Virus record (IMG/VR): IMGVR_UViG_3300021399_000100
Source: a virus
Lineage: Duplodnaviria; Caudoviricetes
DNA length: 64,000 nt
Reading direction: 5' to 3' (one strand)
This document shows, piece by piece, positions 1 to 64,000 of the stretch. Positions within the stretch are counted from its first letter, which is position 1; every line of letters starts with the position of its first letter. Below the pieces are notes generated by a model. That model had not been told where the DNA came from. It saw nothing but the letters and a program-made list of their open reading frames with translations, and searched no databases. The translations under genes and the position numbers were made by a program.

Positions 1-229
1 AATTTCCCTATATTATATATTCCCCTCATATATCTATTAAGGATATGGGGATATATCTTTCTCCATGTTTCCCCTAATTTCCCTATATTATATATTCCCC
101 TCATATATCTATTAAGGATATGGGGATGTTTCTGTATAGACCCAGAATAGACCTCCAATAGTCCAAAATTCCCTCTAATTATCCCAATATTATATATTTC
201 CCCTCATATAATATTAAGGATATGGGGAT
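1..229. repeat. Three ~52 bp AT-rich direct repeats (at 1, 76 and a degenerate copy at 177), each with an imperfect CCCC...GGGG inverted repeat; candidate origin/iteron region, may continue off the window
   Basis: aatttccctatattatatattcccctcatatatctattaaggatatggggat at 1-52 and 76-127; variant at 177-229; non-coding, upstream of the gp46-like gene. Confidence 0.85.
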
Positions 230-305
230 GTTTTGAGATAGGTGTTTTCGAGCAGAATATGTGATTATATCATAAACTACGATACGAGATACGAAACATA
301 ATAGC

Positions 306-1925
306 ATGATTAAATCCTTACATATTAAGAATTTCAGGTCTTTCCCTAATTATGAGACGACCATCAAGTTCACTGAGGGCATCAATCTCATAGAGGGAGC
401 TAACGGATGCGGCAAGTCCACTATAACCAATGCATTGCTATGGTGCGTCTGGGGAAGATGCAACTATAAGAAGGGGGATCTCACTAATGTGTCTACTAAT
501 GGAGAGTGCTGGGTGAAGACAGTCCTATCTCTCGCGGGGGATGCAGAGCTGGTTATAGAGAGGACATTGAAGACTCTTGATATCAGATACGCTGGCGAGA
601 AATTATCTTTCCCTTCTATAGATGCAGCTAATGCCTTCATTATTAAGAAGATAGGAATGCGTTACAATGTTGCATCCTTTCTTATGACATTCTCTGGTGA
701 CAGCTGTATCACTGCTATGACCCCGGCCAAGAGAAGAGAAATAGTGGAGATAGTTATGGGAATGGACATTATAAAGGCAGTCAATGACAAGGCCAAGGCC
801 TATATGTCTGCATCTAAGAATAGCATTGAATCCATGAAAACGCTCATAGCAGGGTATAAGCAGAATATAGACAGCATCATCAGCGTTGTCAACAACGGTA
901 CAGATAACGACCAGGAAGAGATTGATAAAATAAATGCGTCTCTAGAATCTCTCAAGGCGGATTATGAGTCGTATTTGGCACAGCTACGAGAATATGCCTC
1001 TACACTTAACGATATCAGATCAAACATGTCTGCTCTCGGAAATGAGGCATATGCATTAAATACTAAGAGGGAAAATCTGATACAGATGGCTACTTCAGTT
1101 GAGAAAATGGATACGTGCCCTGTATGCATGCAGGCTGTGACAGATGCTATTAAGAAAGCCATAATCAAGAATTACAAAAATGATTATGAAGCAGTTAATG
1201 CTCAATGGAACGAGTCTAAGGCAAAATATGACGAGCTTCAGGCTAAAGAATCTGAAACCAATGAATCTTATACACAGGTATCTAATATGATATCTTCTAT
1301 CACAACAGAAGTCAATAACCTCAGAGTGAACCTTGCTCTGTTGAACCGCAATATGTCTGTCAAGAGTGCATCAGCAGATACTATTGCCAAGATAGAGAAA
1401 GATATAAATGATATGCAGGCCAAATTAGATGAAGAGACTCACAGATATGATATTATGCACATTATTTTCGAGAAGACTAAAAAAGATGCAGAATGCATAA
1501 TCCAAGTAGTCGGCACCCATCTTGATATCATATCCGCTCATGCCTCTAATATCATAGGAACTAAGATATCATTCAATCCAGATTACTCTATAACTGCTAC
1601 AGGTCGCAACATGGACATATCTATCATGAGCAGCGGAGAGCAGAAGAAGATAGACTTCGCTATCAAGCTTGCCTTGCTGGATACCTTCATGACGACATCA
1701 AGCGAGGTGAATGTATGCTTTATAGACGAGAGTCTGGCCAATGTTGATATATATGCTATATGCGACATAGTGAAGCTTCTTAGGAAATATACACATCGTA
1801 GGCATATGAGTATGTACATTATACACCATGCACAGATAGATGACACATTGTTCGATAGTGCGTTGCATATTTCGAAAGCATCAGGGTACTCGTCTATAGA
1901 TGTTGTTAGGAATTATATCGGATAA
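306..1925 (+). CDS. Rad50/SbcC-like recombination endonuclease ATPase subunit (T4 gp46-like)
   Basis: Walker A GANGCGKST, coiled coil with zinc hook CPVC, signature SSGEQKK, Walker B FIDES, H-loop IIHH. Confidence 0.9.
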   Translation: MIKSLHIKNFRSFPNYETTIKFTEGINLIEGANGCGKSTITNALLWCVWGRCNYKKGDLTNVSTNGECWVKTVLSLAGDAELVIERTLKTLDIRYAGEKLSFPSIDAANAFIIKKIGMRYNVASFLMTFSGDSCITAMTPAKRREIVEIVMGMDIIKAVNDKAKAYMSASKNSIESMKTLIAGYKQNIDSIISVVNNGTDNDQEEIDKINASLESLKADYESYLAQLREYASTLNDIRSNMSALGNEAYALNTKRENLIQMATSVEKMDTCPVCMQAVTDAIKKAIIKNYKNDYEAVNAQWNESKAKYDELQAKESETNESYTQVSNMISSITTEVNNLRVNLALLNRNMSVKSASADTIAKIEKDINDMQAKLDEETHRYDIMHIIFEKTKKDAECIIQVVGTHLDIISAHASNIIGTKISFNPDYSITATGRNMDISIMSSGEQKKIDFAIKLALLDTFMTTSSEVNVCFIDESLANVDIYAICDIVKLLRKYTHRRHMSMYIIHHAQIDDTLFDSALHISKASGYSSIDVVRNYIG

Positions 1926-1946
1926 GAACCATATAAATATCTCATT

Positions 1947-2297
1947 ATGAAAAAACGCATATATATCAGCCTTCCTATGGGAGGATATGAGGATACAGTC
2001 ATGGATCGATTTGAAAAGGCTTCAAGAGAAGTCTTCCACAAGTTGGGTGATGTTGAAATTATCGCTCCATACGATATCGATATGTTCGATAAAAGCGAAA
2101 TATGCAACACACCTTCAGAAAATCATGACTGGGCGTGGTATATGGGCCGTGATCTTGAAATCATTTTGAGATGTGATGCTATATTTATGTGTAGGGGATA
2201 CCTCAACAGTCAGGGTTGTCGTGTAGAGTTGGCTGTCGCCAGAGAGATGTCTCTTGAAATATTCTTTGCAGATGATGCACAGAACGATATAATATAA
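1947..2297 (+). CDS. DUF4406-like protein (nucleoside 2-deoxyribosyltransferase-like fold)
   Basis: IYISLPMGG N-terminus, W.WYM..DL..L..CDAIFM..GY..S.GCRVE motif typical of DUF4406. Confidence 0.75.
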   Translation: MKKRIYISLPMGGYEDTVMDRFEKASREVFHKLGDVEIIAPYDIDMFDKSEICNTPSENHDWAWYMGRDLEIILRCDAIFMCRGYLNSQGCRVELAVAREMSLEIFFADDAQNDII

Positions 2298-2369
2298 TTT
2301 TACTATGCGGCAGAGATATAAATTCATATAGAGTGATTATATATAGAGATTAATTAATAAATACTGAGA

Positions 2370-2903
2370 ATGGAAAAGATTTCAATTTCACGAGGTATAG
2401 CCATCCGTGCGCTGGAAATCCTTGCGCAAACAGTCTCTGCTGGTCATAATACTCCAGCAGATTCTAGCTGGTACACTATTTTATCTGTCCGTTTGGCTAG
2501 TGTATGCCGAATGAGACGCGACCTCAAAAATATAGATGCACTAGCTACTATCAGTGCTGATGTAAAGGTAGATATGCTCAGCAACCCTATCGGCGCCCTG
2601 ATCTATCCGTCAAGCATATTGACTAACTTTAATTTTAAAGAGTTGACACCGTCTGATGCGAAGATCATTTCAACGATGATTCGAAAAAAGCCAGTAGATA
2701 TCGCCGGCAAACATTACGAAGCCACTACAGATCCTGTTCCTATCTATGATTTAATGACTACGCTTCATATGAAGAGGTTTGTTAAGGATTTGCGTGAGGC
2801 TGCGCAGAAAGAAGAAGATTCTATTATAGAATTGCATAACGATTCTATAAGTGAGTTTATAGGACGGTTGCTTTATGAAGCAAATAAACAAAACAGCAAG
2901 TAA
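2370..2903 (+). CDS. hypothetical protein
   Basis: 177 aa ORF preceded by GTGATTATAT motif at 2333. Confidence 0.7.
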   Translation: MEKISISRGIAIRALEILAQTVSAGHNTPADSSWYTILSVRLASVCRMRRDLKNIDALATISADVKVDMLSNPIGALIYPSSILTNFNFKELTPSDAKIISTMIRKKPVDIAGKHYEATTDPVPIYDLMTTLHMKRFVKDLREAAQKEEDSIIELHNDSISEFIGRLLYEANKQNSK

Positions 2904-2923
2904 CATATAATAATTATAATCAA

Positions 2924-3451
2924 ATGGAGCAAAACGCAACGAATAATTCACAGCCAAATAAGGCAGTGAAAATCAAGGAGTTAATCGACAGACTCGTATC
3001 AACATCTGCCGTTATAGATAAAAACATCGCAGACAACGAAGAGGGTACAGTATGGCCATATGCCGATTCACTGGTACAGAGAACTGAGACCATCTGTAAT
3101 GTTGTTCTTGGGTCAGGCTCTTCTGGGATGAATCTCATTGATAGATTATCTGCCATCTTTACTATTGAACGTGATGTTATCCTTTCAGGATGGACTGACG
3201 AAATCACTGGCAAGTTAGCTGACAGCCTTACTTTTGAAAGTGAGGACTTCAATAAGAATGAAGGTATCTGCGCATACTTCTTCGACCTATGTGCCTTCGT
3301 ATCCCATGCACTTGAGATGAAAGCATATTTAGAAAAAGCGAAGGAAACTGAAAATGTCACTAAGGAAGATGTTGAGATCAAGGAACTCGCACCTAGCCTA
3401 GCACCTGTAATGAAAACATTGGATACTATTAATAATTCGTTCGCACAATGA
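2924..3451 (+). CDS. hypothetical protein
   Basis: 175 aa ORF in operon-like run. Confidence 0.7.
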   Translation: MEQNATNNSQPNKAVKIKELIDRLVSTSAVIDKNIADNEEGTVWPYADSLVQRTETICNVVLGSGSSGMNLIDRLSAIFTIERDVILSGWTDEITGKLADSLTFESEDFNKNEGICAYFFDLCAFVSHALEMKAYLEKAKETENVTKEDVEIKELAPSLAPVMKTLDTINNSFAQ

Positions 3452-3870
3452 GAGACATAGAATGTTTATACATATCGCCTGAAAAGTCTCGTGTTGGGGT
3501 TATGCACAGACGTTTCAGCGTCAAGGAGCTAGCAGATATGCTCGTCGCTAATTCGAAGATTAGCGATTCATACATGACGTATATCCATATGCTGCATTTC
3601 AAAGATGCACATGAATTTATATCACATGCACAATTCAGAGCAAATAAGGTCACTACTCCTAAGGTGTTTGAATTGGCTGTCAACGAAATCATTAATGTTC
3701 CTGCAGAAGTATTGATGTCTCCTTTGCAACTGATGACGTCTGTGGCGTACTATCATCAGAGAGAAGACCCATACGCTATGAGTGCAGGACCTGTTATTAA
3801 GCCATTCGATGTAGATGAAGATGTTGAACAGATAGGATGGACTGTTCAAGCATGCTCGTCTGATATTTAA
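3448..3870 (+). CDS. hypothetical protein
   Basis: 140 aa ORF, ATGA overlap with previous gene. Confidence 0.7.
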   Translation: MRDIECLYISPEKSRVGVMHRRFSVKELADMLVANSKISDSYMTYIHMLHFKDAHEFISHAQFRANKVTTPKVFELAVNEIINVPAEVLMSPLQLMTSVAYYHQREDPYAMSAGPVIKPFDVDEDVEQIGWTVQACSSDI

Positions 3871-3880
3871 TTGATTGATT

Positions 3881-5248
3881 ATGAAACAAATAGTACGTGA
3901 AAAATATGTGTCCAACCCTTCTCGTAATGGGAGGGGGCTGGATGTCTTCATTGATTTTCCCCATCACGTTCTTCATATGAAGAACGAAGAAATGCCAGGC
4001 CAGTATTTCTTGATGTATTTTTCTGATATAGAAAAGAAAGCTTTCCGAGAGGCTTGCCAGTCAGATAATATTATCACTATGTATGATAATTCTTATTTCG
4101 AATATAAGATCGAAGGTACGCTGCCTAGCATGACTAAGTATGCAGATGATATACGTAACTATAAGCCTGATATTATCATGGCAGACGTTAATGCCGCTGA
4201 ATACAAAAAATATAAAGACACATTGATCAGATCTGCATTGTATACTCTCTGTATACAGGAGCAGGATACTCTTTTTATGGCTATTCCTCATGGTGATTCG
4301 CTAGAGGAAATGTGTGATGTGATTAGTTCTATGAATAATGATGAGTGTATTGATATTATAGGCATTCCATATATATTCAATGGATTTACCCGTATAGATA
4401 TCATAGCGCACTGCATAGCTACAGGGCGGTGGTGTTGGAACAAGCCTGTTCATTTGCTGGGATTGGCTGACGCTAATGAAATCCAATCACATAAAGACTT
4501 GATCCGTATCTGTCAGAATATAATCTCGATAGATACATCATACCCTGTGTTGCTCGGTTGTAATGGAGAAACATTAAGATCTGATCCTTTTGATAATGAT
4601 GTGTTTTTCAATAGCAAGCCATCTTTCAACATTGTTAACTGTCCTACAGAAAAGACTGATGAATCCATTATCAGAGAGAATATTGGGTTATTCAAAGAAG
4701 TAATGCAGAAAGCAACAAGTGGCTTTGCTACTATAGCAATAGTAGGAGCTGCTGGTACTGGTAAGACGACTATTGCATTGAAAATCAATGAACTACTTGG
4801 TGAAAGGTCTGTCTATCTTAAATACCCTCCTCTTCATGTAGCATGTGATTATAGAGATCCCGCAATGGCAGACCTCGCAACTGCACTATACACTGGATGC
4901 AATATCATGGCTGCTAATGTGCCGTATGAAAAGACTGTACTATTAGACCGATGCGTTATAGACAATATAGTATATGCTAAGTCTAACAAGAACTATATGC
5001 AGGTGCTAGTCTTCATTGACATATATAAAAAGTTCTGCCTGCATAATATGATTTCTTCAGTAGCATGGACTTTACCATTAGAAGGTGCTATCGAAGAAGA
5101 TGGAAAGCGTGTAACTGATAAGAATGTCCAGAGTCAGATAAATGACTATTTCGAAGAGGTGATATTAGATCTTGCCCCTACGGCAGTTATTTTGAACGGA
5201 GACCTTTCGGTTGATGATCGCATAGAATATCTTTTGCGTCACATTTGA
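3881..5248 (+). CDS. Fusion: tRNA-guanine transglycosylase/DpdA-like TIM-barrel domain + C-terminal P-loop (deoxy)nucleotide kinase-like domain
   Basis: N-terminal YDNSYFE, PDIIMADV, MAIPHG, PVHLLG, SIDTSYPV motifs (TGT-like phage family); C-terminal IAIVGAAGTGKTT, LLDRCVIDNIVY and EEDGKR (AAA_28/dNMP kinase-like); ATG at 3881. Confidence 0.7.
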   Translation: MKQIVREKYVSNPSRNGRGLDVFIDFPHHVLHMKNEEMPGQYFLMYFSDIEKKAFREACQSDNIITMYDNSYFEYKIEGTLPSMTKYADDIRNYKPDIIMADVNAAEYKKYKDTLIRSALYTLCIQEQDTLFMAIPHGDSLEEMCDVISSMNNDECIDIIGIPYIFNGFTRIDIIAHCIATGRWCWNKPVHLLGLADANEIQSHKDLIRICQNIISIDTSYPVLLGCNGETLRSDPFDNDVFFNSKPSFNIVNCPTEKTDESIIRENIGLFKEVMQKATSGFATIAIVGAAGTGKTTIALKINELLGERSVYLKYPPLHVACDYRDPAMADLATALYTGCNIMAANVPYEKTVLLDRCVIDNIVYAKSNKNYMQVLVFIDIYKKFCLHNMISSVAWTLPLEGAIEEDGKRVTDKNVQSQINDYFEEVILDLAPTAVILNGDLSVDDRIEYLLRHI

Positions 5249-5269
5249 TGTAATTTCCATATGTTTTTG

Positions 5270-5305
5270 ACATGCACGCCCCGCTAAAAGGACGTGCATG
5301 TTTTT
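5270..5305 (+). terminator. Rho-independent terminator
   Basis: acatgcacg-loop-cgtgcatgt followed by a T run. Confidence 0.7.
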
Positions 5306-5393
5306 GTTTATGCGTAATTTTTTACACATAAGCGATGATTATTCAATAAAAATTATTATTTTTACGTATAGAAAGAAACAAAAGAACGAAAAT

Positions 5394-5663
5394 ATGAATA
5401 ACAAGAGATATATTATAAGGAAGGCGGATAGCCAACATATGTATACCTATTATACAGGTGGAGCCGGACAGCACTCCTGTCAAGCATTTGATGAGAATAT
5501 CAATGCTGCAAAGATATTTAAAAATGTAGCAGGTGCTAAAGTAGCCTGCGGCGACATATATTGCACTCATCATTTCCATGAATTGGAGATTATTGAGGTA
5601 GCTCTATTTGTAACATCTACAGAACCCATCAAATATGAACATCCCAGCGTTAATCACAAGTAA
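5394..5663 (+). CDS. hypothetical early protein
   Basis: ATG at 5394 after TATTTTTAC promoter-like motif (5357) and A-rich leader; the longer track start lies in the terminator. Confidence 0.65.
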   Translation: MNNKRYIIRKADSQHMYTYYTGGAGQHSCQAFDENINAAKIFKNVAGAKVACGDIYCTHHFHELEIIEVALFVTSTEPIKYEHPSVNHK

Positions 5664-5672
5664 AATAAATAA

Positions 5673-6332
5673 ATGACCATGAAAACGAACAACAAAATCG
5701 CAATAATAACAGTATGTTTTGCTATTTATATCGCAACTATATTTTTCTTAAAGTTATTCACGGCATCAACCAGTGAGACATCTAACGGCACACTAGTACT
5801 TGATACATGCAGCATAGAAGAACCTTATGTAGAGACACGTTCCTCTCATAAATTAGATAAAGCTTCTGCTATACAGCTCATCAAGGCTTTCGAGGGATTC
5901 AGCGATTCAGTATATAAGTGTCCAAGCGGAGTACCTACTGTCGGGTGGGGAACCACTAAAACATGTCTGGCAGAGTTGCATCGCCAAAAGTACGTAGACA
6001 CTACTTTCTATGTATGGGGGCATCATTTAGAGAAGGCAGACGCTGATGTACTTTTATCAAAGACAATAGATATGATTTATAAAATGTCCCTCAAAAATGT
6101 TCCCGACTTGAAGTACTTGTCGCCTAAAGCGCAAGCTGCTTTTATATCATGGGCATATCAATGCGGTATAGGAAGCGTGAAGGCTAAAACGGGAATCATT
6201 GGAGTATTCCCTGATATCATAGATCATATAGATGATAAGATGCTCTATGACATTTTGGTAGAAAGAGCATATTATAGTAAATACAAGGCGAGAAGGCTCA
6301 AAGAAGCCGCTTTGATAATAGGCATTAAATAG
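5673..6332 (+). CDS. GH24 lysozyme/endolysin with N-terminal membrane anchor (SAR-like)
   Basis: Catalytic triad E74-x8-C83-x5-T89 (IKAFEGFSDSVYKCPSGVPTVGWG), C-terminal RR.KEA motif, hydrophobic residues 9-29. Confidence 0.85.
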   Translation: MTMKTNNKIAIITVCFAIYIATIFFLKLFTASTSETSNGTLVLDTCSIEEPYVETRSSHKLDKASAIQLIKAFEGFSDSVYKCPSGVPTVGWGTTKTCLAELHRQKYVDTTFYVWGHHLEKADADVLLSKTIDMIYKMSLKNVPDLKYLSPKAQAAFISWAYQCGIGSVKAKTGIIGVFPDIIDHIDDKMLYDILVERAYYSKYKARRLKEAALIIGIK

Positions 6333-6355
6333 TGAATATAACGATTGATATATAA

Positions 6356-6781
6356 ATGTATATTTGTGTAGATTTTGACGGTACGTGTGTAAGACATGCG
6401 TACCCGCATATAGGAAAAGAGATAGGCGCGGTCCCTGTTTTGAAGTATTTGACCAAAAAGCATAAGATTATTCTGTATACAATGAGAGACGGCTATACAC
6501 TAATGGCGGCTGCTCGTTGGTTCAAATTGCATGACATCGAATTATATGGCATCAATGATAATCCTGGCGCGCATTTTACAAAAAGCCCAAAGGTTCATGC
6601 CAATCTGTATATAGATGACAGAGCACTTGGTATACCATTAGTACCAGATGTTGATAGAGATTATGTTGACTGGCATGGCTGTGTTGAATTGCTTCATAAG
6701 ATGCATCTTGTAGAAGACAACGATGTCAGTGAGTTACACACGCAGATAGATCAGTGGTTGCATGGTGCTGGGGTTGATTAG
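6356..6781 (+). CDS. HAD-superfamily phosphatase
   Basis: VDFDGT motif I, LYTMR motif II, SPKV..NLYIDDRA motifs III/IV. Confidence 0.85.
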   Translation: MYICVDFDGTCVRHAYPHIGKEIGAVPVLKYLTKKHKIILYTMRDGYTLMAAARWFKLHDIELYGINDNPGAHFTKSPKVHANLYIDDRALGIPLVPDVDRDYVDWHGCVELLHKMHLVEDNDVSELHTQIDQWLHGAGVD

Positions 6782-6843
6782 TCCGTTCCACGAATGTAAA
6801 TGACGCAGTAAATAAATATATACATATAAGTAATATAACATTT

Positions 6844-7752
6844 ATGTTGTTATACAGTGAATATAAAGAAGCGGTCAATGAATCGTTCGATGTGCATAAC
6901 ATGAATATCAACAGCAGAAAGCTGACAGTTGGCCAGATGACATATAAGTTCAAGCAATTAGGCTATAAGTTCTATGGCTATGTCAAATTATCACAAAGAC
7001 ACTACAACTCATTTGACGATATAGGCCTTCGCACAGCTATACCTGAAGATATTAGAAAGCTTGCATATAAGTTCGCAAGCAGTACTACTCCTAACGTTAA
7101 AGACACATATCTGCCATGTAGCCCTGATTTGGATGGTATTAATATCGATGTATGGGGTGGCGATGATGATATTTCAACAGAAGATTTCAACAAGCTTATC
7201 CATTCTGGGGAGAATGAAAGTATAGAGAAAGCTACTAATAAGACAGGCGATACTACGTTCTATGTCTTCTTTAACAACCAGAAAAAGTATTTCTATTATA
7301 TAGCCATCAGCGGCATTAGAGAATATGACGCGTTCTTGGAGTTATATGTTAAAGTGAAGGTTTCTGGTGAAGATATGGTCCGTTCAGAGCTTGAAGAAAG
7401 AGCTAAGCTTATACATGCTGATTGGGAAGCTTCTCGCAAAGAAAAAGAAGCCAAGCAAGCTGCACAGAGAAAAGAAGCAGAAGGGAAAGACGAACAAGAA
7501 AAAGAAATTGTCGCCAGACGAGAAGCCCTCAAAGAATACGTTGATAAAAATAAGGATAAATTCAAGGAGATCAAAAGTTACACCGACCTTCCTGATGATT
7601 TCGTAGAATACTCGCACTACGATGAACTTATATCAATAGGCCGATATGATGATACTGAGAAGTTGCGATACGTGTGCAACCAAGACTATACACAGTTGTA
7701 TAAGTATAAGATAACTAACTACGGTAAATCTGGTACATATTGGGGCGATTAA
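6844..7752 (+). CDS. hypothetical late protein, possible internal head protein
   Basis: 302 aa; GTAAATA at 6808; N-terminus MLLYSEYKEAVNES resembles a capsid-targeting/prohead-protease leader. Confidence 0.65.
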   Translation: MLLYSEYKEAVNESFDVHNMNINSRKLTVGQMTYKFKQLGYKFYGYVKLSQRHYNSFDDIGLRTAIPEDIRKLAYKFASSTTPNVKDTYLPCSPDLDGINIDVWGGDDDISTEDFNKLIHSGENESIEKATNKTGDTTFYVFFNNQKKYFYYIAISGIREYDAFLELYVKVKVSGEDMVRSELEERAKLIHADWEASRKEKEAKQAAQRKEAEGKDEQEKEIVARREALKEYVDKNKDKFKEIKSYTDLPDDFVEYSHYDELISIGRYDDTEKLRYVCNQDYTQLYKYKITNYGKSGTYWGD

Positions 7753-7771
7753 ACAATATATATGTATTATT

Positions 7772-7815
7772 ATAACGGGAGATATATGATATTCATGTGT
7801 CTCCCGTTGTTATTA
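7772..7815 (+). terminator. Rho-independent terminator
   Basis: ataacgggagatatatga/tcatgtgtctcccgttgt long stem with T-rich tail. Confidence 0.7.
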
Positions 7816-7881
7816 TTTTAATCGAAACAGTGTTTATTTCGCGATAACAACTACATTTTTGTAAATTTTTGTGAAAGATCT

Positions 7882-7913
7882 TTTGGTATTGTGAAAATTT
7901 TATGTATCTTTAC
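7882..7913 (+). promoter_or_regulatory. Bacteroidota-type early promoter (TTTG-N19-TATCTTTAC)
   Basis: tttg 7882-7885 and tatctttac 7905-7913; same architecture recurs at 28523-28554(-), 33375-33407, 37101-37133, 37348-37380, 39774-39806, 63169-63201(-). Confidence 0.7.
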
Positions 7914-7938
7914 AATATAAATAAAGCAAGAACGTTAA

Positions 7939-8009
7939 GCAGCTAGGGAGGTAGTTGCGCCTATGATTCCGAATAGGCTTGTTGAACACGCTCATAAGAT
8001 TCGTGAGTG
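7939..8009 (+). ncRNA. Candidate structured RNA/leader with three adjacent hairpins
   Basis: gcagcta/tagttgc (loop gggagg), gcctat/ataggc, cgctca/tgagtg; GC-richer than flanks, directly downstream of the early promoter. Confidence 0.35.
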
Positions 8010-8050
8010 ATTATATACATATAGATTAAGTTAACTAAAAAACAAATATT

Positions 8051-8575
8051 ATGATTGACATTACTGAATTAGAGTTTAAGGTAGTACACAAAAGTAAAAA
8101 TGGTGCAACTATCCAATGTGCGGACAGAGCCAGATATACGATATCATGGCCAGTCTTCGAGAAATGTTTCACTAAGCCATCAAAAGATAATATGGTAAAA
8201 GTGAGCGACCTCGTAGTATCATTTAATAATGAGTTATTCTTATCATTACTTTGTGTATCAAAAGGCATTAATACTAAGAATCATCTAGTAGTAACTCAAC
8301 ACATGGATGTGATTGGTAATATTCTGGAGATATCTGACGTTACAGAACTTGTGAATTTCTGCTCCCAAGCAGCGCAGGCTATATTCAACCCTCATCCCAA
8401 GAAAGAGACTCCTGCTGAATATAGACAGCGAAAAGAACGCGAAAGAGAGGAATATATGCAGCGAAAAGAACGCGAAAAGATGAATCGTCCTGCTGAACAT
8501 TGCACATTTGGAATGTCAGGCAAGAACATGTCTGTGCTTCAGGGATTAAAAGAGAAGATTGCTTCAGAAGTATGA
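8051..8575 (+). CDS. hypothetical protein
   Basis: 174 aa ORF with charged C-terminal repeat (QRKERE x2); GTGATTATAT at 8007. Confidence 0.7.
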   Translation: MIDITELEFKVVHKSKNGATIQCADRARYTISWPVFEKCFTKPSKDNMVKVSDLVVSFNNELFLSLLCVSKGINTKNHLVVTQHMDVIGNILEISDVTELVNFCSQAAQAIFNPHPKKETPAEYRQRKEREREEYMQRKEREKMNRPAEHCTFGMSGKNMSVLQGLKEKIASEV

Positions 8576-9294
8576 CACAAGTAAAGATAAAAGTAAAAGA
8601 AGACTATAGGTGCTTCAAGAAAGATGACGAATATGTATTCGATCTACTAGACAACGAACCTAATATAATCGTAGGCAGTAATGGAGCAGGCAAAAGTACC
8701 TTACTGCGCGTACTGCGCCATACTAAAGATACACTTCATAAAAAATGGCTAAATATGCACGATGGCGTAACTCCGACACAGTTCGATAGTGTGGATGCGA
8801 GTAAGTTCGAAGTAGATGGCTTTGACGCATTTGATGAGGTGTTCTATTTAGATATGCAAATAGACGACCCTTCTTCCTTTGCATGTTGTACAACTGCATC
8901 TAGTTTTATATCAATGGGAGGATATACAGCTTCTAGAATAAGCAGAGGTCAAGGAACTATGACTATGCTGGGCAAGGTTGTTGCAGCAATTGAAGAATAC
9001 TATGCAAAGAACCAGAAAGGCAAGGCTTTAGTTGTGCTAGATGAAATAGATGAAGGTTTCGATCTCGGGATATTAGCCGATTTCGTAACAAAGATCAAAA
9101 ATGTCTTCCATAAATATAACCCTGGCACTACAATAATAATATGTACGCACAATCCTATGGTATATATCAATTACGAAGTTCATGCAGTGGACTACAACAA
9201 AGTAACTATGATCCCAGGTGATCTTTATTTCGAAATACATACTGGGTGGAGTATGACTTTGGAGAAGTGTAACAGAATTCAGCAAGATACATAG
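8572..9294 (+). CDS. Stand-alone ABC-type ATPase
   Basis: Walker A GSNGAGKST, signature-like SRGQG, Walker B VVLDEID, H-loop CTHNP; ATG at 8572 (ATGA overlap). Confidence 0.8.
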   Translation: MTQVKIKVKEDYRCFKKDDEYVFDLLDNEPNIIVGSNGAGKSTLLRVLRHTKDTLHKKWLNMHDGVTPTQFDSVDASKFEVDGFDAFDEVFYLDMQIDDPSSFACCTTASSFISMGGYTASRISRGQGTMTMLGKVVAAIEEYYAKNQKGKALVVLDEIDEGFDLGILADFVTKIKNVFHKYNPGTTIIICTHNPMVYINYEVHAVDYNKVTMIPGDLYFEIHTGWSMTLEKCNRIQQDT

Positions 9295-9350
9295 GCATAC
9301 TAATGTTATAAAAGTGATTATATATTTGAAATACATATAAATAATTATTT

Positions 9351-10082
9351 ATGAAAGCAGTTATTTCTTTGAGTGGCGGATTGGATTCCACATGTTTGCT
9401 AATGCATCTATTAGCAAACGACTATGATGAAATTAGGGCTTATTCTTTTAATTACGGTCAGAAGCATGAGATCGAATTAAAGAAGGTTCAGAATAATATC
9501 AAGTTCTTGCAGGAGAAAGGTTTCAATGTTTCTCATCAAATCATCGATGTCCGAGATTGCTTCTCCGATTCTGCATCTTCTCTTCATAAAGGTGGTGAGG
9601 CTATTCCTGAAGGCCATTATGCATCAGAAAACATGAAGTCTACTGTAGTTGAGAACCGCAATGTAATATTCTCGTCTATCATTTATGGTAAGGCTCTAGG
9701 CTGGGCTAATAAGACACAAGATGATGTTAAGATCACATTAGGCGTCCACAGTGGGGATCATTTTATCTACCCAGACTGCCGGCCAGAGTCAGTCAATATG
9801 GCACGAGAGCTATTTAGAATCTCTAACGTAGGTAGCGAGAGAGTAGATTATATCTCTCCGTTCGTTAATATCGATAAGGGACAGGTATTGAAATCTGGCA
9901 TCGATGCTATGAAGACTTTGGGCTTTAACACAACAGAGATCGAAGGAGTTCTTGCAAATACGCACACATGCTACAACCCTAATGACAAAGGGGAGAGCTG
10001 TGGAAAGTGCGGAAGCTGTACGGAGCGACTAGAAGCATTTGCTGCTAATGGAATCAAAGATCCAATCGCATACCAGAAGTAA
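9351..10082 (+). CDS. queC: 7-cyano-7-deazaguanine (preQ0) synthase
   Basis: SLSGGLDST PP-loop, YGQKH, VENRN, YPDCRPE, zinc motif TCY...CGKCGSC. Confidence 0.95.
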   Translation: MKAVISLSGGLDSTCLLMHLLANDYDEIRAYSFNYGQKHEIELKKVQNNIKFLQEKGFNVSHQIIDVRDCFSDSASSLHKGGEAIPEGHYASENMKSTVVENRNVIFSSIIYGKALGWANKTQDDVKITLGVHSGDHFIYPDCRPESVNMARELFRISNVGSERVDYISPFVNIDKGQVLKSGIDAMKTLGFNTTEIEGVLANTHTCYNPNDKGESCGKCGSCTERLEAFAANGIKDPIAYQK

Positions 10083-10110
10083 ATCATTCTAAATCAATGC
10101 ATTATCTGTT

Positions 10111-10139
10111 GAGGCACATACTTTATGTGCCTCTTTTTT
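10111..10139 (+). terminator. Rho-independent terminator after queC
   Basis: gaggcacata/tatgtgcctc followed by T run. Confidence 0.75.
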
Positions 10140-10150
10140 GTAAATACAAT

Positions 10151-11992
10151 ATGAGTAAGAAAACAACAATAGATGTAGATGCTATATTTGAAAGGTATCA
10201 CTTTTTGGGTGATCCTTCAAATAAAAATGATGTATACACCTTCATGATGAAGGAGACCTCTAATGGGATGCTGAAGAAAGAGAACGTTTTCAAAGCATGC
10301 TTCCCTATATTATATAGTGACATTAGAAAAACGGATTGGGACGCATCATGGTCGTTCTCACAGATACTGTCGCACTATTTTGATCCTCATATAATCACAA
10401 CGTGCAGGACGTGCGGAGGAGCAGTTCCATATAGAAGCTTCAAGAAAGGATATGCACCGTATTGCAGCACTAAATGTGCAAATTCTAATGATGACAAGAA
10501 ATTGAAGACAGAGAACACCAATATCAGCAGATATGGTGTGAAGAATGTCTTTATGTCAGAGACAGTGAAAGAACAGAGTAAGAAGACATGCAATGAGAAA
10601 TATGGCCATGACTATGCCAGCCAGTCTAAAGACGTAAGAGACAAGATAACAGATACATGCACAGAAAGATACGGATGCTCTACACCATTTAGAATGGATG
10701 ATTTTCAAGAGAAGAGTAGAAAGACATGTATAACAAAATATGGGTGTGACTATCCTTCTCAAGCACAAGTATCTAAAGAAAAGGCTAGAAAGACATGCAA
10801 TGAGAAATATGGTGCATCTAATCCGTCTTATAGTCCAGATGTTATAGAAAAGCGTCGCGTTACTAATTTCAGCAAGTATAATGACAAATGGATTACTCAG
10901 ACTGAAGATTTCATAAGTGCGAACCATAATAAGTTTTTAGAAAGACACCCAGATATTATAAACGAAACTAAGGAAGCATATATAGTCAGATGCAATGATG
11001 AATGTTGTGACTTGTGTCATGACAAATGCTTTGAAATAGATAAAGAGACCTATAAGCAGAGATCTTCATCTAATATTATATTATGCCCTATCAAGAACCC
11101 TGTAGAAGGGACATCTTCATATGTGGAGAATGAGATAGCAGATTACATCCGAACTATATACGACGGAGAAATCATAACGTCAGATAGGTCCCTTATAGCA
11201 CCGAAAGAGATAGACATCTACATTCCAGAGAAAAAGCTTGCTATTGAATTTAACGGAGTGTTTTGGCATTCTGACTTCAATCCTAAGATGCATAAGAATT
11301 ATCATAGAGACAAATCTTTAGAATGCATGGCTAAAGGAGTCCATCTGCTGCATATATGGGAAGATGACTGGAATCTCAAGAAAAACATAATAAAAGACTA
11401 TATCAGATCCAAATTAGGCCTGTGTAGCAAGAGAGTATACGCTAGAAAGTGTCGTATTTGTGAAATAAACGCACATATAGCGCGAGATTTCATGGAAGCT
11501 AATCATATTCAGGGATATGCAAATTCAACGTATAAAATCGCGTTATATTACAATAATGAAATAGTATCTGTTATGCTGATAGGCAAGCTGAGAAATTCTA
11601 TGGGATCTGTTCCGAAAGAAGGATCATATGAAATATATAGACTAGCATCTTCTGCAGATACTGAAGTGTGCGGAGGATTTTCAAAGATGCTGGCATACTT
11701 CGAAAAGAAATATACCCCTAAAGAGATTATAACATATGGAGATCTATGCTATACATGGGGTAATGTATATAAGAAATGTGGATTCATTGAAGAACGCTTG
11801 TCCTCTCCTTGTTATTCATGGGTAGTAGGCAGACGCAGATATCATAGATCTAATTTTATGAAGAGCAAGCTGAAAGAATGTAGAGAAGACGACAGTCTTA
11901 CGGAAGATAACGTTATGCGTTCTAGAGGAGCCTATAAAATATGGGATGCTGGCAAGATTAGATTCGTCAAGTATTATAATATAAGTAAATAA
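10151..11992 (+). CDS. Hef/Vsr-like homing endonuclease-type protein with Zn finger, T-x3-KYG repeats and C-terminal Mom-like GNAT domain
   Basis: CRTC...YCSTKC; repeated TCxEKYG; EIDIYIPEKKLAIEFNGVFWH nuclease motif; NHIQG...EIYRLAS...GGFSKML...IITYGD...VYKKCGF; ATG 10151 after GTAAATA 10140. Confidence 0.7.
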   Translation: MSKKTTIDVDAIFERYHFLGDPSNKNDVYTFMMKETSNGMLKKENVFKACFPILYSDIRKTDWDASWSFSQILSHYFDPHIITTCRTCGGAVPYRSFKKGYAPYCSTKCANSNDDKKLKTENTNISRYGVKNVFMSETVKEQSKKTCNEKYGHDYASQSKDVRDKITDTCTERYGCSTPFRMDDFQEKSRKTCITKYGCDYPSQAQVSKEKARKTCNEKYGASNPSYSPDVIEKRRVTNFSKYNDKWITQTEDFISANHNKFLERHPDIINETKEAYIVRCNDECCDLCHDKCFEIDKETYKQRSSSNIILCPIKNPVEGTSSYVENEIADYIRTIYDGEIITSDRSLIAPKEIDIYIPEKKLAIEFNGVFWHSDFNPKMHKNYHRDKSLECMAKGVHLLHIWEDDWNLKKNIIKDYIRSKLGLCSKRVYARKCRICEINAHIARDFMEANHIQGYANSTYKIALYYNNEIVSVMLIGKLRNSMGSVPKEGSYEIYRLASSADTEVCGGFSKMLAYFEKKYTPKEIITYGDLCYTWGNVYKKCGFIEERLSSPCYSWVVGRRRYHRSNFMKSKLKECREDDSLTEDNVMRSRGAYKIWDAGKIRFVKYYNISK

Positions 11993-12137
11993 AAAGATAA
12001 ATATATCTTACAAAAGAAAGATGAATATTTCAACGATATTTATAATATGTATGACCATCGTTATTTTTTCGTTATTTTCTGCAGTAAGAATTTGAAAAAT
12101 TTAGTAAATTTATATCAAAGAATAATATAAACATAAT

Positions 12138-12728
12138 ATGAAAACATTTAAGCAGTTCATAAACGAAAGCGTGAGAAACTCTGGCGACACTATCGAAAAA
12201 ATGGTGGATTTTCTCAGAGTCCATTTAGAAGAGGAAGAGCTCTTCAAAGCGGATAGAATAGAGAAAATAGATGCTGAGGATTACTTAATATATACTCTAG
12301 ATAAGGATAAGTTTGAGAGACTTTCTGGTATACATTTAAACAACATCACGTTAGAAGACTTTACGACTGCAAAGCCTTATGACAGTAGACAAGATGTTCG
12401 TGATGGCAATGACGGTACTATAGAGATTGGGTTTCTCGATGCGCATGACAGCGGTAAATGGGGTATATTCCGTAAGTTTGAAAAGGAAGCAATTGAAAGT
12501 TCTTATAACGATTATATTTTAATCTTCATCTCAGATAAAAATACCAAACGCATTTCTGCTGTTGAATATGCTAAAAATACTTCTCGTTTTCGATTTAATA
12601 CAAACTTGGAAGAAATGGTAGATACGAAGGAATGTTTGACTACAAATAAAGATTTCATCGACCTTTATTATTCATATCACAATTCGTACCTTGCCAAGCC
12701 TGCAAAAGTTAATCCTCTTTACGTTTAA
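12138..12728 (+). CDS. Putative internal (capsid-packaged) protein, family A
   Basis: Starts MKTFKQFINES (cf. T4 CTS MKTYQEFIAE); paralog of both halves of 15113..16135. Confidence 0.6.
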   Translation: MKTFKQFINESVRNSGDTIEKMVDFLRVHLEEEELFKADRIEKIDAEDYLIYTLDKDKFERLSGIHLNNITLEDFTTAKPYDSRQDVRDGNDGTIEIGFLDAHDSGKWGIFRKFEKEAIESSYNDYILIFISDKNTKRISAVEYAKNTSRFRFNTNLEEMVDTKECLTTNKDFIDLYYSYHNSYLAKPAKVNPLYV

Positions 12729-12759
12729 CAAGAATATTACATACTAAAATTAATATAAT

Positions 12760-13314
12760 ATGAAACTATTCAAAGAATTCATAAGAGAGCAGCGTGTTAC
12801 TAAATTTGGTAACGTTTGCGAAAGTGTTATAACACCCAGTAAAGCGTTTATTTTCGATCAGAATCGTGGATACGAGGAACTCGATCGTCCGAAGAATAAT
12901 TATGTACTAGTAGGAACAGTCTGTGGTAAATTATCTGAGTTGTTTAACTTATTGTATAAACTAATAAATAAATATGACACTATATTAATGACCGATGTTA
13001 TATTTTGTGATGCAGGTGGTTCAAAAATTCAGATATGGGTAGATAAAGACACTATTGACGAACTTAAACATGCGGGAGGTGATATAGAAGAATATGCAGA
13101 AATGCGAGCTGCAGATATGATCGATGAGGCGACGTCTATGGTGGTAGACCTTTCATATGAAAAGGTCTGGGATATTTTAAATACATTTGAAGCAGCGAAC
13201 AAAGTTGGTCAAAATTGGTATGATTTTGAACATGCTTTTTGGGAGGAGATAGAAAACTTTTATGCATATGATGGAGGGGATTTTACGGGATTTTCAATAA
13301 TTAATAAAAAGTAA
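12760..13314 (+). CDS. Putative internal protein, family B
   Basis: Starts MKLFKEFIREQ; close paralog of 13973..14485. Confidence 0.6.
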   Translation: MKLFKEFIREQRVTKFGNVCESVITPSKAFIFDQNRGYEELDRPKNNYVLVGTVCGKLSELFNLLYKLINKYDTILMTDVIFCDAGGSKIQIWVDKDTIDELKHAGGDIEEYAEMRAADMIDEATSMVVDLSYEKVWDILNTFEAANKVGQNWYDFEHAFWEEIENFYAYDGGDFTGFSIINKK

Positions 13315-13343
13315 CGTTCGAATATATACAATATAAATAATAT

Positions 13344-13892
13344 ATGAAAACATTTGAACAGTTTATATGCGAAAGCAAAAATGAAGAATATCTTGAACAA
13401 CTTGATAAAATAGAAAAGATATACCAGTTTTTTGAAGGTCGTAATAAAGACTTCATTGAAAAATTAAACGTCACATATGATCGGAAAGAAACCATAGGCC
13501 GTCAGATGCATGAATTCTATGTGTATAAGTTAGATATGCATGCAGTTGAACGCTTTGCGCAGGTTAAGTTAAATACTATCAGTGATATCGCAGCTAAAGA
13601 TAAAAAACCATATAGAGGAAGACCTGTATGTATTTATAACTACAATAAAAAAACAGATACATTTGCAATTGGTTGCGGTGGCCTTTACTGGAATGATCGT
13701 AATCCTATTTGGGTAGTTATATTTAAATTCGAGAACGGTCACGTAAATGAAATAGAAATAGGGATAAACACTATGTTACTAGACGACGATGGTGTAGAAC
13801 CTACTGATTTGCAGGATTGGCATATTATAAATCAGTTCAACGATATATGGGTAACGTACGACGCTCGTAATCAATGGCTAAGAAAACTTTGA
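13344..13892 (+). CDS. Putative internal protein, family C (distant A homolog)
   Basis: Starts MKTFEQFICES; close paralog of 14525..15067. Confidence 0.6.
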   Translation: MKTFEQFICESKNEEYLEQLDKIEKIYQFFEGRNKDFIEKLNVTYDRKETIGRQMHEFYVYKLDMHAVERFAQVKLNTISDIAAKDKKPYRGRPVCIYNYNKKTDTFAIGCGGLYWNDRNPIWVVIFKFENGHVNEIEIGINTMLLDDDGVEPTDLQDWHIINQFNDIWVTYDARNQWLRKL

Positions 13893-13905
13893 TATAAGAC
13901 TTATA

Positions 13906-13946
13906 AATAAAAAGGATACATGAATGATTATGTATCCTTTTTTATT
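13906..13946. terminator. Bidirectional terminator between convergent paralog arrays
   Basis: aataaaaaggatacat / atgtatccttttttatt inverted repeat with A- and T-tracts. Confidence 0.8.
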
Positions 13947-13972
13947 AATGCATATTCGAACGTTACTTTTTA

Positions 13973-14485
13973 TTAATATCCACCGTCTGCATAAAGGTTT
14001 TCCATCTCATCCCAAAAATAAGACGTGTGATCATACCAATCTTGGCCAGCATCGTCTACTGCTTCAAATGTATTTATAATGTCCATGACAATTTCATATC
14101 TGCGGTCTTCTACCATAGGTGACACCTCATCTAGCATATCATCAGCTTGAGCACGAGCATTATCTTCTATATCATCCAAATTAGAAATCTCGTCGACTTC
14201 GTCTTTGTCTACCCATACCTGAATTTTTGAACCGCCCATATCACGAAATATAACATCATACATTAATATAGTGTCATATTTACTTATTAGTTTATACAGT
14301 GAGTTCAACAGCACAGATAGTTTACCAGTAACCGTTCCGACCAAGACATAATTATCCTTTGGGCCATCAAGTTCCTCGTAGCCTTGATTGATGATATACG
14401 CTTTACCTGGTTTTATAACACTTTCGAGGATGTTACTCTGTCTAGAGATATGTTGCTCTCTTATAAATTCTTTGAATAGTTTCAT
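13973..14485 (-). CDS. Putative internal protein, family B
   Basis: Starts MKLFKEFIREQ; paralog of 12760..13314. Confidence 0.6.
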   Translation of the reverse strand: MKLFKEFIREQHISRQSNILESVIKPGKAYIINQGYEELDGPKDNYVLVGTVTGKLSVLLNSLYKLISKYDTILMYDVIFRDMGGSKIQVWVDKDEVDEISNLDDIEDNARAQADDMLDEVSPMVEDRRYEIVMDIINTFEAVDDAGQDWYDHTSYFWDEMENLYADGGY

Positions 14486-14524
14486 ATTATATTTTATTTA
14501 TAAGTATTATATCAAATATTATTA

Positions 14525-15067
14525 TCAAGATATGACGTATGTCATCCATATGTCAGTGAATATACTTGTGATCCAATGCGAATGTAATTTTGTAGGCTCT
14601 ACATTAATTTCTGGTTTATCCAGTAACCACGAGTTTATCCCTATTTCTATTTCATTTACGTGACCGTCCTTGAATCTAAATATAACTACCCATACAGGAT
14701 TATCATCAAGCCATCCAAGACCACCCCCGCCTATCGTGTATGTATCTGCTTTTCTATCGTATTCAGATATACATACAGGTCTTCCTTCATATGGTGTTTC
14801 ATCTTTAGCAGCAGCAGCACTGATAGTATTTAATTCAACTTGCGCAAAGCGTTCAACTGCAGGCATATCTAACTTATACACATAGAATTCATCTCTACGA
14901 TAACCTATAGTTTCTTTCCTGTCATATGTGACGTTTAATTTTTCGATGTAGTCTGTATTCGTCTCACTTTTAAACAACGAGTATATCTTTTTTATTTTAT
15001 CAAGTTGTTCGAGATATTCTTCATTTTGAGATTTGCTTTCATTTATGAACTGCTTAAACGTTTTCAT
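14525..15067 (-). CDS. Putative internal protein, family C
   Basis: Starts MKTFKQFINES; paralog of 13344..13892. Confidence 0.6.
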   Translation of the reverse strand: MKTFKQFINESKSQNEEYLEQLDKIKKIYSLFKSETNTDYIEKLNVTYDRKETIGYRRDEFYVYKLDMPAVERFAQVELNTISAAAAKDETPYEGRPVCISEYDRKADTYTIGGGGLGWLDDNPVWVVIFRFKDGHVNEIEIGINSWLLDKPEINVEPTKLHSHWITSIFTDIWMTYVIS

Positions 15068-15112
15068 TTTTTCTTTTGATATTATATATTAACTTATTAA
15101 ACGAAAATATCA

Positions 15113-16135
15113 TTAACATCGACTAGGTTCATATCTGTTCCAAATGTCTTCAAAATCTTCATTTTTATCCAAATATGTACCTAACAAAGCCTCAGGTTCT
15201 GAATCTATGCGTTCTACGTTTATAGCATACTCGATATCATGAATAAAATTGTAATGATGTAAGGTGAAGATTATGATATAATCAACAACATCTCCTCCGT
15301 TATACGAGCGTGATACACCCCATTTAGTTTTATCAGGTCTATCTACCCAATCACACGTTATATCTCCACTGTTATCTGCAGTATAACCATTTTCAATCTT
15401 AACGTCGTCCGGAAGAACTTCGTACAAAGGTATACCTGATAGATTCTCAAACCTTTCCTTATTGAGCGTATATATCAAGAAACGACTTCCGTCAATTTCC
15501 TCGATCCTATCGGCCTTGAAGATCTTGTCAGATTTTGTGCTGTGACGAAGGAAATCATACATGTTTTTGATAATGTTGCACCCATCTTTTGATTTTGCCG
15601 GATACCAAAAATCAAAGCCACTGTTATAGAACTCGTCTAATTTTTTGAAATCTTTATTTGAATCGCAATATGTGCCTATTAGTGTATCAGGTTTTACACC
15701 ATCTAGACGTAAAACGTTTACAGCATACTCAATAGTAGAAACACGTTTAGTTTTTCTATCAATTATGAAGATTATGATAAATGCAGTATTCATTTTCGGA
15801 AAGCCATCGTAGAATACACCCCATTTAGTGTTATTGGACTTATCTAACCAATTATATGTTGTCATACTAGAACGATAACAATCTTCATTCGTAGCGTTTT
15901 TCAATGTGATGCTATTTAAAGATATGCCAGACCGTTTCTCAAACTCATCATTATCTAACGTATATACTAAGAAACGTCCGTTGTTGATTTCCTCTATTCT
16001 ATCAGCTTTGAGGAGCTTGTCTGTTTCCACTCTATCACGAAGAAAATCATACATTTTTTCGATAGCGGCACATCCGGTGACGTTTCCAGCAGGCTCACTT
16101 ACGCTTTCATTTATAAATTGTGTGAATGTCTTCAT
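15113..16135 (-). CDS. Putative internal protein, family A, tandem two-domain form
   Basis: Starts MKTFTQFINES; two copies of MYDFLR...KADRIEEI...FL.YTL domain; GTAAATA on - strand at 16162-16168. Confidence 0.6.
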   Translation of the reverse strand: MKTFTQFINESVSEPAGNVTGCAAIEKMYDFLRDRVETDKLLKADRIEEINNGRFLVYTLDNDEFEKRSGISLNSITLKNATNEDCYRSSMTTYNWLDKSNNTKWGVFYDGFPKMNTAFIIIFIIDRKTKRVSTIEYAVNVLRLDGVKPDTLIGTYCDSNKDFKKLDEFYNSGFDFWYPAKSKDGCNIIKNMYDFLRHSTKSDKIFKADRIEEIDGSRFLIYTLNKERFENLSGIPLYEVLPDDVKIENGYTADNSGDITCDWVDRPDKTKWGVSRSYNGGDVVDYIIIFTLHHYNFIHDIEYAINVERIDSEPEALLGTYLDKNEDFEDIWNRYEPSRC

Positions 16136-16188
16136 TTTTCTTTTAAGAGATATATTATCATTATTTACTATTCTTTATATAATTATAA

Positions 16189-17370
16189 TCACTTAGCTAT
16201 CGGTGTATATACCTGCTCATCATAATACCCTTTCTCGATAGCATTCCTAATCCAGTTGACTAGTTCGAAATTATATAATCCATATCTGGCATATGGAGTA
16301 TCTACGCCTACATCGAATCCGTTTCTCTTCATCTGTGCTCTTCCATGAATATGGCCGAACAGATAGAATTTAGTATCGTCTTCATGAGTATCTCCATATA
16401 TCGGCTTATGCCTGAGAGTATATGTGAAGCCTCCGTCTTCAATGGTAAGTTCATCTGTATCATAAATATAGACACCTTCCATTGTAGCCATCACAGGTAA
16501 TGTATATGAAGTATCGTTCTGTGGATTGTCTCCATATTCATAATTACCTTTAACTAAATGGAATTCTTTGAAATTCAATCCGTTAAGATATTCTGCCTTG
16601 TCACCGAAGTCACCTAAATGATACACTATATCATTCATTCGCACGGACTTGTTCCAGTTGGATATGATCTCTAAATCCATTTCCTGTACATTTGCAAATG
16701 GACGGCGTGACAGCGTCAGCGTGCGTTCTTGGCCGAAATGAGTATCAGACGTGATGAATTTGCGTCCGCCTATATTGAGATCAGCACATACTGCCTGTAT
16801 GACATCTTCTAGTGAATCATATACTTTCTGGCCAGCTTCTTCTAGCTTGATACGGATATATCTGTTAGCGTTCGAGGTACATTCTGGCGGCATTGCTACA
16901 AAGACACCTTTCTTCCCCATCCACATGCCTATCTCTACATTGGATGTGAATCCAGGAAGGGCTGCTGAACGGTCCAGCCAGAATATAATAGCGGACGCCC
17001 TTTTCATACCTTCGTTCTCCCAATCAGTCTGTATCTTGAGCTCATCTTTGTTCGTCTCGTCATACTTATCGTTGGTAGGATTGATAAGAGTGCCGTGGAA
17101 TTCTAACGAATCGAATATGTCGTATATCTTCTCTCTCCAATCAGTTTCTCTGTAATTGGATCTAGGGCAGGGACCTGCTAAAAATATGGCGTTCTTTGTA
17201 TTGCTGAGGTCTGTCCATTCACTCTTATCATTCTTAGGGTACAGAATAGTGCATTTGTGCTTCTTGGGGGTATTATGCTGTTCGTCGGAGGCTTTTCGTG
17301 TATTCATAATCATAGAGGGTATATTTCTCTCCATAGATATTTTAGAATAATGCCCGAATATGCTACTCAT
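16189..17370 (-). CDS. Fusion: nucleoside 2-deoxyribosyltransferase/N-glycosidase-like domain + calcineurin-like metallophosphoesterase
   Basis: IFLAGP...WRE...QTDWE...IIFW...FTSNVEIG; then SDTHFG, YHLGDF, KGNYE, FGHIHG. Confidence 0.8.
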   Translation of the reverse strand: MSSIFGHYSKISMERNIPSMIMNTRKASDEQHNTPKKHKCTILYPKNDKSEWTDLSNTKNAIFLAGPCPRSNYRETDWREKIYDIFDSLEFHGTLINPTNDKYDETNKDELKIQTDWENEGMKRASAIIFWLDRSAALPGFTSNVEIGMWMGKKGVFVAMPPECTSNANRYIRIKLEEAGQKVYDSLEDVIQAVCADLNIGGRKFITSDTHFGQERTLTLSRRPFANVQEMDLEIISNWNKSVRMNDIVYHLGDFGDKAEYLNGLNFKEFHLVKGNYEYGDNPQNDTSYTLPVMATMEGVYIYDTDELTIEDGGFTYTLRHKPIYGDTHEDDTKFYLFGHIHGRAQMKRNGFDVGVDTPYARYGLYNFELVNWIRNAIEKGYYDEQVYTPIAK

Positions 17371-17471
17371 GTTTATATTCAAATTTATATATGATATATA
17401 AATTTACATGTATGAGCAAACATTATAGAAATTATGTGATTATATAGTTATACATATATGTTATATTTTTT

Positions 17472-18140
17472 ATGATTCACAAGTTAAAAGAGTCAGGATA
17501 CGTTGGTTCTATAAATGATCCTGACAGTGTTCTCCAGAAGCTTTTGGATCTAGGAGGGCATAATAATTTGCATATCAAATGCAATAATCCCAACAAGATA
17601 TATTTTATATTGCCTAACAAGACTATATCCTGCAAATGGATACCTGATGATGTTTGCCGAGAAGAACATGCTGCAGGTCGCGACGGGAACCCGTTTTCAG
17701 TGTACATCGATAAAAATAGCGGTATATCTTTCTGTGCATATAATTATAGTGCAGATGTTGTATGGAATCCTGGTATAGGGTTCATCCACATCCCTTCCAC
17801 ATCATCAATAGAGAAGATCACCGCGCCCGAAGCAGACGTTAGAAATCTTTTGGATCTGGCCAAACGATGCGGATATGTCTACATTTCTAAAGCAGATGTC
17901 TGGAAATTCAAAATAACACAGAAATCTCCGTGCTATTATAAGCAGAGCATTGTAGATATGTTCTGGAGCATAGGAGTATTTTTAGGTTATGATGATCATG
18001 GGAACGCTATTATTGACAGAGGTTCTGATAGCACATTATGCTGCAGAGCTGGCCAATGCGTACCATATAATAAGTATAACACTAAAGTAGACACAACGGG
18101 CCAAATCAACGATAAGCTAGTAAACATTCACCTTATTTAA
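17472..18140 (+). CDS. hypothetical protein
   Basis: 222 aa ORF; GTGATTATAT at 17436. Confidence 0.65.
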   Translation: MIHKLKESGYVGSINDPDSVLQKLLDLGGHNNLHIKCNNPNKIYFILPNKTISCKWIPDDVCREEHAAGRDGNPFSVYIDKNSGISFCAYNYSADVVWNPGIGFIHIPSTSSIEKITAPEADVRNLLDLAKRCGYVYISKADVWKFKITQKSPCYYKQSIVDMFWSIGVFLGYDDHGNAIIDRGSDSTLCCRAGQCVPYNKYNTKVDTTGQINDKLVNIHLI

Positions 18141-18146
18141 TTGCTT

Positions 18147-20192
18147 ATGAAATTTGAACAAATCAAATCAGAACTGAAAAAGGAATTCATCGGAATAGAT
18201 GAACAGATTGATAATATTATCGACCTTATTCGACCATGGTATAACAATCCCGACCTGTACGATTCTCCTTGCGTAATAAACTTATGGGGCATGACTGGAC
18301 ACGGAAAGACTAGCCTAGTCAATAGAATCATCGATATGCTGGGAGAAGGTCATAACAGAATGTATATGAACTGTCATTCTATGATTGACATGGATTTATA
18401 TTTCATGGAATCTTTCGTAGAAGATACTAGAACAAATAACAATACTAACAAGTTCATTATATTCGATGATTTCCAATACGTTAGAACAATTGACGAAGAT
18501 GGTAATGAACACAGCTCGTCTGCCCTTTCCATTATGTGGAACCTGATGGATACTGGAATCATTTCTAATAATTTCTATGCCAGTCATTTCAAGATTATCA
18601 ATAATATAAGAAATGTAATGAGTACTATAGATGATCCTGAAGCTATTATTGGGGGCGTGTTCGTAGATCCGAAGAAATATATTCCTGCCAAGTATTTCAT
18701 TAATCCACTTATTAGTCCGTTTGATGTAAAATCATACATGTGCGCTTCTAAAAAGAAGACTTCGAAAAAACAGAAGGATAAAGATCCATATGCCCCTGTA
18801 GATGATATAGAATTCTTCCTGGATAAAGAAACTCTAGATACTGTATGCTATATATGCCGTCAGCTAGATTTGCCTGATTGTGAAAGCCCTATAGAGTTTA
18901 TATCTAGCAGATCGTCGTGGGATGCCTTGCAATGGAAAGATTTCTTTGATGATCTGTATGCACGAATGAAGAAAGGTAAGAACATGGATTTCCATAATTC
19001 GTTGATATTCATAATAGGTAATCTTGATGAGGCGTTCTCTGGAATTGCAAAGGATGTGAATCCCGAGATGAGTGCAGATGCTGTACATGAAATTACTAGT
19101 AAGGTGAATATCGTTGATATCAAACAAGGTCTTCAGTGCAGATTTCGTAATGAGCAGATAGCACGTTTAGGTAATACTCATATCATATATCCTTCGTTGA
19201 GTGCTGACAGCTATGTTGCTATCATTAAAAAACATCTGGACGTATATACAACAAGAATCAAGGAAAAGATGGGCATAGAGCTCATTATAGACCCTACAGT
19301 AGTTCAGTGTATATACAATGAAGGTGTATTCCCTACACAAGGAGTACGTCCATTGTTTTCCACTATAAACGATATTGTCAAGTCAAATATCCCTAAAGCT
19401 ATTGATAAGATAACCTGCATCGATAAAGTGAAGTCTATGACTTGTAGATTCGATAAAGAATGTAAGTCAATAATAATCAATGCTTTAGATCTTGAAGGAG
19501 CGTCGTTATGCGACGAGGTCAGTATTCCTGTCACCTTGAGAGTAAGAGGTGCATATAAAGACACTACAGAAAATATAGCGAACACTAGTGTACACGAAAG
19601 CGGCCATTACATATTATATAAATACTTGACTGGATGTTCCCCTATCAAAGTTGTATCTCGATCGCTTGAGCAATCCTGCCTAGGCTATATGATGGAACAG
19701 TTTGACGACGGAGTACGCTCTAAGCATAGACATCTGAATGAGATGGTTGTATGTCTGGGAGGTTATGCCGCTGAGCAGCTAGTGTTCGGTATGGATTTCC
19801 AAAGCACAGGAGCTTCTTCAGATATAGAGAATGCGACGGCTATAGCTTCCAGCATGATTAACGAATATGGCTTGAGCGACTTGCCTATCTGCAGATCAGT
19901 CGTTAGTGATGTCAATAATGAAAAGACTGTCATCTTGACAGAAGAAGATCGGCGGGCCTATAATCGAGCGGTTTCTGCTGCAATTGCAAATGCCTTCAAT
20001 AAAGCAAAAATGTTGCTAACAGATAATGCAGTTCTGCATGCGTGCTTCAAAGATGCTTTCACTCGTCTCAATGCACAAGGTGAATTAACAGATAGTGATA
20101 TCAAAGAGATATCTGCAGAAATAGAAAAAGCCGAAGGGTACGCGCCTATATCTGGTACGTATTATGCGGACAAGCTCAAAGAATTTGTATAA
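18147..20192 (+). CDS. AAA+ ATPase fused to FtsH-type peptidase M41 domain, no transmembrane segment
   Basis: Walker A GMTGHGKT, Walker B IIFDDF, Clp-D2-like FRNEQIARLG and GVRPL; HESGH zinc motif, LGGYAAE, STGASSDI. Confidence 0.8.
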   Translation: MKFEQIKSELKKEFIGIDEQIDNIIDLIRPWYNNPDLYDSPCVINLWGMTGHGKTSLVNRIIDMLGEGHNRMYMNCHSMIDMDLYFMESFVEDTRTNNNTNKFIIFDDFQYVRTIDEDGNEHSSSALSIMWNLMDTGIISNNFYASHFKIINNIRNVMSTIDDPEAIIGGVFVDPKKYIPAKYFINPLISPFDVKSYMCASKKKTSKKQKDKDPYAPVDDIEFFLDKETLDTVCYICRQLDLPDCESPIEFISSRSSWDALQWKDFFDDLYARMKKGKNMDFHNSLIFIIGNLDEAFSGIAKDVNPEMSADAVHEITSKVNIVDIKQGLQCRFRNEQIARLGNTHIIYPSLSADSYVAIIKKHLDVYTTRIKEKMGIELIIDPTVVQCIYNEGVFPTQGVRPLFSTINDIVKSNIPKAIDKITCIDKVKSMTCRFDKECKSIIINALDLEGASLCDEVSIPVTLRVRGAYKDTTENIANTSVHESGHYILYKYLTGCSPIKVVSRSLEQSCLGYMMEQFDDGVRSKHRHLNEMVVCLGGYAAEQLVFGMDFQSTGASSDIENATAIASSMINEYGLSDLPICRSVVSDVNNEKTVILTEEDRRAYNRAVSAAIANAFNKAKMLLTDNAVLHACFKDAFTRLNAQGELTDSDIKEISAEIEKAEGYAPISGTYYADKLKEFV

Positions 20193-20215
20193 TACAAATG
20201 AGATAACTGTTTTAT

Positions 20216-20250
20216 AAAGTCCTGATGTATACAGTATATCAGGACTTTTG
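20216..20250. terminator. Rho-independent terminator
   Basis: aaagtcctgat/atcaggacttt inverted repeat. Confidence 0.75.
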
Positions 20251-20270
20251 TTATGTTATAGCATCCTCAC

Positions 20271-20277
20271 GTAAATA
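20271..20277 (+). promoter_or_regulatory. Putative late promoter GTAAATA (T4 TATAAATA-like) heading the tail/baseplate operon
   Basis: Same heptamer precedes structural genes at 45590(-), 45620, 52543(-), 54328, 54345(-), 59461. Confidence 0.6.
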
Positions 20278-20309
20278 TAAATGTAAACGTATAATTATAA
20301 AAGGTTATT

Positions 20310-21317
20310 ATGGATATTGATATACTTTTCAAAGGCAAGACCTCTAATAATATTTTCTCTAAAGTAAATGACGGGTGGTATTTAGCACCATCAGATCAAG
20401 ATACTTTCAAATATGTTCTATTAAACATCAAGCAAGAATGTCCTGATGGTTTAAATGGCGTCATTATCAAAGTGAGAAACTTTAAGTATAATGATGCTAT
20501 ACAATTATGGGCAAGTGTCAATATTGATAAAATCATAGCAGCGCTTAATCCTGGAGGTGACAACATTACAAATTGGCTTTCTGATAAATTAGATACTGTA
20601 GGTAATGATTCTACTAATGTCATAGAAGCTACTAAAAACATGGGAGCATGGGTAGATGACATCGATATGTCATTAGTCATCGACGGATGGAAAGACCATA
20701 AAGTGACGTCTAAAGATGATTATAAAACAATACTCCACGTTATTCAACTAGGCCTCGCTGACAATAATATACTGAGTACAGCAGATGCTATGGAGATTGT
20801 CAAGCAATACAATAAGCTATCAAATTCTATAACATGCGCATTTTCTACGGCATCAGCACAAGGTATCATAGACATAGCAAAAGAGAATTTCGATTGCAGT
20901 GTTCATGTTATAATGGACACTAATGACATCGAAGATTTATCCGTTACATGCATTCCAAAGGAAGCTAGAGAAACTTTGTGGAAGATTCTTGTCAAGAACA
21001 GAGGGAAGATCAAAACAATATCATTCAATATAGACACAAATAGTAATGATATTGAAATATTCGAACTAGAAAGATATGACGACACTAAAGGATTGTTATA
21101 TTTGGAAGGTGTTATTATATACGACTGTGAGATAGAAAACGCTGAACTGATAGATTGTATTATGTACAAATCTAAGTTTACACATTGTACCTTTAAGAAG
21201 TGCAAGACTCTTGGAGTACGAGTTAGACTTAAAGATTGTAAAGATTACAAGGACGAACTAGAGGGTCAGTATAATATTATTAAAGACGATAACGATAATA
21301 ACGAACAAAGCGAATAA
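20310..21317 (+). CDS. hypothetical late protein with C-terminal beta-helix-like repeats
   Basis: 335 aa ORF; DCEIENAELIDCIMYKSKFTHCTFKKC pentapeptide-like pattern. Confidence 0.6.
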   Translation: MDIDILFKGKTSNNIFSKVNDGWYLAPSDQDTFKYVLLNIKQECPDGLNGVIIKVRNFKYNDAIQLWASVNIDKIIAALNPGGDNITNWLSDKLDTVGNDSTNVIEATKNMGAWVDDIDMSLVIDGWKDHKVTSKDDYKTILHVIQLGLADNNILSTADAMEIVKQYNKLSNSITCAFSTASAQGIIDIAKENFDCSVHVIMDTNDIEDLSVTCIPKEARETLWKILVKNRGKIKTISFNIDTNSNDIEIFELERYDDTKGLLYLEGVIIYDCEIENAELIDCIMYKSKFTHCTFKKCKTLGVRVRLKDCKDYKDELEGQYNIIKDDNDNNEQSE

Positions 21318-21319
21318 TA

Positions 21320-22153
21320 ATGTATACGAATAGAGATGTTGTACTCAGGTGCATAATAGCAGCATATATCAAAGAGCTTTCAGATAGGTTGTCTTTCTTT
21401 AATGTGTATTCAGAGACTAATATCGAAAGAGTCAAAGTTCCTGTCTTTTACGGACAGATGGGCCAAGAGCTTCCATACATAGAAGACTATTTTGACCAGT
21501 CTGAAGGCACTTGTGCAGATGGAGCTCAAATTATGCCTGTACCTAGAGGCATGCTTACTGTAGATGCTATATCAGTCAACCAGGCAGAGGAAACAGGATG
21601 GGCACAGGTTGAGTTCCCTGTCTCTCTGGATGGTAATGTTATATCTGTGAGATCCAATTGCAAGATGGTGCCAATTAAAATGAGTTCTAAGGTTAATATT
21701 ATATGCAGTAATCATATAGAGCTGTTGAAAGTTATAGAAAGTGCTCTAGCACGTATATGGGTCAGATCTAATATGTTCAAGGTAAACTGTATGGGATTTC
21801 CTATAGAGGCGACATTTGCACCAGACAGCTCATATAATAGAAAGTTCCCTATAGACATGTCTAAAGATACAACAGATAGAGAGTATTCTTTAGAATTGGA
21901 CCTTGAATTGGCCTCAGTTGTGCCTGTATTTGAATATGGCATTTCGTTATCTGAAGTGTATTATCAATTGTCAATGCTTCTCAAAGATGAAGACCGTGCA
22001 AAAAAATTATTCGAGCATCCCGTGCTGACTCTAACTAGAACTAGCGACGGTACTCTAGGATATGAGTGTTGTGGCATGATAGAGAAATTCATAGTAAATC
22101 TTTATGAAAGCGATGAACTGCTGAAACAATATAATATTCCTAATAAACAATGA
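21320..22153 (+). CDS. Tail completion/sheath stabiliser protein (T4 gp15-like)
   Basis: IERVKVPVFYG...VPRG...VPIKM...LKVIE pattern; position before baseplate wedge genes. Confidence 0.55.
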   Translation: MYTNRDVVLRCIIAAYIKELSDRLSFFNVYSETNIERVKVPVFYGQMGQELPYIEDYFDQSEGTCADGAQIMPVPRGMLTVDAISVNQAEETGWAQVEFPVSLDGNVISVRSNCKMVPIKMSSKVNIICSNHIELLKVIESALARIWVRSNMFKVNCMGFPIEATFAPDSSYNRKFPIDMSKDTTDREYSLELDLELASVVPVFEYGISLSEVYYQLSMLLKDEDRAKKLFEHPVLTLTRTSDGTLGYECCGMIEKFIVNLYESDELLKQYNIPNKQ

Positions 22154-23781
22154 GTATAATAAGTACGACGAGCCAAGGTATATTCTACACGGCTCTTAAT
22201 TACCTTAAACGTAAATTCAATACTAAGGGCGAAAAGTTCTCAGAAGCATCGCCATTCTATATGCTCATATCTGCTCTGTCATCAGTAGCAGGACAATTGT
22301 TTCAATATTTACATAGAGCGGAAGCTGAGAAGAATATAGACACTGCAGAATACAAACATTCTATATTTGGATTAGCACGCCTTGCTGGTTATGAACCTTT
22401 CAGAGGAAGATCTGCTAGAGGTGCTATAAGGCTATCATCATCGCAACATATAGTGATCAAGCCAGGAACTAGAGTCAAAGTTGGTGGGGCTATGTTTTTT
22501 GTAGACGGCAGGGATAATGTATTGTATATAAGCAAGAACAGCAATCCTGTAGATATTGATATAGTTCAGGGTGTTCAGAAATCATATTCATTTACATCAG
22601 ATGGTACTAAGTTTCAATCATTTACACCTGTTTGTAACATGACTGATAATGAATTAGTTGAAGTGCGTGTGAATGGCGAATTATATAACCGCAAAGCATC
22701 AATATACGATATGGGTCCAGATAGCCATGATTATATATTGAGAACATCTATATCGCATGGTCTGACTGTTGTTTTCGGTGATGGCCGTCGAGGCCGGCAA
22801 TTAGCTAGTGGCGAAACTGTGACTATATCTGTTGTAGAAACAGACGGAGCATCAGGAAATGGAAACGCTGCTTCTGCTATAGAATGGGTAGATTCTGCTT
22901 ATGATATAGACGGGTATGCTATTGATATTAATGAGAATACGTCTTTTGTATTAACAGTACCGCCTGCCGGTGGTGTAGACTATGAGGATATAGAGAGTGT
23001 CAGGTATAGTGCTACAAGATGTTCCTCACAGCATGTCCTTGCTACCAAAGATCATTTCAGATCATATCTATCACTATTTTCTCAATATAGGATATATGAT
23101 ATCATATCTCCTGATGATATGAATTCTGATAGTGGTACGGTATTCATCAAAGCCTCTATGAATATGGCAAAAATATGCGAAGGCGACCCTATGAAAGTGT
23201 TCACATTGCATGACAATGATTATTTGATACCGACGCATATGGGTACCAATGAATTAGAACGTATATTAGAAGATAGCGGCAAACTGCTGATAGGAACAAA
23301 TACTAGAGTTATAGAACCCATTATAAGACACTATGTGATTAATATAGGTGTTCGTGTAAAGCAGGGATACAATAAGATACAGATAAAGACAGATGTACAG
23401 AAAGCCGTTGCTAATTTTATTGTAAATAATTCAAGGACAGATATCATTCCATGTAGTGATATAGTGGTTGCAGCAGATAGCGTAGAAGGCGTTGATACAG
23501 TTACAGTATCTTTAGTATCTGAATACAATGAAACGGCCCATATCAAAAAGTATTATTATAAAGAATGGGTTGAATGGAGTGACGCAGACACTAAATTTGA
23601 AACCAAACGTATAAAATGTGCACTAGCTGAAGATGAAGAGCTTGGCATAAACAACGGAGATATCGTTATAGAGCCTTCCGAACTTTGGGTACTTCAAGGA
23701 GGATTCAAAGATAGATTCAATCAGTACTATGCTAATGGATTGAACGATGGCCTGGGATGTCTAAATGTCCTATTTATATAA
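22150..23781 (+). CDS. Baseplate wedge subunit (T4 gp6-like)
   Basis: E.NIDTA...SIFGLARLAGYEP.R..SA.G, FGDG..G, ETDGASGN, GG.D.E.IESVR motifs. Confidence 0.8.
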   Translation: MSIISTTSQGIFYTALNYLKRKFNTKGEKFSEASPFYMLISALSSVAGQLFQYLHRAEAEKNIDTAEYKHSIFGLARLAGYEPFRGRSARGAIRLSSSQHIVIKPGTRVKVGGAMFFVDGRDNVLYISKNSNPVDIDIVQGVQKSYSFTSDGTKFQSFTPVCNMTDNELVEVRVNGELYNRKASIYDMGPDSHDYILRTSISHGLTVVFGDGRRGRQLASGETVTISVVETDGASGNGNAASAIEWVDSAYDIDGYAIDINENTSFVLTVPPAGGVDYEDIESVRYSATRCSSQHVLATKDHFRSYLSLFSQYRIYDIISPDDMNSDSGTVFIKASMNMAKICEGDPMKVFTLHDNDYLIPTHMGTNELERILEDSGKLLIGTNTRVIEPIIRHYVINIGVRVKQGYNKIQIKTDVQKAVANFIVNNSRTDIIPCSDIVVAADSVEGVDTVTVSLVSEYNETAHIKKYYYKEWVEWSDADTKFETKRIKCALAEDEELGINNGDIVIEPSELWVLQGGFKDRFNQYYANGLNDGLGCLNVLFI

Positions 23782-23797
23782 CTATGTTATTTACAAT

Positions 23798-24067
23798 ATG
23801 TTACTGAGAGGTTACAAAACATCATTTGAGAGCAGAGCTGACTTTTTGAAATCTTTCAATAAAGTAGCCACTCGTGATGGACGCAAAGATATGAATAAAA
23901 AATGGAACATGTTACCTCACATGGTTCCTCAGATTCTATATAGCAACTCTATGCTAGCTGATCTCTTGCATATATTGAACGGAGTGTGCAAGAACATGCT
24001 AGAATGCGTCCGTTCTGTCAGAACCAATTATGACTTCTTAGTAGGTAATAATAATATCGACGATTAA
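23798..24067 (+). CDS. hypothetical baseplate-region protein
   Basis: Short ORF between gp6-like and large wedge gene. Confidence 0.55.
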   Translation: MLLRGYKTSFESRADFLKSFNKVATRDGRKDMNKKWNMLPHMVPQILYSNSMLADLLHILNGVCKNMLECVRSVRTNYDFLVGNNNIDD

Positions 24068-24072
24068 CATTT

Positions 24073-27000
24073 ATGAAGATCCTTTATAATAATAACGAGT
24101 ATGAATGTGGGCCAGGCAATGCAGCTGTGTTTACAGTAGATCTTGGGTCTACTTCTGTTGGTATCCCTGTTGCCAAACGTTTGTGGATCACAAATACTAC
24201 ATCATATGCACGCAAGCATATATTATGTAGTTGGGAAAATGATGGCAGTGAGAATATCATCTTGGCAAAGCTTATAGATGATGATTGCTGGCACGAACAC
24301 GCAGAAGAACCCATACATGGTACTCGTATTATTGAACTGATGTGCAGCGATACTGACTCCATAGATGTTGCTACAGATCTGTATATCTCACCTACTGATA
24401 GCGAAGCATCGTCATTTCAAGTCATCAATGCTATGATGACCACGTCTATAGACGATATTGGAACAACACATCAGAGAACTCTGATGATATACGTAGAGGA
24501 TTCTAATGAAGTACTCGCCAAAATAACATTTATAGGTGAAACGATAAGTGAGGATATGGATATAGCCTCAATGGCAGAATTACAAGGCCTCCATATTGCT
24601 CCAGAAGATTCCTATGTGTTTTATGAAGCAGACCCAAAAGAACCCGTGTTCTCTTCTGAGTTACTGAACAGGAAACGCAAAGAGTATCTAATGTGTATAG
24701 ACAGGTTGAAAGACACTATAGGAACTAGATCCGGTATATTGGATGTTATCAAGTATTTTGGATACGATGATATGTATATTGGTACCTTATGGAAAGTTAC
24801 TAATACAGACAGTCCATATTATAAAGGGTATAATATCAGATATACAGATCATTCTGGGAAATCTAATACATTAGATGACCACGATGTTCATTATAAGCAG
24901 ATCAATAGAACCATATTAGTCTATAAGATTGTCAAGACATTGGATCTTCCATTTGACAAACTGCCATATACTGCAGCAGTTAATTCATATGGTGTAGATG
25001 GAAATAGTGTCAAGCTGGCTAGATTGAGAGAGGTTATGAATGAACAATTCATGCCAGCAGCAATACCTGTCAGGGAGATATTAGGTGAGTGTGATGTATA
25101 TTATGCTGTAAAGACCATTAACAAAGCATGTGACAATTTGACTGAGTTTAATTATACTGAGCATAACATAAGATTGTCTATAGCTAAGGAAGATGTATTT
25201 GAATTCAGAAAAAGTCGTTACTATGCTTTGGCTGCTAGAATTTTTGCAGACAGCTTCATAGAAAAAGTTTCACGAGCAGAAAAAGATTGCCTGCCTCATA
25301 CATATAAAGGATGCTTGCTGCAGAGACTGAAAAGGATCCATACTATATATCAGTTCTTGAGATCTAAGAAAGAAGTAGCTAAGCCTGATGTAGTCATTGT
25401 TCGAGGAGATAGCGCAGGCAGTGTGCCATCTATAACCATACCATATTTCGTATATCAATTAGTCACTCCTAAAGAAGATGGAGTCTCTAATTTCGTTGCA
25501 GATACATATAGCGGTATCCATAGTGAGGCTATCACTATTATGACGTATATATATGAGTCATTAGAGTACCTGACAGATAAGCTACATGATGATGCTATAG
25601 AGTATCCTGATTATTTATGGGCAGTATGGCAAGAAACTGTTGAAAATATATCACTTCCAGAACTCAGACCTTCTGATGATAGATATGACCTTACTGTATT
25701 GAATGATGAACGGCAGTCCGAAGAATTGTGTGACGGTGAGTTTGTAGACAGATATTGTGGGTGTGTGACTGTATCATTGTCTAGTCAAGATGCCTTTCAT
25801 TATAGATGGAACGATATCCATTCGTGGTGGGATCATACTGCAAGGTATAATATCGATGGCACGTTTAGGGATGGGATGACGTGGGTGAACCATGCAAGCA
25901 TAACTAAAATAATATGGGCTATATCTCTTCACGACGATCCATCTATCAAGTATTCTTATACTTGTGAGAGAGGTAATGTTAATGAAAGTATCCCTCATGA
26001 CACTGAGAATGGGCCAGATTACGATATATACGGAGTTCCTGTAGCGGCAACTGTATATGTATATCACACAGGAGTATATGACGTAGAAGCCATTATATAT
26101 GACAATTTTGGTCATGCAGATAGACTCTTTAGAGAGAATGCTATCACTGTTCATGCTAGCAAATGCTATTTGACAGGAATAGCCCAGAATGTAGTAAGAG
26201 AGGTAGATACTCCCGTTGAGGATACTATAGATAACGAGAGAGGTGAATCCTTCATCAATAAGTTCTGTAACTCGTATCTATACGGACCTATGCGATATAA
26301 TAGGACGTTTGACAATGCTAACGGCCTTCTTTTCAAGCTCCCTTATTTTCCTAAAATAGTGACAGAGCGTTCTGATTATTATCTATATCCGTTTACAATA
26401 CATAATGCTGTAGAGGCATCAGAGAGATATAAATATTCAGATGAAAAGCGTCCAATAGAAACTTCGCCTTTCACTTTACCAAATATTATACCTTCGCAAC
26501 CTACAGCATTGATCCTTCCTCTCCGTAGTGAAAGAATCATAGACAATCCAGATGATGAGGTTGATAGAAGGCTTGCAGCATCTGTGTATGATAAACCTAA
26601 AATAAATATAGACAAGATTCCATTATGGAATACTGGTCACTATTATGGCGAAGGTGACTCGCATGTTCCTGATATAAGTCTAGTAGCTGTTAAAGGGACC
26701 AATATATATAAGTATAAGCTAGCAGCATCCTCGCATGGAATGTCTTATGATACTGATAGAATCATAGCGGATTTAGAGACCCTGCCTTTCTTTAGTAATT
26801 ATAAGTGGCAGGTAACGTTCATGCCAAATAATCCATCTGCACCTGTTCTTATGGGAGTGGCTAAGGATATAACAGCAGATACTGACATAGATGATATATA
26901 TTTCGCTCCTACTCCGTATACGGAATATGTTGACGTAATGAAAGAGCAGTCTCCTATAAATTACGATATTGCTTTCGTTCCAGATACATATAATTTCGAA

Positions 27001-27594
27001 CTACGAAAAAGCGGAGATCCTTCACAGTCTGCAACCTATAATAACACAACGTATCCTGCAGTTATAGAGTTCATTAAGAATAAATATACTGCTGGTGATT
27101 CTGCTATGTGGTATATTCATAGGGTAGAGAAAGTAGCAAGTCGCAGAGAGAACACCGTTCCAAAGATTCAAGGTATGATTTATAACGCCTTCATAGGCAT
27201 GCCTCATTTTGGAACCTGGAATTTTATAGCAGGAGGTTATGCAAAGCTCAAGAAATTCTCATGGGCAGTCATTTCTATAGATAACAATAACATTCCAGGA
27301 AAACATGATATTGTGTGGGATATTGAATTTAGAAATGTGCTAAGGGATCCTTCTTCCAAGTCATCACCTGTTGATATAACATGGACTTCGGTACTGTCTG
27401 ACGCTTCGTTTGAAATGATAAATCAGATATCAAGAGAGGATTACGCTAAAGGTATATATAACAAGATGAATTTCCCATCAGCATACATACCATACATGTT
27501 TACTAAAATAGGCCAATATAGAGTGTCTTGCACGTTCAAGGATGTGAATGGGGACAAATATCAGACACATCCTGTTGTGATAGATATTGAGTAG
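24073..27594 (+). CDS. Large baseplate protein (gp7-like wedge), with PKD/Ig-like segments
   Basis: 1173 aa; IGTRSGILDVIKYFGY wedge motif; TGVYDVEAIIYD and IGQYRVSCTFKD PKD-like motifs; follows gp6-like gene. Confidence 0.55.
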   Translation: MKILYNNNEYECGPGNAAVFTVDLGSTSVGIPVAKRLWITNTTSYARKHILCSWENDGSENIILAKLIDDDCWHEHAEEPIHGTRIIELMCSDTDSIDVATDLYISPTDSEASSFQVINAMMTTSIDDIGTTHQRTLMIYVEDSNEVLAKITFIGETISEDMDIASMAELQGLHIAPEDSYVFYEADPKEPVFSSELLNRKRKEYLMCIDRLKDTIGTRSGILDVIKYFGYDDMYIGTLWKVTNTDSPYYKGYNIRYTDHSGKSNTLDDHDVHYKQINRTILVYKIVKTLDLPFDKLPYTAAVNSYGVDGNSVKLARLREVMNEQFMPAAIPVREILGECDVYYAVKTINKACDNLTEFNYTEHNIRLSIAKEDVFEFRKSRYYALAARIFADSFIEKVSRAEKDCLPHTYKGCLLQRLKRIHTIYQFLRSKKEVAKPDVVIVRGDSAGSVPSITIPYFVYQLVTPKEDGVSNFVADTYSGIHSEAITIMTYIYESLEYLTDKLHDDAIEYPDYLWAVWQETVENISLPELRPSDDRYDLTVLNDERQSEELCDGEFVDRYCGCVTVSLSSQDAFHYRWNDIHSWWDHTARYNIDGTFRDGMTWVNHASITKIIWAISLHDDPSIKYSYTCERGNVNESIPHDTENGPDYDIYGVPVAATVYVYHTGVYDVEAIIYDNFGHADRLFRENAITVHASKCYLTGIAQNVVREVDTPVEDTIDNERGESFINKFCNSYLYGPMRYNRTFDNANGLLFKLPYFPKIVTERSDYYLYPFTIHNAVEASERYKYSDEKRPIETSPFTLPNIIPSQPTALILPLRSERIIDNPDDEVDRRLAASVYDKPKINIDKIPLWNTGHYYGEGDSHVPDISLVAVKGTNIYKYKLAASSHGMSYDTDRIIADLETLPFFSNYKWQVTFMPNNPSAPVLMGVAKDITADTDIDDIYFAPTPYTEYVDVMKEQSPINYDIAFVPDTYNFELRKSGDPSQSATYNNTTYPAVIEFIKNKYTAGDSAMWYIHRVEKVASRRENTVPKIQGMIYNAFIGMPHFGTWNFIAGGYAKLKKFSWAVISIDNNNIPGKHDIVWDIEFRNVLRDPSSKSSPVDITWTSVLSDASFEMINQISREDYAKGIYNKMNFPSAYIPYMFTKIGQYRVSCTFKDVNGDKYQTHPVVIDIE

Positions 27595-27597
27595 TGT

Positions 27598-27631
27598 AAT
27601 GCTCTGATAGATGATTTTCTATCAGAGCATT
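27598..27631. terminator. Terminator between convergent genes
   Basis: aatgctctgataga/tctatcagagcatt inverted repeat. Confidence 0.75.
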
Positions 27632-27635
27632 CGTT

Positions 27636-27866
27636 TTAACTTCCATTACGCAATGAAGCTAATGCGCGAGCGACGTTTATCAGGCAGGCTATTGCTGCGA
27701 ATACTATTAATATCAATGTTATAGCCATCGCGAATATAAACGGCGACCATAATATGATGAGGGTAGTTAACCAACTAATATTTATAATCCCGAATAATTT
27801 CAGTACGAATATAGTTATCACTAGAATAACAAAGCATTTGCCTATAAAATTATTATCTTCATTCAT
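27636..27866 (-). CDS. small membrane protein
   Basis: FVLKLFGIINISW...WSP hydrophobic pattern typical of small phage membrane proteins. Confidence 0.65.
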   Translation of the reverse strand: MNEDNNFIGKCFVILVITIFVLKLFGIINISWLTTLIILWSPFIFAMAITLILIVFAAIACLINVARALASLRNGS

Positions 27867-27905
27867 AGAATCAATATATAGCAATATGTGTTTGGTGTTT
27901 ATTAA

Positions 27906-28244
27906 TTATGCATCATCCTCATTATCACTGCTTTGCTTCAAGTACAAGTCATATTTAAGTCCTAATGCATTTATTTTCAAGTAATTCTTCAGTACACTCT
28001 TTCCTTTAAAATTTGGAGTATCGGGTACTTTCAGTAGGGTGAATTTTAACTCACCGTTTATATTCTCGATAGTCATGTCTTTAGAGCAGACTAAACTGGT
28101 CAAGTTTTCATCTAGGTCGCTGAAAGCCCATGCAGAAGCCTTAGAAGCAAAAGGCTCTCCTTTAATACATGCGCCTTCTGGTATTCCTAGAGCATTTTTT
28201 GCTTTAGGATCCGCTTTCCACTGGTATACATAATAAGTCTTCAT
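27906..28244 (-). CDS. hypothetical protein
   Basis: 112 aa ORF in early - strand unit. Confidence 0.65.
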   Translation of the reverse strand: MKTYYVYQWKADPKAKNALGIPEGACIKGEPFASKASAWAFSDLDENLTSLVCSKDMTIENINGELKFTLLKVPDTPNFKGKSVLKNYLKINALGLKYDLYLKQSSDNEDDA

Positions 28245-28245
28245 T

Positions 28246-28491
28246 TTATTTTTTCATTCTTTCTATGAGGTCTTTATATACTTCATAACATTGTGCAGGC
28301 ATTGTTACTAATTCATGCGCTGTTTCTTTAGTCTCATCAAAGCGCATACTGTTATACTGCATAAAATCTGTGAGATTATACAGAAATGCACCTACGAGCC
28401 TAGATAATATTACTAAGCCGAATATACAAAACAATGTCATTATGAATGGCATTGTGATTATCACTTTGAATATTAACTTTACGTTCTTCAT
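28246..28491 (-). CDS. small membrane protein
   Basis: N-terminal hydrophobic helix; early promoter at 28523-28554(-). Confidence 0.6.
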   Translation of the reverse strand: MKNVKLIFKVIITMPFIMTLFCIFGLVILSRLVGAFLYNLTDFMQYNSMRFDETKETAHELVTMPAQCYEVYKDLIERMKK

Positions 28492-28708
28492 ATTATTTAA
28501 TGTTTTATTGTTATTCTTTGATATAAAATTACTAATTTTTCGAATTATACCAAAGAAAATAACGAAAAATATAAGAATCTTGAATTATTCCCTATTCAAG
28601 ACATATATATTATATTTACGTCACAACAGATACAACTGCAGAGAATGCGTTGATTATATTCATAGGCAGAGTTAAATATAGATAGATAATCAAATAGAAT
28701 AGAAAATA

Positions 28709-30757
28709 ATGAACGTAAAAGACAAGTACAGGGAGCTATCTGATCAGGAACACGTGCTGACACGTCCTGGCATGTATATCGGGGCAACTGCACCTGAGAG
28801 TACTGAGTTCAGTGTATATTCAGCAGAGCTGGGCAGGCATGAGTTCAAGACAGATATTATATCTCCTGCATTGCTGAAGATGTTTGACGAGATCCTTTCC
28901 AATTCAATAGATGAGAGCAAGCGCAAGGGTAGCCAACTCAACTCCATTGATGTTACTTTTGACACAGAAACTGGCAAGATAACTGTCAAAGACAATGGAG
29001 GAATGCCTGTGGAAGAGTATTCACCTGGATTGTATGTTCCGGAATTATGCTTTTCTAGATTGAGAGCAGGGTCCAATTTCAATGACGATGATAAAAGAAC
29101 GGGTGTCGGAACTAATGGTCTGGGAAGCACACTGGTGAATATTTTTTCTTCTGTGTTCAGCGTAGAGACATGTGATAAGAAGAAGCTATATTATAAAGAA
29201 TGGTCCAATAATATGAGGGAAAGCAAATCCCCTGTAATTAAAAGATGCAAAGACCATTACACTACAATATCGTATCTCCCTGATTATAACAGACTTGACT
29301 CAGAGTGGAAAGACCGGTCTCATAGCTATATGTGCGTATATAAGGAAAGATGCGAACAGGCTGCTATATCATCAGAAGGACTGAGAATAACGTTCAACGG
29401 AGAACTTCTTGACTGGACATTCGACAGGTATGTAAAATCATTCGACCCAGAAGCAATAGATTTATGTTCTAATCTCAAGACGTATTTTAAGAATACTGGA
29501 AATAAAGAAACACCTTGGAGTATTTGCGTAGGAAGCGCAGGCCGAGATATATCTATGGTGAACGGGTCTATTACACGAAGCGGAGGTTCACATGTGAGAT
29601 ACATCAAAGAGCGTATAGTGAAAGCGGTGCAGACTAATCTGTCTCAAAAGAAGATTATCATTCCTGATAATATTATCTCGAGCAATATTTCTCTATATAT
29701 TTCTGCGACCGTTATAAACCCGACGTATTCGTCCCAGACTAAAGAGAAGCTAACGTCACCATCTAGCTCTTTTGTGGGTGCGCCCGATGTCATGCCTGCA
29801 ACTGCAGCCAGAGACATATGCAAGACAGATATCATCAACAGGATAATTGAGAGCTATGAAAACAAAATAGCCAAGCAGCTAGCCAAGCAGGCTGCTGCAT
29901 CAAATATAAATATACCTAAGCTGATAGATCTGCCTTCAGTAAAATATTTTGAAGAGCCGCGAGAACTGTGGATATTTGAAGGGGACTCTGCAGCCGACGG
30001 TTTTTATCATAGCAGAAAGAACAATCAAGGATGTCTCCCTATTAGGGGAAAGATAGTCAATTGCTACGAACTGACTAAATCGCAGGCGGTGAAGAACCAG
30101 GAAGTCCATGATATATTTCTCGCATTAGGTATTCTGGATAAGAAAGATGACGAGATCTTTGTATATAGCGACAGCAAAACAGTATCTATCACACTTGTAG
30201 ATGGTAGCAAAGATGTTCACGAAGACTCTGAAATAATATACAACGAAAAGGTGTACTCATTAAAAGATTTTCGTAAATTATTAAAAACCAATGAGGTACG
30301 ATGCGACGAAATCCTTGAGAAACGTCTAGTAGAGAGTCATTGCATGCGGTATGACAATATTGTGATATCAAGTGATGCAGATATTGATGGAGACGCTATC
30401 TGTGGTTTGCTGCTGAACATGTTCCATAAGTATTACCCTTCCCTGTTGACACAAGGAAGGATATTCAGAGCAATCACTCCATTATTAACGTGCAAATATA
30501 AGAACGGCAAATCACATGATATCCTGACATTCTATAGTCTGGATGAGTTTAATGCATTCGCTTCGAAAAAAGATAACAAAGACATGATATCTGATATTCA
30601 GTATAAGAAAGGTCTGGGCTCTCTGAAGGATGACGAGTTCAAGGATATGATGCACAATACACACCGAAAATATTTTTATGCGTTGGACGACAAGCCGTTC
30701 GAAGAATGGTGGGGTAAAGACACAGAAGCCCGCAAAAAGTATATAGCAGGGCTATAA
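28709..30757 (+). CDS. DNA topoisomerase II large (ATPase + TOPRIM) subunit, T4 gp39+60-like
   Basis: EHVLTRPGMYIG, DEILSNSID, DNGGM, GTNGLG, EGDSA, PIRGK, SDADIDG, YKKGLG. Confidence 0.93.
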   Translation: MNVKDKYRELSDQEHVLTRPGMYIGATAPESTEFSVYSAELGRHEFKTDIISPALLKMFDEILSNSIDESKRKGSQLNSIDVTFDTETGKITVKDNGGMPVEEYSPGLYVPELCFSRLRAGSNFNDDDKRTGVGTNGLGSTLVNIFSSVFSVETCDKKKLYYKEWSNNMRESKSPVIKRCKDHYTTISYLPDYNRLDSEWKDRSHSYMCVYKERCEQAAISSEGLRITFNGELLDWTFDRYVKSFDPEAIDLCSNLKTYFKNTGNKETPWSICVGSAGRDISMVNGSITRSGGSHVRYIKERIVKAVQTNLSQKKIIIPDNIISSNISLYISATVINPTYSSQTKEKLTSPSSSFVGAPDVMPATAARDICKTDIINRIIESYENKIAKQLAKQAAASNINIPKLIDLPSVKYFEEPRELWIFEGDSAADGFYHSRKNNQGCLPIRGKIVNCYELTKSQAVKNQEVHDIFLALGILDKKDDEIFVYSDSKTVSITLVDGSKDVHEDSEIIYNEKVYSLKDFRKLLKTNEVRCDEILEKRLVESHCMRYDNIVISSDADIDGDAICGLLLNMFHKYYPSLLTQGRIFRAITPLLTCKYKNGKSHDILTFYSLDEFNAFASKKDNKDMISDIQYKKGLGSLKDDEFKDMMHNTHRKYFYALDDKPFEEWWGKDTEARKKYIAGL

Positions 30758-30833
30758 CACATAATGATAACGTATCGTGGAATGTTAGTGATTATATTAT
30801 AAATATTCCAGCATAATAAAAAAATAAGACTAA

Positions 30834-31313
30834 ATGGATAATAGCGAAAGAGACGAGGCTTTGAAGCCCCAGACATTTACAGATGCAGATGTCTTTTACG
30901 GACTCTATGACAGTGATGTCACAACCATTCCCAACGAAAAGGAGAAGGTGAAGAACCAGGTAGAAAACCTGCTGAAGATAAAGGATTTGAACGAGAGGCA
31001 ATATACTGCATTAGCCGTATACGAAGAGGTATCTCTCTATCTATCTCGAGATATGGGCCGTTGCGATATCATGAGCAGATGGTTCGACGATGCGGTATCG
31101 TCCTATTCTATCGCCCTTATGATGTTCCATCCTCTGAAGATGACATCTACTGAAAGAGCGGGGATCGCCCGTTGCCAATACTCTGTGGTGGGCAAGAAGA
31201 TAGACGTCCTGCGTAGTGCTATCGCTTATTGGAAGGAACAGGTATCTATCCTGAAGAACATTCTATACTCTGTTAGAAATAATATTGATCTGATGAAGGA
31301 GGGCTTGCTATGA
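30834..31313 (+). CDS. UvsY-like recombination mediator (tentative)
   Basis: Helical 159 aa protein ending YW...V.ILKNI.YSVRNNIDL, resembling the UvsY C-terminus; directly before the polymerase. Confidence 0.45.
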   Translation: MDNSERDEALKPQTFTDADVFYGLYDSDVTTIPNEKEKVKNQVENLLKIKDLNERQYTALAVYEEVSLYLSRDMGRCDIMSRWFDDAVSSYSIALMMFHPLKMTSTERAGIARCQYSVVGKKIDVLRSAIAYWKEQVSILKNILYSVRNNIDLMKEGLL

Positions 31314-32917
31314 TATTTGATATAGTTCCTGATGACCGCGCAGAAATCCTCCGAGTGGGGTACGTTTATGGTGGTGAGAAATTTATTCACGAAATTGACT
31401 GCAAGGGACAGTGGTATAACTTATGCACTGATGAGGAAGGCGTCATGGACGCATATATCACTAAGTCTATTACAGATACGCCCAGAAACAAGAAGAAGAG
31501 ATCCAAACCAGTTATGGCATATACTAATTGGGATGGTGCTAGATTGTTTCAGGTATGGGAGAACCGTCTATGTCTGCAGAGAATGTATGACATCGTATGG
31601 GACCAGCCTAAAGAAATCCTAGATAAGATATTGGCACCTTCCGACTATAGGATATGCTTCTGTGATATTGAGACGGATATCAGCGACGATGGATTCGCTG
31701 AGCCAAAATCAGCAGAAATGGCTATCACTACTATATCTATGATGATAGGCCATAAAGTTGTGGTGTTGGGTACACGTCCTCTCGTTACAGAGATGGGTCA
31801 GACTCAAAGCAGCATATGCACGAAGCTTACAGAAAGGATCAGAAAGTACGTAGGTGACTCTAAGATAGAGTTTTCATACATTATGCACCCTAACGAATTA
31901 TCTATGCTAGAGGCATTCTTCATGATTCTGAACCAGAGTGTAGATGTATTGACTGGTTGGAACTTCACGTGCTTCGACTGGTATTACATATATAATAGAT
32001 GTGCTAAAATAAGCAGTCCTAAAGAAAGGGACGATATGATAGCAAGAGGGTCTATTATGGGTACTACTGTAAGTATGCAGATGACAGACCGAAGCGGTAC
32101 GAAGCTGCAGGCCCGCCGCCCTGCGCAGCTGTTGATATTTGACTATATTAGCATGTTTGAGCAATTCCCTCCAACAAACCTTGCAAGCTATGCATTGGAT
32201 AGCGTCGGCGAGTCTTTTGCTGGCATCAAGAAAGTGGCGTATGAAGGGTCATTAAAGGACTTATATAATAATGACTATAATTCATACGTGTTCTATAATG
32301 CTATTGACTCGTGTATCGTTAAGAAAATCCATGACAAGAGAAAGTCTATGACGTTTGGTATACGGCAGGCTGTTATTGCTAGATGTACTGCTGCTAAAGT
32401 CTTGTCCAAGACATTTCTGGCAGAAAGGCTGATGGCGTGGGAGTTCCGTAAAGAGAATAAAAGGCTGGCGGGCTTGAAGCGGGATAACAAGAAAGAAAAA
32501 GACACCCAATATGAGGGTGCCTACGTAAAAGATCCTGTGGTGGGCTTTCATAAGATAATCTCATGTAATGACTTTGCATCGCTATACCCTAATACGGTCC
32601 GCGGTTATAATATCGGCCCTGAAACTATTGTGGGCAAGATCGATATGAATGATACGAAACGAGTGGCCGCGCTCCGTGCTAATAAAGATTTCATCTTGAC
32701 TCATAATGGAACGTTGTTCCGCAAGAAAGATGGCCACTTGAAAAATATCATGACAGAATTGTTCTCTTCGCGTAAAGCTAAAAAGAAAGAAGCGCTGGCT
32801 GATATGGAGTTCGCTTATGATATCAAAGAACTGTTAGATACAGATGCATCGGATGAAGTCGTCTTGGCCTTTCTAGAGAAACACAAAGATATTATTGGAA
32901 CATTATCCACGTCATGA
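31310..32917 (+). CDS. Family B DNA polymerase, N-terminal subunit (exonuclease + motif A + first fingers helix); split gp43A-like
   Basis: ExoI DIETD, ExoII GWNFTCFD, ExoIII YNAID, YEGAYV, motif A DFASLYPN; lacks motif B (KxxxNSxYG) and motif C (YGDTDS). Confidence 0.88.
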   Translation: MIFDIVPDDRAEILRVGYVYGGEKFIHEIDCKGQWYNLCTDEEGVMDAYITKSITDTPRNKKKRSKPVMAYTNWDGARLFQVWENRLCLQRMYDIVWDQPKEILDKILAPSDYRICFCDIETDISDDGFAEPKSAEMAITTISMMIGHKVVVLGTRPLVTEMGQTQSSICTKLTERIRKYVGDSKIEFSYIMHPNELSMLEAFFMILNQSVDVLTGWNFTCFDWYYIYNRCAKISSPKERDDMIARGSIMGTTVSMQMTDRSGTKLQARRPAQLLIFDYISMFEQFPPTNLASYALDSVGESFAGIKKVAYEGSLKDLYNNDYNSYVFYNAIDSCIVKKIHDKRKSMTFGIRQAVIARCTAAKVLSKTFLAERLMAWEFRKENKRLAGLKRDNKKEKDTQYEGAYVKDPVVGFHKIISCNDFASLYPNTVRGYNIGPETIVGKIDMNDTKRVAALRANKDFILTHNGTLFRKKDGHLKNIMTELFSSRKAKKKEALADMEFAYDIKELLDTDASDEVVLAFLEKHKDIIGTLSTS

Positions 32918-32950
32918 TTGTGTTTGAATTTTTAAATGAATACATAGTAT

Positions 32951-33340
32951 ATGGATATAAATATAAATAATAACTGCAAGGCATTCACTACTTTGAAACA
33001 GTCAAAGAAGTTGATGGAAATACTACCAATTGAAAGTGCAGATATGGAGTATATACTTGAACAATGGGTAGATGAAAAAACTCATCGCCATAGGCAAGGA
33101 TATTGCGAAATTCCTGTTGTAAAAGTAGAGGATGATTGTCCAATACAACCAATAACACTTCCTTGTTGGAGTCTTGCTGCCTTGCTCGAAGTTATGCCTC
33201 ATCCAGATATATTTCGAAATTTAGAAGGTACGTGGATATTAAGTACGTTGGATTTTCCCAAAATTCGTGGCGGTTATAATAATCTTGTTGACGCATGTGT
33301 TAATATGATATTGAACTTACATGAACGTAAAATGTCGTAA
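32951..33340 (+). CDS. hypothetical protein, paralog 1 (QSKKL.EILPIESADM...CWSLAALL family)
   Basis: Shares motifs with 33449..33802. Confidence 0.75.
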   Translation: MDININNNCKAFTTLKQSKKLMEILPIESADMEYILEQWVDEKTHRHRQGYCEIPVVKVEDDCPIQPITLPCWSLAALLEVMPHPDIFRNLEGTWILSTLDFPKIRGGYNNLVDACVNMILNLHERKMS

Positions 33341-33388
33341 TAATCCACTTATGCATGAAATTTTTTGGCATTTCTGTGGTATTCGAAT

Positions 33389-33454
33389 GAATTTTTTATA
33401 TCTTTACATAAAAGAAAACAGATTGTTGAACAATTAAAATGTAAGATTATGAAA
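33389..33454 (+). repeat. 66 bp promoter+leader module, second copy at 39788-39853
   Basis: 61 of 66 identical by eye; includes TATCTTTAC, TTGTTGAACA and ATGAAA start. Confidence 0.85.
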
Positions 33455-33802
33455 TCATTCACATCAATAGAACAGTCTACGAAGTTAGCAGAAATACTCC
33501 CAATTGAAAGTGCAGATATGTGTTATATCCAAGATTTACTTGGTGGTGGTAAGTATGGAGAATACAAGCCATATATCGGTGATAAGATTCCGTCTTATGG
33601 CCAAGGTAAGATTAGATGCTGGAGCCTTTTAGCGTTGCTTAGAGTTATACCTCAGCCAGATATATCTCGAAATTCAGAAGGCACGTGGTCAATAAAATCA
33701 CGAGTTTCTAGCGAATTTGCTCAGCAAGTCGACGGTTATATTAATCTTGTTGATGCATGTGTTGATATGATCTTGGAATTACATAGATTTAAAAAGTTGT
33801 AA
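33449..33802 (+). CDS. hypothetical protein, paralog 2
   Basis: MKSFTSIEQSTKLAEILPIESADM...CWSLLALL...NLVDACV; ATG at 33449. Confidence 0.75.
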   Translation: MKSFTSIEQSTKLAEILPIESADMCYIQDLLGGGKYGEYKPYIGDKIPSYGQGKIRCWSLLALLRVIPQPDISRNSEGTWSIKSRVSSEFAQQVDGYINLVDACVDMILELHRFKKL

Positions 33803-33804
33803 TT

Positions 33805-33978
33805 ATGGACAAGCCAAAAGGTAAAAACGGTGAACGCTTTGTCAAAGTTAAAGCCATCATCAAAACATGGACAGAAGTTGAATGCATTATAGAGTATGAT
33901 ACTTATTGTGAACAGTTCATCATACCTAATGGTTTTCAAAGTGACTGCAAAATTTTAAAATGGTATTATTGTAATTAA
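33805..33978 (+). CDS. small hypothetical protein (57 aa, not in ORF track)
   Basis: MDKPKGKNGERFVKVKAII...WYYCN fills the gap between genes. Confidence 0.5.
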   Translation: MDKPKGKNGERFVKVKAIIKTWTEVECIIEYDTYCEQFIIPNGFQSDCKILKWYYCN

Positions 33979-33989
33979 AACTTAAGATT

Positions 33990-34502
33990 ATGGGATGGCG
34001 AATTTCATTCTATCTTGTCACTAAAAAAATGGCTGATAAGATAAAAAATATGACGGAAGATGAGTATCATAAAAACGAAGTCAGACTCTGTCGCAATTTG
34101 GGTAAAAAATGTATATGGCATGATACCATGACTGATTTGATCGCACATGATAATGAACAAAAATTTTCGACAGAACTATTCTCATTCGAAACAGATGATA
34201 TATATTACGGCGAGATATCTAAAGATCAGTTGAAGAATCTGATCATGGCTTCGCGTGAAAAGACAATAAATTATCTTAGCAGTGTAAATGCCGAGGATTA
34301 TATAGCACAGGCCCGTGACGATTGGGAATATCATTTTCCTGGAAATGCAACCGAACGTGAACTGTTCGCTAATTTAGATTTTAGCGACAATAAGTTCTTA
34401 ATATGTCACGGTTATACATATGAACATGCTATATACGATTTGATGCATATATATAAGAGCATCAATTGGAAAACGCATGTCTTATTATGTATTGGTAGTT
34501 GA
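33990..34502 (+). CDS. hypothetical protein
   Basis: 170 aa ORF. Confidence 0.7.
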   Translation: MGWRISFYLVTKKMADKIKNMTEDEYHKNEVRLCRNLGKKCIWHDTMTDLIAHDNEQKFSTELFSFETDDIYYGEISKDQLKNLIMASREKTINYLSSVNAEDYIAQARDDWEYHFPGNATERELFANLDFSDNKFLICHGYTYEHAIYDLMHIYKSINWKTHVLLCIGS

Positions 34503-34556
34503 TCTCCAGTGATTATGATAACATATATAATTAAAAATGTAATAATTGTTTAATAT

Positions 34557-34868
34557 ATGAAAATTTGGGAGCAATTCAAGGAATATCTGCGAGGGCATGC
34601 CGTAAACGGTAATTTGCTTTACACAAGGTTTACATTGCCTAAAACATGCGACGAAAAATACTGGTATAACAGAGGATTGCAAGATTCGATAACGGATCTT
34701 AGGGACTATGAAATACAATGCGATGCCGTATACAGTAAGAAATATGATAGCCTCGTTAGATGTCTGGCCAGGAAGGGAATCCAAGTATGTTATGATGAAA
34801 ATACAGGTATCACACATATCCACCAACTAGATTTACGTTCCAGAAATGATTTGCCTGTGATTATATAA
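34557..34868 (+). CDS. hypothetical protein
   Basis: 103 aa ORF. Confidence 0.6.
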   Translation: MKIWEQFKEYLRGHAVNGNLLYTRFTLPKTCDEKYWYNRGLQDSITDLRDYEIQCDAVYSKKYDSLVRCLARKGIQVCYDENTGITHIHQLDLRSRNDLPVII

Positions 34869-34884
34869 TAAAAATTATAGTTAT

Positions 34885-35967
34885 ATGAAAACAATCGCGA
34901 TAGATCATAGTTCGTTTATGATATCAACGTTATCGTCATTCATCAACGGTAATAAGATCAAATCAAAAGACGAACCTCTTTCTAATCCAGATGACGTACA
35001 AATGTTCGGCGATATCATGATATCACGAATGAGTAATATCTTATGTGATATTGCAGAGCAGGGCGATAGAGTTGCACTGTGCATTGATAAAAAAGACAGA
35101 GACAGCAAATACTGGCGTCACAGACTTCCCAACAGAGTATCTGGGTTATATAAACTGTCTCGTGATAATTCGGTATTCGCGACAGTTTCTAATGAAGGGT
35201 TGAATACTGCAAAAGACAGGTTTTTCAACTGGTGTTTGGATAATGGGTTAGTAAAGCTGTCTTTAGAAGGGTTTGAGGCAGATGATATCATTGCTGAACT
35301 AGTCAAGAGGACGGACAAATCGATTATAATATCGCCAGATGGAGATTTCAACCAGCTTATAAGCAGTCCCAATATCATCAGGATAGACCCAATTAGATGG
35401 AGAGCCTACCGATATAATGTAGACAGTTCTGACTGGTTCGGTGTTCAGTCGTTTGACGGCATGTGGGCTGATGCAATTTTGAAGGCTCTAGAGATTACTG
35501 ACGTAACATTAGTCAATGCTAATTTCGCATTGCTTGTCAAGATCCTTATGGGTGATAAATCCGACTGCATCCCATCTGTACACACATACACCACAGCCAC
35601 AGGTCGGACTATGGGCGTTGGGGAGAAGACCGCCGCTAAAATGATATTGTCCGCATTCTCTGATATGTCATCAGTGAAACACTACAGTGATATCACTCAG
35701 AATGAAAAAATAGCAATGTGCAGCGTTCTGAAAGATCCTGTTATAGAAGATGTGATTCGGAGAATGGATGAGAATGCTGAAATGGTAATGCTCAATAATG
35801 CGGGTCTCACCGAGATTCTCAATCCAGTAATAACTATGATAGACGCTCTTGATGCTACAGAATCAATATTCAAGGGTGTAGAAAGCGTGTCGGTTGCTGG
35901 TGCATCTGGTACATTTATACGAACAATAGAAACACCAACGGAATTTAGTGATTATGTTTTTGACTAA
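34885..35967 (+). CDS. 5'-3' exonuclease / T4 RNase H-like (FEN family)
   Basis: YWR..., YK.SR, EADDII, SPDGDFNQL, GDKSDCIP, GVGEKTA. Confidence 0.88.
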   Translation: MKTIAIDHSSFMISTLSSFINGNKIKSKDEPLSNPDDVQMFGDIMISRMSNILCDIAEQGDRVALCIDKKDRDSKYWRHRLPNRVSGLYKLSRDNSVFATVSNEGLNTAKDRFFNWCLDNGLVKLSLEGFEADDIIAELVKRTDKSIIISPDGDFNQLISSPNIIRIDPIRWRAYRYNVDSSDWFGVQSFDGMWADAILKALEITDVTLVNANFALLVKILMGDKSDCIPSVHTYTTATGRTMGVGEKTAAKMILSAFSDMSSVKHYSDITQNEKIAMCSVLKDPVIEDVIRRMDENAEMVMLNNAGLTEILNPVITMIDALDATESIFKGVESVSVAGASGTFIRTIETPTEFSDYVFD

Positions 35968-36613
35968 AAATATTTATCTATGCATTCCTGCATCACAAGC
36001 GATATGCAAGATAGTCGAAGATAACATCGGCGATTCTAACGCAGTATGCAACCTTTTGGTAGAGTTCGAAAAGACTCTTATTGATAACGTTGTATGCGAT
36101 CTAGTATATCACAGAGTGAATAACGGACCCAAAATGATAGAGAAGCACCTTGGCAAGATAGCTGATGTAGCTGCAGCACGATTAGTTTCAGTGGCCTTAC
36201 AGCAATCTAATAAGGAGCCTATAGTATCTGATGGTCGTATCTTATTTGATATAGATACTATTGAACTTATCAAGAGCTTCCGTAGCCTTCCTGCATTCTG
36301 CACAAATATGTCGTCTTGCGTACTTGACAACATACAGGATAATGGAGAAGTCCCTGAGTTTAATTGTGACGATATGTTGATAATATTGCACGCCACACTA
36401 GTCTCTACTCTGGATGAAACAGACTTCTACCTAAAGGCTAAAGAATTTGCAACGGCCACAGCCAATTTGGCTGATTTACAGAAAGCTATCGACAATATAG
36501 AGAATGCGACGAAATTGTTGGCCACGAAATGTACATATCTATATATCGCTAAAGCTATAGAGAATACTTCTCTTTGGAAAAGCAATACAGCAAAACTAAA
36601 CGGCGAATCATGA
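35954..36613 (+). CDS. hypothetical protein
   Basis: ORF overlapping RNase H stop; ATG 35954. Confidence 0.65.
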   Translation: MFLTKNIYLCIPASQAICKIVEDNIGDSNAVCNLLVEFEKTLIDNVVCDLVYHRVNNGPKMIEKHLGKIADVAAARLVSVALQQSNKEPIVSDGRILFDIDTIELIKSFRSLPAFCTNMSSCVLDNIQDNGEVPEFNCDDMLIILHATLVSTLDETDFYLKAKEFATATANLADLQKAIDNIENATKLLATKCTYLYIAKAIENTSLWKSNTAKLNGES

Positions 36614-37032
36614 GCAAGAATCTTTATGATGTAGTTAAAGAACTACAAAACGGCACAGCACACTGTATAGAGGACGAAGATGTCAAATCTATCATGTTCC
36701 CTCTAGTCAGAATGTATTATCCATATATCCCTTTCAGTGCCAGCAGCACCATAATGAAAGCAGAATTTCCGTTGAATTGGAAACTGCTCAAATCAGTAGC
36801 CAACGGCGTTAAGTTCAAGGGGATGTACAAGAAAGTTGTCAAAGATGATAACATTATATCTATTTTCAAGCGTAAATCTGGTCTTGGGTTGCGACATGTC
36901 AACGAAGTATGTGCATTCTATAATACAGATATCAAGACACTTAATATGATGGCATCCGATGATGATGTTTTCAACGAGATCCAAGATATCGATAGCCAGA
37001 TAGACAAAATGATGGCATCTGAAGACGAATAA
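36610..37032 (+). CDS. hypothetical protein (weak resemblance to clamp-loader small subunit gp62)
   Basis: ATGA overlap; size and basic KFKGMYKK segment only. Confidence 0.4.
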   Translation: MSKNLYDVVKELQNGTAHCIEDEDVKSIMFPLVRMYYPYIPFSASSTIMKAEFPLNWKLLKSVANGVKFKGMYKKVVKDDNIISIFKRKSGLGLRHVNEVCAFYNTDIKTLNMMASDDDVFNEIQDIDSQIDKMMASEDE

Positions 37033-37055
37033 TTTAGTAGTTTCATAATATTGGG

Positions 37056-37100
37056 GACGCCCGGAGTTTTTATATTTGTATATAAAAATTTCGGGCGTTT
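37056..37100 (+). terminator. Long hairpin terminator
   Basis: gacgcccggagttttt/aaaaatttcgggcgtt. Confidence 0.7.
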
Positions 37101-37174
37101 TGTGGTTATTAAATGATTTTTTTATATCTTTACATCATAAGAAAGATACAAACTAAAATATAGGAGGATCGGAT

Positions 37175-37330
37175 ATGAAACGCTATATCGTAATAATATC
37201 GGGCGAAGTACGTGAATCGTTTGATTCATTGGACGAAGCTCAGGATTGTGTGATAGCATTATGTATCAATGATGCTTCTTGTTCAAATATAATAATATGG
37301 GACCAACTAACAGAAAGTGAAGTTGATTGA
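37175..37330 (+). CDS. small hypothetical early protein (51 aa, not in ORF track)
   Basis: MKRYIVIISGEVRESFDSLDEAQD...; downstream of early promoter 37101-37133; AGGAGG upstream. Confidence 0.55.
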   Translation: MKRYIVIISGEVRESFDSLDEAQDCVIALCINDASCSNIIIWDQLTESEVD

Positions 37331-37403
37331 AAAAATTATAGAAACTGTTTGGACAATATATAAAAAGTTCGTATTTTTATGGTATAAATAAAAAGATAAC
37401 GTC

Positions 37404-38102
37404 ATGGAAACAGAATCAACAAAAGGATTTTTCAAAGGCTTCGAATATGAGGCCGTACTAAAGTACGTAAACAAAATAGCCCGCTCGCTGCAGGGCTTAT
37501 TGACAGACCGTTCGTTGGAATATGACGATCTTGTAGGATATGGGTTGGTTGCTGCAACCAACGCGTTTGTAAAATGGGACAACGCTCACAACGGTGACCG
37601 CGCAGACGTACCGCATCTTGAGGCATATATAAAGACCTGCATTGCAGGAAACATGAAGAATGTATTCATTTCTGCAAAGCGCCGCAACCAACTCGCTGAA
37701 GATATGTCGGTTACAGACACTGACGATGAAGACGAAGATGACATTCAGGAAGACATTCCTGAGGCATACAATATGGCTGAAGATGATCATGATGACATAT
37801 GTGGCAAATCACAAAGGAAATTTGCAAAAATATTCCACGCAGGTGATGACGAGAGTTCTATAGCCATGATGGATCTTGCTTCAGCAAAAGTGGCAGAAGA
37901 CGAAGATGAAAGAATCTACGCATTAGAAGACTTCATCAAGACACTATCAGGGATAGACCTAGAAATCATGAATAACATGCTAAGTCGCTCTGATGATAGC
38001 ATAAAAGACATTGCCACCCGACATAATGTATCGGCGGGTTATATTAGCAGAAGAAGCGCCAGTATCCGAGACATGGCTCGGGAGTTCATACTAGCTTATT
38101 AG
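37404..38102 (+). CDS. Phage-encoded sigma70-family RNA polymerase sigma factor
   Basis: Region 2-like YDDLVGYGLVAATNAFVKWD...LEAYIKTCIAG; region 4 HTH SIKDIATRHNVSAGYISRR; own early promoter 37348-37380. Confidence 0.8.
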   Translation: METESTKGFFKGFEYEAVLKYVNKIARSLQGLLTDRSLEYDDLVGYGLVAATNAFVKWDNAHNGDRADVPHLEAYIKTCIAGNMKNVFISAKRRNQLAEDMSVTDTDDEDEDDIQEDIPEAYNMAEDDHDDICGKSQRKFAKIFHAGDDESSIAMMDLASAKVAEDEDERIYALEDFIKTLSGIDLEIMNNMLSRSDDSIKDIATRHNVSAGYISRRSASIRDMAREFILAY

Positions 38103-38148
38103 TATTTGCTACATAACACATAAAATTGTAATTAGTAAATAATTATAT

Positions 38149-38592
38149 ATGGACAAGAATATTATTTTAATAGCAGTAAGACCTAAAACTAATAGCTCTT
38201 ACACCGCGAAGAAAGCTACTGTGCTTTCTAAATTGGATCTTCATTTCATTGATTATGTACCACATATCGAACCTGATGATAATCTTTCAGAATGGAAAGT
38301 CGTCACAAGACAAGACCTACAGGACATAGAAGACGTGGTGTATAAACAGATACTCAAGGAACTTGAGGGCGCACCCAACACCCAGCTTCTCAAAGAGGCT
38401 ACATCCGTCGGTAGTGCGCTAGACATCGTGTCTGCATATGTATGGTCTATGCGTGTGGTGCAGTCTGAGAAAGATATCATTCAGCGTATTGCTGACATGA
38501 TAGTTGCTTGCAACGCTATAGCACTTGCAAGAAAGATGTACGAGTTAAACTCGAATATTGAATTAATAATCAAACAAGATACTGAACATTAA
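38149..38592 (+). CDS. hypothetical protein
   Basis: 147 aa ORF; GTAAATA at 38135. Confidence 0.65.
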   Translation: MDKNIILIAVRPKTNSSYTAKKATVLSKLDLHFIDYVPHIEPDDNLSEWKVVTRQDLQDIEDVVYKQILKELEGAPNTQLLKEATSVGSALDIVSAYVWSMRVVQSEKDIIQRIADMIVACNAIALARKMYELNSNIELIIKQDTEH

Positions 38593-38601
38593 TTAAATAA
38601 A

Positions 38602-38862
38602 ATGGATGTATATGTAATATTATCAATCTTGGGATGGGCTGCAACTATATGCAGAGCCATCGGAATGTTCGTTAAAAACGAACTAGCTATCAAATGTTGG
38701 ACATCTGCTGGCAATGCTGGATGGCTTGCCGTAGGATTAATTCAATGGCAAATTCTAGACATGTCTATGACACTGTTTGTGTCGAACGCATTATGTATCG
38801 CTGTCTTCATGTACTCAATGTATCAATTGAAGAAAGCCAAAGTATTAACAAACAAAAAATAA
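38602..38862 (+). CDS. small three-helix membrane protein
   Basis: Three hydrophobic segments, LGW.AT...GN..W pattern (YgjV/SemiSWEET-like size). Confidence 0.65.
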   Translation: MDVYVILSILGWAATICRAIGMFVKNELAIKCWTSAGNAGWLAVGLIQWQILDMSMTLFVSNALCIAVFMYSMYQLKKAKVLTNKK

Positions 38863-38866
38863 GCAT

Positions 38867-39571
38867 ATGAAATTCATCACGCCTGAAATAATTACCTTTA
38901 TAAAAGATAACATTCCAGCGAACCATATTGACACTGTCGAAAGTGTGACTACGTTGTCAGAATATCTCTATATAGACGACGCAGTATGTATCAGGTTCAG
39001 TGATCATTTTTCGCCAAAATTTGTGATGGGGCCACAAATCATCAAGCCGTTCTCAACATGTGTGGAAGACGTGTTCGTCGTATTTTATAAAAACAACAGC
39101 ACACCTATGATTATGGCAGGAGGTCAGTTAGGGCCATATTTAAAAATAACAATTACGAATATGATCATCGAGCATGAACGTAAGCAGTCAGAATCACTTG
39201 ACACAATTGTTCATGGCAATGATAAGGCGTGTGAACAATCCAATGCATCTGACACAATTGGCCCTGACAATGATAAGGATTCTTGGCAAAGTTATGTCCA
39301 TGATTCATGGAACGAGGTCCTATGGCAGGACCCTATAAAACATCCTGATAGTTGGCAGAAACTAGCGTGTGTTTTGGGGACATTGCCTCATTTTAGAGGA
39401 CTTCTAAAGGAATATAAGGATTATATTAAAATGTTATTCATGGACAAACGTTTATCGGTCATGGATATCCATGACATATGTAGGTCCACTAATAATCCAA
39501 AAGATTTGTTGAGAGCAGTCAGAGAACGCGCAGTCGGAGTAAGTGTATCAAATTTAAAACAAGTTTCATAA
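38867..39571 (+). CDS. hypothetical protein
   Basis: 234 aa; S.YL.I...IRFSDH motif common in phage proteins. Confidence 0.7.
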   Translation: MKFITPEIITFIKDNIPANHIDTVESVTTLSEYLYIDDAVCIRFSDHFSPKFVMGPQIIKPFSTCVEDVFVVFYKNNSTPMIMAGGQLGPYLKITITNMIIEHERKQSESLDTIVHGNDKACEQSNASDTIGPDNDKDSWQSYVHDSWNEVLWQDPIKHPDSWQKLACVLGTLPHFRGLLKEYKDYIKMLFMDKRLSVMDIHDICRSTNNPKDLLRAVRERAVGVSVSNLKQVS

Positions 39572-39587
39572 AAGTGATGAACGCAAT

Positions 39588-39616
39588 AAAGGGGTATGGT
39601 TAGCCGTATCCCTTTT
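39588..39616 (+). terminator. Rho-independent terminator
   Basis: aaaggggtatgg/ccgtatcccttt. Confidence 0.7.
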
Positions 39617-39847
39617 ATAATGCTTGTTTATATCGTAACATGCGATTTTTGCTATGATATCTTTTATATAATCGCATAAAAATATAAAATTGTGTAAGAT
39701 ATCAATTCAGAGAAAATAACGCGTTAAACACAAGAATTATAATGCCATCGTAATAGAAAAAATTCTGTATTTTCGTGGAGTCGGAAAGAATTTTTTATAT
39801 CTTTACGTAAAAGAAAACAGATTGTTGAACAGTTAAAACTTAAGGTT

Positions 39848-40291
39848 ATGAAACAACAAAAATATGAGATGTGCAAAGAAGGTTCAATGTACAGAATTAA
39901 GGCATTGAAAGACTTTGCAAATATAAAGGCGGGTGACCTAGGCGGACTAATTGATAAAGAATCCAATCTTTCTCAGGAAGGGGATTGTTGGATTAGCTAT
40001 AACGCTCGGGTATATGGTGATGCAGAGGTTTCTGAAAATGCTCAGGTCTATGACAACGCTAAGGTCTATGGAAATGCTTGTGTTCGCGGATTTGCTAAGG
40101 TCTATGGAAATGCCCAAGTTTATGGATGGGCTATAATTTCTGATAATGCTAAGGTTTTTGATAACGCTGAGGTATGTGAAGGTGCTGAAGTCTGGGATGA
40201 TGTCAAAGTTTTCGCAAATGCTAAAATTTGTGGAAATGCTGAGGTTGTGGGAAAAGAAAGTATTGGAGGGAATACGGAAGTGAAGTATTAA
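39848..40291 (+). CDS. Hexapeptide-repeat (left-handed beta-helix) protein, paralog 1
   Basis: RIKALKDF...GDLGGLI..E.NLSQEGDCW head followed by (N/D)A.VYG repeats. Confidence 0.85.
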   Translation: MKQQKYEMCKEGSMYRIKALKDFANIKAGDLGGLIDKESNLSQEGDCWISYNARVYGDAEVSENAQVYDNAKVYGNACVRGFAKVYGNAQVYGWAIISDNAKVFDNAEVCEGAEVWDDVKVFANAKICGNAEVVGKESIGGNTEVKY

Positions 40292-40308
40292 ACTAAAATA
40301 ATATAACA

Positions 40309-40884
40309 ATGGAAAAGAAGTATAAAACGGAGCCAGAGGGCTATATGTTGAGAATTATTGCTTTGAAACGTCTTGGCGAGTTTGACCAGGTTGTAAAAGG
40401 TGATAAAGGTGGATTGATAGAAAAAGAAGAAAACCTTTCTCAAGAGGGTGATTGCTGGGTTTTTGAAGATGCCCAGGTTTCAGGAAATGCCCAGGTTTCA
40501 GGAAATGCTTTTGTTTTAGAAAGTGCCTGTGTTTCCGGAAATGCTAAGGTTTATGGAAATGCTTGTGTTACTGAAAAAGCTCAAATTTCTGGTAATGCTC
40601 GGGTTTATGGAGAGGCTTTGATTTGTGAAAATGCGATGGTTTATGAGAATGCTCGTGTTTTTGGAGATGCTTATATTCTTGGAAATGCTCAGGTTTATGG
40701 GAAGGCAAGGGTTTATGGAAATTCTAAGGTTTATGAAGATGCCAGAGTATATGACAATGCTAAGGTTTTTGGGAAGGCAGAAGTTTGTGGGCATACTGAG
40801 ATTAAGGGAGACGTCAAGGTTTCTGGAAAGGCCTGTATTAGTGGAAAAACCGAGATTAAGGGATATAAAAATACAGAGGGTTAG
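40309..40884 (+). CDS. Hexapeptide-repeat protein, paralog 2
   Basis: Same head and GNAxV repeats. Confidence 0.85.
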   Translation: MEKKYKTEPEGYMLRIIALKRLGEFDQVVKGDKGGLIEKEENLSQEGDCWVFEDAQVSGNAQVSGNAFVLESACVSGNAKVYGNACVTEKAQISGNARVYGEALICENAMVYENARVFGDAYILGNAQVYGKARVYGNSKVYEDARVYDNAKVFGKAEVCGHTEIKGDVKVSGKACISGKTEIKGYKNTEG

Positions 40885-40936
40885 CCTGTAGTGATTCGAA
40901 TTTACACAATTAAATAAACATAAAACTAAAACAACA

Positions 40937-41863
40937 ATGGAAAAGAAGTATAAAACGGAGCCAGAGGGCTATATGTTAAGAATAATCTCCCTAAGAGATT
41001 TCTCCGACGTTAAACAAGGTGAGAAAGGTGGCTTAATTGAAAAAGAGAGAAACTTATCACAAGAAGGTGATTGTTGGATTAGCTATAACGCTCGGGTATA
41101 TGGTGATGCAGAGGTCTCAGACAACGCCATGATTCTCCACAACGCAGAGGTCTTTGGCAACGCGCATGTCGCAGGTGATGCTAGGGTCTTCGGTTACGCT
41201 AATATATTCGATAACGCTCTGGTCTTTGGCAAAGCTCGGGTCTTTGGTAACGCACATGTCGCTGGCAACGCTAGGGTATTCGAAAACGCATCAGTATCTG
41301 ACCAAGCGCATATCACAGACAACGCTCGTGTTTCTGGCAACGCACGTGTCTATGATAACGCTGTAGTTTTAGGTGACGCCCATGTCGCAGGTGATGAGCG
41401 TATAGGAGGTGATGCCGAAATTAAACAAACGTCAAATGATAACGAAGTATTATTTAAAGACCTTTGCGCAAGGGCACATTACGGAGTGATTTGCTCAATC
41501 TACAGAATAGATGATTATGGTGTAGGTTGCTGCGATGAGAAATTGATGGGTTATTTCATTGATGGACTCGGATATGAATTTTATTTTGGTGAATCCCCAA
41601 TGTCTATTGATAATATTTCTAAAATCAAGCCCTATCTCCGTCCAATGTCAGATATGACTGAGAAAGAAAAAGATGAATATAATCGGTTCATCTTTGATTA
41701 TGAATATGATGATTATTGGAATCCCGGAAAATACAGGGATGCTGTAGAAGTATATATGATGGACGAACTTATTGATTGGCTTAATGCTCATCACTTTGAT
41801 TACCGCAACCTCATAGAGAGAGGATTGGCATTACCTGCTCCAGAAGGAATGTACAACGTTTAA
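40937..41863 (+). CDS. Hexapeptide-repeat protein, paralog 3, fused to an unrelated C-terminal domain
   Basis: LbH repeats then LFKDLCAR..YGV...IKPYLRPMS.MTE.E...DWLNAHHFDYR.LIE.GLA. Confidence 0.85.
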   Translation: MEKKYKTEPEGYMLRIISLRDFSDVKQGEKGGLIEKERNLSQEGDCWISYNARVYGDAEVSDNAMILHNAEVFGNAHVAGDARVFGYANIFDNALVFGKARVFGNAHVAGNARVFENASVSDQAHITDNARVSGNARVYDNAVVLGDAHVAGDERIGGDAEIKQTSNDNEVLFKDLCARAHYGVICSIYRIDDYGVGCCDEKLMGYFIDGLGYEFYFGESPMSIDNISKIKPYLRPMSDMTEKEKDEYNRFIFDYEYDDYWNPGKYRDAVEVYMMDELIDWLNAHHFDYRNLIERGLALPAPEGMYNV

Positions 41864-41876
41864 ATATTAAAAAAAT

Positions 41877-42287
41877 ATGAAAGCAACATTAGTAAAAACA
41901 TATAGAAATGGCGCGGTTTCGATTTATAAACTATCGGAACCAATTACCAAAGGCAAGTCGGACTTGCTAGGTAAAATTGATATAAAGCGATCGATTGATA
42001 ATCGGTATAATAGGCTGTTACCAGAATACAAGGAGACAGCAAAAAAATATCGCAAAGACGATGGCTACTATATAGCTATTAGCATGGCGCACACACATGT
42101 GGAAAAGCTTGTGTTTCCGGTATTAAGAATAACGGAAGATGTACTTGATATCACAGGAAATGACATAGCAGGTAAACATACACGCATGATAGATGGAGGA
42201 GACCCTTCAACTATTTATGCTGATGAAGTATACCTTAGATATTTGGCTACATTGAATGGGCTGCATTTCGAAGGTATTGAAAAATAA
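41877..42287 (+). CDS. hypothetical protein
   Basis: 136 aa ORF. Confidence 0.7.
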   Translation: MKATLVKTYRNGAVSIYKLSEPITKGKSDLLGKIDIKRSIDNRYNRLLPEYKETAKKYRKDDGYYIAISMAHTHVEKLVFPVLRITEDVLDITGNDIAGKHTRMIDGGDPSTIYADEVYLRYLATLNGLHFEGIEK

Positions 42288-42300
42288 GGAGGGAACTAGA

Positions 42301-42654
42301 ATGAAAAAAAATAAAATACTCGAAGTAGATGGAGTGTATTACACTCTAGTTGATGGCTCGTCTTGTAGTGATTGTGCCCTAAAGGAAAAATGCGAATCTA
42401 GCCTCTTCGGAGGGGATTGCAGCAAAGACACTCACTTCGAGAAAGCTGACATAGAACCTACCAAAGAAATGATAAGGAGGGTTCTACGACTATCCCATGA
42501 GGCTGAAAAAGTCTTTAACGAAGGATGCCGCCTCATCATTGGAGTTACTATTGATGAACAGATTGACAATATAAAAAGGCAGCAAGCAGGCCTCTCTTCT
42601 GATGAAAGAATAAAGTTTATAAAAGATTTTTGGCATGACGACAGCATAAAATAA
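42301..42654 (+). CDS. hypothetical Cys-rich protein, paralog 1
   Basis: ATG 42301 with AAGGAGG upstream; CSDC..KEKC...C; paralog of downstream ORF. Confidence 0.7.
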   Translation: MKKNKILEVDGVYYTLVDGSSCSDCALKEKCESSLFGGDCSKDTHFEKADIEPTKEMIRRVLRLSHEAEKVFNEGCRLIIGVTIDEQIDNIKRQQAGLSSDERIKFIKDFWHDDSIK

Positions 42655-42664
42655 GGAGGTTGAA

Positions 42665-43042
42665 ATGAATATAATACTCAAAATAGGCTAGTTTGATTAT
42701 AATCAAAAATGTGGCTCCATCAATGAGAAACCATTGGCTGACGGAAGGATATGTAGTGGCAACCACTTCAAGGAAGCTGATATATCTATAGATATAGACC
42801 CCACAGAAGAATTGATAAGAAAGGTTCTAAGTCTATCAGATGATGCAGATAAAGCATTTAAAGAACATTGCAGTTTATTTACTGGCGCTACTATTGATGA
42901 ACAATTTGATAACCAAAGAAGGCAACGTAATGGACTTTTGCTTGAGGAAAGAATCAGGTTCATAAAAGATCATTGGAAAGACACCTTTTATTATCTACAG
43001 CCTATTCGTAGTAGAGAAGGATTAATAACTGTTAAAATTTAA
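42665..43042 (+). pseudogene. Paralog of 42301..42654 with in-frame TAG at 42689-42691 (likely disrupted 5' end)
   Basis: AAGGAGG-ATG MNIILKIG* continues in frame FDYNQKC...HFKEADI...PTEELIRKVL.LS, aligning to paralog 1 with a deletion. Confidence 0.55.
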
Positions 43043-43058
43043 AACGGAGGAAGAAAAA

Positions 43059-43391
43059 ATGAATAATTTAGATAATTTAAAAGAAAATCGTTCAGAGTGG
43101 TCGCAAGAAGACTGTGAGGAGCTAATGTCTAAATATACACAACATTTAGATAATTTACAATCAAGCCTTTCCGAGTGTTCACAAGAAGAACTCGAAGAGC
43201 TAAAGCCAGTATTTATGCACACTAAAGATAGACTCTTGAATATGCTAAAGAAAGTTTTAAAACCGTGGTTAGCTGAGAGGTGGAAAAAAGACAATGCTCC
43301 AAAATATCAAAAGTATTTTGAGGAGTGGTTTTCCAACATCACCGAAGACCAAGCTTTAGGTTTCTATAAACAAATGATAACAAAATTATGA
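43059..43391 (+). CDS. hypothetical protein with N-terminal tandem repeat
   Basis: LDNLKENRSEWSQEDCEEL / LDNLQSSLSECSQEELEEL. Confidence 0.65.
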   Translation: MNNLDNLKENRSEWSQEDCEELMSKYTQHLDNLQSSLSECSQEELEELKPVFMHTKDRLLNMLKKVLKPWLAERWKKDNAPKYQKYFEEWFSNITEDQALGFYKQMITKL

Positions 43392-43471
43392 CGACAAAAT
43401 TAGTAGAGTCCCTTAATGACCTTTATTTTGGAGGTATTGAGGACGAAGAAATTTAGTTCCAAAAACATTGA

Positions 43472-43711
43472 ATGAGAAGTAATATGATGAAGTACAGAAT
43501 TATAAGGTTAGATTTAAAAGACCACTCCGTCTATTGTATACAAAAGAAGTTCTTATTCTTTTGGTGGATTGACCTCAATTCTACTGGAGGTTACACGCAC
43601 GATTTCCCTTATCATTATTCAAGTCTTGAGGAGGCAAGGGTCGCACTTAGATGGTTCAATCCAAAGAAAACAGTAATTGATGTTGAGTACCAGAACTATT
43701 GTAAATGGTAA
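43472..43711 (+). CDS. hypothetical protein (IQKKFLFFWW family)
   Basis: Homologous to 62097..62276. Confidence 0.65.
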   Translation: MRSNMMKYRIIRLDLKDHSVYCIQKKFLFFWWIDLNSTGGYTHDFPYHYSSLEEARVALRWFNPKKTVIDVEYQNYCKW

Positions 43712-43717
43712 ACATAA

Positions 43718-43747
43718 AAAGAGGAAGTGATTACTCACCTCCTCTTT
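43718..43747. terminator. Bidirectional terminator
   Basis: aaagagga...tcctcttt between convergent early genes and the capsid gene. Confidence 0.7.
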
Positions 43748-43779
43748 ATTATTTTATAGTCTATTGCTGGACTAATATA

Positions 43780-45519
43780 TTACCCCAAGTAAGGGAAGAT
43801 TGCTGCGAAGTCACTAGTTTCACCACTGACTTTCTGCAACTTCAAATCAAAGCCCAAATAAAGGGTTTCTGGATGCTGACCTGCTGCTGCGATAGCATAT
43901 CTAGATGTCATCGAAACGACATTCTGGCCGCCCATACCTTCACTTGGATAAGTGATTTGGTCAGCAAGGATGTAAGGCATGAACTTCAAGCCAGGGGACT
44001 GTTCAGTACCTACTGCACCAACCAAACATGAAGTAGAGTCGAAATCCAAATATGGATCAACGTACACCTTCAATCTACCCAGACTACCGATATTATAGAT
44101 AGCGTTGCTACCTGAAGCTGCAGCGAATGTTGTAACAGGAGTAGCCAAGAAAGTAGGCATATCCATAATTGCTGTACCGATACCTGCACCAACTACTACC
44201 CAATCAGCAGGGCTCACACGTGAACGAGTTGAAATGATATTTGATGCGAGGTTAAACTTAGCAACAACTTGCTTCTGAATAGTCAAGCTATTCTCGTGCA
44301 AATCACTCGAGATAACGATCTTAGCGTTGAAGCCGATAGAATCAGCATGCTTTTTACCCAAAGTATGAAGTGCCTTCAAGATATCAAAGTTGATACGCTG
44401 AGTGCATTCATTAGTCAAGATTGCGTTAATGAAGCCATAAGGGTCATAACCATAAGCGGTCATATCCTGGAACTGCTCACGAGTGATTTCACCTTGAATC
44501 TTAATGGTCTTAGCGTCAACTTTAGTTGAAGCCATCTCAAGCGATACCTTATTAGCAGGAGTAACCTCACCTTCAGATCTCAAATAAGGATTCAATGTCT
44601 TCAAGTTATACTGTGCAGCACCACGAGTACCGTCAGCAGTGTTGTAATCACCGTTAGAACCATATTTAGACACACCAGTGAAGAAAGGAACGAAGTCCTC
44701 GTATGTCTTAACAGTGTCGAAATATGAGATCTTAACCTTTACTGGATCAGCACCTATAGGTGTAATAGTTACTTCAACACCATCTGCATACTGATTGAAG
44801 ATGTTAGCAAAGGTAGAGCCTTCCTGTGTAGAATCACTTCCGAAGTTACCATTACGATAAGCCTCATTAGGATAAACGATCTCGAAGATAGGAGCCTTGT
44901 CATAGAATGACAGCAAACCTGTAAAGGTAACCTTGGCGCCCAATGATGTACCAAGTGCAACTGGGGTAGCATCTGCTCCTGTGCCTGGAATAGTGATAGT
45001 TGCTTCTACGCCCTTCAATGCTTCAAGGATCTCGTTTTTAGTCTTGGTAGTGTTACCTGCTATAGCAAGAGTAGCATCCCAATCGATGACACCTTTAACA
45101 AGACGTGGGTTCTTAGCAGAAGTATCCAAGCTTCCGAGGTTGCGGTTAGTTGCACCACCAGAGTAAACACCGTTTACATAAGGAAGAATGGTCAACGCTG
45201 TTGAGATAGGTACTGTTGGGAGCAAATCGAGCGCGATTGTCTGTGCTGCAATCGCCATTGCCATAGGCAATGTGCTCGATGGCATATCACCTGAACCAAA
45301 ATTACCGTCGTTAGTGATACCAGTGAAAGTTCCATCTGGGTTCGCAGAACCCTGTGGAAGCGTAGGATCACCCATTCCAGCGAAATTAGCGTCAGGATTC
45401 ATGTGCATATTACCCCATGATTCCAAAATAGACTTAGCATCCAAACCCTTGGTTGCTGCCTCGTTCAATGCATGAATAGATGCGAGCTTTTGCATCCATG
45501 CGTTTTTATTTTGCCTCAT
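43780..45519 (-). CDS. Major capsid protein (T4 gp23-like, HK97 fold)
   Basis: LPMAMAIAAQTIALDL.PTVP, T.EQFQD, L.NE...IN, KVYVDPY, PGL.FMPY, SRYA; leader with ALNE cleavage-like site; GTAAATA at 45590-45596(-). Confidence 0.85.
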   Translation of the reverse strand: MRQNKNAWMQKLASIHALNEAATKGLDAKSILESWGNMHMNPDANFAGMGDPTLPQGSANPDGTFTGITNDGNFGSGDMPSSTLPMAMAIAAQTIALDLLPTVPISTALTILPYVNGVYSGGATNRNLGSLDTSAKNPRLVKGVIDWDATLAIAGNTTKTKNEILEALKGVEATITIPGTGADATPVALGTSLGAKVTFTGLLSFYDKAPIFEIVYPNEAYRNGNFGSDSTQEGSTFANIFNQYADGVEVTITPIGADPVKVKISYFDTVKTYEDFVPFFTGVSKYGSNGDYNTADGTRGAAQYNLKTLNPYLRSEGEVTPANKVSLEMASTKVDAKTIKIQGEITREQFQDMTAYGYDPYGFINAILTNECTQRINFDILKALHTLGKKHADSIGFNAKIVISSDLHENSLTIQKQVVAKFNLASNIISTRSRVSPADWVVVGAGIGTAIMDMPTFLATPVTTFAAASGSNAIYNIGSLGRLKVYVDPYLDFDSTSCLVGAVGTEQSPGLKFMPYILADQITYPSEGMGGQNVVSMTSRYAIAAAGQHPETLYLGFDLKLQKVSGETSDFAAIFPYLG

Positions 45520-45654
45520 AAAAAATGATTGTATGGTTGTACCTCCTATTATTCCTCTGAAGGAGATACTGTATGAAATTATTATGTATTATTTACCCCT
45601 CAATAATAAACTATAACGCGTAAATAATAAAGAAATTTGTATTATTTTCATAAA

Positions 45655-47427
45655 ATGGCCAGAAAATATGCTTATATACATAAAAATAATGCAGTATCTA
45701 CTAATAGATTCGACTATCCATATGCTGCAGATGATGAATTTGGCGTTATAGATACCAAGACAGGAGTCAATAGCTCTCCTAATTCTGTACCGCTATCTCC
45801 TGTATTAAAGGGAGTAGTATCTGCTACCGATAACGGAAAAGGAAGCAAGACTACTGAAACAGTCAGTCCTCGTCTATATTTCTCTGATGATGAAAATAGA
45901 CAGGCATTCTATCCGAAATCTATATTCAATGATTTCTGCGCAGTAAACTATTCTTTAATATATGGTAGAATGCCTAATCTTGGCAAAGACCAAACAGATC
46001 TGGCTAGGCACCAAGCAAGATATTCTGATTATACTGCAAATATCCGAGACGTTAATGCAGATGCTGAAGCTTACCGTATAGCTAAATTGAAGCCCACTAT
46101 TCAGGCGATTATGAAATATTATAATCAAGACGATGATTATGGACTCAGAAGATATGATTATACGGATTTTGCGTTTCTGAAACGATTAAATCAGGTTCCA
46201 CTGAATTATTTAATAACTCTTCGCAGATACCCTACTCCTTGTGGTGACGGTATGATAGATTTATCATGCCCTGCAAGTGACACTGTTAATAAATTAGGCG
46301 TATGGCCTACTTATGGATGTATTGCAAAGGCAGTAACATATATGTCTAAAGACAATGGTAACGACATAAATGCTATATTAAGATTTGCATATGGCTCTAA
46401 TTGGACAGAAGAGCAGGCTGATATACAGCAGATGGAGAGTAACACTACATTGAGGTCGCAAACAATAAATAGACCTAATTCTGTAAAGAATCTAGTGTAC
46501 GCCGCACGTAGAATCAATAATCCCTCATCTGCTTCTGGGCAAGGTATAGACTGGTACGATGGGGTATGTGGTCCATTAAGACAGAACTTTGCAGACAGAC
46601 GTATCTATCAAGGCGACGCTCTGGTAGATAAATATAGCACATCTGTATTAGGACCTATCAACTGTATCGATAGTGTTTATATCCGCAGTAGAGGATTGAC
46701 ATTTGATCAAGGTATCACTTTGACATTTGAGTATGATTTGAAATCAGTTGCCATGATGAACCCTAAAGCAGTAGCTCTTGACCTTATAGCTAACTTCTTT
46801 ACTCTTACAGGCAATTACGGAGGATTCTGGGGAGGCGCTACTAGATGGCATCAACGTCCAGAAGAATTAGGAGCGCCTGTAGGGGATATAGAAGCGCTCA
46901 GAAATGGCGATATATTGAAATTTGTATCATCTGTCAAGGATAGTTTCGTGAATACTGTACAAAGTATCTTTAGTGGTAGTGTCGAAGAGATTGTAGAAAA
47001 GGTCGCTACTGTAGTTGCAGGCGGCTTGGCCGACCATCTGAGTGATATCATGGATAGATACTCTCCTCTAGGTGCTGCGCAGATCACTAAAGCTCTGTTG
47101 AGAAATACTCCTACGGGCAACTGGCACCTTGTTATAGGGAATCCGTTAGACCCTATAGCAACTATAGGAAATCTATGTGTAGAAAGTACAGATGTAACAT
47201 GGGGACCTATTTTACAAGGTGACGATTTTCCATCTAGCATTAATTTTGAAGTAAGGCTTCGTCACGGTATGCCTAGAGATATTGGTTCTATTCAAACTAT
47301 GTTTAATATGGGTAAAGGTAGAATCTATGTAGATATAGATCCTAAAGTCATTGAAGCTCAGCAATCATCTAATGCAGGTACTGCTAATGGCTTCAGCAGA
47401 AATTATCATTCTGTATTTGGTAATTAA
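45655..47427 (+). CDS. Putative baseplate/tail-tube junction protein (gp48-like)
   Basis: Late motif 45620; LTFEY, C-terminal NLCVEST.V.WGP...DDFPS.INFEV.L tube-fold pattern; precedes gp53-like gene. Confidence 0.45.
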   Translation: MARKYAYIHKNNAVSTNRFDYPYAADDEFGVIDTKTGVNSSPNSVPLSPVLKGVVSATDNGKGSKTTETVSPRLYFSDDENRQAFYPKSIFNDFCAVNYSLIYGRMPNLGKDQTDLARHQARYSDYTANIRDVNADAEAYRIAKLKPTIQAIMKYYNQDDDYGLRRYDYTDFAFLKRLNQVPLNYLITLRRYPTPCGDGMIDLSCPASDTVNKLGVWPTYGCIAKAVTYMSKDNGNDINAILRFAYGSNWTEEQADIQQMESNTTLRSQTINRPNSVKNLVYAARRINNPSSASGQGIDWYDGVCGPLRQNFADRRIYQGDALVDKYSTSVLGPINCIDSVYIRSRGLTFDQGITLTFEYDLKSVAMMNPKAVALDLIANFFTLTGNYGGFWGGATRWHQRPEELGAPVGDIEALRNGDILKFVSSVKDSFVNTVQSIFSGSVEEIVEKVATVVAGGLADHLSDIMDRYSPLGAAQITKALLRNTPTGNWHLVIGNPLDPIATIGNLCVESTDVTWGPILQGDDFPSSINFEVRLRHGMPRDIGSIQTMFNMGKGRIYVDIDPKVIEAQQSSNAGTANGFSRNYHSVFGN

Positions 47428-47453
47428 TCATTTTATATAATATTGTATATACT

Positions 47454-47861
47454 ATGGACACTATAATACTTGAAAGACTTGCTGTAGATGACGAAAATAT
47501 TGAATGGGGCAGACGCATCATTAATAAAGATGATATAAATGTTGTCAATATAGTCACTGCTAATAAAAGTCATAATATGAGATGTGATAAGCTAGCCATG
47601 ACGATGGGAGTGACTGATATGAATCAGATATCTATTCTCAATGAGATAATGAATCCTTTCACAATAGAAGAAGGTAAGTCATATTTAGTACCTGATGGGG
47701 CTATTAGTAAATATTACGATAGCACTGAGCCACAATATCCTGTAACTAAAAGCAGCACAAAGACTGCACGTGGAAAAGAATCATCCCTTACCACTACACA
47801 AATTACTGAGATATTGGAACCTGAAACAGACAAAGATAGACAAAATAGATTGAGCAAATAA
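47454..47861 (+). CDS. Baseplate wedge LysM-like protein (gp53-like)
   Basis: MRCDKLA...ISILNEIMNPFTIEEG...VP. Confidence 0.6.
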   Translation: MDTIILERLAVDDENIEWGRRIINKDDINVVNIVTANKSHNMRCDKLAMTMGVTDMNQISILNEIMNPFTIEEGKSYLVPDGAISKYYDSTEPQYPVTKSSTKTARGKESSLTTTQITEILEPETDKDRQNRLSK

Positions 47862-47862
47862 T

Positions 47863-49413
47863 ATGGGATACTTCAGCAATTTATCACCAAAGCTATTGCA
47901 GGATAATAAGATGCATATACTGTATCCTGTGAACCTAGCTGTGTCTACTAGTTATAAAGATACTAATACTATACATAATTCTAACAGCAATACATTAAAA
48001 CTAGAAGCATCGTGTGGTACTATATGGACTGATAGTATGGACGGGCGCAAGAGCTCTGTTGGATTTATCCATAATAATGATTTTTATAGCTTGCCGTTCA
48101 GACACCCTATATTTTACAAAGCGTTGTCTATGTTTAATGGGTCAGCAGAAGAGAAAGGTGATATTTCTATGTATAATGTATGGAGCTATGGCCATATGCT
48201 AAGCCCTGCATATTATTTTTCTCCACATTTTGCTGACAGTAATATGAGCGACGTGGCTAGATTTATCAGTACGGATTCTGTAAACGGTACACCCTTGTAC
48301 AGATTATCTAGCTATATCAATATATATGACCCTAAATTGTCTTCATTCTATTCAAAGTTCACCATAGGTTCTGATAGAGTAGAAACTTATTTCTATCCAT
48401 CAGAGTTTTCTCAGAAATATGGATTGTGGACTCAGGAATACATTTCGGGGCAGCCTATCAAAGATGAACTGCGTGTCAATGTAGATACGATGTTAAAATA
48501 TTTGGTCGATGTTAATCGTAACAGCAATTCATATTCGTGGTGGAGCATTCATGACGATATAAGATATGGTCTCTCTGGGTATAGATGGTGGGGAACATGG
48601 CAGCAGACACGTTTCCATCCACGTTTTGTACGTCTCTTCCCTATATACGTAAAAGACGAAACTACTGTATCAAATGCTAGAGGAGAACTAGAAGACTTTA
48701 AAGAGATGGTTGCTTGGCAAAAAGATATGGCACCGAGACCACCTGAAGAGTTCAGGTCAGACATGCTTGGTATCAATGACATGTCTTCAGTATATATCCA
48801 AAAGCATGACGTTGGTGAAAATAGATTCGAAGACGCGGTAAGCAATCATTCTATAGATCTTATATCTATGGGAGATACAGGTAATCCAAATCCAGGTGAA
48901 GAGAAGGCCAGATTCGTAGGTATATGCGATAATGCTATCACTTATGGCTTTGTGAAGAATACTAATTATGTAAAGATATATAGTGCCGATACTAAATGGA
49001 TATCTGTTCCTTTCCAGGACAAGATGGCTATAGAATATGTTCCTAATAATCCAATATTTAATGTAATTAATTATTCATATCCAGAATATGGAGAAGGATT
49101 GTATACAGACAAATATCTGGCTCCACGGAATCTAGATATGGTCATCCGCTCGTATAATGTATATAATGTAGAGAGGAGGGCTTTAGGATGGCAAGGCAGC
49201 GGTTATAATAATAGAAAGCTCAAAGTATTGTTTAGTGATAACCCCATTATAAGCTATATGTCTTCTCGCAGCGGCGTGTATCGATTATATAACAGTGCAA
49301 ATATGATCAATTCAATCAAATGGATTACCGATTCGAATGGGATGCTTGTGATGAAATTTGAAAATACTGCAGATATGCTTATAGATAACGTCGTTCCTAA
49401 TGTGAACGTATAA
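47863..49413 (+). CDS. hypothetical virion protein
   Basis: 516 aa in late operon, aromatic/beta-rich. Confidence 0.6.
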   Translation: MGYFSNLSPKLLQDNKMHILYPVNLAVSTSYKDTNTIHNSNSNTLKLEASCGTIWTDSMDGRKSSVGFIHNNDFYSLPFRHPIFYKALSMFNGSAEEKGDISMYNVWSYGHMLSPAYYFSPHFADSNMSDVARFISTDSVNGTPLYRLSSYINIYDPKLSSFYSKFTIGSDRVETYFYPSEFSQKYGLWTQEYISGQPIKDELRVNVDTMLKYLVDVNRNSNSYSWWSIHDDIRYGLSGYRWWGTWQQTRFHPRFVRLFPIYVKDETTVSNARGELEDFKEMVAWQKDMAPRPPEEFRSDMLGINDMSSVYIQKHDVGENRFEDAVSNHSIDLISMGDTGNPNPGEEKARFVGICDNAITYGFVKNTNYVKIYSADTKWISVPFQDKMAIEYVPNNPIFNVINYSYPEYGEGLYTDKYLAPRNLDMVIRSYNVYNVERRALGWQGSGYNNRKLKVLFSDNPIISYMSSRSGVYRLYNSANMINSIKWITDSNGMLVMKFENTADMLIDNVVPNVNV

Positions 49414-49421
49414 TATATTAG

Positions 49422-49450
49422 AAAGCCTAGTTCTTAAACGGCTAGGCTTT
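49422..49450. terminator. Terminator between convergent late operons
   Basis: aaagcctag/ctaggcttt. Confidence 0.7.
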
Positions 49451-50740
49451 ATTTTTATTACCATGAACCAAATCATGAATATCTGTCATATATATCGTAC
49501 ATTGATCAGCTTCTATAGTGACATCTATCACATCCTGACTGGATGGAGAAGAAACTCCTGCTAAATTAATATTGTTGAAATTATTAGTATACGACGCAAA
49601 TCTACATCCCATAAGGCAGATAGCCATAACAGATGTATGTTCTGCAGCTAAAGAATTAATAGCTGATATAGCATTTGATGCCTTAGACCTTAACAACATT
49701 CGGCCTGCAGGTGTATCATTGAAGAATGATCTTGCATCATGTATATATATCGTCATATTGAACTTCTGTAGATTCAAAGGAATGAACTCACGCATATATG
49801 TTGTATCATAGATAGCATTCATAAAGCCGTGCATCATTCTAGAGGTCTTCATATCTACAGTTTCATTCAATCTCATATTGAATTTCACATTCAGATAATT
49901 ATTCTCATCTATGTAATATGTAGTAAGTATATCCCCGAGATCTATAGAAGATATCATATATGCATGATTCTTGATTAATTCGTAGAACATCTTACAGCTT
50001 CTCATGAAGTCTGCTACTCTAGTGTCTTCTATATTTGCATAGTCACTCGAATTATCATGGAACAAAGGCTGCTCTGTTGGTGTGACGGTTATCTTGCTAT
50101 CTGCTACAACCCGTTGATTATTAATGGCTTGATTTCTAGCGTCTTCTAAATCTGCTATTTCATTTCTCAGAATCTCTGCTTCCCACGGATTACTTGACCC
50201 AGCTAATTCTTGCAGCTTTGTATTGATCATATCATTATAGAATGCTATCTCTGCATCATATTCATCAGAGTCAGCTTCTACTGGTGGAGCATTCAGATCA
50301 GATGTTTCTACATATGTGTCTATGGAAGGAACCCCGCATAGTTTCATATATAACCATTCAGCTGCCGTTAATATGCATCCATTGACGCATGGCACAAGAT
50401 AATTCATATCTATATTATACGGACATGGTTGCAGATCTATTCCATTATTTATAGAATCATCAATAGTATTTTTATATTTATATGCTAGCTCAGATTCTAG
50501 GTATGACGAATAATCTCTAGGAGGTAACTGCATGATTTTCTGCATGTCGCCAAAGAATGGAGAATAAGTAAAGTCTACATCTACAGTAACAAATGGAATA
50601 AAAGGATCATCTAATCGACTATATCCTGTCTTTTCAGACCCTAATCGATGTTCATTCAAGCCACCTTTAAGTGCTACACATGAATCATTCTCTCTTGTGC
50701 CGTTGGCAAGAAAATCTTTATGTCTATATTTTCCCAGCAT
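49442..50740 (-). CDS. Putative tail-tube-related baseplate protein (gp54-like)
   Basis: LNETVDMK...YD...P.NLQKFNMTIYIHD tube-fold pattern; late operon. Confidence 0.4.
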   Translation of the reverse strand: MLGKYRHKDFLANGTRENDSCVALKGGLNEHRLGSEKTGYSRLDDPFIPFVTVDVDFTYSPFFGDMQKIMQLPPRDYSSYLESELAYKYKNTIDDSINNGIDLQPCPYNIDMNYLVPCVNGCILTAAEWLYMKLCGVPSIDTYVETSDLNAPPVEADSDEYDAEIAFYNDMINTKLQELAGSSNPWEAEILRNEIADLEDARNQAINNQRVVADSKITVTPTEQPLFHDNSSDYANIEDTRVADFMRSCKMFYELIKNHAYMISSIDLGDILTTYYIDENNYLNVKFNMRLNETVDMKTSRMMHGFMNAIYDTTYMREFIPLNLQKFNMTIYIHDARSFFNDTPAGRMLLRSKASNAISAINSLAAEHTSVMAICLMGCRFASYTNNFNNINLAGVSSPSSQDVIDVTIEADQCTIYMTDIHDLVHGNKNKA

Positions 50741-50748
50741 CTTTTGTA

Positions 50749-51351
50749 TTAAGAAATGTATCGTTCCTGTGGATCTGTTATATTATCATCAGACTGTGTG
50801 CTATAAATGAAATCTTGCTCTATCTTATTGACATAGAACTTACATTCGATATTACGTGTCTCTATTGCATTAGTAGTATAATCTATCACAATATTAGTTG
50901 ATACGTCATTAAACGTGGATTCTTTGCATTCGAATCGAATTACAGCAGCACCAGCTGCATCTGTCAGCATTACAGTAAACATTGGCACAAATTTAGTGTC
51001 AAAGTCTGTATTGTAATAGATCATAATGTCATTAAGGATAGCCCATATAATATACGAGCTATCTAGTTTGAATGTTACATTGACTTCACCTTGTGTGAAT
51101 ACTGCAGGATGATTAGGGTCTCTAAATGTGCGTCCATGAGGATGTCTCTGATCTTGCTGCTTGATATTGCTTCGCGACGTAACCGGAACTAATGCAACCT
51201 TTTGTAAATGAGCATTAAGATATTCTGTCAGATTAGGATATATGCACATCCTCTGAGACAGATAAGGGTAATACTTGCTCTCTACCTCAGCAGGCACAAA
51301 TCCTTGGGGCACCCTAAATATAAATTGTTTTGACGTAGACGCTGTAATCAT
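50749..51351 (-). CDS. Tail tube-like protein (gp19/gp3 fold)
   Basis: 200 aa; VNVTFKLD...W...; ends IECKFY, typical of tube-fold proteins. Confidence 0.45.
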   Translation of the reverse strand: MITASTSKQFIFRVPQGFVPAEVESKYYPYLSQRMCIYPNLTEYLNAHLQKVALVPVTSRSNIKQQDQRHPHGRTFRDPNHPAVFTQGEVNVTFKLDSSYIIWAILNDIMIYYNTDFDTKFVPMFTVMLTDAAGAAVIRFECKESTFNDVSTNIVIDYTTNAIETRNIECKFYVNKIEQDFIYSTQSDDNITDPQERYIS

Positions 51352-51358
51352 TTGAGTA

Positions 51359-52048
51359 TCACTCAGTTATATCTATATTTTTTGTTGTGTTTCCTTTAAC
51401 TTGCACTGTAGGCGTTGCTGTAGTTCCTCCAGGGCATGAATGCGTGTGAGTATTGAACATTTGTATGAAATCTGATGTGACTACTTTTTTATTGCCTTTA
51501 GAACCTATCTTGAGCTTCTTGCAATCAAGGTCTATAGTATTAGCTTTCAAAGTAATCTTATCTTCTCCCATATCTATTGTCATGCCGTTCCCTTTAGCAT
51601 TCTGGATAGTAATATTATTGTCAGGCGATATAGTTATCTGATTAGAGCCTGTTTCTGTTTTGAGTTCGATTTGAAACCCTTTACTATCAGTATACATGAC
51701 AACGATGTGCTGACCGTTCTTAGTATTGATAGCTTTACCTCCTTGAACACTTTGGCCCAAGTTCTCTTGGTTCATCAGTACTACACCGTTCTGATAATCA
51801 GAATCATTCATATGTACTGTAGGAAACGGACAAAAATAATAATAGGTCTCATCATCCTTCAATACATTAACTTTAGACCCTAAAGGAGGAATCTGGTTAT
51901 ATATAAGAGGTGTTGCCCACGGAAGGTCATCTGTGGGGATCTGAGGTTGGCCAGCATCTTGGTCCGTATGAACACCAAATAATCTTACCTTGACTCTATT
52001 AAAATGTCTAGGGTCGGTATTATCTTCAACTATCCCTGTGAATATCAT
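51359..52048 (-). CDS. Baseplate spike/hub protein (gp5 N-terminal OB fold, gpV-like tip)
   Basis: FTGIVEDNTDP....RVKVRLFGVH...LPWA; C-terminal NTHTH iron-binding tip; no lysozyme domain. Confidence 0.85.
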   Translation of the reverse strand: MIFTGIVEDNTDPRHFNRVKVRLFGVHTDQDAGQPQIPTDDLPWATPLIYNQIPPLGSKVNVLKDDETYYYFCPFPTVHMNDSDYQNGVVLMNQENLGQSVQGGKAINTKNGQHIVVMYTDSKGFQIELKTETGSNQITISPDNNITIQNAKGNGMTIDMGEDKITLKANTIDLDCKKLKIGSKGNKKVVTSDFIQMFNTHTHSCPGGTTATPTVQVKGNTTKNIDITE

Positions 52049-52511
52049 AATCCTTAGTATGTATAACTTCTTGATTATTACTACCTACCCATTTCTTCTT
52101 AGGGCTAGTCCTTGATTTAATGAATTTACCTGTACACAACACATCTGCAAGCTTAAATACTTCGCTCAATGTACTGTCGTCTATTATCGCCTGTGTTTCG
52201 AACCCAGTATATACCCATATCGTCTTTGTTTGCCCAAATCTTTCTCTGAATCTACGAAGGATTCCTAGGAATTCTTCTCCTCCAAATAAGGGGTCTCCTC
52301 CTGTAAAGGTGATGCCATCTATATATGGATGGTCTACCATGTCGAAAAGTTCATTTTCTTTTTCTTCTGTAAATAGCTCTCCAGCATCAAATGAATGTGT
52401 CTGTGGATTGAAGCAACCAGGACAATTCCATTTACAGCCTGCAAAAAAGGCAACCACGCGTAAACCTTCGCCGTTTACATCGTCTGCGGGATATACATGT
52501 ATAATTCTCAT
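52026..52511 (-). CDS. nrdG: Anaerobic ribonucleotide reductase activating protein (radical SAM)
   Basis: VNGEGLR...GCKWNCPGCFNPQT, GITFTGGDPL, WVYTGF, GSNNQ. Confidence 0.93.
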   Translation of the reverse strand: MRIIHVYPADDVNGEGLRVVAFFAGCKWNCPGCFNPQTHSFDAGELFTEEKENELFDMVDHPYIDGITFTGGDPLFGGEEFLGILRRFRERFGQTKTIWVYTGFETQAIIDDSTLSEVFKLADVLCTGKFIKSRTSPKKKWVGSNNQEVIHTKDYDIHRDS

Positions 52512-52572
52512 GTTATTGTATTTTTAATTCAGTATAGTGATATATTTACGTGAATTCGTGTCCTTAAAAAAT

Positions 52573-52604
52573 AACAGGAGAGGGTGTTCAGTTCCTCTCC
52601 TGTT
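52573..52604 (-). terminator. Terminator after SSB gene
   Basis: aacaggagagg/cctctcctgtt with adjacent A-tract on + strand. Confidence 0.7.
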
Positions 52605-52626
52605 TGAATATATTATCGAACCGCGA

Positions 52627-53868
52627 TTACATATCGGAAAATCCACCAGTGTTGAATGGATTAGATGCTTTCCCCTCCATGTTTCCAACAAATGGATTAG
52701 CTGGCTCTTTAGCACCAAATGGATTCGATTGCGGAGTAGTTGCTCCTCCGAAAGGATTAGCTGTACTCATTTGTGGCATATGACCTTGTGAGATCGCAGC
52801 AGCTGCTGTTCCTGCAGACGTTGCCATAGTAGTATTGATCTCATTGTAACGTTGTTCAAATTTAGCCCATACTTCTTCAGCAGCAGCAGCAGTAAATTTG
52901 CTCAAATCATATTTGACCAAGTTATCTGCAGTTACTTTCAAGTTCTTGAATGCTGCATAGAACTGAGCTTTCCATGCCTTGAATGCGTTCATATCGGTTC
53001 CGACAGTGACATATGCATTTGATGCAGTCTGGACTAGCTTGTCCATGCCTTGCGCGTAAGTTTGCAAACTTACGTTATATTCAAGTCGTCTGTCGCGGCT
53101 TTCATCATATGTCAGATTAATAACGATAGCCCTTGAGCTCGAAGGTACGACGAGTTCTGATAACTGGTCATACAGACCCTGCTCTTCAAATGCCTTGCCC
53201 ATTGAGTATGAAATTCTGAACAACACGAACTTGCCGACGGTTTCAGGATTGTTCTTGTTGCTGATTATCTGACACAATAAGAACTTGTTGTCGATTGTGC
53301 GGACTGTAGCCTTTCGCAAAGTATTATTGTCTTTAAGTGCAGTTAACATTTTCTGCAATACTTCGTCTCGGCCTCCTGCTACACGAGGAGAGATCTCATT
53401 AAAGATAGGATCACCCTCACCTGAAGGATCATTGATCAATGTAGAGATTGAATTGAACACCGAAATAGATGTGTGTGGGTCCTTCATAATAGGGTATGGA
53501 CGGACAGTAACAATGTTGCTCTCTTTGTAATTTAGAGAGAAGACTCCTTCTTCGGAAATTGGAACATAACCGAGATCACCAACTTGCGCAGTAACTTGCG
53601 AGCTTTCAACATTATCCAACCAGTCATCTCCGTCAAACTCTGATTCAGGCATTGCAAATTGCATAATACCTTTAGACTCATTAGACTGAAGTCCTGGTTC
53701 GGCTTCGTTGGCCACTAACGATTCATTGATAGGCTCTTCTACAGGATCACTTGGAATCGTGCTAGTGCCTGCTACAAATGGGTTGTAACTTGCAGCTTCA
53801 CGAGCGGCCTTTTCTGCAGCCAAACGCTTCTTGCGTTGATACTGCGTTTCTTTTACTTCTGCTGACAT
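52627..53868 (-). CDS. Single-stranded DNA-binding protein (T4 gp32-like), tentative
   Basis: VRPYP, LCQIISNKNNPETVGKFVLFRIS core; low-complexity tails with NPF repeats; TGATTATAT at 53928(-). Confidence 0.6.
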   Translation of the reverse strand: MSAEVKETQYQRKKRLAAEKAAREAASYNPFVAGTSTIPSDPVEEPINESLVANEAEPGLQSNESKGIMQFAMPESEFDGDDWLDNVESSQVTAQVGDLGYVPISEEGVFSLNYKESNIVTVRPYPIMKDPHTSISVFNSISTLINDPSGEGDPIFNEISPRVAGGRDEVLQKMLTALKDNNTLRKATVRTIDNKFLLCQIISNKNNPETVGKFVLFRISYSMGKAFEEQGLYDQLSELVVPSSSRAIVINLTYDESRDRRLEYNVSLQTYAQGMDKLVQTASNAYVTVGTDMNAFKAWKAQFYAAFKNLKVTADNLVKYDLSKFTAAAAEEVWAKFEQRYNEINTTMATSAGTAAAAISQGHMPQMSTANPFGGATTPQSNPFGAKEPANPFVGNMEGKASNPFNTGGFSDM

Positions 53869-53960
53869 ACGTAAAAATAAAATAAATAAAATACTATTGT
53901 TTAATAAGATACATTGCTCTTACATTTATATAATCATCTAAAAATACTTATATTTCTGCT

Positions 53961-54338
53961 TTACTTGAAGAAATATCTCGTCAATACAGTATTTTGTACT
54001 ATGATATCGATAACACATATAGGCTCATCATTGACGTTATAAGCCTTGCATTGTACTCTGATATCGACACCATCAGGCTTAACAATCCATTCATTAATAG
54101 CTCCCTGTACTATCCTTTCTATCTCACCACACTGCACTGTGGTTTCAAATATATAATGTTCCAGATCTATACCGAATGTAGGCTTCTCTATAAATTCTCC
54201 AGGCTTTGTGAACAACAGCATTTCTATCTGCTGGACCATAATATCCCACTCGTTGCTCAATTCAGTGAGATTATATCTGTACCTGCGATGGGTATCAGGA
54301 AAAGCAAATATATCGAAAGCCATACATGTAAATACCAT
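53961..54338 (-). CDS. Baseplate wedge gp25-like (GPW/gp25 family)
   Basis: QQIEMLLFTKPGE...PTFGIDLEHYIFE. Confidence 0.8.
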   Translation of the reverse strand: MVFTCMAFDIFAFPDTHRRYRYNLTELSNEWDIMVQQIEMLLFTKPGEFIEKPTFGIDLEHYIFETTVQCGEIERIVQGAINEWIVKPDGVDIRVQCKAYNVNDEPICVIDIIVQNTVLTRYFFK

Positions 54339-54358
54339 ATATTGTATTTACATCGCAA

Positions 54359-55606
54359 ATGTTCCCTAGGAAACAATATACATATCGTTCAGGAGGTTCA
54401 GTTGATTCTTTTAGTACTCCCATAAGAATGCTATGGCATGATAATATGCCGATAGGGTCTTTTGCATACCCTTACAAAAGTGAAACGGACGGAACTTCTA
54501 TATGGGACGATGATAATATAGATGACGTTTTTGCTATTTATACGTTAGGAGGTTGGCAATTCTGTCAGACAGATAGAAAAGAAGGTAATATCTTCAAGAT
54601 GTGGAAGATGGGCAGAGAAGGCGTGCCTGGTGATGCAACAGGAAAATTATACCGCACGTCACGTATAGCCTATCATTTGAACCCAAATACTCCATGCGGA
54701 AACATATTCATGAGAGAAATGCCTAGAGGGAACAATGACCCAGAATGGAGATTCTTGACATTCAATGTGTTACCTTTTCTAAACGCATATTATAACTATA
54801 ATGGGTCTACTGTAGAGGATGACGTAAGGAAATATATAATATGTTCTTCGTCGGATTGCAATGTACCTAATGAGTGGACATATACTCTTCATCTGGCTCC
54901 TAGATACGTGCTTACAAGCAATGACAATCGGGAAATAAAGGCTATATCAAAAGACACACCTGCCGGGATAGGAAAGGATTATTATAGTGTAGAGCAAGCA
55001 TCTAGGACTATTACCGGGCCATTCTCTAGTTCAGGTAGTTATGATACTCCTAATAATATACATGTTTCGTGGGGAGAATGGATGGGTGTCCGAACTAATA
55101 ATGATGACCGGAGAAAATATCGATATTTTGAAATCGATGTGCTAGAGAATAACAATAATGGCATGATGTTCACTAAGACAGACAGTCACCTAGCAGTCTA
55201 TAGTATATTCAATAATGAATCGTCGTACAAGAGACTCATATGGATTCTAAATCACCAAGATATACCTTCAGCAGGAGCCGCCGAAACAATAGATACTGCC
55301 CTAGAAACTATAGATGGTAGAAATCTATATTCATGCCATAAAATAGGGGACGAGCTGAGATTGAAATTAGGTGACCAGATAAGAATGGATGATGTTACAC
55401 TATTCTTATTCGATAGCTGTGAAAACGATGAGGAAAGAGCCGTCATAAGAGATACGCTGCTGGCAAAATATGGCACGGTCATAAAGAACATGGGCAGTCC
55501 AAACCCTTATCCATTACTGTGCTATAAGCCAAATATAGATATTCTTCCAGAAGGCAGTGCAACTTTAGAATTATTCAAAGAACAATGTACTATACGTAGA
55601 AACTAG
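54359..55606 (+). CDS. hypothetical virion protein
   Basis: 415 aa; GTAAATA at 54328. Confidence 0.6.
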   Translation: MFPRKQYTYRSGGSVDSFSTPIRMLWHDNMPIGSFAYPYKSETDGTSIWDDDNIDDVFAIYTLGGWQFCQTDRKEGNIFKMWKMGREGVPGDATGKLYRTSRIAYHLNPNTPCGNIFMREMPRGNNDPEWRFLTFNVLPFLNAYYNYNGSTVEDDVRKYIICSSSDCNVPNEWTYTLHLAPRYVLTSNDNREIKAISKDTPAGIGKDYYSVEQASRTITGPFSSSGSYDTPNNIHVSWGEWMGVRTNNDDRRKYRYFEIDVLENNNNGMMFTKTDSHLAVYSIFNNESSYKRLIWILNHQDIPSAGAAETIDTALETIDGRNLYSCHKIGDELRLKLGDQIRMDDVTLFLFDSCENDEERAVIRDTLLAKYGTVIKNMGSPNPYPLLCYKPNIDILPEGSATLELFKEQCTIRRN

Positions 55607-55615
55607 TAATACTAT

Positions 55616-56911
55616 ATGCATACTATTTATATAAATGAAAATATAGCTGTTCAAGTTGAATCAGCCAAGATAGCGGGATCATTATATAAGCATGTGTCTT
55701 ATGTCAACAATGATAAATATATGTGGATTCCTCAGGGTAGAAATATTCCTGGAGGGTTCGAATCTTATGGTACATTGCAGACCCTTAGCACAACTCATAT
55801 GACTATATGGTTCAATAACATATCAACCGTCAAAGAGGCTGTTATTAAATTTATTGCAACATATAATAATTCTAGTGTAGACATATGGAGTGATGACGAA
55901 GTACATTATGCCTCATATAAAGAAAGGATATCTAATATCGAATTTGACAGATATATAGATGTGTTCTTACCTGATACTGCTTCATTGAGATCTCTATTTC
56001 CTGATCAATGGAATGACGGAGAACGTGCATCTATAAGTGCGAAGCTGTATATCGTTAACAAAAATGATAATAACACAGAAGCAGCTACGCTAGAGGAGCA
56101 GGTTGAAGAGCCATTCTTTACTTTTAGTATAAACGACCCAAATAAAGATATAGTAGGTATAGAAGCCGTACCTAATGGTAATCATATAGATGTTACTATA
56201 ACCACGTCAAATGCCACAGCATTCGCGAAGAAGCACAATAAAGGATATGCATGTTACACCATCACCCAATATACACACGATGGCATGGTGGACACATCAG
56301 ATACTATAACTGGAGTAGCTGAACGCCGTAAAGTGAGGTCTGATAAATATCTTATCAGTCTAGATAGCGCTCTTGCTGACGGCTCACTAGCATTCGCAAT
56401 CACACCGTCTGTCCTAGACATCTCTGTGAGTGAGGTTGTTATTGAAGCAAGCGCAACATTTTGGTATGATGACAATACGTCGCTGGCTGATAAGCATACT
56501 GGTATCTTAGACACTAATGCAGTATACATAACAAGAGACCCTGTTTCTCTAGCAGATAAAATACCATTGTCAAATGGTTTTTACGATGTAACATGGGACG
56601 ATGCATTAGTAGTGTACGCAGGTTCTGCTGCTAATTTTGTAGAGAGCCATAGATATGACCACGTACCCGGGCCAAGTTCCTTGAACGTGTACAATTGTAT
56701 CAAAGTATCATCCCCTAATGAAAATGCGTCAAAAACTAATGGATATACATTGTTCAAAGTGAACGTCGATAAAGAACAAGCTATATCTACTCCGACATCT
56801 ATTATAGTGCCTTATCATGATGTGATATGTACTGTAGGTGTTGCTGCACTCGAAAATATTGAAAATCATGCAGATACTACTCGTAACGATATATGGACAA
56901 GTCAGAAATAA
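55616..56911 (+). CDS. hypothetical virion protein
   Basis: 431 aa beta-rich, late operon. Confidence 0.6.
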   Translation: MHTIYINENIAVQVESAKIAGSLYKHVSYVNNDKYMWIPQGRNIPGGFESYGTLQTLSTTHMTIWFNNISTVKEAVIKFIATYNNSSVDIWSDDEVHYASYKERISNIEFDRYIDVFLPDTASLRSLFPDQWNDGERASISAKLYIVNKNDNNTEAATLEEQVEEPFFTFSINDPNKDIVGIEAVPNGNHIDVTITTSNATAFAKKHNKGYACYTITQYTHDGMVDTSDTITGVAERRKVRSDKYLISLDSALADGSLAFAITPSVLDISVSEVVIEASATFWYDDNTSLADKHTGILDTNAVYITRDPVSLADKIPLSNGFYDVTWDDALVVYAGSAANFVESHRYDHVPGPSSLNVYNCIKVSSPNENASKTNGYTLFKVNVDKEQAISTPTSIIVPYHDVICTVGVAALENIENHADTTRNDIWTSQK

Positions 56912-58491
56912 AGTTCAAATATAGATCAGGGTCCACTGTTGTAACTATACCATCAAGCATAGGACTTGGAGAATATTATGTCAATACCAGTTCGGGCTTC
57001 ATGTATCTGAAGAGTAACAATACCACAGACAACAGCTTGTTGTTTCCTGGTATCATTTTTTCAACAGTAGACGACGGAGCAGCAGATGATGATCTTCAGC
57101 CTAATGATACATATATTAATGCTACTGGCAAGCATTATCTGTTGTTTGAGAAATATGGAGTTAATTCTGGAAGATTCGTACCAGGAACTATTTCATCTAT
57201 ATGTATAGTCCATGCTGATTTAGCAGAGATTATAAATAATGCTATTAAGGTCAAGGTAGATTCTTCTTATATTACCCGTGTGACTAGTGAACTCGCTAAA
57301 GGTGCTCCAGTCTTTGCTGTTATAGGATATACAGATGATAGTTATAAGCTGAAGAATCAATTCGGGTCATCCTCTATGGTGAAATTACGAGATATAGATT
57401 CTAATGGATACGCTACTGTCGATTATGTAGTGAGTGGGTATCTCTTAATGAAAAATCCGCCAACATCGGATAATATTATCAATCTAGGAGTTACTGGTAT
57501 GTCCTGGCATATATATGACGAAGATATCACTCTAGAGGATGGCACACATATGTATGGAACTGTTCGTTTGATACGCCGATCAAATGAATACGCTCTAGAC
57601 ATATATACACCATACGCATCTGTATGCAACCGATCATGCGTTACTGTATATGAAAATGTCCAAAACGGATTCAGAATATCTATAGAGAATGATTCTACAG
57701 ATCGGTCTGTCGGATGTTTCATATCCACTACAACACAACTATCTGTTAAGGAAGCCCTTACATTTGCATTGTCATATCTTCCGATGGTATACGGGAAAGT
57801 AGCAACATATAGAAGTGGCAAAAAAGTATTCCCTGCTATAGCATCAGATGCTACTATAGCAATATCTATAGACAAAGCAAATCTATCTAACGGCATTGTC
57901 AACAGCCTAATGCACGCAGGTATACACAATATCAAAACACCTTCACGTACAGATAGCTTCGTTACTCTTAAAGTTATCAAGAGCAATAATACATTTTTAA
58001 AGGAATCTGTACCAGTTCTAGGAGGTCTAGAATTAAAAGTACAACCTCATAAATGTAGTATACCTGTTTGGGTGATAGATACGGATGATTATGAGAACGT
58101 TCCTGTCAGCTTCATACATGGAACTATATTTGGAGACGAGATGACATCGGATGCATTGAGCGCTTACAATCTTAATAATGACTGGAATATCTCATTGAAT
58201 AACAATATGTTAGATGAATTATCAGGATCTACAGAGTTCGTCCATATATCGTCTATGTATGCAACGCACAGAGAAACTCTACTAGGAGGAGATAATACAT
58301 GGACCCCTAATAGTAATGCTCGTGCAGCAGAACCTGTGTTCCTGATAATAGATTATCAGAAGATGTCATTGGATTTATCTGGGAGATCACAGTCCAACAC
58401 TGCAACAATCCGTAAATACATAAGATTGAGCAACCAACAAGACACCACAATATCAACGCCTCAAGGTGATATAACTATAGACATTTCGTAA
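56893..58491 (+). CDS. hypothetical virion protein
   Basis: 532 aa; N-terminal LGEYYVNTSSGFMYLK resembles tail-fibre attachment segments. Confidence 0.55.
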   Translation: MDKSEIKFKYRSGSTVVTIPSSIGLGEYYVNTSSGFMYLKSNNTTDNSLLFPGIIFSTVDDGAADDDLQPNDTYINATGKHYLLFEKYGVNSGRFVPGTISSICIVHADLAEIINNAIKVKVDSSYITRVTSELAKGAPVFAVIGYTDDSYKLKNQFGSSSMVKLRDIDSNGYATVDYVVSGYLLMKNPPTSDNIINLGVTGMSWHIYDEDITLEDGTHMYGTVRLIRRSNEYALDIYTPYASVCNRSCVTVYENVQNGFRISIENDSTDRSVGCFISTTTQLSVKEALTFALSYLPMVYGKVATYRSGKKVFPAIASDATIAISIDKANLSNGIVNSLMHAGIHNIKTPSRTDSFVTLKVIKSNNTFLKESVPVLGGLELKVQPHKCSIPVWVIDTDDYENVPVSFIHGTIFGDEMTSDALSAYNLNNDWNISLNNNMLDELSGSTEFVHISSMYATHRETLLGGDNTWTPNSNARAAEPVFLIIDYQKMSLDLSGRSQSNTATIRKYIRLSNQQDTTISTPQGDITIDIS

Positions 58492-58492
58492 T

Positions 58493-59464
58493 ATGGGTGA
58501 ATTAGTATCATTTAGAAATATAAGAGAGGACGATCTATCATTCGCATTCTCCTCTGCTAGAGATAGCAAATATTCTGGGGCTTTTGTAAAAATAGGTTCA
58601 GGTGCCGTATCTGTGCAACCTGATAAACGACGCATACTGTTCCCTCATATAGGTTACCCAGAGTCACCAGGAACTCATGCAATAGCTATTATGCCTCATT
58701 CCTCTATGTCTATGGGAGGTTTTGCGTGGGAGGAGTTCAACACGTCTAGTTTTGGGGACGCCTTAGAGTTCACTTTTATAGAAGGCTCCACGAAGAATAC
58801 GTCATGGTATCCTTCTAATGATAATACATATAGGCATATTCATGCTAGACTGTATAATGTTACTGAATATCCGTTTGATTATTACATAAATGGCATGCTC
58901 GGTAAAGATGTTGATACTGATCTTATACAGAGCACATCTACTACTATATATCCTGGTGCATCTATGAGTTATATTCATGATGTACCAGTCCTTCATGCGA
59001 ATAATACTAGAATATGGATCAGTGATATAGCAAGCCATCTGGAAACTAGAGGAGTTAATAATGTTTCATTGATAGCAGATAATAGGTCTATGTATGAGAA
59101 GGATGGTGATACGACTTATGATTATCCTACCTCATGTGCCATGATTAATAATCATGATGCAAGCAAACTCATTGATAATGATACATTTACAACAGCAAAA
59201 ACTATACTATTAGGGTATTTAGACGACAAAGATGATCTATGTAAGCATATCAGTAAGCCAGTATCTGCATACATGTCTAGCATGCGTAGAGAGTTCTTAT
59301 CTATCAGAGTGATGAGACCATATATTATAACGCCATTAAGTACAAATGAAAAACTATGGAAATCTAATGCCCTTGATGTAGCTGCTCCTGAAGAGGTGGA
59401 CAGAATAGATGATGGCCATATAGAACTTATTGATGGGATGTGGGTTTCTGTAGATATTTCGTAA
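58493..59464 (+). CDS. hypothetical virion protein
   Basis: 323 aa, late operon. Confidence 0.55.
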   Translation: MGELVSFRNIREDDLSFAFSSARDSKYSGAFVKIGSGAVSVQPDKRRILFPHIGYPESPGTHAIAIMPHSSMSMGGFAWEEFNTSSFGDALEFTFIEGSTKNTSWYPSNDNTYRHIHARLYNVTEYPFDYYINGMLGKDVDTDLIQSTSTTIYPGASMSYIHDVPVLHANNTRIWISDIASHLETRGVNNVSLIADNRSMYEKDGDTTYDYPTSCAMINNHDASKLIDNDTFTTAKTILLGYLDDKDDLCKHISKPVSAYMSSMRREFLSIRVMRPYIITPLSTNEKLWKSNALDVAAPEEVDRIDDGHIELIDGMWVSVDIS

Positions 59465-59504
59465 ATAGATTAGCTATATATACAAAAGAACGCGCAGTGA
59501 AGTT

Positions 59505-60677
59505 ATGGTAAATGATTTGCATTTTAGGTTTACATATAAAGCAGATCCATGGAACTTGCTAAAAAATGAGCCAGATGGAGGCGATGCTATTAATGTATCA
59601 TTAGATACTCGTAAAGGAATGTCTTTCAAAATGGGAGACAGTACATCCTCTATTCCATCATTTATATATAGTGACTTCAAAAATGATGCGCATTTGTCAT
59701 CTCCAGGCGTAGGAACTTTTCTTATCGTAGCAGATAATGCTTCTAATTCTCTGAGGCTGATGAATGCAGGAGATTTCAGTGGTATAGAAGAAATTCCTCA
59801 GCTCACATCTAATAATACTCCAGACAACAAAACGATATATTATTATCGCAATGCTATAGGGTTTTCGTATACGTCTATAGGCAGTCAATTTCTATATGGC
59901 AATTACTTCAGCAAAAATGTGCCAGCTAGTAATGATTATATAGATTGTGTAAATTGGAGGGACTATCTCAGCAGCATTCATGACGTCTATATAGACAATG
60001 CTAACAGCTTTAGTGTGTTCAGCCGTTATGAAGGTCTGGGCATAGAAGGGACTGTAGGAGATAATGTACAGAGATACGCTAATTCATTTGGAGTCTTCCA
60101 GGCAAAACAGAAAGGAATCCATTATGGTATAGCATTAGGCTCTGCGGGTAGAGTTACTATAAATGATATAGACTTCCCTTCTTCATTCAGGGAATATATC
60201 TTGAACGGTTTGCATATTGAGTTAAACAATGCTATTCCGACAGGTTCTTCTATTCCATTATATTTTACAACATGTGGAATAGGACACTTGAGAATCAATG
60301 AGTTAGCTAGTATCAATTCTGTTTATGGCCGTATAAACTTTAACAATAACAATATAAATACTATCATGGGCCTGTCTACGGGATATAGACAGGTCAACAT
60401 TAGTAATATGAATATGCCATCTAAGAGCATACTCATATATAATAGTGATATACATATCTCTAATGACGCAGAGAGTGACGATGCAACCAGACCTCTCAAA
60501 GAATTGGCAGATAAGCATGACAGTACATCTATATGTTTAGTTGATGTTCGTTTGAAGACCATCAAAAAAGACAGAGGCAATATAATAAGTGATTCTATTT
60601 ATGCCAATAATAAGGGTTTTATTTGTGGATATAACAATATGACTGAAAAATGTATATGCATGACGATGGATGAGTAA
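59505..60677 (+). CDS. hypothetical virion protein
   Basis: 390 aa; GTAAATA at 59461. Confidence 0.55.
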   Translation: MVNDLHFRFTYKADPWNLLKNEPDGGDAINVSLDTRKGMSFKMGDSTSSIPSFIYSDFKNDAHLSSPGVGTFLIVADNASNSLRLMNAGDFSGIEEIPQLTSNNTPDNKTIYYYRNAIGFSYTSIGSQFLYGNYFSKNVPASNDYIDCVNWRDYLSSIHDVYIDNANSFSVFSRYEGLGIEGTVGDNVQRYANSFGVFQAKQKGIHYGIALGSAGRVTINDIDFPSSFREYILNGLHIELNNAIPTGSSIPLYFTTCGIGHLRINELASINSVYGRINFNNNNINTIMGLSTGYRQVNISNMNMPSKSILIYNSDIHISNDAESDDATRPLKELADKHDSTSICLVDVRLKTIKKDRGNIISDSIYANNKGFICGYNNMTEKCICMTMDE

Positions 60678-60694
60678 AATGAACTGCTTACGAA

Positions 60695-61366
60695 CTAAAG
60701 ATTTTTATCATCGTTAATTAGCTTGAAGTTCATGTCACTTAACAATCCTCTAAACGCAGCAGATACCTTTTCAGCATGTCTCGTCCGTATTGTTACAATA
60801 TCTTCATAAATATTCTCATTTCCGCACACCTCTGTGCTCCCGTGAACTCTTGCATCTTTACATGCAACAGCACGTTCATAGACACTAGCGTATCCATACA
60901 CCCATGCGTCGCCATACACCCATGCATGTCCATAAACTCGGGCATGACCACGGACCTCTGCATTGTCATGGATATTAGCATACTCATAAGCAGCAGCATC
61001 TCCGCCAACATCGGCATGCTCATAAACTCGAGCGTGGTCATAGACTTCAGCACATCCGTGGACTTTGGCATAATCATAAATTCCTGCACGTCCATAGACT
61101 TTTGCATAATCACAAACTCGAGCATTGTCATAAATTTTTGCATCTCCAAAGACTTTGGCTTTTCCGCTAACAATAGCATTATGCCGTACTTCAGCATTAC
61201 CGTAAACACGGGCATCATGATACACCCAACAATTTCCCTCCTGAGAGAGATTGTCTTCAGACGCAATTAATCCTCCTCTGTCTCCTTTCTTGACATCAGA
61301 GAAATCTTTAAGGGCGATGATTCTTAGCATATCACCCTCTTTTATAGTTTCGTATTTCATTTCCAT
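60695..61366 (-). CDS. Hexapeptide-repeat protein, paralog 4
   Basis: MEMKYETIKEGDMLRIIALKDF...NLSQEGNCW then xAxVY repeats; start at 61366. Confidence 0.85.
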   Translation of the reverse strand: MEMKYETIKEGDMLRIIALKDFSDVKKGDRGGLIASEDNLSQEGNCWVYHDARVYGNAEVRHNAIVSGKAKVFGDAKIYDNARVCDYAKVYGRAGIYDYAKVHGCAEVYDHARVYEHADVGGDAAAYEYANIHDNAEVRGHARVYGHAWVYGDAWVYGYASVYERAVACKDARVHGSTEVCGNENIYEDIVTIRTRHAEKVSAAFRGLLSDMNFKLINDDKNL

Positions 61367-61389
61367 TTTACGTATTAGTTCGTTTAGCT

Positions 61390-61773
61390 TTATATTTCTA
61401 TTCTGAAAAAATGAGCAGTTGAATCTCCTGCAAAACTGTAAAAATACATCATATGCCAATCTTCATAAGTTTTTTCACCCTTATTGAAGTATTCATTATG
61501 TATTATATACTTTTCAGAGATGTCCAACGAATCACTTGGAATGTTTTTAAACGCGTATCCATTGGCACTTTTTTCTGAATACATTATACGATTATTTGTC
61601 AATGTATCAGTGAATAGCACTTGCCTTGTTCTTTCGCAGTACACTGTTATTACTTCGCATTCCCTCAAATATGGAATGCTTTTGACCGAAGTAGTGCCCT
61701 TATTTGCATCATTGCAGCAATTAAAACATAAAATTGCTACCAAATAAATTATAATCCTTTTAAACATTTTCAT
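61390..61773 (-). CDS. putative lipoprotein
   Basis: Basic N-terminus, hydrophobic core, ILCFNCC followed by ND. Confidence 0.55.
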   Translation of the reverse strand: MKMFKRIIIYLVAILCFNCCNDANKGTTSVKSIPYLRECEVITVYCERTRQVLFTDTLTNNRIMYSEKSANGYAFKNIPSDSLDISEKYIIHNEYFNKGEKTYEDWHMMYFYSFAGDSTAHFFRIEI

Positions 61774-61794
61774 AATTGTATTTTTGATATTTTA

Positions 61795-62100
61795 TTATAA
61801 TTCTTTTGCTAGTTTGAGCAAATATTCATAATACATCCTAGTACTGTCGTATCCAATTAGAAGTTCGTGTAACTTTTCTACAAAATGATTTACTATGGCT
61901 TCTTTATCAGATGCGATGAATGAGTCTATATTAAAGTAAAAAAAAGATACATTTGGGCTAACCTTATATGGTTCGCAGTCACTTGTGAATATTATGATAG
62001 TGTCTTTTGAATACGGGTCGGGCTCAACAGTAAGAATGTTTTTCTTGCTAAATCCGACATATAAAACATCACCAAATTTAAGATCTCCGAATTTTTTCAT
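61795..62100 (-). CDS. hypothetical protein
   Basis: MKKFGDLKFGDVLY start. Confidence 0.65.
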   Translation of the reverse strand: MKKFGDLKFGDVLYVGFSKKNILTVEPDPYSKDTIIIFTSDCEPYKVSPNVSFFYFNIDSFIASDKEAIVNHFVEKLHELLIGYDSTRMYYEYLLKLAKEL

Positions 62101-62276
62101 AACTCTTCAATTATTATTCTTTTTGTTTTGTTATAAACAACACGCAGTAATTCTCTTGCACCATCAAGGGTGTAGAATCTTGCGATATCGTGCCACCACA
62201 AAAAACCGAGCATCCTCTTTTGGACGATGAAGCTCTGATCACTAGCGTCTTCTTTTACTATTCTAAAACTTTTCAT
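62097..62276 (-). CDS. small hypothetical protein (59 aa, not in ORF track)
   Basis: MKSFRIVK...IVQKRMLGFLWW...TLDGAR; homolog of 43472..43711; ATGA overlap. Confidence 0.6.
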   Translation of the reverse strand: MKSFRIVKEDASDQSFIVQKRMLGFLWWHDIARFYTLDGARELLRVVYNKTKRIIIEEL

Positions 62277-62288
62277 TTTATCTCTTGT

Positions 62289-63137
62289 TTATTTTAGCCA
62301 TGTTACTGATTTGCAACCTTTGAAAGGATTAACCCCAAGTTCAACATTACTTTCCGAATTGTTAATCACAATATCCAGATTTATGCAACCTTTAAAAGCG
62401 TCATGTTCAATATAGGTAACACTCTCAGGAATAGTTATGTTTGTCAAACTACGGCAATTATGAAATGCTGATGACATGATGTTTGTAACACTTTCAGGGA
62501 TATTTATGTTCTTCAGAGAAGAACAGTTAACGAAGGAATAATCTTCAATGGTAGTCACTCCATCAGAAATCTTTACACTTTCAAGACGATTACATCCTCC
62601 AAAGATTCGCGTGCCTATGTATTGTACACCTTCAGGAATATTAATACTAGTAAGGTTAGTACATTCATAAAAGGCGCAATGACCAATTCTCGTTACACTA
62701 TCTGGAATAATTATGTTAGTAAGACTACTACATTCTGAAAATGCATCATTTCCGATAATTGTTACTCCTTCAGGAAGATTGATATCATTTAAATGATAAC
62801 ATCCGAAAAATGCAGAATCTCCAATTTGTGTTACACCTTCAGGAATGTTAATACTGGTTAAACTATGACATTCAGAAAATGCAGAATCTCCAATGCAAAC
62901 CACACCATTAGGAATGTCAATATTAGTTAAATTAAAACATTTATCAAATGCAGAATCTTCAATAAGAGTAGCACCCTTAGGAATTATTACATCTGTGAGT
63001 TCACCCCATGAATAGAAATCTTCTAAGTCCATACCACAGCATTCATAATCCTCAATTTTAGAAGGAATGATGAATTTTCCTTTTCGTGATGAGAATTTGA
63101 CGTGGAGAACTTCTCCGTTTTTGTTCTTGTATATCAT
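62289..63137 (-). CDS. BspA-type leucine-rich repeat (LRR_5) protein
   Basis: Repeated LT.I.IP.GVT.IG..AF..C units; early promoter at 63169-63201(-). Confidence 0.9.
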   Translation of the reverse strand: MIYKNKNGEVLHVKFSSRKGKFIIPSKIEDYECCGMDLEDFYSWGELTDVIIPKGATLIEDSAFDKCFNLTNIDIPNGVVCIGDSAFSECHSLTSINIPEGVTQIGDSAFFGCYHLNDINLPEGVTIIGNDAFSECSSLTNIIIPDSVTRIGHCAFYECTNLTSINIPEGVQYIGTRIFGGCNRLESVKISDGVTTIEDYSFVNCSSLKNINIPESVTNIMSSAFHNCRSLTNITIPESVTYIEHDAFKGCINLDIVINNSESNVELGVNPFKGCKSVTWLK

Positions 63138-63242
63138 ATCTATCCTTATTTTTGTTTATTATTATGACATAAAAATACACTAATTTTTCCATATATCCAC
63201 ATATATGCAACGAATATTTTAATGTACATGCAGAAAATATAA

Positions 63243-63265
63243 AGGGGTATCAATTAGATACCCCT
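63243..63265 (-). terminator. Rho-independent terminator
   Basis: aggggtatc/gatacccct. Confidence 0.65.
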
Positions 63266-63313
63266 AACAACTCGGGTAGAATCAGAGTCCATCGATGATT
63301 ATTTGGCAATTAG

Positions 63314-64000
63314 TTACTCCTCAATTACAGGCTCCATCCACTCGCCTCCATTTTTGCGGATTAGAATACCTTTTGCAACTTCTTCATTAGCTTCATCAAA
63401 TGAATAATAAAAGTCGAAATGCGCAGTAGTTCCTTCTTTATGGCAATACTCTCGATGTTCCTCTGGGCATTCTCTAAGCCACCAAGTAAACTCTTGGTAT
63501 GTCATCCTATGGCGTTTTGTTTCAACCTTGATAAAGAGGTCAAATGGACGTTCTTGGTAGTCGCCATTATATAATTTCCCACTTTCTGTAAAGGCCTGAG
63601 GAACTTCTTTGCCGTCCACTAGTTCTACAAGACCTAGAATTGGATAATCTTTATTTTTCACATCATAACGACATATCGTTACGGGACGACCATTTCGTGT
63701 GATTACTTGTGCACCAGCCTTTGCTTTCTCCGCGTCAAAGGGGATTAATTTCATTTCGTCCATATTTCCTTCCTGGATAGCGGCCTTCTTATTTTCGTCG
63801 TTGTCTTCAACTTCCACCCCGATAACAAGGTCGTTATTATTAAAGCCATCACTATTGAAACACCGTCCATTAATATCATAGTACACAGGTTTGTCAAAAC
63901 CAGAAGAATCTTCGCATCCTCTATTAAAGAGAATACCGAGGATAGGATACTTCTCTCGCTCCTTGTTATAGAATATCTTTACAGGTTGTCCTGCTTTAGT
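63314..64000 (-). CDS. hypothetical protein with repeated PFD.EKAKAG...TR.G.PV.I...YPILG domain; 5' end off window
   Basis: Frame is open to the window edge (TKAGQPVKIFYNKEREKYPILG...), a second copy of the same domain. Confidence 0.7.
   Translation of the reverse strand, partial: TKAGQPVKIFYNKEREKYPILGILFNRGCEDSSGFDKPVYYDINGRCFNSDGFNNNDLVIGVEVEDNDENKKAAIQEGNMDEMKLIPFDAEKAKAGAQVITRNGRPVTICRYDVKNKDYPILGLVELVDGKEVPQAFTESGKLYNGDYQERPFDLFIKVETKRHRMTYQEFTWWLRECPEEHREYCHKEGTTAHFDFYYSFDEANEEVAKGILIRKNGGEWMEPVIEE

Follow-up and report, generated by a model that had tools for sequence, protein, structure and literature searches.

A single gene of an uncultured ruminant-gut phage encodes both a barrel similar to that of tRNA-guanine transglycosylases (TGTs) and a P-loop kinase-like domain, which raises the question of whether guanine is replaced by a 7-deazaguanine in phage DNA after replication, or before it at the level of free nucleotides. 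The gene lies in a DNA stretch of 64,000 nucleotides (the window) that also contains queC. Both domains were identified, as were their fusion, the conserved pairing of their genes in other phages and the intact queC, and the resulting parts list of the locus (Table 1) is almost certainly correct. From its sequence, the gene product is predicted to combine a 7-deazaguanine transglycosylase of the DpdA3 family with the small kinase whose gene regularly accompanies that of DpdA3 in phage genomes.

Table 1. Positions of the fusion gene, its domains and motifs, and neighbouring features in the window.
Feature	Position (nt)	Strand	Basis or remark
Fusion gene: DpdA3-family transglycosylase domain and kinase domain	3881..5248	+	455 aa
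DpdA3-family TGT-fold barrel, aa 1-275	3881..4705	+	fold model and profile matches
DNSYFE with candidate catalytic D69	4085-4102	+	motif
SIDTSYPV with candidate catalytic D218	4526-4549	+	motif
Kinase domain, aa 276-455	4706..5245	+	AAA_28, phrog_2107, fold matches
P-loop GAAGTGKTT	4745-4771	+	motif
DR motif DRCVIDNIVY	4946-4975	+	motif
LID EEDGKR	5093-5110	+	motif
queC (7-cyano-7-deazaguanine synthase)	9351..10082	+	Pfam QueC, phrog_1550
GTGATTATA promoter-like motif	2333..2341	+	29 nt before first ORF of co-directional string ending with the fusion
GTGATTATA motif	9314..9322	+	29 nt before queC
Three small ORFs directly upstream of the fusion	2370-2903, 2924-3451, 3448-3870	+	synteny with the fusion in relatives

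The claim of an earlier, sequence-only reading that one polypeptide joins a TGT-like barrel to a P-loop kinase-like domain was borne out for both domains. A single intact ORF of 455 codons runs from the ATG at 3881 to the stop codon at 5246-5248, and all quoted motifs were found at the claimed sites, in the barrel (DNSYFE, aa 69-74; VHLLGL, aa 190-195; SIDTSYPV, aa 216-223) as well as in the kinase domain (GAAGTGKTT, aa 289-297; DRCVIDNIVY, aa 356-365). The full-length architecture is common to nine metagenomic protein clusters (47-99% identity), and a second, distant fused lineage with the same architecture is represented by the 430-aa protein P0011, whose barrel has 28% identity. Moreover, a 14-kb DNA contig from a separate study covers 3404-5699 with substitutions only and no indels inside the ORF, and a contig from an RNA library covers 3837-5268. 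Since the architecture recurs in these clusters and in P0011, and is spanned by both contigs, the fusion is genuine and not an assembly artefact.

As judged by homology, predicted fold, candidate catalytic residues and co-occurrence with queC, the barrel is a member of the DpdA3 subfamily (Cui et al. 2023). All top 50 Foldseek matches of its structure model (pLDDT 91) in the PDB are TGTs, so that the TGT fold claimed earlier for the N-terminal domain was upheld by HMM and structure comparison. A 259-aa phiST protein (TM 0.70/0.74) is among the three best viral fold matches, whose E-values range from 5e-12 to 1.6e-11. Likewise, comparison with the DpdA and TGT families agreed with a DpdA3-type assignment: the profile HMM of the barrel family (A3) matches CGPG_00065 of Cellulophaga phage phiST with an E-value of 9.6e-37, and hhalign aligned the family over 234 columns with a protein of Campylobacter phage CC_R7 (probability 99.6, E 1e-24), the homologue of which in phage CP220 is CPT_0056. 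The sole significant match of the family profile among solved structures is bacterial DpdA (7ui4), at an E-value of 1.3e-4 that indicates distant homology only; in this alignment H137 corresponds to His181 and D218 to the nucleophile Asp256. The predicted catalytic residues are D69, D102, H137 and D218, of which D69 may be the counterpart of Asp95 by motif similarity only. D69, D218, H191, L193, G194 and R171 are invariant in 26 family sequences, and D102 is nearly so. The barrel is minimal (246-280 aa in the family) and acidic (pI 4.9, net charge -14), as is the kinase domain, and the family alignment has no conserved Cys/His zinc motif after the nucleophile. No match to PF01702 (tRNA-guanine transglycosylase) was obtained at E-values up to 0.1. 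Membership in DUF6610/DpdA4 (PF20314) was rejected at 20.4 bits (E 4e-4) against a Pfam cut-off of 27, which marks a related family only, also matched weakly by seven of 18 relatives. Membership in the bacterial DpdA family (PF23859) was rejected as well, with no match for the window protein and one among the 18 relatives at an E-value of 0.007.

The C-terminal 180 residues form a P-loop kinase-like domain similar to thymidylate kinase and the NadR ribosylnicotinamide kinase domain (NadR-RNK), with a nucleotide or nucleoside as the putative phosphate acceptor. The best Pfam family is AAA_28 (PF13521), with a marginal match (E 4.7e-6; 27.3 bits against a gathering threshold of 27) that is stronger in the partner kinases of P0011 (4.8e-11) and CC_R7 (4.8e-10). 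In addition, phrog_2107 ('thymidylate kinase') matches at 4e-11, while Pfam Thymidylate_kin (PF02223) stays below the cut-off (E 0.09), with DR motif and LID present, and the score for the Pfam dNK family falls below its threshold. Fold matches comprise thymidylate kinase (TM 0.59-0.65, by target), deoxyadenosine kinase and NadR-RNK, and the kinase-family profile matches PDB entries of NadR-RNK (2.6e-9), thymidylate kinase (2e-8) and dNK (1.4e-7). Invariant residues of the family are G, GK, the R of the DR motif, D, the LID R and a C-terminal R. Since the profile lies no closer to thymidylate kinase than to NadR-RNK and dNK, a route via the deoxynucleoside is just as conceivable as one via (d)GMP, the acceptor originally suggested; this suggestion gains from the MazZ-type and MazG enzymes encoded in other modules, which yield dGMP.

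The statement that queC lies about 4 kb downstream of the fusion proved accurate (4.1 kb). QueC, which converts CDG into preQ0, is represented by an intact gene whose product contains both the PP-loop (SGGLDS) and the Cys cluster at the C-terminus, and matches PF06508 (E 2.2e-44, model positions 1-209 of 210) and phrog_1550 (3e-48). The motif GTGATTATA occurs 10 times in the window relative to 2.0 expected copies, a number reached in none of 100 shuffles, and its sequence and position suggest that it may serve as a promoter. The three ORFs upstream of the fusion gave no matches in Pfam, PHROG and Atlas searches; ORFs of similar size occupy the same positions in the relatives L002 and L003, in which queC is not near the fusion. 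The queF-like and dGTPase genes that had been named as a check did not turn up: within the window neither a dGTP-clearing enzyme (HMM and phmmer searches with MazZ-type, PRA-PH and HD queries) nor QueF or a formyltransferase was found.

Our analysis of other phages newly revealed that the fusion mirrors a gene pair, a standalone DpdA3 gene followed by a kinase gene, that is near-obligate across lineages. The kinase gene lies 0-3 kb downstream of DpdA3 on the same strand in 79 of 80 IMG/VR loci, which are interrelated (48-56% identity to the query) and do not represent 79 independent events. The gene order in CC_R7 is queC-DpdA3-kinase-DNA polymerase, CP220 has the adjacent genes CPT_0056 (DpdA3) and CPT_0057 (kinase) in the same order, and the pairing was also found in loci L008 and L009. 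In Bacillus and Weizmannia phages a phrog_761 kinase-like gene is located directly upstream of DpdA3 and adjoins the DNA polymerase gene, and in phiST an AAA_18 P-loop protein (CGPG_00066) adjoins DpdA3 (CGPG_00065); overall, the DpdA3 module adjoins a DNA polymerase gene in several lineages. CP220 carries the kinase family twice, and an HD phosphohydrolase and a second kinase-like domain (AAA_33) are encoded directly upstream of its DpdA3. Moreover, genes for enzymes of free nucleotides are situated between DpdA3 and the kinase gene or adjoin DpdA3. A gene for a MazZ-type dGTP diphosphohydrolase (PF18909, 6e-23) is part of the DpdA3 modules of 10 loci, and a GMP-reductase/IMPDH-like gene (2e-55) was likewise detected in the modules of 10 loci; the L008 module encodes PRA-PH and a phosphoribosyltransferase, and that of phiST encodes MazG. 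MazZ converts dGTP into dGMP (PMC8342488).

In view of these results we lean towards a pre-replicative route on free nucleotides in preference to the published post-replicative view, and we infer its substrate, the order of its steps and the modified DNA as follows. PreQ0 would be made with the window's QueC. With D218 as the Asp nucleophile, the barrel would then exchange the guanine of a free 2'-deoxyguanosine nucleotide for preQ0, with dGMP as the most probable substrate and the deoxynucleoside as a possible alternative. The fused kinase would phosphorylate the product, which might not be a substrate of the host guanylate kinase; nucleoside-diphosphate kinase would convert it into the triphosphate, and the phage polymerase would then incorporate it, in a route comparable to those of hmC and dZ. 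The near-obligate pair and the nucleotide-pool genes of the module give much better support to the earlier suggestion of a free nucleotide as the product, which was drawn from the presence of a kinase partner; the mechanism itself is still a proposal.

The free-nucleotide route is favoured by the occurrence of the fusion in two diverged lineages, by the two genes adjoining each other in matching order in Campylobacter phages, and by the kinase family not being found in the control phages 9g, CAjan and HVTV-1 (DpdA1, DpdA2 and DpdA4; n=3). Published observations on DpdA3 also fit this route, namely the complete replacement of G in DpdA3 phages, the ADG nucleoside detected in the cytoplasm of infected cells, and the inactivity of DpdA3 when expressed in E. 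coli without such partners (PMC10516641). A less probable, though still plausible, explanation is that the barrel is a post-replicative DNA transglycosylase that swaps guanine for preQ0 in new phage DNA, in the manner of other DpdA proteins, and that the P-loop domain either binds or hydrolyses ATP to power or regulate this exchange, with a function similar to that of DpdB, or is merely a co-located general dNMP kinase. The solved structure closest to the barrel in sequence, that of a DNA-guanine transglycosylase, argues for this explanation and against the free-nucleotide route, and so does the view of the authors who defined DpdA3, who propose that all such marks are inserted post-replicatively (PMC10516641). 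Furthermore, bacterial DpdA strictly depends on the ATPase DpdB for its action on DNA (PMC10164549), so that a P-loop partner alone is no proof of a metabolic role, and the lack of an ATPase partner would account equally for the failure of lone DpdA3 in E. coli. The window's lack of a detectable dGTP-clearing enzyme, QueF or formyltransferase and the distance of queC from the fusion in L002 and L003 likewise count against the free-nucleotide route, as does the fact that, to our knowledge, all characterised members of the TGT/DpdA superfamily act on a polynucleotide. However, DpdB is a ParB-like DNA clamp, whereas the partner here is a 180-aa NMP/nucleoside-kinase fold whose P-loop, DR motif and LID arginine are those of small-molecule kinases. 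Different kinase families hold the slot in different lineages, which fits a generic need for phosphotransfer better than a specific DNA-handling partner, and the MazZ-type, MazG, PRA-PH, HD, GMP-reductase-like and phosphoribosyltransferase genes in or beside the module point in the same direction. Both domains are acidic, the minimal barrel is devoid of the zinc subdomain and the nucleic-acid-binding insertions of TGT and DpdA, and complete replacement of G would be harder to achieve after replication.

Within the pre-replicative reading, the sub-case that the barrel works like a 2'-deoxyribosyltransferase on free deoxyguanosine, the fused deoxynucleoside kinase forms the monophosphate and further kinases finish the synthesis appears unlikely to us. 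It agrees with NadR-RNK as the best solved match of the kinase profile, including a common DDGxR LID, with the good scores of deoxynucleoside and deoxyguanosine kinases, with AAA_28 as best Pfam family, and with the HD phosphohydrolase and second kinase-like domain next to DpdA3 in CP220. However, the MazZ-type and MazG enzymes yield dGMP and not deoxyguanosine, the DR motif and the assignments in PHROG suggest an enzyme more like thymidylate kinase, and, as the fusion has only one kinase domain, the pathway would require another dedicated kinase. A role outside DNA, in which the enzyme would either place a queuosine precursor in tRNA of the phage or the host or salvage 7-deazaguanine bases, would be in keeping with a superfamily that primarily modifies tRNA. 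We consider it very improbable because the DpdA3 proteins with which the barrel groups come from phages with fully modified DNA (PMC10516641), because the barrel has no TGT zinc motif and failed to match PF01702, and because the module adjoins DNA polymerase in several lineages.

Our preferred interpretation, held with slightly more conviction than doubt, is that DpdA3 proteins are the first enzymes of the TGT superfamily whose substrate for base exchange is not a polynucleotide but a free nucleotide or nucleoside of deoxyguanosine, and that, with an obligate kinase, they form a general pre-replicative pathway by which 7-deazaguanines replace G completely. If so, the pathway would be common to Campylobacter, Cellulophaga, Flavobacterium-type and ruminant-gut phages and would overturn the view that all such modification is post-replicative. 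A route via modified dGTP, suggested in 2019, was set aside in 2023 upon the discovery of DpdA3, which was inactive in E. coli; as cited in PMC6884629, the idea was put forward for Campylobacter phages before DpdA3 was recognised, and its description in the sequence-only reading as an established proposal for DpdA3-type proteins was inaccurate. The fusion and the near-universal pairing name a missing partner of DpdA3 and a possible reason for the failure in E. coli. A free-nucleotide route would represent a new reaction type in the TGT superfamily and a guanine counterpart of hmC and dZ, and might allow 7-deaza-dGTP analogues to be made enzymatically.

Compared with known systems, the locus shares with the DpdA3 subfamily (CGPG_00065, CPT_0056; PMC10516641) the minimal TGT-fold barrel with DNSxFE, HLLG and SIDTS and the co-occurrence with preQ0 synthesis genes, here queC, but differs in the covalent fusion of the barrel to a kinase; in the published account no kinase is named, and DNA is taken to be the substrate (PMC10516641). 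Similar to the barrel and its kinase, bacterial DpdA (7ui4; PMC10164549), whose catalytic His and Asp nucleophile align with those found here, depends on a nucleotide-binding partner. In contrast, bacterial DpdA modifies less than 0.1% of G (PMC10516641), has 416 aa with DNA-binding insertions, and is assisted by a ParB-like ATPase and not by a kinase fold. The dZ route employs MazZ, PurZ and DatZ (PMC8342488). Both this route and that of hmC resemble the proposed one in their logic, in which one enzyme clears a dNTP, another modifies a dNMP and a kinase is dedicated to the pathway, all clustered near the polymerase; some DpdA3 modules include a MazZ-type gene. In T4, the hmC route comprises a dCTPase, dCMP hydroxymethylase and the dNMP kinase gp1. 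The modifying step here would instead be a TGT-fold base exchange, which we do not know to occur on any free nucleotide, and a clearing enzyme was not found in the window. Thymidylate, deoxynucleoside and NadR kinases match the kinase domain in fold, P-loop, DR-type motif and LID arginine, whereas the domain here is fused to or paired with a transglycosylase. Finally, although their fold and nucleophile are unrelated and no kinase is attached to them, nucleoside 2'-deoxyribosyltransferases exchange bases on free deoxynucleosides via a covalent deoxyribosyl-enzyme intermediate and provide a functional precedent for the proposed step.

The fusion of a DpdA3-family barrel with a kinase reproduces, in one polypeptide, a gene pair that is conserved across phages, and this is the main new result of our analysis. 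The sequence-only reading had seen in this ORF a TGT/DpdA-like barrel followed by a P-loop kinase-like domain, with queC downstream. The fused ORF was borne out, every quoted motif being found in the place where it had been read. Comparison of HMMs and structures with the TGT and DpdA families returned a TGT fold of the DpdA3 subfamily for the barrel, matches to AAA_28 and phrog_2107 together with fold superposition confirmed the kinase-like C-terminal domain, and queC proved intact. The assignments of the two domains can thereby be narrowed to DpdA3 and a phrog_2107/AAA_28 kinase.

The fusion is real. Its full-length architecture is kept in nine metagenomic protein clusters (47-99% identity) and occurs also in P0011, a distant 430-aa protein with a barrel identity of 28%. 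Another study's 14-kb DNA contig covers positions 3404-5699 with zero indels within the fusion ORF, and an RNA library yielded a contig that covers 3837-5268; a frameshift or assembly artefact is ruled out by the conserved full-length clusters and these independent contigs. The phage was found in public sequencing runs of ruminant gut material that come from several studies. Megablast of the fusion region against phage records gave no match, and a search of IMG/VR loci with the fusion alignment found no relatives. On the contig carrying P0011, the fusion is preceded, at a distance of a few kb, by a Thg1-like gene and a weakly guanylate-kinase-like ORF.

Coordinates of genes and motif copies in the window and in related loci
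Feature	Sequence	Position	Strand	Description
Fusion ORF	window	3881 (ATG) to 5248	+	455 aa, single frame
queC	window	9351-10082	+	Pfam QueC 2e-44, full model; SGGLDS PP-loop; C-terminal cysteine cluster
DUF4406 / nucleoside 2-deoxyribosyltransferase-like ORF	window	1947-2297	+	Pfam 9e-13; phrog_355 2e-22
141-aa ORF	window	6356-6781	+	phrog_1238 'phosphoheptose isomerase' match 2e-25; no Pfam match
AAA_21/SMC-like ATPase ORF	window	8500-9294	+	just upstream of queC
Large homing/HNH endonuclease	window	10097-11992	+	phrog_3339, 4e-127; directly after queC
GTGATTATA copy	window	2333		precedes gene string ending in fusion
GTGATTATA copy	window	4845-4853	+	promoter-like; inside fusion ORF
GTGATTATA copy	window	9314		precedes queC
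Thg1-like gene	L007 (P0011 contig)	2697-3470
Guanylate-kinase-like ORF (weak)	L007 (P0011 contig)	4885-5397
CPT_0055	L006 (CP220)	4859-5890	+	HD phosphohydrolase fused to AAA_33 (polynucleotide-kinase/zeta-like) domain; directly upstream of DpdA3
Second phrog_2107-type kinase copy	CP220 record	5419-5931
CGPG_00066	L090 (phiST)	46381-46860	-	P-loop present; AAA_18 match 9e-7
PF00478 gene	L046 (IMG/VR)	7381-8337		319 aa; no CBS domain seen
MazZ-type gene	L029 (IMG/VR)	8295-8663		directly upstream of kinase
179-aa conserved protein	L019 (IMG/VR)	5540-6076		no Pfam family

Residues 1-275 were modelled at a pLDDT of 91 from a 26-sequence alignment, and all of the best 50 PDB matches found with Foldseek were tRNA-guanine transglycosylases. 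Against all solved sequences the family profile gave one significant match, the bacterial DNA-guanine transglycosylase DpdA (7ui4, E 1.3e-4), and in this alignment H137 and D218 correspond to His181 and the nucleophile Asp256 of DpdA, the roles of which have been described (PMC10164549). D69 (in DNSxFE), R171, H191, L193, G194 and D218 are invariant in the barrel alignment and D102 is nearly so. The barrel was placed in the DpdA3 subfamily on three results. With hhalign, the family matched a CC_R7 (Campylobacter phage) protein of 246 aa at E 1e-24 over the full length, and the CP220 homologue of this protein is CPT_0056. The family HMM matched the founding DpdA3, CGPG_00065 of Cellulophaga phage phiST, at 9.6e-37. 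Finally, three viral fold matches (E 5e-12 to 1.6e-11) were separated by a clear gap from other DpdA/TGT families, and one of these three is a 259-aa phiST protein (TM 0.70/0.74). The two best viral fold matches, BFVD A0A7S5UVF1 (422 aa) and A0A6J5M071 (344 aa), exceed standalone DpdA3 in length and may be further fusions. The only Pfam hit to the barrel was a sub-threshold one to DUF6610, the DpdA4 family (PMC10516641), and no Cys/His zinc motif is conserved in the family alignment; on these two grounds a tRNA TGT was rejected. The barrel is acidic, with a pI of 4.9 and a computed net charge of -14.

The match of the C-terminal domain (residues 276-455) to AAA_28 was marginal; that to phrog_2107, which bears the name 'thymidylate kinase', reached 4e-11. 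In the full-length model this domain superposes on thymidylate kinases, deoxyadenosine kinase, NadR-RNK and nicotinamide riboside kinase. Likewise, a profile of 28 kinase sequences best matched NadR ribosylnicotinamide kinase (2.6e-9), with the DDGxR LID in common, followed by thymidylate kinase (2e-8), deoxynucleoside kinase (1.4e-7) and deoxyguanosine kinase (3e-6). Invariant positions are G and GK in the P-loop, one Asp, and three Arg residues (in the DR motif, in the LID and C-terminal); judging from the alignment, they are those of an active phosphotransferase. The predicted phosphate acceptor could be a nucleoside or a nucleoside monophosphate, either of which fits the sequence.

The same two proteins are encoded side by side in many phages. 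In 79 of the 80 IMG/VR loci with standalone DpdA3 relatives that were retrieved, out of at least 515 such loci, a same-strand member of the kinase family lies 0-3 kb downstream, most commonly in the order DpdA3-kinase-QueF (37 loci) or in a variant of it where one or two formyltransferase genes separate the kinase from DpdA3. Ten loci carry a GMP-reductase/IMPDH-like gene (PF00478, 2e-55) between the two (L046 and nine others), flanked by two formyltransferase genes, and in ten a MazZ-type dATP/dGTP diphosphohydrolase domain (PF18909, 6e-23), likewise inserted after DpdA3, directly precedes the kinase (L029 and nine others); a 179-aa conserved protein usually stands before the MazZ-type gene. 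CC_R7 carries queC, DpdA3, a 180-aa AAA_28 kinase and DNA polymerase in this order, and CP220, the DNA of which is reported to be fully dADG-substituted (PMC10516641), carries in succession the HD plus AAA_33 protein, DpdA3 and a 180-aa phrog_2107 kinase. Two metagenomic contigs show FolE, phosphoribosyltransferase, PRA-PH (MazG-like), DpdA3 and AAA_28 kinase, with QueC further on (L008), and DpdA3, formyltransferase and AAA_28 kinase (L009). When whole genomes were searched, CP220 had two members of the kinase family and the DpdA1, DpdA2 and DpdA4 phages 9g, CAjan and HVTV-1 had none.

Other lineages pair DpdA3 with a different kinase-like gene. In Bacillus and Weizmannia phages this is a phrog_761 gene, which immediately precedes DpdA3 and DNA polymerase A. 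In Bacillus BSTP and Weizmannia Youna2 the DpdA3-family gene, for which the GenBank annotation in BSTP varies between NadR, integrase, polynucleotide kinase and hypothetical, lies between the kinase-like gene and DNA polymerase A within a folE/queD/queE/queC cluster, and modified G is therefore predicted in these phages. In phiST, DpdA3 adjoins CGPG_00066, with MazG two genes off. CGPG_00066 was published as an unknown gene with no homologues in other 7-deazaguanine phages; given its P-loop and AAA_18 match it looks like a small kinase. Our kinase-family HMM missed it at the usual thresholds (E 0.008 once filters were switched off), and it belongs to a different kinase-like family, AAA_18.

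Around the fusion, the gene order SbcC, three small ORFs, fusion and lysozyme is maintained in the relatives L002 and L003, in neither of which queC occurs within 10 kb. For the three ORFs that precede the fusion in the window, Pfam, PHROG and Atlas yielded no lead. The whole 5.3-12 kb stretch of the window is unlike the syntenic region of the relatives, where queC is absent, and since an endonuclease gene adjoins queC, the latter may have come with mobile DNA. The DUF4406-like ORF, which separates the SbcC-like gene from the fusion-containing gene string, may be another nucleotide-pool enzyme; L002 and L003 have no ORF of similar size at the corresponding position. The GTGATTATA motif occurs 10 times in the window (2.0 expected), and its copy within the kinase domain, in sense orientation, could be due to chance or serve as an internal promoter for downstream genes. 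HMMs and single-sequence queries found no MazZ-type, GMP-reductase-like, formyltransferase, QueF, phosphoribosyltransferase, PRA-PH, HD or FolE gene in the window, L002, L003 or L007. As queC is present and neither QueF nor formyltransferase was found within the window, about one quarter of the genome, a preQ0-type base is predicted.

As to the chemistry, we infer, at slightly better than even confidence, that the pair acts before replication on free nucleotides, a nucleoside-level variant included. This is suggested by the small-molecule kinase fold of the partner, by the presence of non-orthologous kinases in the same slot in different lineages, by the nucleotide-pool enzymes inside or beside the module, and by a barrel that is minimal, acidic and without a zinc motif. 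Published observations on DpdA3 also fit, namely that G is replaced completely, that ADG nucleoside occurs free in infected cells and that DpdA3 on its own failed in E. coli (PMC10516641). The main rival is a transglycosylase working on DNA, with the P-loop protein playing the part of DpdB, the ATPase partner of bacterial DpdA; we consider it rather unlikely and still credible, because every characterised relative works on a polynucleotide and bacterial DpdA requires an ATPase (PMC10164549). The argument of the sequence-only reading, that a kinase partner implies a free-nucleotide product, is strengthened by the general comparative pattern and remains a hypothesis.

In the limited literature searched we found neither a link between DpdA3 and a kinase nor a proposal of a nucleotide-level DpdA. 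The paper that defined DpdA3 never mentions a kinase and argues for post-replicative insertion (PMC10516641), and a 2025 paper still gives 7-deazaguanine as the example of modification at the nucleic-acid level. Hutinet et al. (2019) record that a modified dGTP had earlier been proposed for Campylobacter phages, and in the dZ pathway MazZ converts dGTP to dGMP (PMC8342488).

Follow-up and report, generated by a model that had tools for sequence, protein, structure and literature searches.

A rearranging cassette of leader-tagged genes for candidate internal head proteins in a distant T4-like cattle rumen phage

Layout and setting of the cassette

The window, which is the whole 64-kb stretch of DNA that was analysed, derives from a distant T4-like phage of the cattle rumen and carries at positions 12138-16135 a cassette of six adjacent ORFs, here named A, B, C, B', C' and A'A' (Table 1). 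All six are present where the original prediction had placed them, and they form two arms converging on a bidirectional terminator. The terminator had been predicted as well, and it is borne out by a hairpin between the arms that folds on both strands and has U-runs on both sides (fold z -4.65 and -4.78 on the two strands; 0 of 200 shuffled sequences folded equally well). The inverted layout proposed for the cassette holds in that the arms are convergent, but the minus arm does not mirror the plus arm, its order of transcription being A'A', C', B' as opposed to A, B, C.

It had also been proposed that GTAAATA motifs flank both arms. Both copies exist, each as part of the motif AGTAAATA, but the left-hand one at 11985, which is located 146 nt before A, shares bases with the stop codon of a homing endonuclease gene upstream of the cassette. 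A canonical GTAAATA is absent as a promoter motif of the plus arm, the nearest sequence to A being a non-canonical variant at 12104. On the minus arm, the core of the right-hand motif, GTAAATAAT, also precedes the capsid gene. Canonical GTAAATA is enriched 12-fold upstream of gene starts and was found before the capsid gene, baseplate genes and A'A'. The idea that GTAAAT is an over-represented word was dropped because its overall count is at chance level; what is informative is solely where it sits with respect to gene starts. The candidate early-type motif GTGATTATA is sense-oriented upstream of gene starts in 8 of its 10 copies, of which seven precede replication, nucleotide-metabolism and other non-cassette genes and one precedes A'A'.

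Table 1 Features of the cassette and its surroundings (a slash in a peptide marks the candidate cleavage position)
Feature	Position	Strand	Description
AGTAAATA	11984-11991	+	left-hand copy of the motif
GTAAATT	12104-12110	+	34 nt upstream of A; last base differs from GTAAATA
Gene A	12138-12728	+	196 aa; leader MKTFKQFINE/S (12138-12167), one A/C-type domain; mature pI 4.9
Gene B	12760-13314	+	184 aa; leader MKLFKEFIRE/Q, B-type domain; second candidate cut V-x-E21/S22; pI 4.5
Gene C	13344-13892	+	182 aa; leader MKTFEQFICE/S, A/C-type domain (C subtype); pI 5.6
Terminator-like hairpin	13909-13942	both	intrinsic type; 15-bp stem; inverted repeat I25
Gene B'	13973-14485	-	170 aa; leader MKLFKEFIRE/Q, B-type domain; NILE21/S22; pI 4.1
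Gene C'	14525-15067	-	180 aa; leader MKTFKQFINE/S, A/C-type domain (C subtype); pI 4.9
Gene A'A'	15113-16135	-	340 aa; leader MKTFTQFINE/S, two tandem A-type domains; pI 4.9
A'A', N-terminal domain	15608-16105	-	A-type
A'A', C-terminal domain	15116-15607	-	A-type
AGTAAATA	16162-16169	-	candidate late-type promoter motif, 33 nt upstream of A'A'
GTGATTATA	16184-16192	-	candidate early-type promoter motif, 57 nt upstream of A'A'
Major capsid protein gene	43780-45519	-	T4 Gp23 family; Pfam PF07068, 86.1 bits against a cut-off of 24.4

The capsid protein of the phage has candidate maturation sites in its N-terminus, ALNE/A at residue 20 and SILE/S at residue 33, and shares about 27-30% identity with its best hits among GenBank phages. 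Its nearest relatives in GenBank are those of Tenacibaculum phage pT24, Prevotella phage Lak-A1 and LR756500, and the distant similarity to the Prevotella and Tenacibaculum phages hints at a host among the Bacteroidales. A gene for a gp21-type prohead protease was not found within the 64-kb window.

The leader and the proteins behind it

As predicted, all six ORFs open with M-K-x-F-x-x-F-I-x-E-(S/Q), a pattern that could be refined to MK[TL]F..FI.E[SQ]. The leader begins at Met1 in each of them, 1-13 codons past the preceding stop, and a regular-expression search of all six frames of the 64-kb window detected it at the start of no other ORF of useful length. M1, K2, F4, F7, I8 and E10 are invariant in 16 gene copies, synonymous codon changes notwithstanding. 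E10 is followed (P1') by S in the A and C types but by Q in the B types, which also possess a second, likewise invariant x-E21-S22. In A (residue 10), C, C' and A'A', the leader boundary is the sole [LI]xE[ASG] site, and few internal cleavage-type sites occur in the bodies of the cassette proteins. The reading of A'A' as a polyprotein that is cut at its junction was dropped because there is no conserved [LI]xE[ASG] between the domains. A signal peptide was ruled out as well, since the leader lacks a hydrophobic stretch.

The capsid targeting sequence (CTS) of T4 is MKTYQEFIAE (PMC8442874), of which positions 4 and 7 serve targeting in IPIII and positions 8 and 10 serve processing (PMC9026906). 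The leader is identical to the CTS at positions 1, 2, 7, 8 and 10, and F replaces Y at position 4; the proposal of a T4-like capsid-targeting tag is thus supported at the functionally mapped positions. The same leader was found on at least 123 ORFs from 66 unrelated clusters in IMG/VR viral contigs, while the exact pattern does not occur in pT24, Lak-A1 or LR756500. As judged from these comparisons, the leader is a portable tag and the only feature common to two unrelated families of protein bodies.

After removal of the leaders, the A-type and C-type bodies proved to be homologous (hhalign 95.8%, E 8e-9, 154 columns), whereas the B bodies are unrelated to them (hhalign probability 0.2%). The two halves of A'A' are 43% identical to each other, and the identities amount to 68% for C and C' and 64% for B and B'. 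Thus, the cassette contains five copies of an A/C-type domain and two of a B-type domain, as had been claimed. The mature proteins are acidic (pI 4.1-5.6) and have masses of 18-38 kDa. They lack the small, basic character that is typical of, without strictly defining, IPI-III, and 78% of the leader-tagged ORFs sampled from IMG/VR encode basic proteins.

The assertion that the domains are unrecognised withstood the searches made. No match was obtained for the six proteins in Pfam, PHROGs and PADLOC, for the cargo in profile searches of the PDB, or for A'A', B and C by tblastn and the locus by blastn among GenBank phages. Structure prediction, which had been suggested along with Foldseek, was informative in part. 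The AF2 model of A (pLDDT 74.9) gave nothing at E <= 0.001 with Foldseek against the PDB and BFVD, and its best Z of 4.3 in a wide VIA-align search is under the usual noise level; the B family model (pLDDT 47.8) was too poor for a fold search. For A and B, nothing usable emerged from the ESM Atlas. Neither the sequence searches (Pfam, PHROG, PDB) nor the fold of the A model revealed a resemblance to IPI or any anti-defence family. Relatives of the cassette were found neither in IMG/VR nor in GTDB genomes; the IMG/VR matches to the neighbouring phosphoesterase (L001-L006) are unrelated phages without the leader. Both cargo families, seen solely in a few related rumen contigs, are orphans by these sequence searches.

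Rearrangement among related contigs

In related contigs whose flanks are 91-97% identical, the cassette is rearranged and differs in copy number and gene content. Three arrangements occur among the relatives, together with allele replacement and two pseudogenes, each affecting a single copy. Moreover, dN/dS ranges from 0.21 to 0.70 in the cassette as compared with 0.04-0.09 in the flanks. The locus is hypervariable and its dN/dS is raised over the flanks, which answers the question of variability posed with the original prediction. The window and the contigs L008 and L009 differ by one inversion with both crossovers inside leader codons, the left one in the leader of C and the right one in that of A'A', and the upstream regions of C and of the AA gene are reciprocally exchanged. 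The four junctions fall at 12728-13375 and 16094-16160 in the window and at 3886-3958 and 6796-6890 in L008. Furthermore, the upstream region and the leader are kept as DNA among the copies (repeat families D2 and I8-I12), and gene conversion at the 5' ends is apparent from the presence of B-type codons 11-15 in B' of contig L007. No site-specific recombinase or invertase was identified among the neighbouring genes; the crossovers lie in homologous leader sequence, and short defined crossover sites of the kind found in shufflon and phase-variation cassettes were not observed.

In the T-even phages, hypervariable internal protein loci carry a palette of CTS-tagged genes that varies between close relatives and is thought to tune the host range (PMC2839356, PMC4122927, PMC3012670, which cite Repoila et al. 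1994 and Comeau et al. 2007). Such loci share with the cassette the changing palette, which here takes the form of three arrangements and raised dN/dS. The cassette differs in that it consists of paralogues of only two families in convergent arms, and its mapped crossovers lie inside leader codons, whereas these sources place those of the T-even loci in promoter and stem-loop elements. The promoter-terminator cassettes called PeSLs, which bring about modular shuffling in T4-like phages, are non-coding units of an early promoter and a stem-loop that are capable of forming mini-circles (Arbiol et al. 2010, PMC2839356; Comeau et al. 2014, PMC4122927). PeSL cassettes likewise use short conserved sequences at gene boundaries as recombination points for swapping small accessory ORFs; in the rumen phage, however, it is the coding leader, together with the AT-rich region upstream of it, that is shared, and what has been documented is an inversion.

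Candidate packaging and ejection of the cassette proteins

The six genes probably encode internal head proteins of the T4 type, which would be packaged, cleaved and ejected. The first ten residues would act as a capsid targeting sequence through which the new protein docks on the prohead's scaffolding core. Cleavage by a gp21-type prohead protease would follow behind Glu10 and perhaps, in B-family proteins, behind Glu21 as well. In their mature form, the acidic proteins would remain in the filled head and enter the host together with the DNA, where their likely job would be immediate, non-essential and host-specific, for instance blocking host defence. Recombination at the conserved leader codons would re-deal the cassette among related phages. 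Packaging, cleavage, ejection and an anti-defence function are what we infer from the genes. IPI of T4 is an inhibitor of GmrSD; a link of the cassette to type IV restriction and queC is a candidate suggested by proximity.

The likeness to the CTS-tagged internal proteins of T4 comprises the ten-residue tag with an aromatic residue at position 4, F7, I8 and E10 and with a small residue behind it (the B types here have Q instead), the tag as the only part common to otherwise unrelated small proteins, the Gp23-type capsid and, by analogy, genes that are presumably non-essential. In contrast, no similarity to IPI-III or Alt could be detected in the cassette bodies. The T4 internal proteins are highly basic (PMC8442874) and have masses of 8-20 kDa, unlike the larger, acidic cassette products. 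Moreover, the rumen phage is very distant from T4, and packaging and cleavage are candidate steps here.

It is unlikely that the tagged proteins, once packaged, serve head morphogenesis or DNA packing, as do IPIII of T4 or acidic core proteins, rather than being injected as effectors. The scaffold proteins of T4 are acidic, and acidic cargo is unusual for injected internal proteins. Moreover, T4 head assembly is slowed without IPIII (PMC9026906). However, a structural role fits poorly with the varying copy number and content between such similar flanks, with pseudogenes among the single copies, and with a cassette dN/dS that is 5-10 times the flank value. The scarcity of internal cleavage-type sites is also unlike a scaffold that is degraded.

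Somewhat less probable still is that the leader is an N-terminus spread by gene conversion for another use, such as translation initiation in a host with weak Shine-Dalgarno usage or regulated stability, and that the proteins are ordinary cytoplasmic accessories. The conservation of the upstream region and leader as DNA and the gene conversion visible in the L007 contig agree with this proposal. It is opposed by conservation at the peptide level with synonymous variation beneath, by the exact coincidence of the conserved positions with those found to be functional in the CTS of T4, by the I-x-E/S protease-type site in which the tag ends, and by the occurrence of the peptide on so many unrelated viral ORF clusters.

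Equally doubtful is a more far-reaching proposal, namely that the products of the cassette form two new families of anti-defence proteins, acidic and delivered by the head, which might mimic nucleic acids and guard the 7-deazaguanine-modified DNA of the phage on entry, and that the inverted-repeat layout is a leader-anchored recombination switch choosing the paralogues to be expressed and loaded. It is highly improbable that the inverted layout is a functional switch in which frequent flipping, by way of the inverted repeats of leaders or paralogues, places alternative, phase-variable cargo sets behind a strong promoter region at 16162-16192. The inversion with both junctions in leader codons, the reciprocal upstream exchange and the restriction of both promoter-type motifs to the right-hand side are compatible with it, but the differences are fixed between separate metagenome contigs, no flipping within a population was seen and no invertase gene is nearby. 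Moreover, given the free recombination of T4-type phages at short homologies, an inversion now and then does not call for a system of its own.

In T4, the principle of the tag was already established in the 1990s, and the cassette, read as a set of internal head proteins, most likely represents this known kind of head-packaged, injected system with new cargo. A rumen phage with a capsid protein this remote from its best GenBank hits has kept the ten-residue capsid address of T4 with hardly a change. Since the address survives at such a distance, the tag can serve to pick out candidates for injected proteins among uncultured phages of the gut and rumen. The two orphan families are flagged in this way as candidates for host takeover in the first minute of infection or for anti-defence, and the locus provides a clean natural example of cargo genes that are swapped by recombination exactly at the tag.

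Layout and genomic setting of the cassette

The six cassette genes are separated by gaps of 29-45 nt inside each arm, and both arms converge at a hairpin that is flanked by U-runs on both sides and far more stable than shuffled sequence (z -4.65 and -4.78 for the two strands). The convergence on the hairpin proposed in the original prediction was confirmed; the minus arm, which is transcribed in the order A'A', C', B', is not a mirror image of the plus arm. With the leaders, i.e. the first ten residues, removed, the A-type and C-type bodies align over 154 columns (profile-profile probability 95.8%, E 8e-9). Moreover, the A'A' halves are 43% identical to each other, C and C' share 68% and B and B' 64% identity, and the B-type bodies are unrelated to the A/C bodies (hhalign probability 0.2%). 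Thus, the original count of five and two copies for the two domains was correct.

Coordinates of the cassette genes and of other features
Feature	Position	Strand	Remarks
Gene A	12138-12728	+	ORF, 196 aa
Gene B	12760-13314	+	ORF, 184 aa
Gene C	13344-13892	+	ORF, 182 aa
Hairpin	13909-13942		15 bp
Gene B'	13973-14485	-	ORF, 170 aa
Gene C'	14525-15067	-	ORF, 180 aa
Gene A'A'	15113-16135	-	ORF, 340 aa
QueC gene	9351-10082		
QueC gene of contig L007	290-1483 (L007)		mini-intein
Homing-endonuclease-like gene	10097-11992		631 aa; between queC and cassette; phrog_3339, DUF7487
Nucleoside 2-deoxyribosyltransferase-like + calcineurin-like phosphoesterase fusion	16189-17382	-	directly downstream of right arm
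683-aa protein	18141-20192	+	weak PHROG matches to ATP-dependent protease
Major capsid protein, Gp23 family	43780-45519	-	Pfam 86 bits
GTGATTATA, e.g.	261, 2333, 8007, 9314, 17436, 30788, 34857	+	
GTAAATA, e.g.	6808, 20271, 38135, 45620, 54328, 59461	+	
GTAAATA, e.g.	45596, 52549, 54351	-	

Besides the capsid protein, which carries ALNE/A and SILE/S near its N-terminus, the window encodes proteins of the baseplate wedge and hub, the large subunit of a topoisomerase II, an exonuclease, an SbcC-like protein and the front half of a DNA polymerase. The best capsid matches among GenBank phages are an uncultured phage (30%) and the Prevotella Lak phages and Tenacibaculum phage pT24 (~27%). The phage is a very distant member of the T4 superfamily, and a Bacteroidota host is plausible. 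The prohead protease gp21 is a core gene among T4-related phages (PMC9026906); no prohead protease gene was found within the 64-kb window.

The queC/DpdA genes lie near the cassette. In L007, a related metagenome contig, the QueC gene contains a mini-intein of ~155 residues (Pfam Intein_splicing and Hint), which the QueC gene of the window lacks. Because the free-standing homing-endonuclease-like gene is present in the related contigs L008 and L009 and largely deleted in L007, it is a mobile gene next to the variable locus. On the other side of the cassette, the fusion gene is 97% conserved in relatives (dN/dS 0.07), and the 683-aa protein is highly conserved in L008, with 98.8% identical amino acids (dN/dS 0.04).

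A leader peptide shared by unrelated proteins

As had been predicted, all six cassette ORFs start with a sequence resembling a capsid targeting sequence (CTS), MK[TL]F..FI.E[SQ], and a six-frame search of the 64 kb, even when relaxed, detected this start on no further ORF of appreciable length. The CTS of T4 (MKTYQEFIAE) is cleaved once and is by itself enough for foreign proteins to be loaded into the head (PMC8442874). In the T4 internal protein IPIII, residues 4 and 7 serve targeting and residues 8 and 10 processing (PMC9026906). M1, K2, F4, F7, I8 and E10 are kept in 16 of 16 leader copies from the window and from three related contigs, with F4 in place of the tyrosine of T4. Since the codons vary synonymously (TTT/TTC, AAA/AAG, ACA/ACG, CAG/CAA, AAC/AAT, AGC/AGT) while these residues are invariant, selection acts on the peptide and not on the DNA alone.

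The leader boundary is the sole [LI]xE[ASG] site in A, C, C' and A'A'. In the B family, P1' is Q and a second site, x-E21-S22, is invariant (NILE/S, NVCE/S); P0015, a distant member, lacks residues 11-21 and has S directly after FIRE. Both features fit a longer B-family propeptide that would be cut twice; T4 propeptides comprise 10-19 residues (PMC9026906).

When IMG/VR was scanned with MKT[FY]x[EQ]FIxE as a degenerate DNA pattern, at least 120 stretches matched, for which chance would give, by a rough estimate, about one hit. Among the matches listed, 132 of 135 sit at ORF starts, A or S occupies P1' in 64%, and the tagged ORFs with a length of 60 aa or more, at least 123 in number, form 66 unrelated clusters, which argues that the tag is a widespread portable address. 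A few of the tagged ORFs carry Pfam domains (cytidylyltransferase-like domain, DUF5661, DUF6321). Among the matches listed, 78% of the tagged ORFs are basic (median pI 10), whereas the six cassette proteins (18-38 kDa) are acidic (pI 4.1-5.6), which is unusual.

In an exhaustive profile search covering 1.84 billion representatives, the A/C domain had nine relatives, which are all from the same lineage and all have the leader; the B family has about ten. Neither family matched anything in Pfam, PHROGs, PADLOC, PDB sequences or GenBank phages; both are orphans. For A, the AF2 model (pLDDT 74.9, pTM 0.76) predicts one helix at each terminus and, between them, a beta-hairpin and a four-stranded sheet, and matched no known fold; the B model was unusable. 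Because the proteins show no conspicuous conserved motif of the catalytic type with His or Cys, the cargo might be a binding protein rather than an enzyme.

Rearrangement and expression signals of the locus

In the three JGI metagenome contigs, the flanks are 91-97% identical to the window at the nucleotide level and the cassette layout differs. The window has A196, B and C in the plus arm and, from left to right on the plus strand, B', C' and A'A'340 in the minus arm. L007 has AA376, B and C (with a nonsense mutation) in the plus arm and B' and C', up to the contig end, in the minus arm, and L008/L009 have A*180, B, AA375, C' (frameshifted) and B' in the plus arm and C in the minus arm. Relative to L008, the window is inverted between the starts of C (13344) and A'A' (~16135). 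In L008, C has the upstream region and the first 11 codons of the window A'A', joined to the window C body from codon 12, and AA has the window B-C spacer, joined to an AA-type body. Given these chimaeras, both crossovers lie within the ~33-nt leader. Furthermore, codons 11-15 of B' in L007 are of the B type, a sign of 5' gene conversion. With dS being similar, the cassette genes have dN/dS values of 0.21-0.70 and six flanking genes 0.04-0.09. The proposed comparison of relatives thus revealed both variable layouts and raised dN/dS, the behaviour reported for T-even phages, whose internal protein (IP) palette is "highly diverse", with >30 variants in two hypervariable loci (PMC3012670, PMC2839356, PMC4122927).

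As a word, GTAAATA is not over-represented in the window. Nevertheless, 12 of 22 copies are in sense orientation and 8-90 nt before a gene start (expected 4.5%), for instance that of the capsid gene, those of two baseplate operons and that of A'A' (-33). Similarly, 8 of 10 copies of GTGATTATA precede gene starts, seven before replication, nucleotide-metabolism and other non-cassette genes and one before A'A' (-57). Window-wide, both motifs keep a fixed distance to the gene start that follows and, at the consensus level, look like an early/late promoter code. The right arm is therefore preceded by both motif types; the left arm has GTAAATT at -34 alone. The right arm resembles the T-even IP loci, which are associated with early-promoter elements (PMC2839356).

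Interpretation of the cassette

The cassette probably represents a T4-type internal-protein locus. The CTS-tagged proteins would load onto the prohead core, be trimmed by the head protease and leave the head with the DNA on ejection. A host-specific and probably anti-defence role would agree with the fast evolution and dispensability of these genes and with the expansion of paralogues; this role is putative, as would be any tie to the nearby queC/DpdA genes. That the packaged proteins instead have a morphogenetic role is unlikely, and a non-capsid role of the leader slightly more so; a functional inversion switch seems very improbable. The main departure of the cassette from the T4 model is the acidic cargo. 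The kind of system is already known; new are both families of cargo, the fact that they are acidic, and the inversion, whose two crossovers were mapped to the leader.
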